From a virus (Duplodnaviria > Caudoviricetes): DNA of 39,867 bases. Both the position numbers and the translations under genes were made by a program. Position 1 is the first letter of the stretch. Each line of letters starts with the position of its first letter. Of the stretch, positions 1 to 39,867 are shown in pieces. The DNA is taken from positions 1-39,867 of the IMG/VR virus record IMGVR_UViG_3300022909_000052, one strand, 5' to 3'. Under the pieces are notes generated by a model, which worked only from the letters and a program-made list of their open reading frames with translations, did not search any database and was not told the DNA's origin.

Positions 1-250
1 ACAAAGTACTAGGCAAGGATCACTGTTGGAAATGTTTCAAGAATTGGAGACACGGATATGGCAAATAGACTAGAAGTATATGACGAAGATGGCAAGCTTA
101 TCGTCTGGTATATGGACAATAATCAAAGGACTATTGACAATTATATGTCAGGTCTAAAGGCTGTCAATAATAAACTAAAGTTCAAGGTCGTAGAAAATGT
201 GGGGTAATACCATAGAACAGTTCTTGTTTATCATGTTTCAGTATGATAAG
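1..250 (+). repeat. 250-bp terminal direct repeat, copy 1 (likely assembly overlap)
   Basis: Matches 39618-39867 except T/C at 123/39740 and 168/39785; cuts through ORFs. Confidence 0.95.
58..207 (+). CDS. Small early protein, 49 aa (MANRLEVYDEDG...), duplicated at 39675-39824
   Basis: GGAGA SD at 46-50; both differences between the copies are synonymous AAT/AAC. Confidence 0.75.
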   Translation: MANRLEVYDEDGKLIVWYMDNNQRTIDNYMSGLKAVNNKLKFKVVENVG

Positions 251-334
251 AGAGAACCTGTAGACCAACACAAACAACAACAAGACTTTGTCGTCTGGAA
301 ACCTGAATATAAAAATGAGGAGCCACCATTCTAA
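197..334 (+). CDS. Small protein, 45 aa, ending WKPEYKNEEPPF
   Basis: Translated by hand; overlaps the upstream gene and is TAATG-coupled to the next ORF. Confidence 0.65.
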   Translation: MWGNTIEQFLFIMFQYDKREPVDQHKQQQDFVVWKPEYKNEEPPF

Positions 335-510
335 TGCAGCTACCATACTTTACATACTGGTATAAACATGATCATGATACAATCATACAAGACTATGAAC
401 ATGATCCTGACATCTATGACAGTGATGACTATACTGTTAGTAGTATATACCCTGCGCAGGACGCAGCCCTATTATACGAAGAAAATCTAACTTGTCAAGA
501 GGAAAAATAA
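334..510 (+). CDS. Small acidic protein, 58 aa (MQLPYFTYWYKHDHD...)
   Basis: GAGGAG SD at 317-322, TAATG coupling, fills the gap before the next gene. Confidence 0.55.
   Translation: MQLPYFTYWYKHDHDTIIQDYEHDPDIYDSDDYTVSSIYPAQDAALLYEENLTCQEEK
471..498 (-). promoter_or_regulatory. Antisense sigma70-type promoter TTGACA-N16-TATAAT
   Basis: Both hexamers are perfect on the minus strand (tgtcaa 493-498, attata 471-476). Confidence 0.7.
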
Positions 511-512
511 AA

Positions 513-695
513 ATGTTGTCAGATGATTTATTAATCGCACGGCAATGCCCAGAATGTGGGGGCCGAGGTGAAATAGAGGTTGACATTTACCGTTGCCAAG
601 GTTTTACTAGGGACATCGGTTATATCGACACCGAGTGGCAGACATGTGATGTCTGTGATGGTGATGGAGAAATAGAATATGATGACGAGGAATAG
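513..695 (+). CDS. Small DnaJ-like zinc-finger protein
   Basis: CPECGGRG and CDVCDGDG motifs; GAGGA SD favours ATG 513 over 492. Confidence 0.8.
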   Translation: MLSDDLLIARQCPECGGRGEIEVDIYRCQGFTRDIGYIDTEWQTCDVCDGDGEIEYDDEE

Positions 696-2259
696 CGACA
701 GTACATTTGTCAAGCACGAACCCTGCCCTGAGTGTGGGTCAAGTGATGCACTGGCACGGTACACAGACGGTCACGGCTATTGCTTTAGCTGTGAGTATTG
801 GGAACGAGGGGACGACGAGGACATGGCAATACAATCATTTAAAAACTTAGAGGTTGTCCCACTAGAAAAGATGACAGCTATCTATCGTGGTACCCGTGGC
901 ATCACAGCTGACACCATGAAATTCTATAACTGCTACACGTACCTTGACAGTAAGGGTGAAGAACAGTATCAGGACTACGTGTATCCATCAGGTGGTATCA
1001 AGTCACGCCTATTCCCTAAAGACTTCCGCGCAAAGGATGGCTTTAAGTCAGACGAATTGTTCGGCATGAACCTATGGAACGCAGGGACATCTAAGACTGT
1101 GACCATCACAGAGGGTGAGCTAGATGCAATGTCTGTCTACCAGATGATGCACAACCCGAAGTATCAAAACCCTGTGGTGTCACTGCCATCAGCTAAACCC
1201 TCACGCAAGCTATGGGAAAACGTACACGATTGGCTGTCATCCTTTGACAAGATCGTTCTGTCAATAGACAACGACGAGGCAGGTAATGCTGTCGCCCACA
1301 AGATCGCCAAGATGTACCCGAACAAAGTCTATCGTGTACCACACGACAAGTATAAGGATGCTAACGAGTTCCTACAGGCAGGTGCAACCCAAGAGTTCAG
1401 GGCTGCATGGTTCAACGCTAGAAAGTACACACCTGAGAACGTATTGAATACACCTGACCAGTTCCTTGGCCTATATAGCAATGCAGATGATCACGTCTAT
1501 GTAGAGACAGGCTTGGCTGAGTTCGACGAGATGTGTCTTGGCCTAATGCAGGGACACTTCACCCTGTTCAAGGCACAGACGGGCATAGGTAAGACAGAGT
1601 TCATGCGGTACCTAGAGTATCGTATCCTATCACACTACCCAGAGATCAAGATTGCTATCTGGCACATGGAAGAAACAAAGCTACGTTCCCTCTTAGGCTT
1701 GGTGTCATACCACCTTAACGACAACCTGACACGTAAGGACCTGATAGGAGAAAAAGGTATGGATGCTTTAGTCCAAGAGGCTATCAAGGATCTGACTAAA
1801 GACGAGAGGCTATACCAGTTCTATCTCAACGACGAGGATGACCCCCTTGACTTGTTGTCACAGATAAGGTATCTATCTCAGGCCTGTGGTGTACAGTATG
1901 TGTTCTTCGAGCCGATACAGGACATCAGTGCAGGTGTAGCGGCAGAGGAAAGCAAGGAACAATTCCTAGCTGACCTGTCAGTCCGTCTGTCTAAGTTGGC
2001 AGCTGAGTTAGGTGTAGGTATCGTGACCATCGGACACACTAACGATGACGGTGCTGTCAAGTACTGCCGCATGATCGAACAACGAGCATCAGTTGTCGTT
2101 GACTTGAAACGAGACAAGATGGCTGAGGATATAGATGAAAGGAACACAACTAAACTGTTGGTTACAAAGAACAGACCCGTAGGACCGACAGGATATGCTG
2201 GTCAGCTACGGTTCAACCCATCAACCTTTACCCTTAGCGAGAAACCAGATGACTTTTGA
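679..2259 (+). CDS. T7 gp4-like DNA primase/helicase
   Basis: N-terminal CPEC...CFSC zinc finger, TOPRIM ITEGELD / DND / KDANE, Walker A AQTGIGKT, KNR motif. Confidence 0.95.
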   Translation: MMTRNSDSTFVKHEPCPECGSSDALARYTDGHGYCFSCEYWERGDDEDMAIQSFKNLEVVPLEKMTAIYRGTRGITADTMKFYNCYTYLDSKGEEQYQDYVYPSGGIKSRLFPKDFRAKDGFKSDELFGMNLWNAGTSKTVTITEGELDAMSVYQMMHNPKYQNPVVSLPSAKPSRKLWENVHDWLSSFDKIVLSIDNDEAGNAVAHKIAKMYPNKVYRVPHDKYKDANEFLQAGATQEFRAAWFNARKYTPENVLNTPDQFLGLYSNADDHVYVETGLAEFDEMCLGLMQGHFTLFKAQTGIGKTEFMRYLEYRILSHYPEIKIAIWHMEETKLRSLLGLVSYHLNDNLTRKDLIGEKGMDALVQEAIKDLTKDERLYQFYLNDEDDPLDLLSQIRYLSQACGVQYVFFEPIQDISAGVAAEESKEQFLADLSVRLSKLAAELGVGIVTIGHTNDDGAVKYCRMIEQRASVVVDLKRDKMAEDIDERNTTKLLVTKNRPVGPTGYAGQLRFNPSTFTLSEKPDDF

Positions 2260-2467
2260 TTACATGGCAACACTTGCAGGTATCTTGTACTGTCTAGGTA
2301 TATACCTGCACTTCATCCACGTACACACAGTGTTCTATCTACTAGAGAAAGAAGAGGATATGAACAGAAACAGGACACTATTACATAGTATTGTGTGGCC
2401 TTGGACAGTTGTCCAGTTTATCTGGTTCGATATATTCGGAGATGAAAATGACCTTGAAGACAGATAA
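2249..2467 (+). CDS. Small membrane protein
   Basis: Two hydrophobic segments; ATG 2249 overlaps the helicase end. Confidence 0.65.
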   Translation: MTFDYMATLAGILYCLGIYLHFIHVHTVFYLLEKEEDMNRNRTLLHSIVWPWTVVQFIWFDIFGDENDLEDR

Positions 2468-3362
2468 GATCGTAGCAATGGACATAGAAACTGATAGCTT
2501 AGATGCTACGTTTATATGGGTCATATGCGCAGAGGATGTGGAGACAGGTGAACGTGAACGTTTCCTTAACACCACAACAATACCAGAAGAGAGGGAAAGA
2601 TTTATTGCTTACTGTAGTGGAGTTGATAAGTTTGTGTTTCACAATGGGATTGGCTTCGATGTTCCTGTGATCAACCGTTTACTTGGAAACATCATTGATC
2701 AACAGTCTGTCATTGACACATTGATTGTGTCTAGGTTGGTAGACTATACACTAGATGGTAAAGGCCACAGTCTAAAGGCATGGGGTAAACGCCTTGGTGA
2801 TTTCAAGATCGGGTTCAATGACTTTAGTAAACTGTCAGATGAAATGATAGAGTACTGCGAACAGGACGTTGCTGTTACTGTCAAGTTATATAGACACTTT
2901 AAGAAAGTCATACAAGATCCTGAATGGCAAGAGTCTTTACGCTGTGAGCATGACATCCAAATCCTATGCGAACAGATGACAGCGAACGGATTCTATTTCG
3001 AAGAGGACAAAGCAGAGGAATTATTAGGTGAGATATGTGAAAGAATGGAAGCTCTTGAAGCAAGTTTTCAAGAAGACTTCCCACCCAAACTTACAGAAGT
3101 CAATCGTATCCAGTACCGAAGGAAAGCAGATGGTAGTTTATTCTCTTCTGTCATCAAGGCAAGAGAGAAATATTATTCAACGTCTCTAGATAAATCTGTT
3201 GAACCTAACGAGCTTGTATGTTATGACTACATACCATTCAATCCAGCCTCACCTAAGCAGCGCATAGATAGACTATGGGAAGCAGGTTGGGAGCCATTCG
3301 AAAAGACAAAAGGACACATCGACTATGAGCGAGAATCAATTAAAACTTTTCGAAGAACTTGA
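2448..3362 (+). CDS. polA: DNA polymerase family A, N-terminal part (3'-5' exonuclease and start of thumb)
   Basis: ExoI DIETD, ExoII HNGIGFD, ExoIII YCEQDV, FNPAS motif; GGAG SD favours ATG 2448. Confidence 0.9.
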   Translation: MTLKTDKIVAMDIETDSLDATFIWVICAEDVETGERERFLNTTTIPEERERFIAYCSGVDKFVFHNGIGFDVPVINRLLGNIIDQQSVIDTLIVSRLVDYTLDGKGHSLKAWGKRLGDFKIGFNDFSKLSDEMIEYCEQDVAVTVKLYRHFKKVIQDPEWQESLRCEHDIQILCEQMTANGFYFEEDKAEELLGEICERMEALEASFQEDFPPKLTEVNRIQYRRKADGSLFSSVIKAREKYYSTSLDKSVEPNELVCYDYIPFNPASPKQRIDRLWEAGWEPFEKTKGHIDYERESIKTFRRT

Positions 3363-3723
3363 AGATATACCAGAAGGCGACACTCAGGTTTGTAAGATAT
3401 GTCAAAAAGAAAAACACGTAAGTCTTTTCTATAAACATATTCATTACAAAACAGGGTTAGACAGTAGGTGTAAGGCTTGTAAAAAGAAAACAACCGATGT
3501 TACAGAAGACTTAAAGAAAAGGTTTGCGCACCTAAGGACAGAGTTGTGTGATTGCTGTGGTGAAGTATCAGACAAAACTTTAGTTGTTGACCATTGCCAC
3601 GACACCCTAAAGTTTAGGGGTTGGATTTGTCAAGAGTGTAATCACGGTATTGGTAAGTTAGGAGACAATCTTACTGGTGTTTTAAATGCGGTAAGATACT
3701 TAGAGAGGTTCGAAAATGGATGA
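3325..3723 (+). CDS. Endonuclease VII-type (His-Me finger) putative homing endonuclease inside polA
   Basis: CxxC pairs, LVVDHCHDT..FRGWICQECNHGIG..GD motif; overlaps both polA halves. Confidence 0.9.
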   Translation: MSENQLKLFEELEDIPEGDTQVCKICQKEKHVSLFYKHIHYKTGLDSRCKACKKKTTDVTEDLKKRFAHLRTELCDCCGEVSDKTLVVDHCHDTLKFRGWICQECNHGIGKLGDNLTGVLNAVRYLERFENG

Positions 3724-4732
3724 AAGAAAACAAAAGTTTGATACCTATGGATGGACACTATCCGAGGCAAACCTTAGCACACTGCCTGAGACAGCCCCTA
3801 CAGGCGGTAAACGTCTGGCCGAGTGGTTGACCCTTGAAGGACGACGTTCCTCACTGGTGGAGTGGCTAGGCCACGTTAAGGAAGACAAGCGTATTCATGG
3901 TAGCTTTAGTCACATCGGTGCATGGACAGGTCGCATGGCCCACCGCAATCCTAACCAAGCTAACATTCCGTCTGAGTTTCATGGTGAACCTAAGACAGAA
4001 GTAGAGAAGGTGAAGGCCAAGTATGACGGTCAGTTCCGTGCACTATGGTCTGCCCCTTTAGGTTCATGGTTAGTAGGTACAGATGCTGAGGGTATCCAGC
4101 TACGTGTACTTGCACATCTCATGCGTTCAGAAGAGTACGTTCATGCTATTGTGTCAGGTAAGAAAGAGGACGAGACAGACATCCATAACCTGAACCGTAA
4201 GGCTTTAGGTATGTCACACATCACACGTGACATGGCTAAGACATTCATCTATGCCTTCCTACTAGGTGCAGGTAATGCTAAGATTGCACAGATACTAAAG
4301 GTCAACCAACGAGAAGCAGGTCAGGCCGTAGAGAACTTCATGGAATCTATTGAGGGTTTATCTAAACTAAAGAAGCAACGCATACCGGAGATTGCCAAAC
4401 GTGGTTGTTTCAAAGGTCTGGATGGACGACGTGTTAAAGTACCAAGTCAACACAAGACATTGGCTGGTATGCTACAGAATGGTGAGGCAGTCATCATGAA
4501 ACATGCAGCACTTCAATGGACTTATCGTGCTAAACGTCAGTGGATTGACTACAAGCTAGTGACATGGCCGCATGACGAATGGCAAACAGAAGTTACTGGC
4601 AGTAAACGTGACGCAGAATTACTAGGTGAGATCCAGCGTGAGTCTATCGTTGACACAGGTAAGAAGTTTGATATGATCTGCCCACTAGCTGGATCAACTG
4701 ACATCGGCAAGAACTGGAGAGACACACACTAA
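3716..4732 (+). CDS. polA: DNA polymerase family A, C-terminal polymerase part
   Basis: TGRM..PNQANIP, motif A DAEGIQLR, motif B RDMAKTFIYAFLLG, motif C HDE; own SD GAGAGG at 3703-3708. Confidence 0.93.
   Translation: MDERKQKFDTYGWTLSEANLSTLPETAPTGGKRLAEWLTLEGRRSSLVEWLGHVKEDKRIHGSFSHIGAWTGRMAHRNPNQANIPSEFHGEPKTEVEKVKAKYDGQFRALWSAPLGSWLVGTDAEGIQLRVLAHLMRSEEYVHAIVSGKKEDETDIHNLNRKALGMSHITRDMAKTFIYAFLLGAGNAKIAQILKVNQREAGQAVENFMESIEGLSKLKKQRIPEIAKRGCFKGLDGRRVKVPSQHKTLAGMLQNGEAVIMKHAALQWTYRAKRQWIDYKLVTWPHDEWQTEVTGSKRDAELLGEIQRESIVDTGKKFDMICPLAGSTDIGKNWRDTH
4650..4677 (+). promoter_or_regulatory. sigma70-type promoter within the 3' end of polA
   Basis: TTGACA-N16-TATGAT with an extended -10 TG. 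Confidence 0.55.
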
Positions 4733-4775
4733 TGATGATGGTCATAACTATTTGTGTTCTTTTGTATCTTTACTC

Positions 4776-4804
4776 TTGACAAACCAAGAAATAAAGTATA
4801 TGTA
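4776..4804 (+). promoter_or_regulatory. Probable promoter upstream of ssb
   Basis: TTGACA-N17-TATGTA in an AT-rich intergenic gap. Confidence 0.5.
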
Positions 4805-4836
4805 AGTAAAACATCAGTCAATAAAGGAGAATAAAA

Positions 4837-5322
4837 TTGGCTAAGAAACAAACTAAGTTCGGTACATTTGAAGGTGAACTATATTACGCACGTCTACACG
4901 AAGGTAATATGGACGACAGCGAGTACCATGAGAAGACACAAGGTCAGTTCAACACTATCTTTATCCCAAAAGATAACGAAGAACTACAGCGTATGGTTGA
5001 TCTAGGTTATCCAGAAGTATCTATGGGTAACAAGATGATCAAAGAATATAGCTATGCTGATAACCGACTAGGTGTTAAACTAAAGCGTCCCAACGTACAC
5101 CCATCTGGTATCGAAGACTTTGGTGGTGCACCTAAAGTTACGCAAGGTAAGAGCAACATGCCGTGGGATTTTATTGCAGAGGGAGAACTTGGTAACGGAA
5201 CCAAGGCTGCAGTAAAAATATCTATCTATGGGGAAGGATCAACTGCATCCGTTCGCTTAGAAAAGGTAGGCATCATTGAGCATGTACCCTACGAAGAGCG
5301 TTCACTAGAAGACGCTTGGTAA
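4837..5322 (+). CDS. Probable ssDNA-binding protein (T7 gp2.5-like)
   Basis: Strong AAAGGAG SD with TTG start; size, ELGNGT..V motif and position in the replication module. Confidence 0.7.
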   Translation: MAKKQTKFGTFEGELYYARLHEGNMDDSEYHEKTQGQFNTIFIPKDNEELQRMVDLGYPEVSMGNKMIKEYSYADNRLGVKLKRPNVHPSGIEDFGGAPKVTQGKSNMPWDFIAEGELGNGTKAAVKISIYGEGSTASVRLEKVGIIEHVPYEERSLEDAW

Positions 5323-5329
5323 GACAACA

Positions 5330-5356
5330 GGCAGGGCTGTAATGGCCCTGTCCTTT
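5330..5356 (+). terminator. GC-rich hairpin after ssb (weak terminator or stabiliser)
   Basis: GGCAGGGCTG-TAA-TGGCCCTGTC followed by only a short T run. Confidence 0.55.
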
Positions 5357-5370
5357 AATGGGGTAGTATA

Positions 5371-6051
5371 ATGATTACAGCAACTTACATTGACCACATG
5401 GGCAGTGACCTGTCTGTAGTAAACGCAGCACGTGTTAGCTTTGGTAAGAAAAGTGAATACATTTACTCTGGGGTTGATACTAATGGCCCACTAGAGAAAG
5501 CATTACATCAACGTGACGTGAAGCTGATCCGCTATCTAGCCCAACACAAGCACATTAGCCCATTCGGTCATGCCTTTGCATCGTTCCACGTTAAAGCACC
5601 AGTGTTCGTGGCACGTCAGTTAGTCAAGCACAAGTTTCTACGGTGGAATGAAATCAGTCGTCGTTACGTTGATGATGAACCTGAGTTCTATATGCCAACT
5701 GAGTGGCGTGGTAAGAGTGAAGACAAGAAACAAGGCAGCAATGGTGTTGTTAATATAACAGGACATAGTATGAGAGCTTTGTCTAAGACAAACACTTGGG
5801 CCTTTGCCACATACAACTATCTACTAGGTGAAGGAGTAGCACCAGAGCAAGCACGTATGGTACTGCCTCAGTCTATGATGACCGAGTGGTACTGGTCAGG
5901 TTCTCTAGATGCCTTTGCTTCCATGTGTCACCTACGTTGCAAAGAGGACACACAATACGAGTCACGTCTGGTAGCCGATCAGATCAGCTCAGAGATGTCT
6001 AAACTATTCCCTGTGTCTTGGGAAGCACTGATGGAGAAGAATGATGAATAA
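5371..6051 (+). CDS. thyX: Flavin-dependent thymidylate synthase
   Basis: VNAARVSF, H.SPF, ARQLVKH, NEISRRY, EQARMVLP motifs. Confidence 0.95.
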   Translation: MITATYIDHMGSDLSVVNAARVSFGKKSEYIYSGVDTNGPLEKALHQRDVKLIRYLAQHKHISPFGHAFASFHVKAPVFVARQLVKHKFLRWNEISRRYVDDEPEFYMPTEWRGKSEDKKQGSNGVVNITGHSMRALSKTNTWAFATYNYLLGEGVAPEQARMVLPQSMMTEWYWSGSLDAFASMCHLRCKEDTQYESRLVADQISSEMSKLFPVSWEALMEKNDE

Positions 6052-6262
6052 AGATGTAGGTATGATTGGTGTCGAAACCATAGAGGAACATGAAGATGGT
6101 AGTGCCACCTATCAGTTTCACATGGATGCACATGCCCGTGGACTGTTAGCAGAGGAAGGCTTAACGTTAGCCCTATACTGCGCCGCAGCCAAGCTAGACA
6201 TGGGCTTGGTGTATGACTTCATCGAAGATCATGTGAGGTACGAGAATGACGAAGCTACCTGA
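6041..6262 (+). CDS. Hypothetical protein
   Basis: GGAG SD, coupled to neighbours. Confidence 0.7.
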   Translation: MMNKDVGMIGVETIEEHEDGSATYQFHMDAHARGLLAEEGLTLALYCAAAKLDMGLVYDFIEDHVRYENDEAT

Positions 6263-6434
6263 TGGACGTAAGCCACTACCTGACGAGTGGTTTATTGACA
6301 GAGCTAAGAAAGTACAACCCGACAACGAATGGCCCCAAGCTGATGACTTTACAGACATCAGACCAATGACAAAAGAGGAACGTCAACGTGCCAAAGAAAA
6401 AACAAAAGCAAACAGCACCAAAGATCCTGATTGA
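6246..6434 (+). CDS. Hypothetical protein
   Basis: GAGG SD, overlapping neighbours in the operon. Confidence 0.55.
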   Translation: MTKLPDGRKPLPDEWFIDRAKKVQPDNEWPQADDFTDIRPMTKEERQRAKEKTKANSTKDPD

Positions 6435-7122
6435 TGGGGACATCTTCGCCTATCGTGCATCCTTTTCTTGTGAGGATGAAAGCCTTGAGGATGCTATTGA
6501 TAAAGTAGATGACTTACTTACTCAGGCAATAGAGGATATTCTTTGGGAACCAAGTGAGTCTGACTACAAAGTTTTCCTTACTGGAAAAGGAAACTATCGT
6601 TATGACTATGCAGTTAGCCACCCATATAAAGGTAACCGAAAAGACGTAGAGAAACCTAAACACTTAGCTGGTATTAGAAAACACCTAGTTAAGAATTGGA
6701 AGGCTGTTGTATCTAATGGTGAAGAGGCTGATGACCTAATTGGTATTGAAGCAACAAAGAACCTCGATGATACAATCATTGTGTCTGTAGATAAAGATAT
6801 GTTACAGATTCCTTGTGGTCACTACAATCCAACTAAGGGAAAGTTCACTAAAGTTTCTGAGTTTGAAGGGTTAAAGTTTTTCTATACTCAGATTCTTACT
6901 GGTGACAGAGCAGATAATATCGTAGGACTATACGGTGTTGGACCAGCTAAAGCTAAGAAGATGCTAGATGACTGTGACAATGAGGCCTGTCTATACGAAG
7001 AGTGTTTACGTGCTTACGGTGGAGAAGAAGAACGTGTAGTAGAGAATGGGGTACTGCTATGGTTACGTCGTCATCCAAATCAAATATGGGAGCCGCCTAA
7101 GTGCGTTATAGATCAGGACTAG
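6388..7122 (+). CDS. 5'-3' exonuclease (T7 gp6-like)
   Basis: LIDGD, YKGNRK, EADD, DKDM.QIP, GDRADNI.G..GVG motifs. Confidence 0.93.
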   Translation: MPKKKQKQTAPKILIDGDIFAYRASFSCEDESLEDAIDKVDDLLTQAIEDILWEPSESDYKVFLTGKGNYRYDYAVSHPYKGNRKDVEKPKHLAGIRKHLVKNWKAVVSNGEEADDLIGIEATKNLDDTIIVSVDKDMLQIPCGHYNPTKGKFTKVSEFEGLKFFYTQILTGDRADNIVGLYGVGPAKAKKMLDDCDNEACLYEECLRAYGGEEERVVENGVLLWLRRHPNQIWEPPKCVIDQD

Positions 7123-7466
7123 AGAAGAGGACAGCTGCCTATCTACGAAAGCTTAAGGTTAAGTTTGAATACGAAACACTTAAGATCCAGTGGCAACCAG
7201 ATGTCAAGGTATACACCCCTGACTTCATACTACCAAACGGTATTATAATAGAAACTAAGGGACGATTCTTACCATCAGACAGAGCAAAACACTTGAAGGT
7301 AAAAGAGCAACACCCTGAGTATGACATACGTTTTGTCTTTAGTAACCCTAACGCCAAGATAAGTAAAGGTTCTAAGTCTACATACGCTGCTTGGTGTGAG
7401 CAACATGGTTTTAAATACGCTAGGGAAACTATTCCTATGTCATGGATTAAGGAGAAAAGGTCTTGA
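7101..7466 (+). CDS. Endonuclease I / Holliday junction resolvase (T7 gp3-like)
   Basis: YRSGLE, YTPDF, IIIETKG, DIRFVFS motifs. Confidence 0.95.
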   Translation: MRYRSGLEKRTAAYLRKLKVKFEYETLKIQWQPDVKVYTPDFILPNGIIIETKGRFLPSDRAKHLKVKEQHPEYDIRFVFSNPNAKISKGSKSTYAAWCEQHGFKYARETIPMSWIKEKRS

Positions 7467-7491
7467 CAATGTTTGATCTTGATAGTAAAAT
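7463..7491 (+). promoter_or_regulatory. sigma70-type promoter ahead of mazG-DUF1127-RNR
   Basis: TTGACA-N17-TAAAAT. Confidence 0.6.
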
Positions 7492-7654
7492 ACGAACCTT
7501 GGCTCAAGACTTTGACCTTGAATGGTTGCTTGAGGAGAATGATATATCCGTTGAGCACGTTATCAGATTACTGGTTGACGAAGGATTGCTTGACCCTAAA
7601 GAATACGTGGACACAACTAATGAAGAAGAAGAAATCGAAAGGTGGGAAGAATGA
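7463..7654 (+). CDS. Small acidic hypothetical protein
   Basis: AAGGAG SD; start may be TTG 7463 or ATG 7469. Confidence 0.75.
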   Translation: MTMFDLDSKIRTLAQDFDLEWLLEENDISVEHVIRLLVDEGLLDPKEYVDTTNEEEEIERWEE

Positions 7655-8022
7655 TTAATGAGTCTGACTTGAACGCTTGGGAATACTATAGCGAAATGTA
7701 TAAAGAAAAGATGGACTTGAATGAGTACCAAAAGATGGCAGCTAAAACAGCTATCTATAATTCAACAAAGGCTATACTCTACCCTGCCTTAGGCCTAGCT
7801 GCAGAGGCTGGTGAGGTGGCCAACAAAGTTAAGAAGATCCTACGTGATGACAACTTTGATCGTCAAGGTATTGCTGACGAGATTGGGGATGTCCTTTGGT
7901 ACGTAGCGGCTCTGTCTCGTGACTTAAACATTGACTTACACGACATTGCATTAGCTAACCTAGAGAAACTACATGGTCGTAAAGAACGTGGTACTTTAAA
8001 AGGATCAGGAGATAAGCGATGA
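7642..8022 (+). CDS. mazG: MazG-like nucleotide pyrophosphohydrolase
   Basis: LGLAAEAGEV..KVKK, DEIGDVLWY, N..KL..R motifs. Confidence 0.9.
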   Translation: MGRMINESDLNAWEYYSEMYKEKMDLNEYQKMAAKTAIYNSTKAILYPALGLAAEAGEVANKVKKILRDDNFDRQGIADEIGDVLWYVAALSRDLNIDLHDIALANLEKLHGRKERGTLKGSGDKR

Positions 8023-8216
8023 TTGTTGCAGCACCTAAATGGGTATGGCGGTTCCTTAAGTACATTCAAACTTGGAGAGCACACCGACGAGTAATAAAAG
8101 AATTAAACATGTTGTCAGACCTAGAGCTACGTGACATTGGTATTAACCGCTGTGACATTGACCGTTTGGTCTGGATGAAGGATGACTTAGAGAAGCGAGG
8201 ATCTAATGACAAATAA
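8019..8216 (+). CDS. DUF1127-family small protein
   Basis: W..RR...EL..LSD.EL.DIGI.R.DI signature. Confidence 0.88.
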   Translation: MIVAAPKWVWRFLKYIQTWRAHRRVIKELNMLSDLELRDIGINRCDIDRLVWMKDDLEKRGSNDK

Positions 8217-10110
8217 CTATCTACCAACTGACTACCAATCTTTCATTCATACTTCGCGTTATGCTCGTTACATTGACGGTAAGGGGCGTGAGTCATGGCC
8301 TGAAACAGTTAAACGTTACATGGATAATGTTGTCCGTCCTGTCTTAGGTGATGACAGCTATGTCAATCAAATTGAACAGTCTATCCTTAACCTAGAAGTC
8401 ATGCCATCTATGAGAGCCATGATGACAGCTGGCCCTGCCTTGGCACGTGACAACACAGCTGGTTATAACTGCAGCTACTTACCCGTAGATGACCCGAAGT
8501 CCTTCGATGAGGCTATGTTCATCCTTCTCTGTGGTACTGGTGTTGGGTTCAGTGTTGAACGTCAGTTCATCAGTAAGCTTCCTGAGGTCCCTGAGTTGTT
8601 CGTCAGTGAGACTACCATCGTCGTCAAGGACAGTAAGGAAGGGTGGGCTAAGGCTTTCCGTCAACTACTAGCACTCCTCTGGGCTGGTGAAATCCCTAAG
8701 TGGGACGTAAGTCTTGTCCGTCCTGCAGGTGCACGACTAAAGACATTCGGTGGTCGTGCCTCAGGTCCAGCCCCTCTTGTTGATCTGTTTAACTTCGCAG
8801 TTAAGATCTTCAAGGAAGCACAGGGACGTAAGCTGTCATCTATCGAATGCCATGACCTGATGTGTAAGATCGGTGAGGTAGTAGTTGTTGGTGGTGTACG
8901 TCGCAGTGCTATGATCTCTCTGTCTAACCTGTCAGATGATCGTATGCGTCACGCCAAGTCAGGTGACTGGTGGACACACAACCCGCAACGGGCACTAGCT
9001 AATAACTCAGTGTCATATACAGAGAAGCCTGACAGCCTGTCCTTCATGCGTGAGTGGATGGCCTTGGTTGAGTCAGGCTCAGGAGAACGAGGAGTATTTA
9101 ACCGTGAAGCTTCTAAGAAACAAGCTGCAAAGTTTGGGCGGCGTGACCCTGACCATGAGTTCGGGACTAATCCTTGCAGTGAAATCATTCTACGTCCGTA
9201 TCAGTTCTGCAATCTCACTGAGGTTGTTGTACGTGCGACAGATAACATCGACGACTTGGAACGAAAGGTTCGCTTGGCAACTATTCTCGGAACCGTTCAG
9301 TCCACTTACACCAAGTTTCCATACTTGCGAAAAGTGTGGCAGCGAAATACCGAAGAGGAACGACTGCTCGGTGTGTCCCTCACAGGGATAATGGATAACC
9401 CACTACTGACGAGTAAGAATGTTGGCTTACCTAAAACTCTTGAACATCTTCGTAGTGTGGCTGTTGTCACAAACAATGAACTGGCTGATCGGCTTGGCAT
9501 TCAGTCTTCTGCTGCTATTACATGCGTTAAACCTAGTGGAACTGTCTCGCAACTCGTTGACTCGGCCAGTGGTATCCACGCACGGCATAGCCACTACTAT
9601 ATTAGAACCGTCAGAGGAGATAACAAAGACCCCTTGACTCAGTTTATGATTGACCAAGGTATCCCTAACGAACCTGATGTGTTCAAACCTGACCAGACAA
9701 CTGTGTTCTCGTTCCCTGTCAAGGCCCCAGCTGGTGCTGTTGTTACCGAAGACCTGACAGCTATTGAACAACTTGAGACATGGTTGACATTCCAACGTCA
9801 CTGGTGCGAACACAAACCCTCAGTCACTATCAATGTCCGTAAGGACGAGTGGTTTGAGGTGGGTGCATTTGTCTACGAACACTTCGATGAAATGTCAGGG
9901 GTATCCTTCTTGCCATACAACGAACACACGTACCAACAGGCACCATACCAAGAGATCGGCAAGTCAGAGTACGAAGAGTTAGCTAAGTTGATGCCAGAAA
10001 AAATTGACTGGACCCTCTTGACAAACTACGAGAAGTCTGATAACACCGTAGCTATGCAGACAATGGCCTGTTCAGGTGATGTCTGTGAAATTGTAGACCT
10101 GACAGCATAG
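8206..10110 (+). CDS. nrdJ: Class II adenosylcobalamin-dependent ribonucleotide reductase
   Basis: GYNC, TNPCSEI, CVKPSGT, C-terminal CSGDVC; no small-subunit gene nearby. Confidence 0.92.
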   Translation: MTNNYLPTDYQSFIHTSRYARYIDGKGRESWPETVKRYMDNVVRPVLGDDSYVNQIEQSILNLEVMPSMRAMMTAGPALARDNTAGYNCSYLPVDDPKSFDEAMFILLCGTGVGFSVERQFISKLPEVPELFVSETTIVVKDSKEGWAKAFRQLLALLWAGEIPKWDVSLVRPAGARLKTFGGRASGPAPLVDLFNFAVKIFKEAQGRKLSSIECHDLMCKIGEVVVVGGVRRSAMISLSNLSDDRMRHAKSGDWWTHNPQRALANNSVSYTEKPDSLSFMREWMALVESGSGERGVFNREASKKQAAKFGRRDPDHEFGTNPCSEIILRPYQFCNLTEVVVRATDNIDDLERKVRLATILGTVQSTYTKFPYLRKVWQRNTEEERLLGVSLTGIMDNPLLTSKNVGLPKTLEHLRSVAVVTNNELADRLGIQSSAAITCVKPSGTVSQLVDSASGIHARHSHYYIRTVRGDNKDPLTQFMIDQGIPNEPDVFKPDQTTVFSFPVKAPAGAVVTEDLTAIEQLETWLTFQRHWCEHKPSVTINVRKDEWFEVGAFVYEHFDEMSGVSFLPYNEHTYQQAPYQEIGKSEYEELAKLMPEKIDWTLLTNYEKSDNTVAMQTMACSGDVCEIVDLTA

Positions 10111-10118
10111 GAGATAAC

Positions 10119-10187
10119 ATGACAGGACTAGAAGCATACGCACTATTCGTAACCGTAGTAGCAGCCATTGAGATTTTCCTCAAATAA
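10119..10187 (+). CDS. 22-aa single-helix membrane peptide (MTGLEAYALFVTVVAAIEIFLK)
   Basis: AGGAG SD right at the RNR stop; translated by hand. Confidence 0.6.
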   Translation: MTGLEAYALFVTVVAAIEIFLK

Positions 10188-10191
10188 CCAT

Positions 10192-10225
10192 AAAAAAAGA
10201 GAGAGTAGTTTAGTGCTACTCTCCC
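10192..10225 (-). terminator. Intrinsic terminator for minus-strand transcription
   Basis: GGGAGAGTAG-CACTAAA-CTACTCTCTC followed by T7 on the minus strand. Confidence 0.85.
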
Positions 10226-10243
10226 TTACCTAAGGATTATACA

Positions 10244-10453
10244 ATGACAGCTAAGAAGTTTCAAATTGGTGGTGACCACTATCAGATCCAAACAATACAG
10301 CCTATTGATTATATCATGGCTAATGAACTAGGGTTCTGCGAAGGTAACGTCGTTAAGTATGTTACACGCTGGGCACATAAGAACGGCGTTGAAGACCTAA
10401 AGAAAGCTCGACACTACTTAGACTTTCTTATTGAACATGCAGAGGAAAGCTAG
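10244..10453 (+). CDS. DUF3310 / T7 gp1.7-like protein
   Basis: QIGGDHY, GFCEGNVVKY..R..KNG.EDL.KA..Y. Confidence 0.88.
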   Translation: MTAKKFQIGGDHYQIQTIQPIDYIMANELGFCEGNVVKYVTRWAHKNGVEDLKKARHYLDFLIEHAEES

Positions 10454-10639
10454 ATGTTTACCGCAGTCCTGTTAATATGTACTTCTGATTTGTCTATTTG
10501 TTCTGGACAGTCCTCTACCGTGTTAGCTAAGACACAAGAGGAGTGTTACCAGATCTTAGCCGAGGGTATAAAGATCTACGAGGACAAGAAGTACGTTATA
10601 AAAAACTATCAGTGTGTTTACTGGGGTGATAAAGCTTAG
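10454..10639 (+). CDS. Small Cys-containing protein with hydrophobic N-terminus
   Basis: GAGG SD; four Cys residues. Confidence 0.7.
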   Translation: MFTAVLLICTSDLSICSGQSSTVLAKTQEECYQILAEGIKIYEDKKYVIKNYQCVYWGDKA

Positions 10640-10788
10640 GCCTTTTTCTTAGCTTTCTTCTTTGGTTTTCCTTTCCCGTAGCCCGAAGCATATATAGCAC
10701 GTCCTTGTTTTTCTGCTTCGGCTTTTGTCTTGTAGATTTTACCTGATCTACCCCAACGGTAACCACCTTCCACCTTATTTACTGGCAT
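10636..10788 (-). CDS. Small very basic protein, 50 aa (MPVNKVEGGYRWG...)
   Basis: TAATG coupling at 10788, Lys-rich tail; the upstream extension in the ORF track overlaps another gene. Confidence 0.75.
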   Translation of the reverse strand: MPVNKVEGGYRWGRSGKIYKTKAEAEKQGRAIYASGYGKGKPKKKAKKKA

Positions 10789-10982
10789 TACTTTACTTCC
10801 TTCGACATCCAGATCCCGAACGCCCCTGTAGCTGCACCCATGCAGACGGAGACAAGAGATGTTTGTTGTGTAGTAGGATCTGGTAACTGCATAAACCATT
10901 CGACTACTCTCCAAGACATGATCGTAAAGGCTAACATCATTAGCCGTGGTAATACTTTCCAACTGTCTAAAACTGTAGCCAT
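10788..10982 (-). CDS. Two-helix membrane protein, holin candidate
   Basis: TAATG-coupled start at 10982; two hydrophobic segments, charged C-terminus. Confidence 0.65.
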   Translation of the reverse strand: MATVLDSWKVLPRLMMLAFTIMSWRVVEWFMQLPDPTTQQTSLVSVCMGAATGAFGIWMSKEVK

Positions 10983-11419
10983 TAAAAGTATCCCTTGAAG
11001 TGTAGTACGGCTGCGCACAAGACAGCAATAATTATACAGACAACAACTACACCCACCGCAACCTCTATGTTTGCTCTTAGCTCTTCGGCTTCAAGTTTAG
11101 CCTGACGTTCTTGTTCTTTTCTTTCCTGTGCAATCTCTTTACGGATCTTCAGGAGATCCTGATAGGCTTGGTACCCTCTCTGATTGATGATCACTTCTCT
11201 CAGTGCAGCCTCAGCCTCGATAGCCTGTTGCTTTTTCATCCATGTGTCTAGTGCCTGTTCATTTGAACTAGAAAAGATACTATCCTTTTTCTTTTGGTGT
11301 TCCTTCTTAGCACCATCGACAGCATCGAAGAAGCCAACTATATCCTTAGACATAGAGGCCAGTGTCTTACCTGCACTAATTCCTGTCTTAATCATAGCTA
11401 AGGCAGATAGAGGGTCCAT
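10982..11419 (-). CDS. Coiled-coil protein with C-terminal transmembrane helix
   Basis: Charged helical core then VAVGVVVVCIIIAVLCAAVL. Confidence 0.8.
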   Translation of the reverse strand: MDPLSALAMIKTGISAGKTLASMSKDIVGFFDAVDGAKKEHQKKKDSIFSSSNEQALDTWMKKQQAIEAEAALREVIINQRGYQAYQDLLKIRKEIAQERKEQERQAKLEAEELRANIEVAVGVVVVCIIIAVLCAAVLHFKGYF

Positions 11420-11653
11420 CTAACGGTGATCCCTTAGTGACTGCTCTATGCTGTCAAGCTTGTTGAAGATAGCCTTGATAGTTTCCTTCATCTCTTTCAT
11501 CTCTCTATCGTGAGAGACCCTAGAGGAATCTAACTGAGCCTTAAGCACAGCCACATCGGTTGCAGTTTTATTTGCTGTGTTAAATAAATACCAGACAACG
11601 ACGACGATAGGGGCCACGAGCCACTGCATTACGAGGTCAATAGTTTCCATCAT
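11420..11653 (-). CDS. N-terminal transmembrane plus coiled-coil protein, holin-like candidate
   Basis: WLVAPIVVVVWYLF then heptad pattern. Confidence 0.75.
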   Translation of the reverse strand: MMETIDLVMQWLVAPIVVVVWYLFNTANKTATDVAVLKAQLDSSRVSHDREMKEMKETIKAIFNKLDSIEQSLRDHR

Positions 11654-12987
11654 TGTTCGGGTCTTACCTTGGGTCTTGGTGATTTTTCTGGTGCGTATGT
11701 GTATAGATCACTTACATTACCCAAGCTGATATTACTCCTACGTCCTGTACTAAACTGTTTAATAAGATCTTCATTCTCATAACCACGACTACCTAGCAAG
11801 AAACCAATACTACGTGCGGATGAATACCCAAGACCATGCTTTTTTATAGTCTTGTATATAAGTTCATCCATAGTGCCTAACTCACCAGCATTAAATGCTT
11901 CTTCAAACTCGTCAGCTGTGTACTTTTTTTCAGTTACAGGATGGTACCATTCATTGTAATCAAACATATCTGTGATTTTTATCTCACCATTCTCATCAGT
12001 AGAGATACTAAAAGAACCTAAGATAAGCTTAACCTCGTCAGCTGGGTTTCTTTCCGCTAGGCTTTTAATGATATCCTCTTTAGACGCACCACCTTTTGTC
12101 TGATTTACCTTGACACCAGAGCCTTCTTTTGTAAGGTAGTTATACACTTCTTCTTTTTCAAATGAAACAGTTTGGTTAGGTCCTTTAAGACCCTTATCCC
12201 TAGCCATCTTTTTAAGGAAGTCTATAGTTGTAGGCGTGAAGTAATCCTCGGTAATAGGTTCTTGTTCTACTTCTTTAAGATCTACTGTATAGAACTCTCC
12301 AGTGTATGGGTCAAACCTTTCACCTTTGTATAATGACACGTGTATAATGTCATTGATGAAGTTCTGTGCGACAGGTGACGTGAATGTTTTGGCATAATTA
12401 CTAAGTGTTACAGCGGCGGCAGCTACATCAGCTGGTGCGTTCTTAGCACCCTCTGTAATAGCCTGTGATGTAAACTTAAGGTCCTCTATTATTTTCTCTT
12501 TAGTTGGTAGTGCATCATACGCAGCTTTACTTAGACGTTTAATACCTTTGGCAGCATCAGAGGCAAGATCAGAACCTACCTCAACTGCCTTACCACCTAC
12601 ATCCTGAGCAAACTCAAGTGCTTGTTCACCCATACCTTGAACTGTATCCATGACAAAACCAGCTGGATCAATAGCCTGTGCCGTTGTATCCTGTATAACC
12701 TGACCTGCAGTTTGTGCAGCTTGTCCTACATCCTGTGCTACGTTACTAACTGCCTGTCCTACGTCTTGCGCAGCACCTGCGACAGCCTCACCACCCTCAA
12801 GCATAAGGCCTTGAGCTTTAATTAAACCCTGTTTAAATAAACTATTTGTCTCAGCTACAGATCTGCTTGCGCTACTAATTGCAGCCTGAATCTCTGGGCT
12901 GTACTCGTCTAATGCTGCAGCTACAGGTGAGGTAGCCTTGCTTATAAAACCTACAGTATTAAAGTCTCTTAAGAAATCAACAGACAT
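11650..12987 (-). CDS. 445-aa protein: Ala/Gln-rich helical stalk plus C-terminal domain with a colicin-M-like motif
   Basis: Long ORF is secure; function is inferred from the DMFDYNEWYH motif only. Confidence 0.7.
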   Translation of the reverse strand: MSVDFLRDFNTVGFISKATSPVAAALDEYSPEIQAAISSASRSVAETNSLFKQGLIKAQGLMLEGGEAVAGAAQDVGQAVSNVAQDVGQAAQTAGQVIQDTTAQAIDPAGFVMDTVQGMGEQALEFAQDVGGKAVEVGSDLASDAAKGIKRLSKAAYDALPTKEKIIEDLKFTSQAITEGAKNAPADVAAAAVTLSNYAKTFTSPVAQNFINDIIHVSLYKGERFDPYTGEFYTVDLKEVEQEPITEDYFTPTTIDFLKKMARDKGLKGPNQTVSFEKEEVYNYLTKEGSGVKVNQTKGGASKEDIIKSLAERNPADEVKLILGSFSISTDENGEIKITDMFDYNEWYHPVTEKKYTADEFEEAFNAGELGTMDELIYKTIKKHGLGYSSARSIGFLLGSRGYENEDLIKQFSTGRRSNISLGNVSDLYTYAPEKSPRPKVRPEQ

Positions 12988-12991
12988 ATTA

Positions 12992-13243
12992 TTACCACTT
13001 CACCTTATCAGCCCAGTAAGCTGCAGACATCTTACCCTTTTTAATATTCTTGGCATGTCGTGCCTTGAATGCTTTGTTACGAGCAGATCCTTTAGGACTA
13101 CCCTTCACACCCTGTTGTCCAAAACGAATGATCTTCTCTTTACCATCAGCACATGCCTTGACAACATGTGATTTGGTAGGATGATCAGGTGTACTCTTAG
13201 GTGAGTTACACTTCATTTTAGATTTGTCTAAACGTTTAGCCAC
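12992..13243 (-). CDS. Small basic protein (FKARH...SAAYWADKVKW)
   Basis: GTG start overlapping the spanin stop; resembles small basic proteins of marine phages. Confidence 0.8.
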   Translation of the reverse strand: MAKRLDKSKMKCNSPKSTPDHPTKSHVVKACADGKEKIIRFGQQGVKGSPKGSARNKAFKARHAKNIKKGKMSAAYWADKVKW

Positions 13244-13595
13244 GGTACCGCCCTAATGTTATTGTCTTTAGTAGGCCCACCCAGATTTCCTTAGGTGAGG
13301 GAAGAACCCAGCCTAGGACAAGAAGAAGTATGACCCACATAGGTATGTCTTGGTTCAGAACTTTGACACTATCAACCTCACCACCAAGACTAAAGTTACC
13401 AGAAGACTGATTGACACTAACGTTTTCACCTGAGATATCACGGCTCTGGTCAACAGCTGACTGGTTGTTTTCCTTACCAGCCTGTACATTAGCATTAAGA
13501 GTAGGGCCACTACTACCTCCTGACAGTAGGGATAGAGGGTTGAGACACCCTGACAGAGCCACTAGTAAAGCTAAGGTTAGGTATAGTTTCTTCAT
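13236..13595 (-). CDS. Unimolecular spanin (T1 gp11-like)
   Basis: Signal peptide with lipobox LSG-C, polar periplasmic stretch, C-terminal TMD IPMWVILLLVLGWVLPSP. Confidence 0.85.
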   Translation of the reverse strand: MKKLYLTLALLVALSGCLNPLSLLSGGSSGPTLNANVQAGKENNQSAVDQSRDISGENVSVNQSSGNFSLGGEVDSVKVLNQDIPMWVILLLVLGWVLPSPKEIWVGLLKTITLGRYRG

Positions 13596-13619
13596 TGTTC
13601 TGCGTAGAACTCTCTACAA

Positions 13620-14453
13620 TTAATTAGGGTTTATATCTGTTGGTCCGTCACCACGGTAGTTTATTTCTTGTACAGATCCACCCATGCTAGGTTGTGAACC
13701 ACCCTTGAATGACTGTAGTTCTCCAATTATACCATCCAATTCTTGGTCTGTCAAATAATTAAATCCAGTCCAAGTCTCTTTTAATTTTTGTCTAGCCATA
13801 GTTGGGTCTGCAATACTCTGTAACGCAGACAAAGACTGGTTGAAGATCTGGTCTGTTTCGTTTTGTTGTGCAGAAGGTAAGGAAGAACCTAGGTTTGATA
13901 GAATAAGATTACCAAATGTCAATTCGTCCGTGAATGTTTTAGACACAGCACCTCTGTCTTGTCTACCCTTCTTTGTTACACCATGTGGTGCTACAAGTCT
14001 TGCTGACAAATTACCAAAGGCATTTGTATAAAGCTTAGAAAACTCAGCTATGTTTTCATTGATGATCTTTTCCATCTGTGCGTCTTGAGTGAAGAAGGGT
14101 TCAGCATGTATCGTATTTCTAACACCCCTTTTATTTTCACTTCTAGTCTTGACACCCCTGTTCCTGTAGCCTGAGTATCCATGCTTTGCTGCAAAGTCTA
14201 CAACAAGTTGGTTAAATCTTTCGGCAGCTTGACGAACCTCTGGTCCTGCGTTGTCTGGGATAATAACCTCTGTACCACGACCACCCTCAGTGGAGTTAAA
14301 GTCCATAGAGATATTATACATATCAGCTGTAGGTGCAAATTCGGCACGTGTACCTTGAGATATAGTCAAAGCCATAGGCTCAGACTGTTCCGAAACTTTC
14401 TTGACAGCTATAACTCCAGCCCGACGGAACTCACTTAAGAAATTCTCTGCCAT
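13620..14453 (-). CDS. Putative N-acetylmuramoyl-L-alanine amidase (Amidase_3 motifs in permuted order)
   Basis: ISMDFN..GGRGTEV, RGVK, HAEPFF, then PHG..DRGAV..E; start reassigned to ATG 14453 (SD AGGTAGG, just after the upstream stop). Confidence 0.7.
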   Translation of the reverse strand: MAENFLSEFRRAGVIAVKKVSEQSEPMALTISQGTRAEFAPTADMYNISMDFNSTEGGRGTEVIIPDNAGPEVRQAAERFNQLVVDFAAKHGYSGYRNRGVKTRSENKRGVRNTIHAEPFFTQDAQMEKIINENIAEFSKLYTNAFGNLSARLVAPHGVTKKGRQDRGAVSKTFTDELTFGNLILSNLGSSLPSAQQNETDQIFNQSLSALQSIADPTMARQKLKETWTGFNYLTDQELDGIIGELQSFKGGSQPSMGGSVQEINYRGDGPTDINPN

Positions 14454-14457
14454 TAGC

Positions 14458-16461
14458 CTACCTTTTGAAAACGATGAGGTTGCCTGTTGAGTCGGTACCA
14501 CCATCACCAGTGTAAACAAAGTGATCGCCACGAGGTAACGCAAGTACTTCCTCCTGTGTTGCCACTTGATGTGGGTTTGTTTGTGACCCTAGTTTAGACG
14601 CAGAGTCTACGACTATTTCTTGGGTCTGTTCTATTATTACTTGACTAATAACTTCGCTAACACCCTCTTTAATCTGAGAGTCTCGGAATGACTGAGTAGC
14701 TTGAGGGTACTTTTCTTCTAAGGCTTGAAGGCCACTTAGCTTCTTATCAATCAGTTTAAGGTTCTTAGACAGCCTGAACACCTCACCCATGTTAGACAAG
14801 AACACACGCTCTAGATTACTACCACCTAAGATCTCTGACCGACGTTTATCTGTAAGATTAAAGAAAGCCTCAAGCCCACCAACATCTTGGATACGTTTGT
14901 TTACCTCACGAAGCTCTTTAATTCTGCGATCACCTTGTGGTACATTCTTAAAGCGTTTTTCAAAGGTTGTTACGTTTAGTGTGAGAACACCTGTCTCAGG
15001 ATCAATGACAAGATTCTGGCCCTCAGGTGTGTCTGTGTTAGCAAGCTTAGAGTTTAGTAAGTTTTCTTGACGAATACGTTCAGAAGACAAAGCCTCTTGA
15101 ATAGCATTGTTTGTCTGCGCCGCATTAATGTCGTCTGTCTGGTAGATTGCCTCTAGAATAGGTACCATGCTTGCTGGTATATACTGGTTAAGAAGTTTGT
15201 CACCCAGCAAGAAAGAGTCAGATTGTGAAGCAATAAGACTTGAGGTGACATTCATGGTGTTTAGCCATGAGTTACGTACCGCTTCATTCTCACGGACAGC
15301 CTTAGGTGATGCAGCTGCAGCCACTTGACTGAAACCAGAGACAGCTTTCTGATACGCATCTGGATTCTCTTGAACTTTCGGGATATCAAATAAAGCAGGG
15401 TTGCCACCTGTCTGAGTTGGTGTTGTATTTGGTGGGCTGTTGAAGATATTCTCAAGCTTCATCTCAGGTGACTTAGCGTCCCATACTTCTACTAGGGCAT
15501 CAACAAAAGTTTTACCTTTCTCTCCCTTAGGGTCAAGCTTATCTCTAATGATTTGCTCAAACTTTTCAGGGTTTGTTTTAATAAGAGAACGTACTGTTCC
15601 TATTGTTGCTGGATTAAACCCTGATGTTTGTAAAGCTATTTGAACAGCATCTAATTGAACATCAATGGGGTCTACTGACACACCTTTTCCGATGTCATCA
15701 ATAAGACCAAACATCTGATCCTGTACTGACTTAACTTCTAGGTTGTTATTAAAGTTTGCGTACTTAGTTGAAACCAAAGCCCGTACAGAAGTAGATGCAG
15801 ATAGAAACTCTTCTCTTGTTATAATACCGTCTGCCTGAAACTCTGCAATTTTAGTTGCTAGGGTATTGAAATCGTTTTGAATAGCTTGGACGATAGGTGT
15901 TGAGTTTACAGGAAGACCCGCGGAAGCTTTAGCATTCTCAAGTTGAACACTTTGTTCATGTAAAGCTGTCTCTGAGATTCGACGAATAACTTCACTCTCT
16001 ACTTCCTCGTTTGTAAATGAAGGGTTCTGTGCCTTAACACCAAGACGCAAGCTTCTACCCAATTCACTAGACAGAGTTTGTTGTTTTATAAAGTCTTCTT
16101 CGCTATCGTAAGAGGATGCCTCAAAGGATACACCAGTAACAGCTTGATAGTCTGCCTGAACATAGTCTGGTATTGCTTTAAGTCCTACCCCTTTTAAGGC
16201 AATTAAGGCTTTATCTGCTTCTACTTTAATCTTACCTGCAGAAACACCCTGTTCCTTCATGTCTTTCAATCGTTCTATTTCTCGGTTAAACCCAGCAATA
16301 GCCGAAGATTCCACAGAACCTTGAGATGCAGTCTTAGCGTTAGCCTTTAGGAAATTAGAGGCTAGGTCTGCAACATCACCAAGAGGATTATAAGCACGTG
16401 GTGCCTGTACTGGCTGTTCGAAGCCTATTTGTGTGTCAAGAGTAGGACTAAATACTGACAT
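14458..16461 (-). CDS. Probable internal virion (ejection) protein
   Basis: 667-aa helical protein in the internal-protein block; inferred from position. Confidence 0.65.
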   Translation of the reverse strand: MSVFSPTLDTQIGFEQPVQAPRAYNPLGDVADLASNFLKANAKTASQGSVESSAIAGFNREIERLKDMKEQGVSAGKIKVEADKALIALKGVGLKAIPDYVQADYQAVTGVSFEASSYDSEEDFIKQQTLSSELGRSLRLGVKAQNPSFTNEEVESEVIRRISETALHEQSVQLENAKASAGLPVNSTPIVQAIQNDFNTLATKIAEFQADGIITREEFLSASTSVRALVSTKYANFNNNLEVKSVQDQMFGLIDDIGKGVSVDPIDVQLDAVQIALQTSGFNPATIGTVRSLIKTNPEKFEQIIRDKLDPKGEKGKTFVDALVEVWDAKSPEMKLENIFNSPPNTTPTQTGGNPALFDIPKVQENPDAYQKAVSGFSQVAAAASPKAVRENEAVRNSWLNTMNVTSSLIASQSDSFLLGDKLLNQYIPASMVPILEAIYQTDDINAAQTNNAIQEALSSERIRQENLLNSKLANTDTPEGQNLVIDPETGVLTLNVTTFEKRFKNVPQGDRRIKELREVNKRIQDVGGLEAFFNLTDKRRSEILGGSNLERVFLSNMGEVFRLSKNLKLIDKKLSGLQALEEKYPQATQSFRDSQIKEGVSEVISQVIIEQTQEIVVDSASKLGSQTNPHQVATQEEVLALPRGDHFVYTGDGGTDSTGNLIVFKR

Positions 16462-16465
16462 AAGT

Positions 16466-19400
16466 TTACCTTGTTATGTTGAGTAAGGATTCTGCTTCTG
16501 TGTCAAGACCCATTGTACGTAGTTTATCAACACGTTCAAATGTAGTTGTATCAGAGAAGCCTTGCATTACTTGTTTTTGAAGTTTACCCCTTAACTCAGG
16601 AGGTAGTCCTGTCATACGGCTGACAGAAAGTTCGATGCTTGTAAGTATTTCGTTTGCTTTTTCCGCATCTCTCTCATTGATAGCATCCCAGAATAGATTT
16701 ATCCTGTTGTCAATCTCTTTAGAGTACTCACGGTACACCTTTTGATTGTTATAGATTATATCATCAGCATCGTAGAGTGTTTGAACTTCCTCAAGAGGGA
16801 TACCAACGGCAGCAAAGATACCATCCATCGTAGTAAAGTTAGCATCAAAACGTTTACCAGACTTTGATGAATAGATCTGGTTCTGTATAATTCCTTTTGC
16901 TTTAGCTAGGTTGTCGATGAACTTAAAGTTTCTAAATAACTCTAGTGTTCTCTCTCCTATTAGGATCTCGTCGCCACGAGCAATAGACCCTAGTATCTGA
17001 GCAAAGTCTACAAGTGTTGAACCAGCCTTACCGCCACCAGCACCACCTATAATCTCAAAGACATTGGCATCACGATAATGACGGAAGGTATCAATGACAC
17101 CATCACCTAGGGACAGACGACTGGCTGCGGATACTTCTGGTGCAATATCGCCAAACAGTTTATCATCAGCCCAAGCAAACAGAGCATCAACAGGTCCGTT
17201 CTTAATAAGACGGTGTACATCCCCACCAGACTCCAGTTGAAGACTATCAGGAAGATAGCTGTTCATTGCGTCTAATGCTGCAGATGAACCATTACCTAAG
17301 CCTACCCCAGTCATTCCGAAGAATGGGCCAACCATAACAGCAAGCTTCATTCGTTCAGCTTTTGTAAGGTCCTTGCCGATAAAGATACCTTCGAATGACC
17401 GAAGCATATAGCTATAGAACTGCGTAGGTATACGCAATAAGCCTTGCTGAACGTCACCCTTACTCATATTTGTCATGTTGAGTGAATAGGCTTGTTCTTT
17501 GTTGATAACCCAAGCACGTCCCTCAGGACTTAGGATAGACAACTCAGGGTTCTGGGCCTTCCACTTACGAACGGCTGCACCAAAGGATGTTACGCGAGTA
17601 ATCTGTTCACCCTTATTGAAGAAGTACATACCAGCATTCATTGTTTTCTCCCAACCCCTGTTGAGAGTATTCATTGCTACACGTGTACCCTTCTCTCTAG
17701 CACGAGACAAAGAGTTTGTTGGTGCTTGAAAGCCTTCTGCAATGTTAGTCGGGTCTACTTCATACCTAGCTGAATCAATAAACAACTGACGGATCTCTGT
17801 CATTTCTTTCTTAGAGTATCCAAACTGTTTACCCATACGATCAAGCATGATGTCTAGTTCTTTACCGTCAAGCTTTAAGGACTTGAGCAGGTAGTTACCC
17901 ATGACAGCACCTTGAAGTCCGTCCTCAAGTCCAGCCATAGCTACAATGTTAATAGAGTGTGCAGACTGTAGAAGCATTTGGAACGGATCTGCAAAGAACG
18001 TAGTCTTAAACCCGTAGTTAGTTAGCAAGTGACTTGGGTTATCTACATTGAACTTTACGCCTCTTATATCATAGATAAGGTTTGATGCACTGTCAGCTAG
18101 ACGCTGCGCCCAGCGATCCCCAAAACCCTCTGCACCCATACGTAATTCTGTGATACGTTTTCTATCATGTAGTTTTCTGATGACAGGATCTGTTGTCTTG
18201 CTTACGTCAAGCCACTTTTCCATATCACGGTAGTACTTACGATAGTCTTTGCTTGAGCTATTCGGGTCTGCAATCTGCTTTACCTTCTTACCAAGAGATA
18301 CTTGGATAGCGTCGTTGTAATTACTAAAGGCTAAACGTCTGCTTTCAGTATTTACTTGGTTTAGAATAGCACCAATAGGGCTGTCGTTAGCTGTACCAAG
18401 GCCACCAAAGTGTGTCAAAGGTTTATCGTTACGACGATTGGAATAAATTGCAAACTCTGTTAGTGATGCGTTAGGTACAAAGGCATCATCATCAGAAATA
18501 GAGAACACACTTTCGTCACGATGTTTGCTTACAAACTTTAAATCATCTTTATCTAAGTAGATTTTAGATTCATCTAACCAAACATCAAACTCTTCTACTG
18601 TTGTTAGGCTTTTATTCCAGTCATTATTCTTTACAAGTAGGTCATCAGTTAAGACACCAGCTTTCTTTGCTAGATATAGTTTGTTCAGCTGATCTCTTGC
18701 TTTTGCTGCAGACTTACTGGAGCTTGCAGATAGAGCTACCTTCAACGGTTTGTTGTCTTTATCTAACAAGACAATGAAATCTGTAGCCTCAGGGTTTACA
18801 CGAGGACCACCTGCGTTATAACCTAAGACATCCTCAGGCTCAAGTGGACGTACTACACGTGTATCTACTACATACTGATTACCGCCAATGTCCATATCTG
18901 TTTTAAAGATATTTGCTATAGGGCCATCGTAATCATCACGTGTGAAACGAGCACCTGTCTGTGCATCAATAAACCATTTGACATCATCAGGTATCTTGTC
19001 TACCTTTTTGGCAGCTAGGTACGTATCTTCACCGCCAACCTTGACAACAATACGACGGTATCCATTAGCTTGCATTCTGCGAAGCATACTTGTAGCGCGT
19101 AGTTGGTATGTATGATCAGCTAAATCTACAAGAGCACGATAACCGTCAATAACTTTTTGAGATGGTTCTTGTCCTTGGTGCAATGCAGCCCAACGGTCAG
19201 CGAAATCATCATCAGTAAACCAGTTACGTTGAGATGCTAAGTCACCTGATTGTAGGTTTTTAATAATGTCTGATACGTCATCAATCTCACGAGCCGATAA
19301 CTTATTTATTTTATCTATGTACGGCTTACTTAACTGTCCAATACGTACAGCTGCAGACTCTGAACGATAGGCTAGGTTTGTTGCATCTGCGTTATCAATA

Positions 19401-20857
19401 AGGTGATAGCCTGTGGTGGGTAGTTTTTGAAATAACTTAGCAAACCACTTGCCTGTAACACCCTCAATCTTTAGAAGCTCTGCATACTTATTTGTTTTGA
19501 TAAAGTTATCCATAGGTACAACTTCAGAAACCTGTACGGCAAACCTGTTGTTACCCATTGGAACGATAGAAGCCTCTGGCATATCTTCGATATAACGTTC
19601 AGCTGCTTTCTTTGTCATTGGTTTACCTGTCTTGGGGTTACCAAATAACATAGTTAAACTGTTTTGCTCTTGATTTAACTTGATATCCATGACACCACGG
19701 TTTATCGACTGTGCGATATTATTAACCCGTGTAGTGATATAGGTATTAATCAAGTCAGTATCGTATATATCCCCGAGGAACCTACGGGTATACTCAAAGA
19801 CTTCTTGAGTAAGACGTGTTGCTGTATGGTTATTGGCTGCAGCACTGCCTAGTGGACGGACAGGTGCATTATCTGAGATAGGGTCAACAATACTCGGACC
19901 CATACTTGCTAGGTTTTCGGGGTCATCTGTCTTCTTGGCTATCTTCTCTGCTACGTCTGTGGCAGCTTCCGCACCATTAAGAGCACCAGCACGTGTAGCT
20001 GCAGTAGGCGACTTAGAGATATCGTTTAGTGCTTTAGCAATCTTACGGACTTCTGATACTTTCTTACCAGCCTTAACTGCTTTACCGCCAATACTGACGA
20101 CACCACCTGCAATAGGGAACAGATCAGTAGCCGCAAGAATTGCCTCAGCTACAGCAAGGTCATCGTTACCAAACTCTTCTATTGTTTGTAATAGTTCTGA
20201 GGCAGCAAATGGGTTGTCACTGAAAAGAATACCTTGGTTTAAGTACTCTTCTATCTTTGTATCAAGAAGAGTGTTGTATTCCTCAACAGACATGTTGCCA
20301 GCAATAGCTCGTGCAAACTCTTCTGAAACATTCTTACGTTTCATTCGTACTTGCTCAAAGGCACCAATAGGAAACTGTCGTAAAATGTAACGATCAAACC
20401 AGTTGATTACAGTACCTGCCCCTGTTTCAGCTGTGCGTTCTTGTATAGCGTCTGTTAGTTTTTCGACAGTCAGCTGGTATTTGATTGACGAAAGGTTAGC
20501 AGCTGCAGACAGAGTAGGGTTGTCCATAGCATGAAAGGAGTTATCAAAGTAATCTGTAAGACTAATAAGATCAGCACCCTTCTTGGCCTGATCCTCGATG
20601 TCCTCTGCAGCTTCTTCTACATCCTTTTCTTCTTCGATGTACTTACTGACAGAAGAAGCTAGGGCTGTATTAACTCTATTTGAAATATCAGTTACTGTTA
20701 GTTCGGTGTCCTCTGGCAACTCACCAGTGGCACCTAGTATAGCTGTATCCCTACGCTCAGTAGAAGCTGAACGAGGGTCCGCTGTTGTCTTAGGCTTTTG
20801 ATCTGGCTCGTCGCCTAAGATAGTAGCCTGACCATTCTGGTTGAGTATTGTTGCCAT
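16466..20857 (-). CDS. Large internal virion (ejection) protein
   Basis: 1463 aa; position after the tail tube, GNAT and gp14-like genes as in T7-like podoviruses. Confidence 0.7.
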   Translation of the reverse strand: MATILNQNGQATILGDEPDQKPKTTADPRSASTERRDTAILGATGELPEDTELTVTDISNRVNTALASSVSKYIEEEKDVEEAAEDIEDQAKKGADLISLTDYFDNSFHAMDNPTLSAAANLSSIKYQLTVEKLTDAIQERTAETGAGTVINWFDRYILRQFPIGAFEQVRMKRKNVSEEFARAIAGNMSVEEYNTLLDTKIEEYLNQGILFSDNPFAASELLQTIEEFGNDDLAVAEAILAATDLFPIAGGVVSIGGKAVKAGKKVSEVRKIAKALNDISKSPTAATRAGALNGAEAATDVAEKIAKKTDDPENLASMGPSIVDPISDNAPVRPLGSAAANNHTATRLTQEVFEYTRRFLGDIYDTDLINTYITTRVNNIAQSINRGVMDIKLNQEQNSLTMLFGNPKTGKPMTKKAAERYIEDMPEASIVPMGNNRFAVQVSEVVPMDNFIKTNKYAELLKIEGVTGKWFAKLFQKLPTTGYHLIDNADATNLAYRSESAAVRIGQLSKPYIDKINKLSAREIDDVSDIIKNLQSGDLASQRNWFTDDDFADRWAALHQGQEPSQKVIDGYRALVDLADHTYQLRATSMLRRMQANGYRRIVVKVGGEDTYLAAKKVDKIPDDVKWFIDAQTGARFTRDDYDGPIANIFKTDMDIGGNQYVVDTRVVRPLEPEDVLGYNAGGPRVNPEATDFIVLLDKDNKPLKVALSASSSKSAAKARDQLNKLYLAKKAGVLTDDLLVKNNDWNKSLTTVEEFDVWLDESKIYLDKDDLKFVSKHRDESVFSISDDDAFVPNASLTEFAIYSNRRNDKPLTHFGGLGTANDSPIGAILNQVNTESRRLAFSNYNDAIQVSLGKKVKQIADPNSSSKDYRKYYRDMEKWLDVSKTTDPVIRKLHDRKRITELRMGAEGFGDRWAQRLADSASNLIYDIRGVKFNVDNPSHLLTNYGFKTTFFADPFQMLLQSAHSINIVAMAGLEDGLQGAVMGNYLLKSLKLDGKELDIMLDRMGKQFGYSKKEMTEIRQLFIDSARYEVDPTNIAEGFQAPTNSLSRAREKGTRVAMNTLNRGWEKTMNAGMYFFNKGEQITRVTSFGAAVRKWKAQNPELSILSPEGRAWVINKEQAYSLNMTNMSKGDVQQGLLRIPTQFYSYMLRSFEGIFIGKDLTKAERMKLAVMVGPFFGMTGVGLGNGSSAALDAMNSYLPDSLQLESGGDVHRLIKNGPVDALFAWADDKLFGDIAPEVSAASRLSLGDGVIDTFRHYRDANVFEIIGGAGGGKAGSTLVDFAQILGSIARGDEILIGERTLELFRNFKFIDNLAKAKGIIQNQIYSSKSGKRFDANFTTMDGIFAAVGIPLEEVQTLYDADDIIYNNQKVYREYSKEIDNRINLFWDAINERDAEKANEILTSIELSVSRMTGLPPELRGKLQKQVMQGFSDTTTFERVDKLRTMGLDTEAESLLNITR

Positions 20858-20875
20858 ATGTCCTACTTCTTAAGA

Positions 20876-21322
20876 TTATGTAAATAAACCACTAATTTGT
20901 TCACTGTTTTGAAAGGCAGTTAAACCAAGATTAGAAAGAGAGGAACCCATTTGTGCCTGAGAAAGGGCTGTTTGTTGAGCCGCACCAAAGGACGTTATCT
21001 CCCTAGACAGCCCAGTCATTTGAGAAGAGAACCCTAACGCTGAACCAAAGAGAGATGCGAATGAAGCACCGCCTCCAGCAACACCAGACCCGCCTGAAAC
21101 ACCTAGTGCTTGTGCATTAGCTGCAAGCATTGCTCTTTTTTGTTGTGCTTCTCGGAAAGCTCTACGACGAGTCTGGTCGGCTTGAACCTTTTGTTGGTTT
21201 TGCTGCGCACTAGACGCAGCACGTGCAGCACTTGCAGCCTTCTCTTGCTTGTTAATTGCGTAAGCTGTACCTGCTACGGCGGTAGTTGCACCTATGATTG
21301 CGATTGTTGTTGCGGCTGGCAT
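20876..21322 (-). CDS. Small Ala/Gly/Gln-rich internal virion protein (T7 gp14-like)
   Basis: Composition, hydrophobic N-terminus and position. Confidence 0.7.
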   Translation of the reverse strand: MPAATTIAIIGATTAVAGTAYAINKQEKAASAARAASSAQQNQQKVQADQTRRRAFREAQQKRAMLAANAQALGVSGGSGVAGGGASFASLFGSALGFSSQMTGLSREITSFGAAQQTALSQAQMGSSLSNLGLTAFQNSEQISGLFT

Positions 21323-21769
21323 TTAAACCTCTTTCATATACGTAGTTTCAAAGATAGAATAACCCATTTTAGAATAAAGGTTAGAGAGATTTGATATACC
21401 TTCTATATCAGCCATACAAATATAGTCAGCACCTTTTGATCTAGCCCAATCTTCGAATGTCTTAAGGAGTCTTATCGAAGATGATGAACCTCTAGAATTT
21501 TTACTTACAAACCAAGCTAAGTCAGAAGCTACTACAGTGCTTGACATATACATTTCAGTTACTAGACAAACAATAGCTCCGTTTATTTCTCCGTCTTTAT
21601 CTGAAACAAACACTTCCATGTTAGTATTATTAATAGCAGATAATAAAAAGTCTTTTGTTTTTTCTGGTGACCACTTATGTGATTTAGGGGCTTCTCTAGA
21701 AAATTCCTTAGCTAGTATTAAAACATCTAGTAGATCACTTTCCTTCATAGGTCTTATTGCAGTTGTCAT
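21323..21769 (-). CDS. GNAT-family acetyltransferase at the T7 gp13 position
   Basis: IRPM..SD, WFVSKNSRG, LY.KMGY motifs. Confidence 0.88.
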   Translation of the reverse strand: MTTAIRPMKESDLLDVLILAKEFSREAPKSHKWSPEKTKDFLLSAINNTNMEVFVSDKDGEINGAIVCLVTEMYMSSTVVASDLAWFVSKNSRGSSSSIRLLKTFEDWARSKGADYICMADIEGISNLSNLYSKMGYSIFETTYMKEV

Positions 21770-23920
21770 TTAGAACCTTGGGTTTCTTCCTTGAATCATA
21801 CCCCATCCAATTAGAACGAAGTCTTTACCTTGTTCACTTTCATACCTTAACCGCATAGAACGCCCATGTCCACGGATTTTAGTACGAGAAGTAATCACAT
21901 CCTCAGGGTAATCATACACGTTTAAGTTATTGCTGTCAACAATTACTGGATACTTTTTACGATAAACTTCCTGAGGTGTTGTAAATGTATCTTTAAAATC
22001 CCAAGCACTGGTTACTGTAAGAGAGGATGGACGTACAGCCTCGTAGCCAATAGCCTCGTTCCCTGTAAAGCCTGTCTCAGTTAGACGACAGTACGTGACA
22101 ATATATGGTGCGTTTTTCTTAAGGACTGCATCGCCTATAAAATCATAACCTGTCTCAGCATACGACACATAGTTAGCAGTACCCCAGTCTAAGAAACCGA
22201 TGCTCGTGAATCCACCAAAGGTAATTTTATTGTCAGCACCGTTACGACAGATAAGGACAATAGCTGGGTCACCTGTGGTGAAGGTTGAGATTTGTGTAGA
22301 CACAACATCGTCACCAGCTGAGGTGACAACATCATCTGCACCTGAGTTTGTTGTAACGTCTAGCTCAAGAGCACCAGCACCATAGCCTGAGTAAAACGCA
22401 AGCTCAACAACACAGTTAGTGTTTGTGTCTTGATCTGAAATCTTCCAAGGATAGAATGCTTGAAGAGGAATGTCTAGAATTAAAAAATTATTTAGTTTAG
22501 CTTCTACTGTCTCTCCGTCATTTGGATATGCCCAATAGATACGACGGTTAATACTATCGTAAGTAGATACAGTTTTTAGTTTAGCCGCTGACTCAATATT
22601 ATCCCAAAAGCTTTGAATACTTCCAAGTGTCAAGTTTTGTTCTTGACCTTGACCTGACACGGGGTCTGTTTGCAAGGTATGAATACCAAAGCGTGACCAC
22701 CAGAACGGAGCGCCTTCTGCAGCAATAAATGTCTCTGGGTTCAAAAGACCAACACGAGACACACGGTTAATTGAATAAGCGTCGGCTTTAAAAACACCGT
22801 CTACACCGTTAATCTGCCAGACACCATTCTCTGCAAAAACAAACAGAGCATTTTGATAGGCATAAAGTTTTTGAATTTTAACGGCATCAGGTATAACTAT
22901 TTCACCACCATCTGTTGGAAGAAGCTGTGCTACCTCTTCTGATGTTGGATCGTTTACTTGGTGGCAGATACCTAGGTCATCAATAGTTTCAGCAAGTTTA
23001 GAGAACAGGATAGTACCAGCATTCCTAGCACTTTCAAGACCAGCGTAGAACACACGACCAGCAAAAGACTCTACACAACGGAAACGAGTGTTTTCTGGTT
23101 CTGTTGATTTAGTAAGTCCAGTTATACCAGAGGCTGTAGCACGATCTTTTGTGAAGAAATCTAAAATATAATGGCCATTACCTGTAAGTGTTGTACCGCC
23201 GTAAATTTTATTAAACTCAGCTGCACTATAATTGCCACTTGAATCTTTGCCTGAGTACCACGGATGTGTTAGACGTTTGGTAAGGTCTGTTGGTGAACCG
23301 TTACCTGTGTTCCAGCCTGTGTTTTGTGCATCGTACTTACGATCAGAGCTTGGAGAAGCCTCGTCATTGTAGTAAGTGGATGTGTCACCTTGCCATTCAA
23401 AATCACGTACTTTAAAATCAACAGGTGTTACAGAAAATGTCCCAGCTGCAAAGTTATACTCAATAGCTATAGTATTAATAGCACTGGAAGATACGACAAG
23501 ATTGCCTTTAATACTAGCAAATTGACACTTAACTGTTCCAGCACCATTAGATCCCGCATATTCATAAGTTGTTAAATCAATAGAGTTAGTTTGAATTTGG
23601 GCAGAGTAAGGCAATGAACCTTTATTGTAGAAATAAAGATTAGCACCCTTTTGAAGAACTAAAAACTCAAGATCAGCATTACCTGCTACGTTGACCCAAT
23701 CGCCGTTAGTTACAATCTCTGAGTTAGCTAGAGTAAAAGAAGAGTAAGAGTTATTACTTTCGTATGCAACACCTAAGCGTCTACGACGAGAACCATCACG
23801 CCGTAAGTCACAGTTAAGTTCATCTACAGAGGCACCCTCAGGAAATGTCATTTCACCAGCTTCGGTGACCAGACCCCTGATAAAGTTATTGACTACCTTC
23901 TGATTTAGACTTTGAGCCAT
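21770..23920 (-). CDS. Tail tubular protein B / nozzle (T7 gp12-like)
   Basis: 716-aa beta-rich protein, FAGRVFYAG, position. Confidence 0.8.
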   Translation of the reverse strand: MAQSLNQKVVNNFIRGLVTEAGEMTFPEGASVDELNCDLRRDGSRRRRLGVAYESNNSYSSFTLANSEIVTNGDWVNVAGNADLEFLVLQKGANLYFYNKGSLPYSAQIQTNSIDLTTYEYAGSNGAGTVKCQFASIKGNLVVSSSAINTIAIEYNFAAGTFSVTPVDFKVRDFEWQGDTSTYYNDEASPSSDRKYDAQNTGWNTGNGSPTDLTKRLTHPWYSGKDSSGNYSAAEFNKIYGGTTLTGNGHYILDFFTKDRATASGITGLTKSTEPENTRFRCVESFAGRVFYAGLESARNAGTILFSKLAETIDDLGICHQVNDPTSEEVAQLLPTDGGEIVIPDAVKIQKLYAYQNALFVFAENGVWQINGVDGVFKADAYSINRVSRVGLLNPETFIAAEGAPFWWSRFGIHTLQTDPVSGQGQEQNLTLGSIQSFWDNIESAAKLKTVSTYDSINRRIYWAYPNDGETVEAKLNNFLILDIPLQAFYPWKISDQDTNTNCVVELAFYSGYGAGALELDVTTNSGADDVVTSAGDDVVSTQISTFTTGDPAIVLICRNGADNKITFGGFTSIGFLDWGTANYVSYAETGYDFIGDAVLKKNAPYIVTYCRLTETGFTGNEAIGYEAVRPSSLTVTSAWDFKDTFTTPQEVYRKKYPVIVDSNNLNVYDYPEDVITSRTKIRGHGRSMRLRYESEQGKDFVLIGWGMIQGRNPRF

Positions 23921-24188
23921 TTCGTTCTTTCTCTCTTTGGTCTGCGTAGTCTCTTACTCTTTTTGTCTTAGACACTGGCATACGACGAAGGTAGTGTTCT
24001 AAGTCTCTCTGAGCAGCTTGGACTGATGTATAGCGACCAGCTAAATCTTTAGGCACAAGACCCTTTTCATATCTGATCTTAAAGAATTTATAGCCACCTA
24101 ATTCTTTTTCTATGTAGACTTCTGTAAGTAGCTTATCTGACTTACAGACACAGTATTGGTTGGCTGTGTCGTGGTCATATTCGATCAT
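23886..24188 (-). CDS. Hypothetical protein
   Basis: Coupled to neighbours. Confidence 0.75.
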   Translation of the reverse strand: MIEYDHDTANQYCVCKSDKLLTEVYIEKELGGYKFFKIRYEKGLVPKDLAGRYTSVQAAQRDLEHYLRRMPVSKTKRVRDYADQREKERNGSKSKSEGSQ

Positions 24189-24913
24189 TAGTTACGTCCG
24201 TAGTAGTTTCGTGTATTGTCACGACGACTTTTGTGTTGGTCGTTTTGAATGTAAGACTTTAGACGACGAGCTACTTGTTCTACTTTAGGGTCTGACCCGC
24301 CCTTGAATAAAGAGAAACAGACAGACTTAGACTCAGCCAATAGGTAAGGCATAAGTGTGTTGTCAATATCTGGTTCGAAACTATCCGTCTGACTAAACGC
24401 TGGGTAAGTAGAACCAAATGCACGGATCTTATCTTGCTGTAACGTGACCTCTACATTACTGTCATAGGAATCCATAATAATGTATTCATCATCAAAGGAT
24501 GTGTAGTAAGTAGGTGGTTGATCAGAACGTACAAAAATATCTAGGTTACCATCGTATGTTTCAACTAAAGTTCCATTCTCGTCCATATGATCTAGAAAGT
24601 AAACAGGATCTACAAACTCAATTAAACGAAAGTCTTTCTTCGAGATAGTCCCTACATTGTACTCTACACGCTCAATATGTTTTGTATCAGATGGATACTT
24701 GAAGTGTGTAGGTTTAGTAGAGTCACCCATTGACACAAGAGTCATAAGCTTATTGTGCTCAGGTAAGTCCCGTGCAGCAATGATGTTGTAGTATGTATCC
24801 TCAACTACTGAGGCAATCTGTTGTGCTTCAACGGTGTCTGAAATGCTGTTCACATCCTCAGAGTCCATATCAGACAGAATAGATTGTACGATCTGTAGGA
24901 GTGTTGTCTTCAT
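24188..24913 (-). CDS. Tail tubular protein A / adaptor (T7 gp11-like)
   Basis: TLLQIVQ.IL..M....V.SI..T.EA N-terminus; position. Confidence 0.75.
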   Translation of the reverse strand: MKTTLLQIVQSILSDMDSEDVNSISDTVEAQQIASVVEDTYYNIIAARDLPEHNKLMTLVSMGDSTKPTHFKYPSDTKHIERVEYNVGTISKKDFRLIEFVDPVYFLDHMDENGTLVETYDGNLDIFVRSDQPPTYYTSFDDEYIIMDSYDSNVEVTLQQDKIRAFGSTYPAFSQTDSFEPDIDNTLMPYLLAESKSVCFSLFKGGSDPKVEQVARRLKSYIQNDQHKSRRDNTRNYYGRN

Positions 24914-24914
24914 C

Positions 24915-25481
24915 TTACTGAGCCGATCCCATCACAGACATAAAGGCAGAAGCTACATTCAGTGTAAAACCGCCATCACCTTTAACTTTAATCTCTAAGT
25001 AGTCGTTAGTATTAAATGTAGTAAAACCAAAGACAGAGATAGATCCCCATGATCCTGAGCTAATAGAACGGATTGTACGAGAGCCACCTAATTCTGTACC
25101 ATTCTTAAACAAAGAAAACTCAGCATTACGAGTGGTACCACTAGCATTAGCTGATGAAATAGTAAAGATAACCTGTGCATCAATAGTTTCAGCACCAGTA
25201 TACTTAAGCCGTGCGTTAGGTGAAGATTCACCAACAAAACCATTAGCCTGAGCTACAACAAATGTAGGGTCAATGATCGTATCAGATGTTGTTACTATAT
25301 GTTGGTACGCAGGTGTTGTCGCATCAAAAGCAATATAGGAACCAATGTAACGAGTCTTCTCAACCCAATCACCTGAACCTGCTCCATCAGCTACATATAC
25401 TTGACCTGCACCTGCAGATGAAATATCTTTAGGTTCGTGAAGGTACGGATCTGTTAGTGTTGAGTGATTTACGTTAGCCAT
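24915..25481 (-). CDS. Probable virion structural (head fibre or decoration) protein
   Basis: LHEPK N-terminus and beta-rich C-terminal domain; follows the capsid gene. Confidence 0.6.
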   Translation of the reverse strand: MANVNHSTLTDPYLHEPKDISSAGAGQVYVADGAGSGDWVEKTRYIGSYIAFDATTPAYQHIVTTSDTIIDPTFVVAQANGFVGESSPNARLKYTGAETIDAQVIFTISSANASGTTRNAEFSLFKNGTELGGSRTIRSISSGSWGSISVFGFTTFNTNDYLEIKVKGDGGFTLNVASAFMSVMGSAQ

Positions 25482-25507
25482 TAGTAACCCCTGACAGTGT
25501 TAAAGAT

Positions 25508-25536
25508 ATTATATAGAAGAAAACATCTTTTGTCAA
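25508..25536 (-). promoter_or_regulatory. Consensus sigma70 promoter for tail and internal genes
   Basis: TTGACA-N17-TATAAT, exact. Confidence 0.85.
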
Positions 25537-25537
25537 C

Positions 25538-25570
25538 AAAAAAATGAAGGGTACCCCCGAAGGGATACCC
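25538..25570 (-). terminator. Intrinsic terminator after the major capsid gene
   Basis: GGGTATCCC-TTCG-GGGGTACCC then TTCATTTTTTT. Confidence 0.9.
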
Positions 25571-25577
25571 AAAAGTT

Positions 25578-26552
25578 TTATACCGCTGGATCGGACACGA
25601 TTGTGATGATACCTTCTGGGCGGTACTTCTTGACACCATAACGAGCAGTTGTGACATACTCGTGACGTTGGTAGTCTTTGTTGTACTCGTAGTCAACCTC
25701 AGGCATTTGACGCCATGCACCAACAAACGGGTTGGAGCCAGCATCGGCTGAGAAGAACAAGTTAGCAACACCGTTGTTTACTGAGAAGTCGTTTGCTGTT
25801 GAACCATCTTTTTCAAGAAGTGCTGAGTCAGAAACTGTGTTCTTCAAGTAGTTCGATGTGTATACGTCGAAGCCGTAGACGTTAGCTACGAAACGCATAC
25901 CTGTCGCAATACCTTCACGAACAATACCTTCCCACTGAGGGTTGTTAGATACGTTGACAAGGTTTGTCAAAGTATTCAACTGGTACTCAACGGATGGATC
26001 AACGATTGCAACCAAGCTACGGTCAGCAACTTTAGACTTCTTCAATGCGTAACGAGCAAATGCGAAGTCAGCAAGTTCTAGTTTACCGCCGTTACCACCT
26101 GAGATACGGTGAGCAACACCATTGGTTGTTTCCGCTGAGTTAGCCGATACGCCAACTTCTGGAGCAGCCATAGTGGTTGACTCAAAGTGTTCCATGATTG
26201 CACGAGCTTGCTCAGGTACGAAACGTGCCTCAAGTTGTGCTGAGTAGAACGAGTCTTGCGCAGCCTTCTTGGTGATGTATGAACCTGATTGCAAGTATTT
26301 ATCAATCGTGAATTGGAACTCAGCTGTATCTAGTGGATCATATGTTACAGCTGAATCTTCGGTGTAGGTGTTTACAACTGTTTCACCGATTGTTGGGATA
26401 GTGAATGTGTCACCATCTGGGAAGCCATCCAACATACGAACGACGGACTGTGCCATCATTTCGTCACGAAGGATTTCTTTTAGTTCCGAGGAGTAAACCT
26501 CGGCACGAATCAAACGCTGCATATCAGCGTTAGAGGAAATCATACCAGCCAT
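25578..26552 (-). CDS. Major capsid protein
   Basis: 324 aa, GDTFTIPTIG, YGF.VY.SN, ARYG motifs; after scaffold, before a strong terminator. Confidence 0.88.
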   Translation of the reverse strand: MAGMISSNADMQRLIRAEVYSSELKEILRDEMMAQSVVRMLDGFPDGDTFTIPTIGETVVNTYTEDSAVTYDPLDTAEFQFTIDKYLQSGSYITKKAAQDSFYSAQLEARFVPEQARAIMEHFESTTMAAPEVGVSANSAETTNGVAHRISGGNGGKLELADFAFARYALKKSKVADRSLVAIVDPSVEYQLNTLTNLVNVSNNPQWEGIVREGIATGMRFVANVYGFDVYTSNYLKNTVSDSALLEKDGSTANDFSVNNGVANLFFSADAGSNPFVGAWRQMPEVDYEYNKDYQRHEYVTTARYGVKKYRPEGIITIVSDPAV

Positions 26553-26566
26553 TTGCTAGTCCTTTC

Positions 26567-27337
26567 TTAAGTGTTTCCGAACTTGTCACCCATTTGCATT
26601 CGGTCTTGAATCATTTGTTGTTGGACCTTGGGTGAGTAGTATTGGTTAGGATTTTCTCGACGTAAGTTCTGGTAGTAATTCCAGTTACGTACATTCGAGG
26701 CTTGCATGTTTACACCTTCGGTACGGACAGAACCTTGAACCATAGGGTTGAAGGATTTCTGTGGTTGACCAATAAGAGAGAAGAAAGCGGTGGGTGACTC
26801 AGCTGCAATATCACGCAAGCGTTCCATTGACATACCTAGTTCCCGTGCCTTCTCTTGGACTTTAGCAGCTGCTTCGGTACCAAAAGATTTCTGTAACTCT
26901 TGATCTACTTGTGTCAAGTTCTGTTTAATGACAGAATCTCGTTCACGTTTGACCAGTGTTTTTTCAACAAGGCTTTCCAAGTCGTTCTCACTAAGACTCG
27001 CAGTGGTGTTCTGTGTCTCCGTGCTACCATTATTATTGGGCGTTGCAGTTCCTACTGTGGTAGTTCCAGTAGCCTTGTTCTGCAACTGTTCAAGAAGCTG
27101 CGCTTGATAGTCTTGCTTCTTCATATCCTCTCGTAGAGTAGCTAGCTGATCTTCTAGATTTTTAATGTAGCCATCTGCTTCGAGTTTACCTTTAGCTAAG
27201 ACTTCAGGATCTTTCCAGTTCTCTCCCTTTGCCTCTACGAGTTTCTGCAAGTAAGATTCCTGTGGTGCGGTTTCTAGCTGCGTCTGCTCTGTCAACTGCT
27301 CGGGCTGTTCGGTTGCAGCCAAGTCAGAAAATACCAT
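26567..27337 (-). CDS. Capsid scaffolding protein
   Basis: Gln/Glu-rich coiled coil between portal and capsid; AAGGA SD favours ATG 27337. Confidence 0.75.
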   Translation of the reverse strand: MVFSDLAATEQPEQLTEQTQLETAPQESYLQKLVEAKGENWKDPEVLAKGKLEADGYIKNLEDQLATLREDMKKQDYQAQLLEQLQNKATGTTTVGTATPNNNGSTETQNTTASLSENDLESLVEKTLVKRERDSVIKQNLTQVDQELQKSFGTEAAAKVQEKARELGMSMERLRDIAAESPTAFFSLIGQPQKSFNPMVQGSVRTEGVNMQASNVRNWNYYQNLRRENPNQYYSPKVQQQMIQDRMQMGDKFGNT

Positions 27338-27341
27338 AATT

Positions 27342-27584
27342 TTATTCCTTGTCCAGATTGATGATATCAAGCACTTGGTTTAGTGCTCGGTTATACCCGA
27401 TGCGATCAGCCTGTTTATAGGCCCACGACGGGCTGTCATAATCAGTTGACGATGGGGTTTCCTTGAGAAGAGACTCAAGAATACTTTCAAGACGAAGGAG
27501 ACTTTCTCGGTTAGACATAATTAGTTGTCTGACCTTTTCTTTATCCTCTTTCGTCTTACATTGTTTAAACCATTGGGCCTTCAT
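27342..27584 (-). CDS. Small hypothetical protein between portal and scaffold
   Basis: TAATG-coupled to the portal gene. Confidence 0.8.
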   Translation of the reverse strand: MKAQWFKQCKTKEDKEKVRQLIMSNRESLLRLESILESLLKETPSSTDYDSPSWAYKQADRIGYNRALNQVLDIINLDKE

Positions 27585-29326
27585 TAAACACCCATTTCTT
27601 GTTTCATTGCTAACATCTCTTGGTTCTGCATCTCTGCTTCTTGGACTTCTTGTTGTGTCTCAAGTTGTTCAGCAACTGCAATGTTCTCTGAGAACAAAGT
27701 AGGTTCGCCAAGTTCTTCCGCAAGAATACGAGCAAATTCTTTACCCGACATGTGTGCAGCAACGCTAGGGTCTGACAGTTTAATCTGATATAGCTGTGTA
27801 AGGCTTTGTACTCGACGCGCACGTTCTGCAAAGTGACGGGCACCTATAGGAACAATCTTACCGTTAGCTGTGATGTCATCCTTAGTTACTGTTTGGAATA
27901 TGACAGCATTGGTAGAAGAATCAAATACACGTAGAGTATCCGCTACGTTCATTTTACGACGAGATATCTCAAACATAGCATTCAGGACAGGCTCTAAGAA
28001 CACACGTTCAAAGTGAGCAGTCTTATGTTCAAAGATACGAGAGGCAGCATTCTGGAGTGTCTGTACCTCAAAGGCTGTCTTCTCACCTGCAGTACGGATA
28101 CCCATAGCCTGACGAGGTGCCCCTGCCATCTCTTCCATCTTGTCTTCTAGTAGACGGATCTGCATGTCAGCGTTTAATGCTGTAGCGTCTGGGGCTAGAT
28201 AACCTACATCGCCTTCGTCACCCATGTAGATACGTGTAGCTGGGGCAAAGTCAAAGTCTTCTACGTCACCACGGATCTTAAGAATTGGGTATGCAATCTG
28301 GTCGAATACGTCAGCTTTAAGGTTTTCCAAATGGTCAATGCGGTACTGCATACCTACAAGATTATCAAGAGGACCCATAGCGTATAGGTTGTCAGGGCGT
28401 GGCCTCCAACCTGCGTGGAAGATAGGCGCATGACCTAAGTAGCTTGGGTTTTCTTCATTAGATAAAACATAAGCACGATCAACTATTGTAATGATACGGT
28501 CTTTAAATAACTGGTCAGACGCTTCATCATAGTAATCACCGTAGAACGTAAGGATCTCTACATAGTTAGACTCGTAGTATTGTTGGATGGAAGTAAACCC
28601 ATCTGCAACATAACCCTCTGATTTATCCTGACGCTCTGAGCTACGTACAGCTGCACGAGCTTCTGTCATTTTGCTAAAGACATCCTTCATGTATTCTTTA
28701 GAAGGATCCTCTTCAACCATCTTTTTAATTTCACCTAATGTTTTAATTGATCGTATGATCTTAGGTGTCTTTTCAAATGATGAGGCTGTAGGATTAAAAC
28801 AAATGTCATATGGTGAGATACGTACAAGACGAGGACCTACGTAGTTAATTACAAGGTTGTCGTTTTCTTTAACATTGTAATTCTCTTCCCAAACAACAGT
28901 AGCGAAACAGTTACCGTATTGAATATAGTCATAAAGAATATCAGACGCTGTATTGACAAAAGAAGATTGAGCTACTTTGTTTTCCATGTAGGCTTGAATA
29001 GCGTCACGCTTAAACTTTACGTTGTCCTCTCGTGACTTTGCTTCAAACTTAAACCAAGTTTTTTGTGGAAACAATGTAGCAAAATAGTTTGCATGAAGGT
29101 TGTCCATAATCTGAGTAAGCTTTGGTGTAGTCGTACTGTTGGACCAAGGAAGCATAGCGTTCTTAGTAGTACGTGTGTCCGTCGCATAAAGATAGTTGCG
29201 AAGTTCTTTCCACTCTTCTACTTTCTTATCACGAAAGCTTGACCACTCACGCCAGCGGTCAGCAATCTGAACAGCAATGCTGTCTGATTCAATTACATTA
29301 TCTAAGTCGATTGTCTCACCAGCCAT
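27584..29326 (-). CDS. Portal protein
   Basis: 580 aa after terL, RISPYD..F.P and EKTAFEV motifs. Confidence 0.88.
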   Translation of the reverse strand: MAGETIDLDNVIESDSIAVQIADRWREWSSFRDKKVEEWKELRNYLYATDTRTTKNAMLPWSNSTTTPKLTQIMDNLHANYFATLFPQKTWFKFEAKSREDNVKFKRDAIQAYMENKVAQSSFVNTASDILYDYIQYGNCFATVVWEENYNVKENDNLVINYVGPRLVRISPYDICFNPTASSFEKTPKIIRSIKTLGEIKKMVEEDPSKEYMKDVFSKMTEARAAVRSSERQDKSEGYVADGFTSIQQYYESNYVEILTFYGDYYDEASDQLFKDRIITIVDRAYVLSNEENPSYLGHAPIFHAGWRPRPDNLYAMGPLDNLVGMQYRIDHLENLKADVFDQIAYPILKIRGDVEDFDFAPATRIYMGDEGDVGYLAPDATALNADMQIRLLEDKMEEMAGAPRQAMGIRTAGEKTAFEVQTLQNAASRIFEHKTAHFERVFLEPVLNAMFEISRRKMNVADTLRVFDSSTNAVIFQTVTKDDITANGKIVPIGARHFAERARRVQSLTQLYQIKLSDPSVAAHMSGKEFARILAEELGEPTLFSENIAVAEQLETQQEVQEAEMQNQEMLAMKQEMGV

Positions 29327-30861
29327 TAACCAGCACCTCTAAATCTATTATTAGCCCACACAATGTTTTGGCTACTACCCCTTTTTACATTACGTGCAGG
29401 TTTGACAGCCATGTCTACTACAGAAGCTAGAGCATCAATCACATCATCGTGTGGTGGATTACGGGACCCTAGTTCTTCCTCTAGTATTTGAGTATTACCA
29501 CCACGGTAGTGCCAGATACTTAAGTTATCATAGCGTGGTTCTAAGACAGATGAGATACGTTCTTGCTTATTACCGTGGTTTTTATTTGGACGGAACTCGT
29601 CGATACTTATGGCAAGTCCGTGTTGTTTGATAAGTTCTTTAAGTTGCTTGACGATTGCCATTTGTGCAACTGTTGTTTCAGCCCTGAGCTTTCGGAAGGA
29701 CCACTTGTTAGAGAGGTGGAGGATGTGCTCAAAGTAATCAGAGATTCGGTCAGTCCTGAATCTGTCGATGTCCAAGACGTATATGTTGTTTTCTGAGTCA
29801 ATGCCTATCACCACTATAGCTGTGTAGTCAGCACGTTTACCTAAGCTAAATGCGAAGTCAACAGCTGCGAATACATTTAGACGACGATCCTTGTAGAACA
29901 GATACCCGTTGTCTTCCCTTACGTGTTTCTGTTCGTAGTATTGGAACTTATCGGATGACACAGGTACGTTGTCTGGGTCAGATGGATCGTTGTAGTACTG
30001 TGCTCTAAACTGCCCTTTGTCTAAGTACTGACCACGTTTCTTTGCTAGGATCTTCATGTCAAAGCCGAACCACTTACCGTCCTTGCGTTGACTACGAGGC
30101 CATAACATCTGACCTGTACCGTCACCCCTGTCTTCTACTGGCTTTTCGAAGATCTCGTAGATGTTGTCTTCACCAATCTTCTCACCCTTGTCATCATATA
30201 GATCCTCTGTCATTTGAAGAAGATCGTTATACAAGTCAGCTGGATGGTAACGTGTACCTACGACCCACTCTTTTGCTTCAGCCCCTTCAATAGACGAGAG
30301 AAGAGAGTATTGGCTTTTGACTTTATTACGTCCTTCGCCTGTGTAAGCATTCTCGTACACAACGACATCATCCAAGACAGCAATGTCGCAGTGAAGTCCT
30401 GTAAGTGACGTAGTAAGACCACCAGTGAAGATCGAAGGATCTCTAACATTTTCTTTTTTCCTTAAAGGATGGTCTAACATAATCTCTGAGTTAGTCCATC
30501 GAGTTCGTTTACCTTCGTCAGCATGGACATGGTCAGGCCAGTACCGACGGAATGTATCAGATGTGAGAATACCCTTGACAAAACCTAATTGCTTCTCAGC
30601 TAGGTTAGCTGTAGCAGATATGTATAGTATACGCAATGTTGGGTTCTTTGTCAATTCCCAAGCGACACGATATGCAATTAATCTTGACTTACCGTGGTCA
30701 CGAGGGAACAGTAGTAGCTGATGAGACTTAGCACCCTCACGTGTCCACCAGTTACAGACATCCTCATGGCATTGCCCTAGGACTTGTTCAGGTGCTACAA
30801 GCTTAATGAAAGTAACTAAGTCACTCTCAGCTGCGTGACGTATTTGCTCTAGGGTAGCCAA
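29326..30861 (-). CDS. terL: Terminase large subunit
   Basis: PRDHGKS Walker A, VLDD Walker B, GTRYH, VDFA..ADYTA, HDDVIDAL. Confidence 0.95.
   Translation of the reverse strand: MATLEQIRHAAESDLVTFIKLVAPEQVLGQCHEDVCNWWTREGAKSHQLLLFPRDHGKSRLIAYRVAWELTKNPTLRILYISATANLAEKQLGFVKGILTSDTFRRYWPDHVHADEGKRTRWTNSEIMLDHPLRKKENVRDPSIFTGGLTTSLTGLHCDIAVLDDVVVYENAYTGEGRNKVKSQYSLLSSIEGAEAKEWVVGTRYHPADLYNDLLQMTEDLYDDKGEKIGEDNIYEIFEKPVEDRGDGTGQMLWPRSQRKDGKWFGFDMKILAKKRGQYLDKGQFRAQYYNDPSDPDNVPVSSDKFQYYEQKHVREDNGYLFYKDRRLNVFAAVDFAFSLGKRADYTAIVVIGIDSENNIYVLDIDRFRTDRISDYFEHILHLSNKWSFRKLRAETTVAQMAIVKQLKELIKQHGLAISIDEFRPNKNHGNKQERISSVLEPRYDNLSIWHYRGGNTQILEEELGSRNPPHDDVIDALASVVDMAVKPARNVKRGSSQNIVWANNRFRGAG
30626..30654 (-). 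promoter_or_regulatory. Internal sigma70-type promoter within terL
   Basis: TTGACA-N17-TATACT. Confidence 0.5.
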
Positions 30862-30864
30862 GGT

Positions 30865-31407
30865 TTACTCAGGCCAGTCTGCTATGGGTGCATTCCCAGT
30901 TGGGTTTCCATCTGCATCTGTAGGCGCATCAAACAACGCCATGAATGCGGTGTGATCTGCGGCAGCATCAATAGCCGCCTCGATTGTGTTCGACGCTGTG
31001 CGGATAGCTGCACGGGCTGTCAGAACATTTGCGGGGACAGTGTAATCGGCAACCTCAGATGCCTTGATAACCATCCAATCTGTAGGCTGTAACAACCCAC
31101 CAGCCTGTGCTTTGATCGTGGCTTTCCACTGTGACTTTAGGCCAAGGGTAACAACCTGATTACCGTCTTCATCCAAGACAGGGTTGTTGTCTACGTCCAC
31201 CTCGTTCACATCGTCCAATGCTTTAGGTGTATTAGCATCCCAATAGAACCGACTGTCATAGGTTGCTGCATCAGCTTCCCAAGTCAGACCAGCCGCAGCT
31301 TTGTCTGCCTCTGACCATGTGGCCCAGTTGCTAGGGTGTGTTACGCCATCGTTGTTCGTCCAAGACTTGCCAACTCGGACGACCTTTCCACTATATTTCC
31401 AAGGCAT
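30865..31407 (-). CDS. Probable tail-fibre assembly/chaperone protein
   Basis: LL..TDWMV...R.A.R and terminal WP motifs; directly after the fibre gene; GGAGG SD. Confidence 0.7.
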   Translation of the reverse strand: MPWKYSGKVVRVGKSWTNNDGVTHPSNWATWSEADKAAAGLTWEADAATYDSRFYWDANTPKALDDVNEVDVDNNPVLDEDGNQVVTLGLKSQWKATIKAQAGGLLQPTDWMVIKASEVADYTVPANVLTARAAIRTASNTIEAAIDAAADHTAFMALFDAPTDADGNPTGNAPIADWPE

Positions 31408-31419
31408 GTTGTTGGCCTC

Positions 31420-34400
31420 CTATCTTGCGTTACTGTATTTGAATGGGTTCTCGGCAAATGCCATGTAGATGTATGTAGAGCCTGATGCGTTATTTTCGGC
31501 TGAATTTACTCTCGGCTTAAACCCATTACTCAAAAAGTCTGCCCTATCTGCCGTAACTTCTGTGTTTCCTAAGTTGGCATAAAGTTCACTGTTGCTTGGG
31601 TTGTAGCCGAGAGCCTTGTTGTTTTGAATTAACCAGTTGCCTGTGTTATTAGTCCGTTTAACCATCACAAACGCAGGTCTAAACCCAGTGTACACAAACG
31701 GCCCATCTGTCGAACCATTGCCTGTGTAGCTGCCGATCTTGCTATAGCCTTCAACGCTGTGGAAACAGTAGGCGATGTGATTAGCACCTGATTGATTGGT
31801 GTAGTTATCATAAACAGTAAATACTGTATCTGAATTTGAGTCAGGCCCACCATTTCCTGCCGCATTGGCTAAATCTAAATAAAAATAATCATAAGAACCA
31901 TCAATGGCAGTTGTAAAAGAGGCCCACTCAATAGCAGCACTACGGTTTTTTTGCAGAATAAGTTGCGGAAATTGTGTTAATCCGTGACCGACAGTAGAAC
32001 CAGAAATGCCATTCCCAGTATAACCAACAATACTAAACCCAGCCGTTGTGTTCGCTGACACTGTGCTAGTGATGGAGCCATCGGTGTTGGTTGTGCCAGA
32101 TGTGTTGTCGGCTTTCCAGTTCCATGCGACGTAGGATGCACTATTTTCATTTGTGCCAATTTTACTATCTAAACTAAATCCATCCGCATCAAAAGATGTT
32201 ACACCATCAAGAGATGCGTAAGTAGCTTCTGCTGAAGTTGCGTTTGTATAGAGGCCATTAGCAACCCCACGAACACTGTCAAAAACTCGGTGATAGTAAG
32301 CAATGCTTCTAGTCTTAATCCAAGTAAAGTCAGGCTGGAACCCTACACCTGTAATACTCTGCGTTGAGGCATTACCTGTATACAACACCGTATTGAAATG
32401 CTCAGACCCATCCTTAATAACAGGATCAGGCAGGTTATCTGTACACAGTGCTAGGTATCCCGCTGGTGGCTCATAGTAGAAGTCACCAATGCCGTTTGCG
32501 TCTTGGTATCCTTGGGCTGTTTTGTTACCTGCGAAGGAACTGTCTTGGCCGAAGTTGGCATATTGCCTAGATGATTGAACAGTAATGCCACCGACAAAAG
32601 TTCCAGACAAGGAACTAAACGCAGTGCCTTGGCTAGTATTATTGTGATAAAATGTCATTGTGCCGCTATCCAAATCTAAAGCACAACCAATAACATCTCC
32701 CGCACTAAATCCTGTGCCATAAGCTGCCGACGAATTATTATTATATGTTACTCCAGTGTAAAAATAAGAATAACTATTTGATTTCTTTCCTAAATACATA
32801 TTGTTTTCAGAAAAGAATGTTGAAGGTTCATCAACATTCATCCAACCAACGGCAGGATATGTATTATCGTATATGAAAACTTCAAAATACCACTTGCCGC
32901 TTGATACAGGAATTGTAGACAAAGACGTAGAATAAGAAGCTGTGCTTTCATAAACTGATAAGTTGCCCTCAGACAAAACAGGTAAAGAACCAACCGAATT
33001 TTTACCACAAGCAATCGGAGACAAAGTAGCAAAGTTATTCAACGGACTATCCAAAGAGATGTCACTCTCTTGCATATTGTTGTTAGTCCAATCGTTGTTG
33101 TTACCTGACTGGTCTAGCCAGAATGCAGCTTCTCGCTTGTCTGCAAAGGCCATGTAGATGTAGGTGCCACCTGATGCGTTAAATGCACCAATCGTGCTAT
33201 TTACAGTAAAGCCTGTGTCCGTAAAATCGCAATATTGAGTTTGGGTTTCAGCAAAATTTAAATTAGCTGCAAGCCAAAGATCTTTAGGGTTTGTTACCTT
33301 CCTAGTGTTATCAAATATAAACCAACTATCACCAGATACGTCTGTTCGTTTCACCATAACAAACGCAGGTTTAAATCCTGTCGTAACAGTATTGCCAGAT
33401 GCACCCGTACCCACATAAGACCCAAAGGACGAATACCCTGCGACACTGTGGAAGCAGTACATGATGTATGGATCATTACCGTTTATTAAATAACCAGCCC
33501 CCATTGTAACAACAGAGGATGTTGGTGCTGTGTTTTGGAAAGCACCACTAGATGAAATAGCCGTATCTGTTGTATTTAAGCGTAAGAAGGTATTCCAAGT
33601 AGCACTTTCATGTCCTACAAGCCAATCATAAAGACTTGTACGAGATTTCACAATAACCATCTCAGGGGCAGAAGAAAGTCCATGCCCAACAGTAGCACCT
33701 GCTGTTCCATTACCAGTATAGCTAACAATACTCTGCCCATACGCTGGGTTAGCCTTCACGGTGCTGGTGATTGATCCGTCTGTGTTGGATACTGGGGAAC
33801 CCGTACCCATGTCCCATGACCATGCAACGTAGGTATGAGAACTACTATTTAATCCAACATTAGTTCCAATAGTAAATCCATCAGTATCAAAAGATTGCAC
33901 TAAATCTGAACCTGTTAATTCCGCATCAGTTTTATTAGAGAATATTCTTTTTGTAGGGCCTCTAACAGTATCATACCATTGATGATCATAAGTGGTAGAA
34001 CGAGATTTAATCCAAACCAAGTCAGGCTCAAACCCAACACCACCTACATACTGAGTGCCACCATTCCCCCGATAGGTTACAGTGTTAAACCCCTCAACAG
34101 AATAGTCATTGGTAAACGGCAGGTAAAAGCCATTCGTGCCATAGGTTAAGCTAGGTGCAATGATAGGAACCCACTGACCATTGGCATCCGTTTCACCAAA
34201 AGATGTAGGGTCTAGGGCAAGCCCGTCTACGAAGTTGACTTCTGCCATGTAGCCATCAAATAAATTTGAAGCTGTCCAAAGCGCACCAACGTGATGTACG
34301 TTTGTACTATTTACTAAACCATCAACGTTTAGTTGAGGATATGTGCTTCCTGCATAGCTGGTGATTTCTTCACCGTTTACATAGTGTTTTATTCTATCCG

Positions 34401-34767
34401 TAGAAATGGCTTGAGTTGTGTCAACGGCGACAACAATATGATACCAAGCAGAAGGATCACGAAACACAGCACTAGATTGAAAGCTAAACTTTGGTGAATA
34501 ATTTATTGTGCAAGCATGTACAAAATAACCGCTTGAAAAATAAATATCATCACGGCTTCCTATGTCTGGCCCTGCATGAAAAACACCTAAGTTACCAGTG
34601 CTAGATAATTTAACCCAAGCAGAAAAAGTATATGTCTTGCGATTGCTTGCTGTCGTAGGTGTACGACTTAGATAAGCAACATCATCATCGTTAAAGCGTA
34701 ATGATTGGCTACTCTCAGTAGGAGCACCTTTAGTCATAAAATTATGGGAGCCAAAAGGACCTGACAT
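31420..34767 (-). CDS. Receptor-binding tail fibre: LamG-like domain, duplicated beta module and SPRY-like domain
   Basis: RDPSAWYH (LamG-like), SSGKWYFE...GDVIG.ALD.D (SPRY-like), two copies of F.TV.Y.GN...YIYMAFA. Confidence 0.85.
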   Translation of the reverse strand: MSGPFGSHNFMTKGAPTESSQSLRFNDDDVAYLSRTPTTASNRKTYTFSAWVKLSSTGNLGVFHAGPDIGSRDDIYFSSGYFVHACTINYSPKFSFQSSAVFRDPSAWYHIVVAVDTTQAISTDRIKHYVNGEEITSYAGSTYPQLNVDGLVNSTNVHHVGALWTASNLFDGYMAEVNFVDGLALDPTSFGETDANGQWVPIIAPSLTYGTNGFYLPFTNDYSVEGFNTVTYRGNGGTQYVGGVGFEPDLVWIKSRSTTYDHQWYDTVRGPTKRIFSNKTDAELTGSDLVQSFDTDGFTIGTNVGLNSSSHTYVAWSWDMGTGSPVSNTDGSITSTVKANPAYGQSIVSYTGNGTAGATVGHGLSSAPEMVIVKSRTSLYDWLVGHESATWNTFLRLNTTDTAISSSGAFQNTAPTSSVVTMGAGYLINGNDPYIMYCFHSVAGYSSFGSYVGTGASGNTVTTGFKPAFVMVKRTDVSGDSWFIFDNTRKVTNPKDLWLAANLNFAETQTQYCDFTDTGFTVNSTIGAFNASGGTYIYMAFADKREAAFWLDQSGNNNDWTNNNMQESDISLDSPLNNFATLSPIACGKNSVGSLPVLSEGNLSVYESTASYSTSLSTIPVSSGKWYFEVFIYDNTYPAVGWMNVDEPSTFFSENNMYLGKKSNSYSYFYTGVTYNNNSSAAYGTGFSAGDVIGCALDLDSGTMTFYHNNTSQGTAFSSLSGTFVGGITVQSSRQYANFGQDSSFAGNKTAQGYQDANGIGDFYYEPPAGYLALCTDNLPDPVIKDGSEHFNTVLYTGNASTQSITGVGFQPDFTWIKTRSIAYYHRVFDSVRGVANGLYTNATSAEATYASLDGVTSFDADGFSLDSKIGTNENSASYVAWNWKADNTSGTTNTDGSITSTVSANTTAGFSIVGYTGNGISGSTVGHGLTQFPQLILQKNRSAAIEWASFTTAIDGSYDYFYLDLANAAGNGGPDSNSDTVFTVYDNYTNQSGANHIAYCFHSVEGYSKIGSYTGNGSTDGPFVYTGFRPAFVMVKRTNNTGNWLIQNNKALGYNPSNSELYANLGNTEVTADRADFLSNGFKPRVNSAENNASGSTYIYMAFAENPFKYSNAR

Positions 34768-34776
34768 AATTATTCC

Positions 34777-35166
34777 TTATGCGAATGCTAGTAGGACTGA
34801 ACCTAGTAGAATACGGTTTGTATCTATAACGATATACGGGATAACATCTGTAGTGTTGGCGGCTGTTGACAATGTAACACCTGCGGCACCAGCCGTTTCA
34901 TAGTCAGCATCTAATGACAGGGTATGACCACCTGTACCGTCTTGGATTAAGACAATAAAACCTGACTGACCTACTTGCTCTGTCGTAGGATTAGCCAGAG
35001 TGACATTACCTGTTAAAGTCAGGATAAAGTTCTGATTCTCAGAAAAGTCAAGTGTGACGTTGCCTGTAGCATTAGTATTTTCGAAAGTACTAGCTACAGC
35101 TGTGTCTACAGTGATGTTCCCTAAGTTGTTACTAGCTAAAGGGCTCGGACCGATATAACCACCCAT
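34777..35166 (-). CDS. Tail-fibre-associated protein
   Basis: MGGYIG start; TLTGNVTL.NP..GQSG.I...QDGTGG motif. Confidence 0.7.
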   Translation of the reverse strand: MGGYIGPSPLASNNLGNITVDTAVASTFENTNATGNVTLDFSENQNFILTLTGNVTLANPTTEQVGQSGFIVLIQDGTGGHTLSLDADYETAGAAGVTLSTAANTTDVIPYIVIDTNRILLGSVLLAFA

Positions 35167-35474
35167 TATGTTTGCTCCAATACACTTACGATAACGTCTG
35201 CACTATTTGCCGTGTCACTCTCAACAAAGACAGTATCACCTGTCTCTAAAATGATCTTACCGTCTAAAACGGATATAGCAGATCCTGCAGGAATAATAAC
35301 GCCTTTGACGATATACACTCCCTTAACTCTGACATCTACGTTAATGGTTGAGGATGAAATGTTAGCTATATTACAGCCGATCATAACAGACGTAGTTCCT
35401 GAAGGGACAGTATAGATACCTTGCCCTGTGACACCTATTGAGCTTGTCACGTAGTTTTTAAATGTGTTAGCCAT
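35166..35474 (-). CDS. Tail-fibre adaptor-like protein (MANTFKN type)
   Basis: MANTFKN...KIILETGD...SVLE pattern seen in marine phage fibre clusters. Confidence 0.7.
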   Translation of the reverse strand: MANTFKNYVTSSIGVTGQGIYTVPSGTTSVMIGCNIANISSSTINVDVRVKGVYIVKGVIIPAGSAISVLDGKIILETGDTVFVESDTANSADVIVSVLEQT

Positions 35475-35497
35475 ACTGTCCCTCTAGGGTCTACTTA

Positions 35498-35947
35498 TTA
35501 AACGTCATCAATTAGTGCAGCTACTAGACACTCAACTGAACCAGCTGAACTAATAGCTTTGATGTTGCCTACGATTGCATTAGGTAAACGTAGAGCCAAG
35601 GCTTGGCTTGGTCCTAGTGTAATACCAGCCGTGGCTGCCGCCGAAGCTGCAGAACCATCTAGTGTCAAATAGACAGACTCAGTTGCGTCTGTATTCTTGA
35701 CAAAAAGAAATTTAACTAAGTCAGCTGCAGTGTTGATTGCTACAGGTGCAGTTGCTGAGTCCACAGCTGTGTAGTCTGTGAAGTAACCTGTCATTAAGTT
35801 TTGACTGGTGTTTGGTACACTTGTTAGTTTGTAGTACCACTTGTCGTTACCATCCTCAGGACTTACCGCTAAAGTCGCTGAGAATGTCTTTTGTATTTCA
35901 TCAGGCAACACCGTTGCCGTGATTTGTACGCTTGCTCCGTCGGCCAT
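35498..35947 (-). CDS. Probable virion structural protein
   Basis: AAGGAG SD, beta-rich, within the fibre cluster. Confidence 0.7.
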   Translation of the reverse strand: MADGASVQITATVLPDEIQKTFSATLAVSPEDGNDKWYYKLTSVPNTSQNLMTGYFTDYTAVDSATAPVAINTAADLVKFLFVKNTDATESVYLTLDGSAASAAATAGITLGPSQALALRLPNAIVGNIKAISSAGSVECLVAALIDDV

Positions 35948-35963
35948 CTGTTAATCTCCTTTA

Positions 35964-36500
35964 CTAGCCTAGTGCGATTGCGAGGGCCAACGCCTCGTCT
36001 GATGTAGTTCCACCTAAGTTTTCTAGGGCTTGTACTGCCGTAGTAGCCCCTGTACCACCTTGTGAAATAGGTAGGCCTGTGATGGGAAGAACTGAGTAGC
36101 CAGCCACAAACTTAGAACCATCAAAAACTTGAAGAGAACTTGTGCTGGTATTGAAGTATAAAGCCCCTAGGGATAGAGGATCACCGTCTGTATCAGTTGT
36201 AGGATCAGCTGCGTAGGACCCTAGGTAGATATCAGTAAACTCGTCTAGGGCTGCCTCTGTGTCTCTCTTAAGTGATCTGACAGTAGAGACTAGGTCTTCA
36301 CCCGACTCATCTGTAATTGTCTTAACGTTGATCAGGTCATTCGAGTTCATGTCTAGGTCAGACAACATTGCATTAGGGACTGATCCGTCCCGTGACACAG
36401 TGTTATCAAATGCCTGACGTAATGCCTCGAAGTTAGCGTTCAAGGTTGTCGTAGAGGCATAGCCTGAGCTAATTGTCGTTAGGGATGGTTTCTTTGCCAT
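35964..36500 (-). CDS. Tail-fibre anchor (proximal) protein
   Basis: LN.NF....F.NT.SRDG..PN.M..DLDMN N-terminus, LP..QGGTGAT repeat, ALAIALG end. Confidence 0.75.
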   Translation of the reverse strand: MAKKPSLTTISSGYASTTTLNANFEALRQAFDNTVSRDGSVPNAMLSDLDMNSNDLINVKTITDESGEDLVSTVRSLKRDTEAALDEFTDIYLGSYAADPTTDTDGDPLSLGALYFNTSTSSLQVFDGSKFVAGYSVLPITGLPISQGGTGATTAVQALENLGGTTSDEALALAIALG

Positions 36501-36501
36501 G

Positions 36502-37026
36502 CTACTGAATCTTTATTCCTAAACGGTCTGCATCCTCTGACAGAAGAGACAGAGCTTGTTTGTTTTGTTCTTCTTCTTCTTTAGCCTTAAGCTTCCTCTT
36601 GGCTTGTGAGACATTGTCCTTATCTAGCCATCCCTTCTCTAATAGAAGTTTAGCTGCACTAAACGAACTACGACCACCTTCCTTCATCTCTGTAGCAATA
36701 GCTTGGATAGCCTGAGACTTAACTTTGATCTCTACCTCGTTACGCCACTTCTTGACAAAGGGTGCTATCTGGGGTGCTCTCTGGATCTTATCCCAGACTT
36801 CCCATGAACCGAAGACTGTCTGTGCGAACTCGTACTCCGTGGGATCGTTAGGGACCATAGCTACGTAGATCTGTTGCAGAGACACCATCATACGACCATT
36901 GACCTCTAGGTCATGCTCCTTCGTTGTGAAGATAGCAAACTCAGGGTCATGATAGGATAACTCGTAGAACAGGCTCTTAGTCCGTGTAATACCGTTAGCT
37001 GTCTTTAGTTGGTCAAAGGTGAACAT
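36502..37026 (-). CDS. First late-arm gene, possible terminase small subunit
   Basis: ORF is secure; TerS identity inferred from size, helical character and AAK.LL..G motif. Confidence 0.5.
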   Translation of the reverse strand: MFTFDQLKTANGITRTKSLFYELSYHDPEFAIFTTKEHDLEVNGRMMVSLQQIYVAMVPNDPTEYEFAQTVFGSWEVWDKIQRAPQIAPFVKKWRNEVEIKVKSQAIQAIATEMKEGGRSSFSAAKLLLEKGWLDKDNVSQAKRKLKAKEEEEQNKQALSLLSEDADRLGIKIQ

Positions 37027-37057
37027 GGTTATTCCAGAAAAACGAATCACTATTGTT

Positions 37058-37087
37058 ATAGTAGCACGTATGGTATTACTTTGTCAA
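37058..37087 (-). promoter_or_regulatory. Promoter for the structural arm
   Basis: TTGACA-N18-TACTAT with an extended -10 TG. Confidence 0.7.
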
Positions 37088-37122
37088 TAGATAAAATAAA
37101 TAAATTATTTTAGTTTTTAGTA

Positions 37123-37151
37123 TTGACAGGTCTTAAAAGAATGTGTATAAT
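37123..37151 (+). promoter_or_regulatory. Consensus sigma70 promoter, divergent from the late promoter
   Basis: TTGACA-N17-TATAAT, exact. Confidence 0.85.
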
Positions 37152-37156
37152 TTTAT

Positions 37157-37306
37157 TGTCCGTTGGGACGGCTATAGTACCTTCTATTATTAATAATTAA
37201 CTAGTAGTTCATATATTACTAAACGTAATCCAGATGTACATACTTGAGGTTGTACTGGGACAGATTGGGGACACCTTGGTAAAAGCCTTGGTGTCTTTTC
37301 TTTTTT
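37157..37306 (+). ncRNA. Candidate structured small RNA of about 150 nt
   Basis: Bounded by a perfect promoter and a terminator; several stem-loops; no SD-supported ORF. Confidence 0.6.
37267..37306 (+). terminator. Intrinsic terminator
   Basis: GACACC...GGTGTC stem followed by TTTTCTTTTTT. Confidence 0.8.
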
Positions 37307-37399
37307 GCATTGTCTAAATTTTTCCTAGAAAATCTTTTGTCACAATGTACATACTGAAGGCCCCCCGCGCACCCCCTCCGAAGGGGTACCCATGCTATA

Positions 37400-37471
37400 C
37401 TAAAGTACTACCCCACCCCGTCTTTGGATTAGCTTTAGTTATTCTTTAGTATAGCTTTAGTGTAGCTTAAG
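37400..37471. repeat. Phased CTTTAG-like hexamers, 11-bp period
   Basis: ctttgg 37422, ctttag 37433/37444/37455, cttaag 37466; inverted ctaaag 37400. Confidence 0.8.
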
Positions 37472-37717
37472 TATTCATTGGGCATTATGTTTACCCAACC
37501 CTTACCAAAGCTATCCCTTTGATATCCTTACCACATCTTAGTATATAACCTTAGCTATCCATAAGTATATCTTATAGGTTCCCAATCAATTACACATTAT
37601 AATATATAAATAGCCTATCCTTTCGTATCAATCTGACATATCCTTTATTTCCCTTGAAATTATTTTTGTGTCATGTCATGTTGATTACATCGAAACAATA
37701 ACATGAAAGTTAAACCA

Positions 37718-37864
37718 ATGACAACTGATCAAGAATACGAACAAATCCTAAAGACACTTAAAGAAAATAACGAAAAGATTGCAGCAAAGCATAAACAAAT
37801 AAGGGAACAATTAGCTGCATTAGAAAAGGCAATGTACAATCCCGACGGATGGAAAGTAGTTTAA
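37718..37864 (+). CDS. First early gene, 48-aa coiled-coil peptide
   Basis: Translated by hand (MTTDQEYEQILK...); alternative ATG 37703; SD weak. Confidence 0.6.
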   Translation: MTTDQEYEQILKTLKENNEKIAAKHKQIREQLAALEKAMYNPDGWKVV

Positions 37865-37928
37865 GGTTGACTTATTGGTTACATCTGACAAGGTGTAACT
37901 AAATAAACCAACCAAGAGGAACAAGACA

Positions 37929-38519
37929 ATGACACAACACGTAAGAAACATACTGAAAGTATATCGTCGTGCAACCACAGAGGATACCGCCAATGGTTTG
38001 GAATGGTATGACAGGGCAAAGCGTATGTCGATAGCTATCGCAGACAAGACACGATTGCCTGTCAATACAGTCATAGGTGTCATGGCAGCACTATCACCCA
38101 ACAACAGGTGGGAACGCAACGTCAAGGACACAGAGACAATGTGTCAGGCATGGGTAAACGGTGACGACCTGCAGGACTTCAAGGTCTCATGCTATAACAC
38201 AATGAAAGCCAAGGCTTGGTCTATACTAGAGGATGACTTGACAGACGACACAGACATTCTAACAAGACTGAACGGGCAAAAGATCAGGTCATTCTATTCA
38301 AACATCAGGGGATTGACAGAGGTAACCATTGACGGACATGCACTCAATATCGCCTTAGGTATCCGTCAAGGTCTGACAACAGACAAGACTAACATGGGTA
38401 AGAAGGTCTATCAACAGATGCAACAGGCATACGTCAAGGCAGCTAAACGTGCAGGTGTCAAGCCTCATGAATTACAGGCTATCACATGGACAACATGGAA
38501 ACGTGAACACAATATCTAA
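37929..38519 (+). CDS. Early protein with HhH-GPD DNA-glycosylase-like motifs
   Basis: G..WY, AALSP, G.KI.SF, VTIDGH, QAITW motifs; GAGGA SD. Confidence 0.65.
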   Translation: MTQHVRNILKVYRRATTEDTANGLEWYDRAKRMSIAIADKTRLPVNTVIGVMAALSPNNRWERNVKDTETMCQAWVNGDDLQDFKVSCYNTMKAKAWSILEDDLTDDTDILTRLNGQKIRSFYSNIRGLTEVTIDGHALNIALGIRQGLTTDKTNMGKKVYQQMQQAYVKAAKRAGVKPHELQAITWTTWKREHNI

Positions 38520-38532
38520 GGAGGATAAGACA

Positions 38533-38661
38533 ATGAAAGCTTGGACAGATGAAATGGTGAAGGAATATTTTGATACGCATTGGGATGTAACAATTCACCA
38601 ACTATGTGCACTATCTATGCGCAGCAAAGCCGACGTAAAAAGAATCTTGATGGAAAGGTAG
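38533..38661 (+). CDS. Small early protein, 42 aa, possibly HTH-like
   Basis: AAGGAGG SD fixes the start at 38533. Confidence 0.75.
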   Translation: MKAWTDEMVKEYFDTHWDVTIHQLCALSMRSKADVKRILMER

Positions 38662-38665
38662 AACA

Positions 38666-38752
38666 ATGGCATTCATAATATTTATCTGGACAGTAATAGC
38701 GGCGTGTTACATACTGGCATGGTTAGTAGAAAGCTACATGGATAGAGGATAG
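38666..38752 (+). CDS. 28-aa membrane peptide
   Basis: MAFIIFIWTVIAACYILAWLV...; AAGGT SD; fills an operon gap. Confidence 0.6.
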   Translation: MAFIIFIWTVIAACYILAWLVESYMDRG

Positions 38753-38756
38753 GACA

Positions 38757-38924
38757 ATGGAATACACAACGTACAATATGACATTCGCACTTGTGTCTTT
38801 TGCAGAGGGGCTTGAAGTTTACATAGCACACCCTGACGACGACGATGTTAGAATGTGGTCTGAGGATGAAATAGAAGACTGTGAAGGACACCTATTCGTT
38901 ATCAAGTGGAGGGAAGAACAATGA
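38757..38924 (+). CDS. Acidic early protein, 55 aa
   Basis: GAGGA SD; ATGA-coupled to the next gene. Confidence 0.7.
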   Translation: MEYTTYNMTFALVSFAEGLEVYIAHPDDDDVRMWSEDEIEDCEGHLFVIKWREEQ

Positions 38925-39112
38925 CAAGAAAGATTAGTATTCTATGGGGCGAGGACCTGTTGGAAAATGGTGATGTAGCGCAGACGTATAGCTTTGCTAC
39001 TGAGTCAGAGCTAAAAGCATTCATGCAAGCTGTCCATGTGATGGATGGATATTTTGGATGTCCTTATAAGATCGTCGATGAAGGTTATATTTATCGGGAT
39101 GAAGACTGTTAG
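38921..39112 (+). CDS. Small early protein
   Basis: GGAGG SD favours ATG 38921. Confidence 0.75.
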   Translation: MTRKISILWGEDLLENGDVAQTYSFATESELKAFMQAVHVMDGYFGCPYKIVDEGYIYRDEDC

Positions 39113-39210
39113 AGGAATAGGGGGTTGACATCTTGGGCAGATTGTCTCAGTCTGTCTACACATGCTAACCTGCATGACACTAGAGAAACCTAAACACAAG
39201 GAATAAAACA

Positions 39211-39483
39211 ATGACTAAAGCAATCGATACAAAGATCTACGTAGCTTACACAAAGCACATGACACGCGCCAAGCCTTACACATACCGCAAAGGCTATGAG
39301 CTAATCGATCAGGCACTTGTCAAATACTATTACTTCAAGACACGTGAACAAATCGCAACGGACTTGAATGAGTACGACCATCGTGTGCAATGGCGTATCC
39401 AGACACTATTAAAACTTGGTGTCTTGCCTATGACCAAGCGGGACTTTAAAAAGTTAGCGCGTAAAGTTTTGGTAAATGCTTAA
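39211..39483 (+). CDS. Basic protein with HTH-like segment
   Basis: TREQIATDLN...V..RI..L.KLG; AAGGA SD; TTGACA upstream at 39125. Confidence 0.7.
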   Translation: MTKAIDTKIYVAYTKHMTRAKPYTYRKGYELIDQALVKYYYFKTREQIATDLNEYDHRVQWRIQTLLKLGVLPMTKRDFKKLARKVLVNA

Positions 39484-39685
39484 GTACTTCTTTAGAGTAT
39501 GCATAGGGTTGTCCGTCACACTGAACGCAATACTTGGCGGCCAACCTTATCAGACATTCAGCGCAAGAAACTACGTCTGGTATCTGAATGAAAAGAGAAA
39601 CCTTGTCTGGCTGATAGACAAAGTACTAGGCAAGGATCACTGTTGGAAATGTTTCAAGAATTGGAGACACGGATATGGCAAATAG
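39476..39685 (+). CDS. Hypothetical protein
   Basis: LNAILGG.P.QTFSAR...DHC pattern; coupled to neighbours. Confidence 0.75.
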   Translation: MLKYFFRVCIGLSVTLNAILGGQPYQTFSARNYVWYLNEKRNLVWLIDKVLGKDHCWKCFKNWRHGYGK

Positions 39686-39867
39686 ACTAGAAGTATATGA
39701 CGAAGATGGCAAGCTTATCGTCTGGTATATGGACAATAACCAAAGGACTATTGACAATTATATGTCAGGTCTAAAGGCTGTCAACAATAAACTAAAGTTC
39801 AAGGTCGTAGAAAATGTGGGGTAATACCATAGAACAGTTCTTGTTTATCATGTTTCAGTATGATAAG
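39618..39867 (+). repeat. 250-bp terminal direct repeat, copy 2
   Basis: Matches 1-250 with two mismatches. Confidence 0.95.

Follow-up and report, generated by a model that had tools for sequence, protein, structure and literature searches.

The locus analyzed here raises two connected questions: whether a gene lying between the internal virion protein genes and the spanin-like gene of a phage encodes a cell wall amidase whose chain order has been rearranged, and, if so, whether such an enzyme would serve the entry of the phage or the lysis of its host. A preliminary description of the window (the whole analyzed stretch of DNA, 39,867 bases) had proposed a circularly permuted Amidase_3 domain in which an Asp takes the place of a His metal ligand, and had predicted that ordinary HMM searches would score it poorly.

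The phage genome and the gene slot

The phage record is a whole genome with 250-base terminal repeats, and its gene content and order agree with those of cobaviruses (Pfam, PHROGs and comparison with cultured cobaviruses). Genes for primase/helicase, DNA polymerase, ThyX, MazG and a B12-type ribonucleotide reductase occupy one arm of the genome; terminase, portal, capsid, tail tubes, an acetyltransferase and internal virion proteins are encoded in the other. The source is a complete cobavirus-like marine phage. The gene under study, whose product we call P0001 and of which 99% identical copies occur in two further viral contigs, sits between a 667-aa gene, itself placed after an IVP-D-like gene, and the gene for a spanin-like lipoprotein. 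The features of this region, and the ends of the record, are as follows.

1-250 and 39618-39867: direct terminal repeats, 99% identical; the record is classed as linear though complete
13236..13595, minus strand: unimolecular spanin-like lipoprotein of 119 aa, the downstream neighbour, 58% identical to the annotated spanin of ICBM1
13620..14453, minus strand: predicted amidase gene (P0001), 277 aa, with a short leader, the predicted permuted amidase domain and a helical tail module
13704..13871, minus strand: residues 195-250, the helical module, with homology to the C-terminus of the lysozyme-like slot proteins of ICBM1, SIO1 and CRP-4
13726..13754, minus strand: perfect sigma-70 consensus TTGACA-17-TATAAT within the 3' end of the amidase gene, pointing at the spanin gene
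14458..16461, minus strand: the 667-aa upstream neighbour in the IVP-C-like position, by synteny with cultured cobaviruses
16466..20857, minus strand: IVP-D-like gene, 1463 aa, matching phrog_12003 (E 2e-13) and, by tblastn, the annotated IVP-D of ICBM1 and ICBM2

The 119-aa protein has a lipobox and a C-terminal hydrophobic stretch. The 667-aa gene matches no family in Pfam or PHROGs, and its likeness to IVP-C is one of position.

In cultured cobaviruses the gene right after the IVP-C-like gene encodes a wall hydrolase of another type in all six cases: lysozyme-like in ICBM1 (gp36), SIO1 (gp24), CRP-4 (gp37) and P12053L (gp40), Amidase_2 in ICBM2 (gp34) and SLT in CRP-5 (gp37) (PMC6775973). 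The amidase gene resembles these slot genes in being flanked by the IVP-C-like gene and the spanin side. However, its catalytic domain is unrelated to theirs, none of the six being homologous to the amidase domain. What it has in common with the slot proteins of ICBM1, SIO1 and CRP-4 is the C-terminal helical module, which in the model is separate from the amidase domain (pLDDT 83-92). A profile of this module, built from nine proteins and run against 1028 proteins, matched the slot proteins of ICBM1, CRP-4 and SIO1 at their C-termini (E 1.5e-6 to 1.8e-6; next match 0.068), and hhalign gave E 2.7e-7. On the simplest reading, a lysozyme-like gene appears to have had its catalytic part exchanged in place for an amidase domain, with the C-terminal helices of the lysozyme left attached. 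The full P0001 model also matched a 226-aa protein of ICBM3 (Foldseek probability 0.98, E 0.06), which is assigned to the ICBM3 slot gene by its matching length only.

At window 14454-14487, the frame of the amidase continues upstream without a stop for 30 codons, through the end of the 667-aa gene, and in all eight junctions viewed the gap from stop to start is 1, 4 or 13 bases, that is, in the same frame. A programmed +1 frameshift fusing the 667-aa gene to the amidase gene, as in the fusion-like arrangement of locus L008, was considered unnecessary and dropped, because codon-wise movement of start and stop together with an embedded ribosome-binding site explains the same-frame gaps.

Several other observations concern the same genome. 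Perfect TTGACA-N16/17-TATAAT sites number six against 0.05 expected (window 140-167, 471-498, 13726-13754, 25508-25536, 37123-37151 and 39757-39784); two are copies within the terminal repeats, and another, located after the capsid gene, points towards the genes for tail and internal virion proteins. The site inside the amidase gene is not conserved in other cobaviruses and is kept only in the two near-identical contigs. The DNA polymerase is present as two ORFs (2391-3362 and 3716-4732; window 2391-4732) with an endonuclease VII ORF (3325-3723) in between. A short motif (L/I-P-x-G-x-x-F-x-x-P-x-D-G...K) ends the IVP-C-like proteins; its carriers are the end of the protein at window 16461, L007:7615, L007:8606, ICBM1 gp37, CRP-4 gp38 and P12053L gp41, and four amidase-family proteins end in the same type of motif, which is possibly a packaging or ejection signal. 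Finally, window 11650-12987 encodes a 445-aa protein without a family, weakly matching CRP-4 gp36. Its N-terminus resembles the start of P0001. Relatives of its C-terminal half occur in L007 and, as parts of the amidase-bearing proteins, in L009-L012 and L023, and its C-terminal SPRPKVRPE motif is also found in the ICBM2 and CRP-5 slot proteins. It is possibly another virion protein.

Fold and chain order of the amidase domain

Numbered from the ATG at 14453, the translation contains ISMDFNSTEGGRGTEV (D51), RGVK (99-102) and IHAEPFF (H116, E118), and only after E118 the motifs LVAPHG (H157), DRGAV (166-170) and TDE (E177), as had been described. The order in which the motifs had been drawn is right, whereas the gaps given as two dots are in fact 3 and 7 residues long. 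The span first delimited, 14366-13890, covers residues 30-188, and a near-invariant His two residues before E118, H116, was absent from that account. The elements of the domain are listed here, with CD27L as the canonical reference.

14004..14369, minus strand: residues 29-150, from canonical beta2 to the final helix, which in the usual order make up the C-terminal three quarters (VIA-align, hhalign)
13884..14003, minus strand: residues 151-190, strand, PHG loop, DRGA and E-helix, predicted to be the canonical N-terminal beta1-loop-alpha1 relocated to the end (hhalign, secondary structure of the model)
14301..14303, minus strand: D51, third zinc ligand position (CD27L H84), predicted ligand (profile alignment, conservation)
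14106..14108, minus strand: H116, family-specific His, predicted second-shell or pocket residue (conservation)
14100..14102, minus strand: E118, catalytic Glu position (CD27L E144; conservation, profile alignment)
13983..13985, minus strand: H157, first zinc ligand position (CD27L H9; conservation, profile alignment)
13923..13925, minus strand: E177, second zinc ligand position (CD27L E26; conservation, profile alignment)

The proposed circular permutation of Amidase_3 is backed by the structure model, by structure searches and by profile-profile alignment. First, the 163-residue amidase domain is modelled with a pLDDT of 95.6 and a pTM of 0.91 as an alpha/beta fold with a central, mostly parallel sheet, as in Amidase_3. 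When the model was compared by VIA-align with 48,161 chains, the top 14 matches were all Amidase_3-type amidases (Z 8.7-5.2, rmsd 2.6-3.3 A); the best of them aligned 113 residues of the predicted model at rmsd 2.6 A with Z 8.7, a value that is middling by the tool's own note. All 14 alignments end at model residue 121-123, and five of them begin at chain residue 41-54, past the canonical first strand and helix. Some (3czx, 7agl, 7tj4) begin at the canonical N-terminus, because a sequential aligner can pair the first strand of the model with either strand. The part of the model left over by these matches consists of a strand, the PHG loop, DRGA and the helix starting at E177. LigB-type folds aligned over the whole model at Z 5.0. 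Foldseek gave no PDB match at E<=0.001 for the amidase-domain model; CD27L came top at E 0.005, most of the amidase matches covered about 105-115 aligned columns, and wall hydrolases stood at the top in the viral library. Amidase_3 clusters of the ESM Atlas scored 0.85-0.88, under its own lead threshold of 0.9, and are not counted as support. PHROGs returned a single weak endolysin match (residues 48-104, E 0.0025), and two sequence searches of the PDB gave nothing useful, one yielding two weak ribosomal L1 matches judged to be chance and the other no match.

Secondly, profiles recover the order of the chain. The canonical Amidase_3 profile was made from 16 phage amidases; a CD27L homologue search had returned 120 near-identical clostridial proteins, of which only 2 entered this set. 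By hhalign, residues 29-150 align to canonical positions 63-172 at E 7e-9. In native order the profile-profile score is 55.5 over 101 columns, and a second alignment puts the C-terminal block on canonical positions 4-33. Taken alone, that block aligns to positions 4-33 with E 0.0012 and a score of 19.4, just above 30 column shuffles (maximum 18.4, mean 9.6). Re-ordering the profile at residue 151 raised the score to 65.5 over 140 columns, the highest among 19 cut points, against at most 59.0 in 30 shuffled-block controls, and paired H157 with H9 of CD27L, E177 with E26, D51 with H84 and E118 with E144. The canonical HMM likewise matches relatives in two swapped pieces, for example positions 75-171 and then 9-63 in L057.

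It had also been expected that the re-permuted sequence would score better against Amidase_3. At the profile level this is what we found, but single sequences behaved differently: with the 16-sequence canonical HMM, P0001 scored 20.9 bits in native and 21.2 bits in re-ordered form, which is no gain, and over 67 sequences the mean gain was 0.37 against 0.45 for shuffled blocks. Likely causes would be the near-absence of canonical alpha2, seen in the profile alignment, and the small reference HMM.

Taken together, we are highly confident that the domain is a circularly permuted Amidase_3. In this arrangement the chain would be cut between canonical alpha1 and beta2, with a short linker (about residues 147-150) connecting the original termini. 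The path of the chain would then run through beta2, beta3 (with D51), beta4, a long helix, beta5, beta6 (with E118) and the last helices, after which it would supply beta1 (H157) and alpha1 (E177), with most of alpha2 lost. That loss may open the cleft. The four catalytic positions would converge on a single metal site, as the alignment and the one compact modelled domain suggest.

Compared with known Amidase_3 endolysins and autolysins (PF01520; CD27L 3qay, PlyPSA 1xov, 3czx, CwlV 1jwq and AmiP 7b3n), the domain shares the predicted fold over about 110 residues (rmsd 2.6-3.0 A), the positions of His, Glu, catalytic Glu and Asn, and the motifs GH..D.GA..E, G.EV, RG.K and E.FF. It differs in that beta1-loop-alpha1 is C-terminal, the third ligand position is Asp, a His stands two residues before the catalytic Glu and alpha2 is largely missing, and also in lying mostly within long virion proteins and below the Pfam cut-off. 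In our reading the domain descends from Amidase_3 and would work like it, but it departs from that family in chain order, in ligand and in score.

Family conservation and the predicted zinc site

A word-indexed search gave 48 proteins, and a profile run against 1.84 billion representatives gave 254 clusters (50% identity) at E<=0.001, 182 of them at E<=1e-10, of which the best 150 were examined; a more diverse profile added 37 further proteins. At least 75% of the domain is held by 216 of 223 proteins, the other 7 being fragments that were excluded from the counts. Among the 216 full domains, E118 and H157 are kept in all, G168 in 215, D51 and N53 in 214 each, E177 in 213 (with 3 gaps) and H116 in 209 (Tyr in 7), while identity to the query falls to 26% among 67 representatives chosen at <60% identity. 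D166 is variable (147/180). This upkeep across homologous domains means that the motif residues are more than chance. The order D51, E118, H157, E177, swapped relative to the canonical beta1(His)-alpha1(Glu)-beta3(His)-beta6(Glu), is found in all full members. None of the 216 has His at position 51, which agrees with the earlier assignment of Asp to the third ligand position, and none has a second copy of the domain. No relative in normal order with the Asp/His motif and no tandem duplication intermediate was seen among the 223 proteins, in which the 254 clusters are represented by their best 150.

The expectation of poor HMM scores proved correct. Neither P0001 nor its parts matched Pfam Amidase_3 (PF01520, gathering cut-off 27 bits), and a single one of 186 homologues passes the cut-off (P0110, 28.4 bits, over profile positions 53-157 of 174 only). 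Among 50,697 phage records a single cultured carrier was found, Roseobacter phage CRP-2, an HMO-2011-type phage (PMC6918029), whose gp48 (QBQ72524.1) is annotated as a hypothetical protein. Its domain is 69% identical to that of P0001 with all key residues, and its database model superposes on the P0001 model with a TM-score of 0.98. CRP-2 gp48 differs in having an acidic low-complexity leader and no tail module. A search of genome contigs yielded 2 loci from 56 candidates, one of which (L067) spans only residues 9-82. In the other (L066:2406-13313, a Sulfitobacter genome) a 698-aa gene with the domain belongs to a small integrated element that also encodes an integrase and a DnaB helicase; the genes after it, of 870, 196 and 170 aa, have no family. 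This element could be a phage satellite with virion-type proteins. P0002, a close homologue of P0001, has an extra C-terminal domain (residues 280-437) with no PHROG match at E<=0.001 and none among the Pfam matches listed.

Amidase_3 enzymes hold zinc through two His and one Glu and use a further catalytic Glu (PMC9929850, PMC3852659); in AmiP the first His binds zinc via N-epsilon2 and the third ligand, also a His, via N-delta1 (PMC9929850). In place of the two-His-one-Glu set the present domain has H157 and E177 together with an Asp at the third position, and the canonical catalytic Glu at the end of beta6 is present as E118. In the canonical set the third ligand is His in 16/16, and the position two residues before the catalytic Glu is Leu or Ile in 16/16. 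We propose that zinc would be held by H157, E177 and D51, that E118 would activate the water attacking the MurNAc-L-Ala amide, that N53 may aid substrate binding, and that H116 may support D51 or line the peptide pocket. The change from His to Asp would be geometrically mild at this site, since an Asp oxygen can take the position of the third-ligand N-delta1. H116 was also considered as the true third ligand. This is disfavoured by the seven natural H116Y variants, all of which keep D51, E118, H157 and E177, and which thereby favour D51 as ligand and H116 as helper.

The absence of the canonical His could of course be taken to mean that the domain is a catalytically dead wall-binding or structural derivative of an amidase, or that the C-terminal block is an unrelated add-on and no displaced beta1-alpha1 at all. 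The lack of gain in single-sequence re-ordering and the sequential alignment of LigB-like folds over the whole model at Z 5 point the same way. However, exactly the four predicted catalytic residues are near-invariant down to the most divergent representatives, and the C-terminal block fits the canonical GH...D.GA...E block in register, so that we regard this explanation as highly improbable. Instead, the company that the domain keeps suggests wall activity: 17 of 186 homologues carry PG_binding_1 or LysM, a further 11 carry SLT, Hydrolase_2, phage lysozyme, M15 or VanY domains, and from these fusions to wall-binding or lytic domains (28/186), together with the gene slot, we infer that the domain is very likely an active wall hydrolase. 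It is probably a MurNAc-L-Ala amidase.

A different chemistry within the permuted fold deserves consideration here, in which D51 and H116 would form a different or two-metal site and the enzyme would cut another wall bond (as an endopeptidase or deacetylase) or another envelope polymer. Two coupled active-site changes, His to Asp and Leu/Ile to His, run through the family, and dinuclear peptidases of the same superfamily have Asp at the third-ligand position. Most of alpha2, which lines the canonical cleft (PMC9929850), is lost, and the 11 members that stand beside another muralytic domain would suit a complementary activity. Against this, H116 is not a needed ligand, since seven members with intact D51, E118, H157 and E177 have Tyr there; canonical phage amidases share N53 and the E-P-F-F motif; and D166, a possible bridging residue, is variable. 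We therefore consider a changed chemistry quite unlikely, and retain the amidase assignment.

Entry or lysis

The gene had been named the best candidate for a missing lysin or an entry enzyme, and it is indeed the sole wall-hydrolase candidate among the 39 scanned ORFs of this genome (Pfam, PHROGs), in which a divergent lysin could be missed. An entry enzyme is favoured over an endolysin. Members of at least 500 aa make up 116 of the 216. The domain is encoded beside the internal-virion block here and inside long virion-block proteins in L008, L013, L020, L029 and L046. In L046, L029 and L013 it comes after the tail-tube genes, and in the first two of these a neighbouring gene matches an internal-virion family; in L020 it comes after a DNA ejection gene, as part of a protein that matches phrog_2534 ('released from the phage upon infection'); and in L028 it is in one protein with a baseplate-hub/tail-lysozyme match. 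The neighbours in L032 and CRP-2 gave no match to a named family. Two carrier records, G013 and G015, encode a separate lysozyme. In L008 the domain is within a 947-aa gene that comes after the IVP-D-like gene; since tblastn (E<1e-4) gave no match between this protein and the one of 667 aa, a fusion with a protein of that type is a matter of position only. According to previous work (PMC4819975), phages of this group have their IVP-C homologue downstream of IVP-D, and muralytic domains have been reported on homologues of IVP-C. Our results resemble these podovirus cases in that an auxiliary wall-cutting domain is carried on or beside an IVP-C-like protein; the domains described there include glycosidases, transglycosylases and a D,D-endopeptidase, and the word 'amidase' does not appear in the main text of that report.

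The same permuted active amidase might, however, be the endolysin of a holin-endolysin-spanin system, or act in both lysis and entry. Its gene is directly upstream of the spanin gene, with small membrane-protein genes next, no other lysin was found in the complete genome, and P0001 is free-standing, without a signal or membrane segment. The slot is labelled endolysin in PMC6775973, although that label appears to be based on genome annotation and the slot adjoins the virion block too. Among 20 carrier records, 16 gave no match to four Pfam lysin families (the GH108 search having no positive control, as it matched nothing, control records included) and only 3 have a separate lysin; a PF08291 match in G009 was rejected as a separate lysin, the 656-aa frame being probably the amidase-bearing protein itself. 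Most family members, on the other hand, are long proteins in virion gene blocks, the perfect (though not conserved) promoter within the gene's 3' end could allow separate expression of the spanin side, and a sister protein in L007 shares its type of C-terminal motif with the upstream virion protein. We thus see the endolysin role as a possible but less probable alternative. Our best explanation, on balance the one that we would adopt, is a permuted Amidase_3, likely active as a zinc-dependent amidase on peptidoglycan, which the virion probably carries to open the wall at DNA entry.

In the open-access literature we found neither a circularly permuted Amidase_3 nor an Amidase_3 with an Asp ligand; supplementary annotation tables for cobaviruses and RCA phages could bear on novelty. 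Naturally permuted NlpC/P60 enzymes (PMC6403190, PMC12994826) are a precedent for permutation in a superfamily of wall hydrolases, and the permuted branch there changed its substrate, but their fold and chemistry are unrelated to those of the present domain. It is conceivable, if unlikely, that the family is a subfamily of entry enzymes, widespread among phages, whose active site was rebuilt along with the permutation (His/Glu/Asp with an extra His and an open cleft), giving a new bond specificity or a two-metal mechanism. If so, cobaviruses as well as HMO-2011-type, P22-like and contractile-tailed phages would have in it a hidden module for opening the wall, one that comes and goes among their ejected proteins.

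In conclusion, because the family escapes Pfam almost entirely, it points to a candidate enzyme in marine phages with no apparent wall hydrolase, among them the cultured CRP-2 (gp48). With this family, nature provides a setting in which to test His/Glu/Asp zinc chemistry within a well-studied fold, and its cobavirus gene slot would be a clear case of one catalytic domain swapped for another with a remnant of the old enzyme retained.
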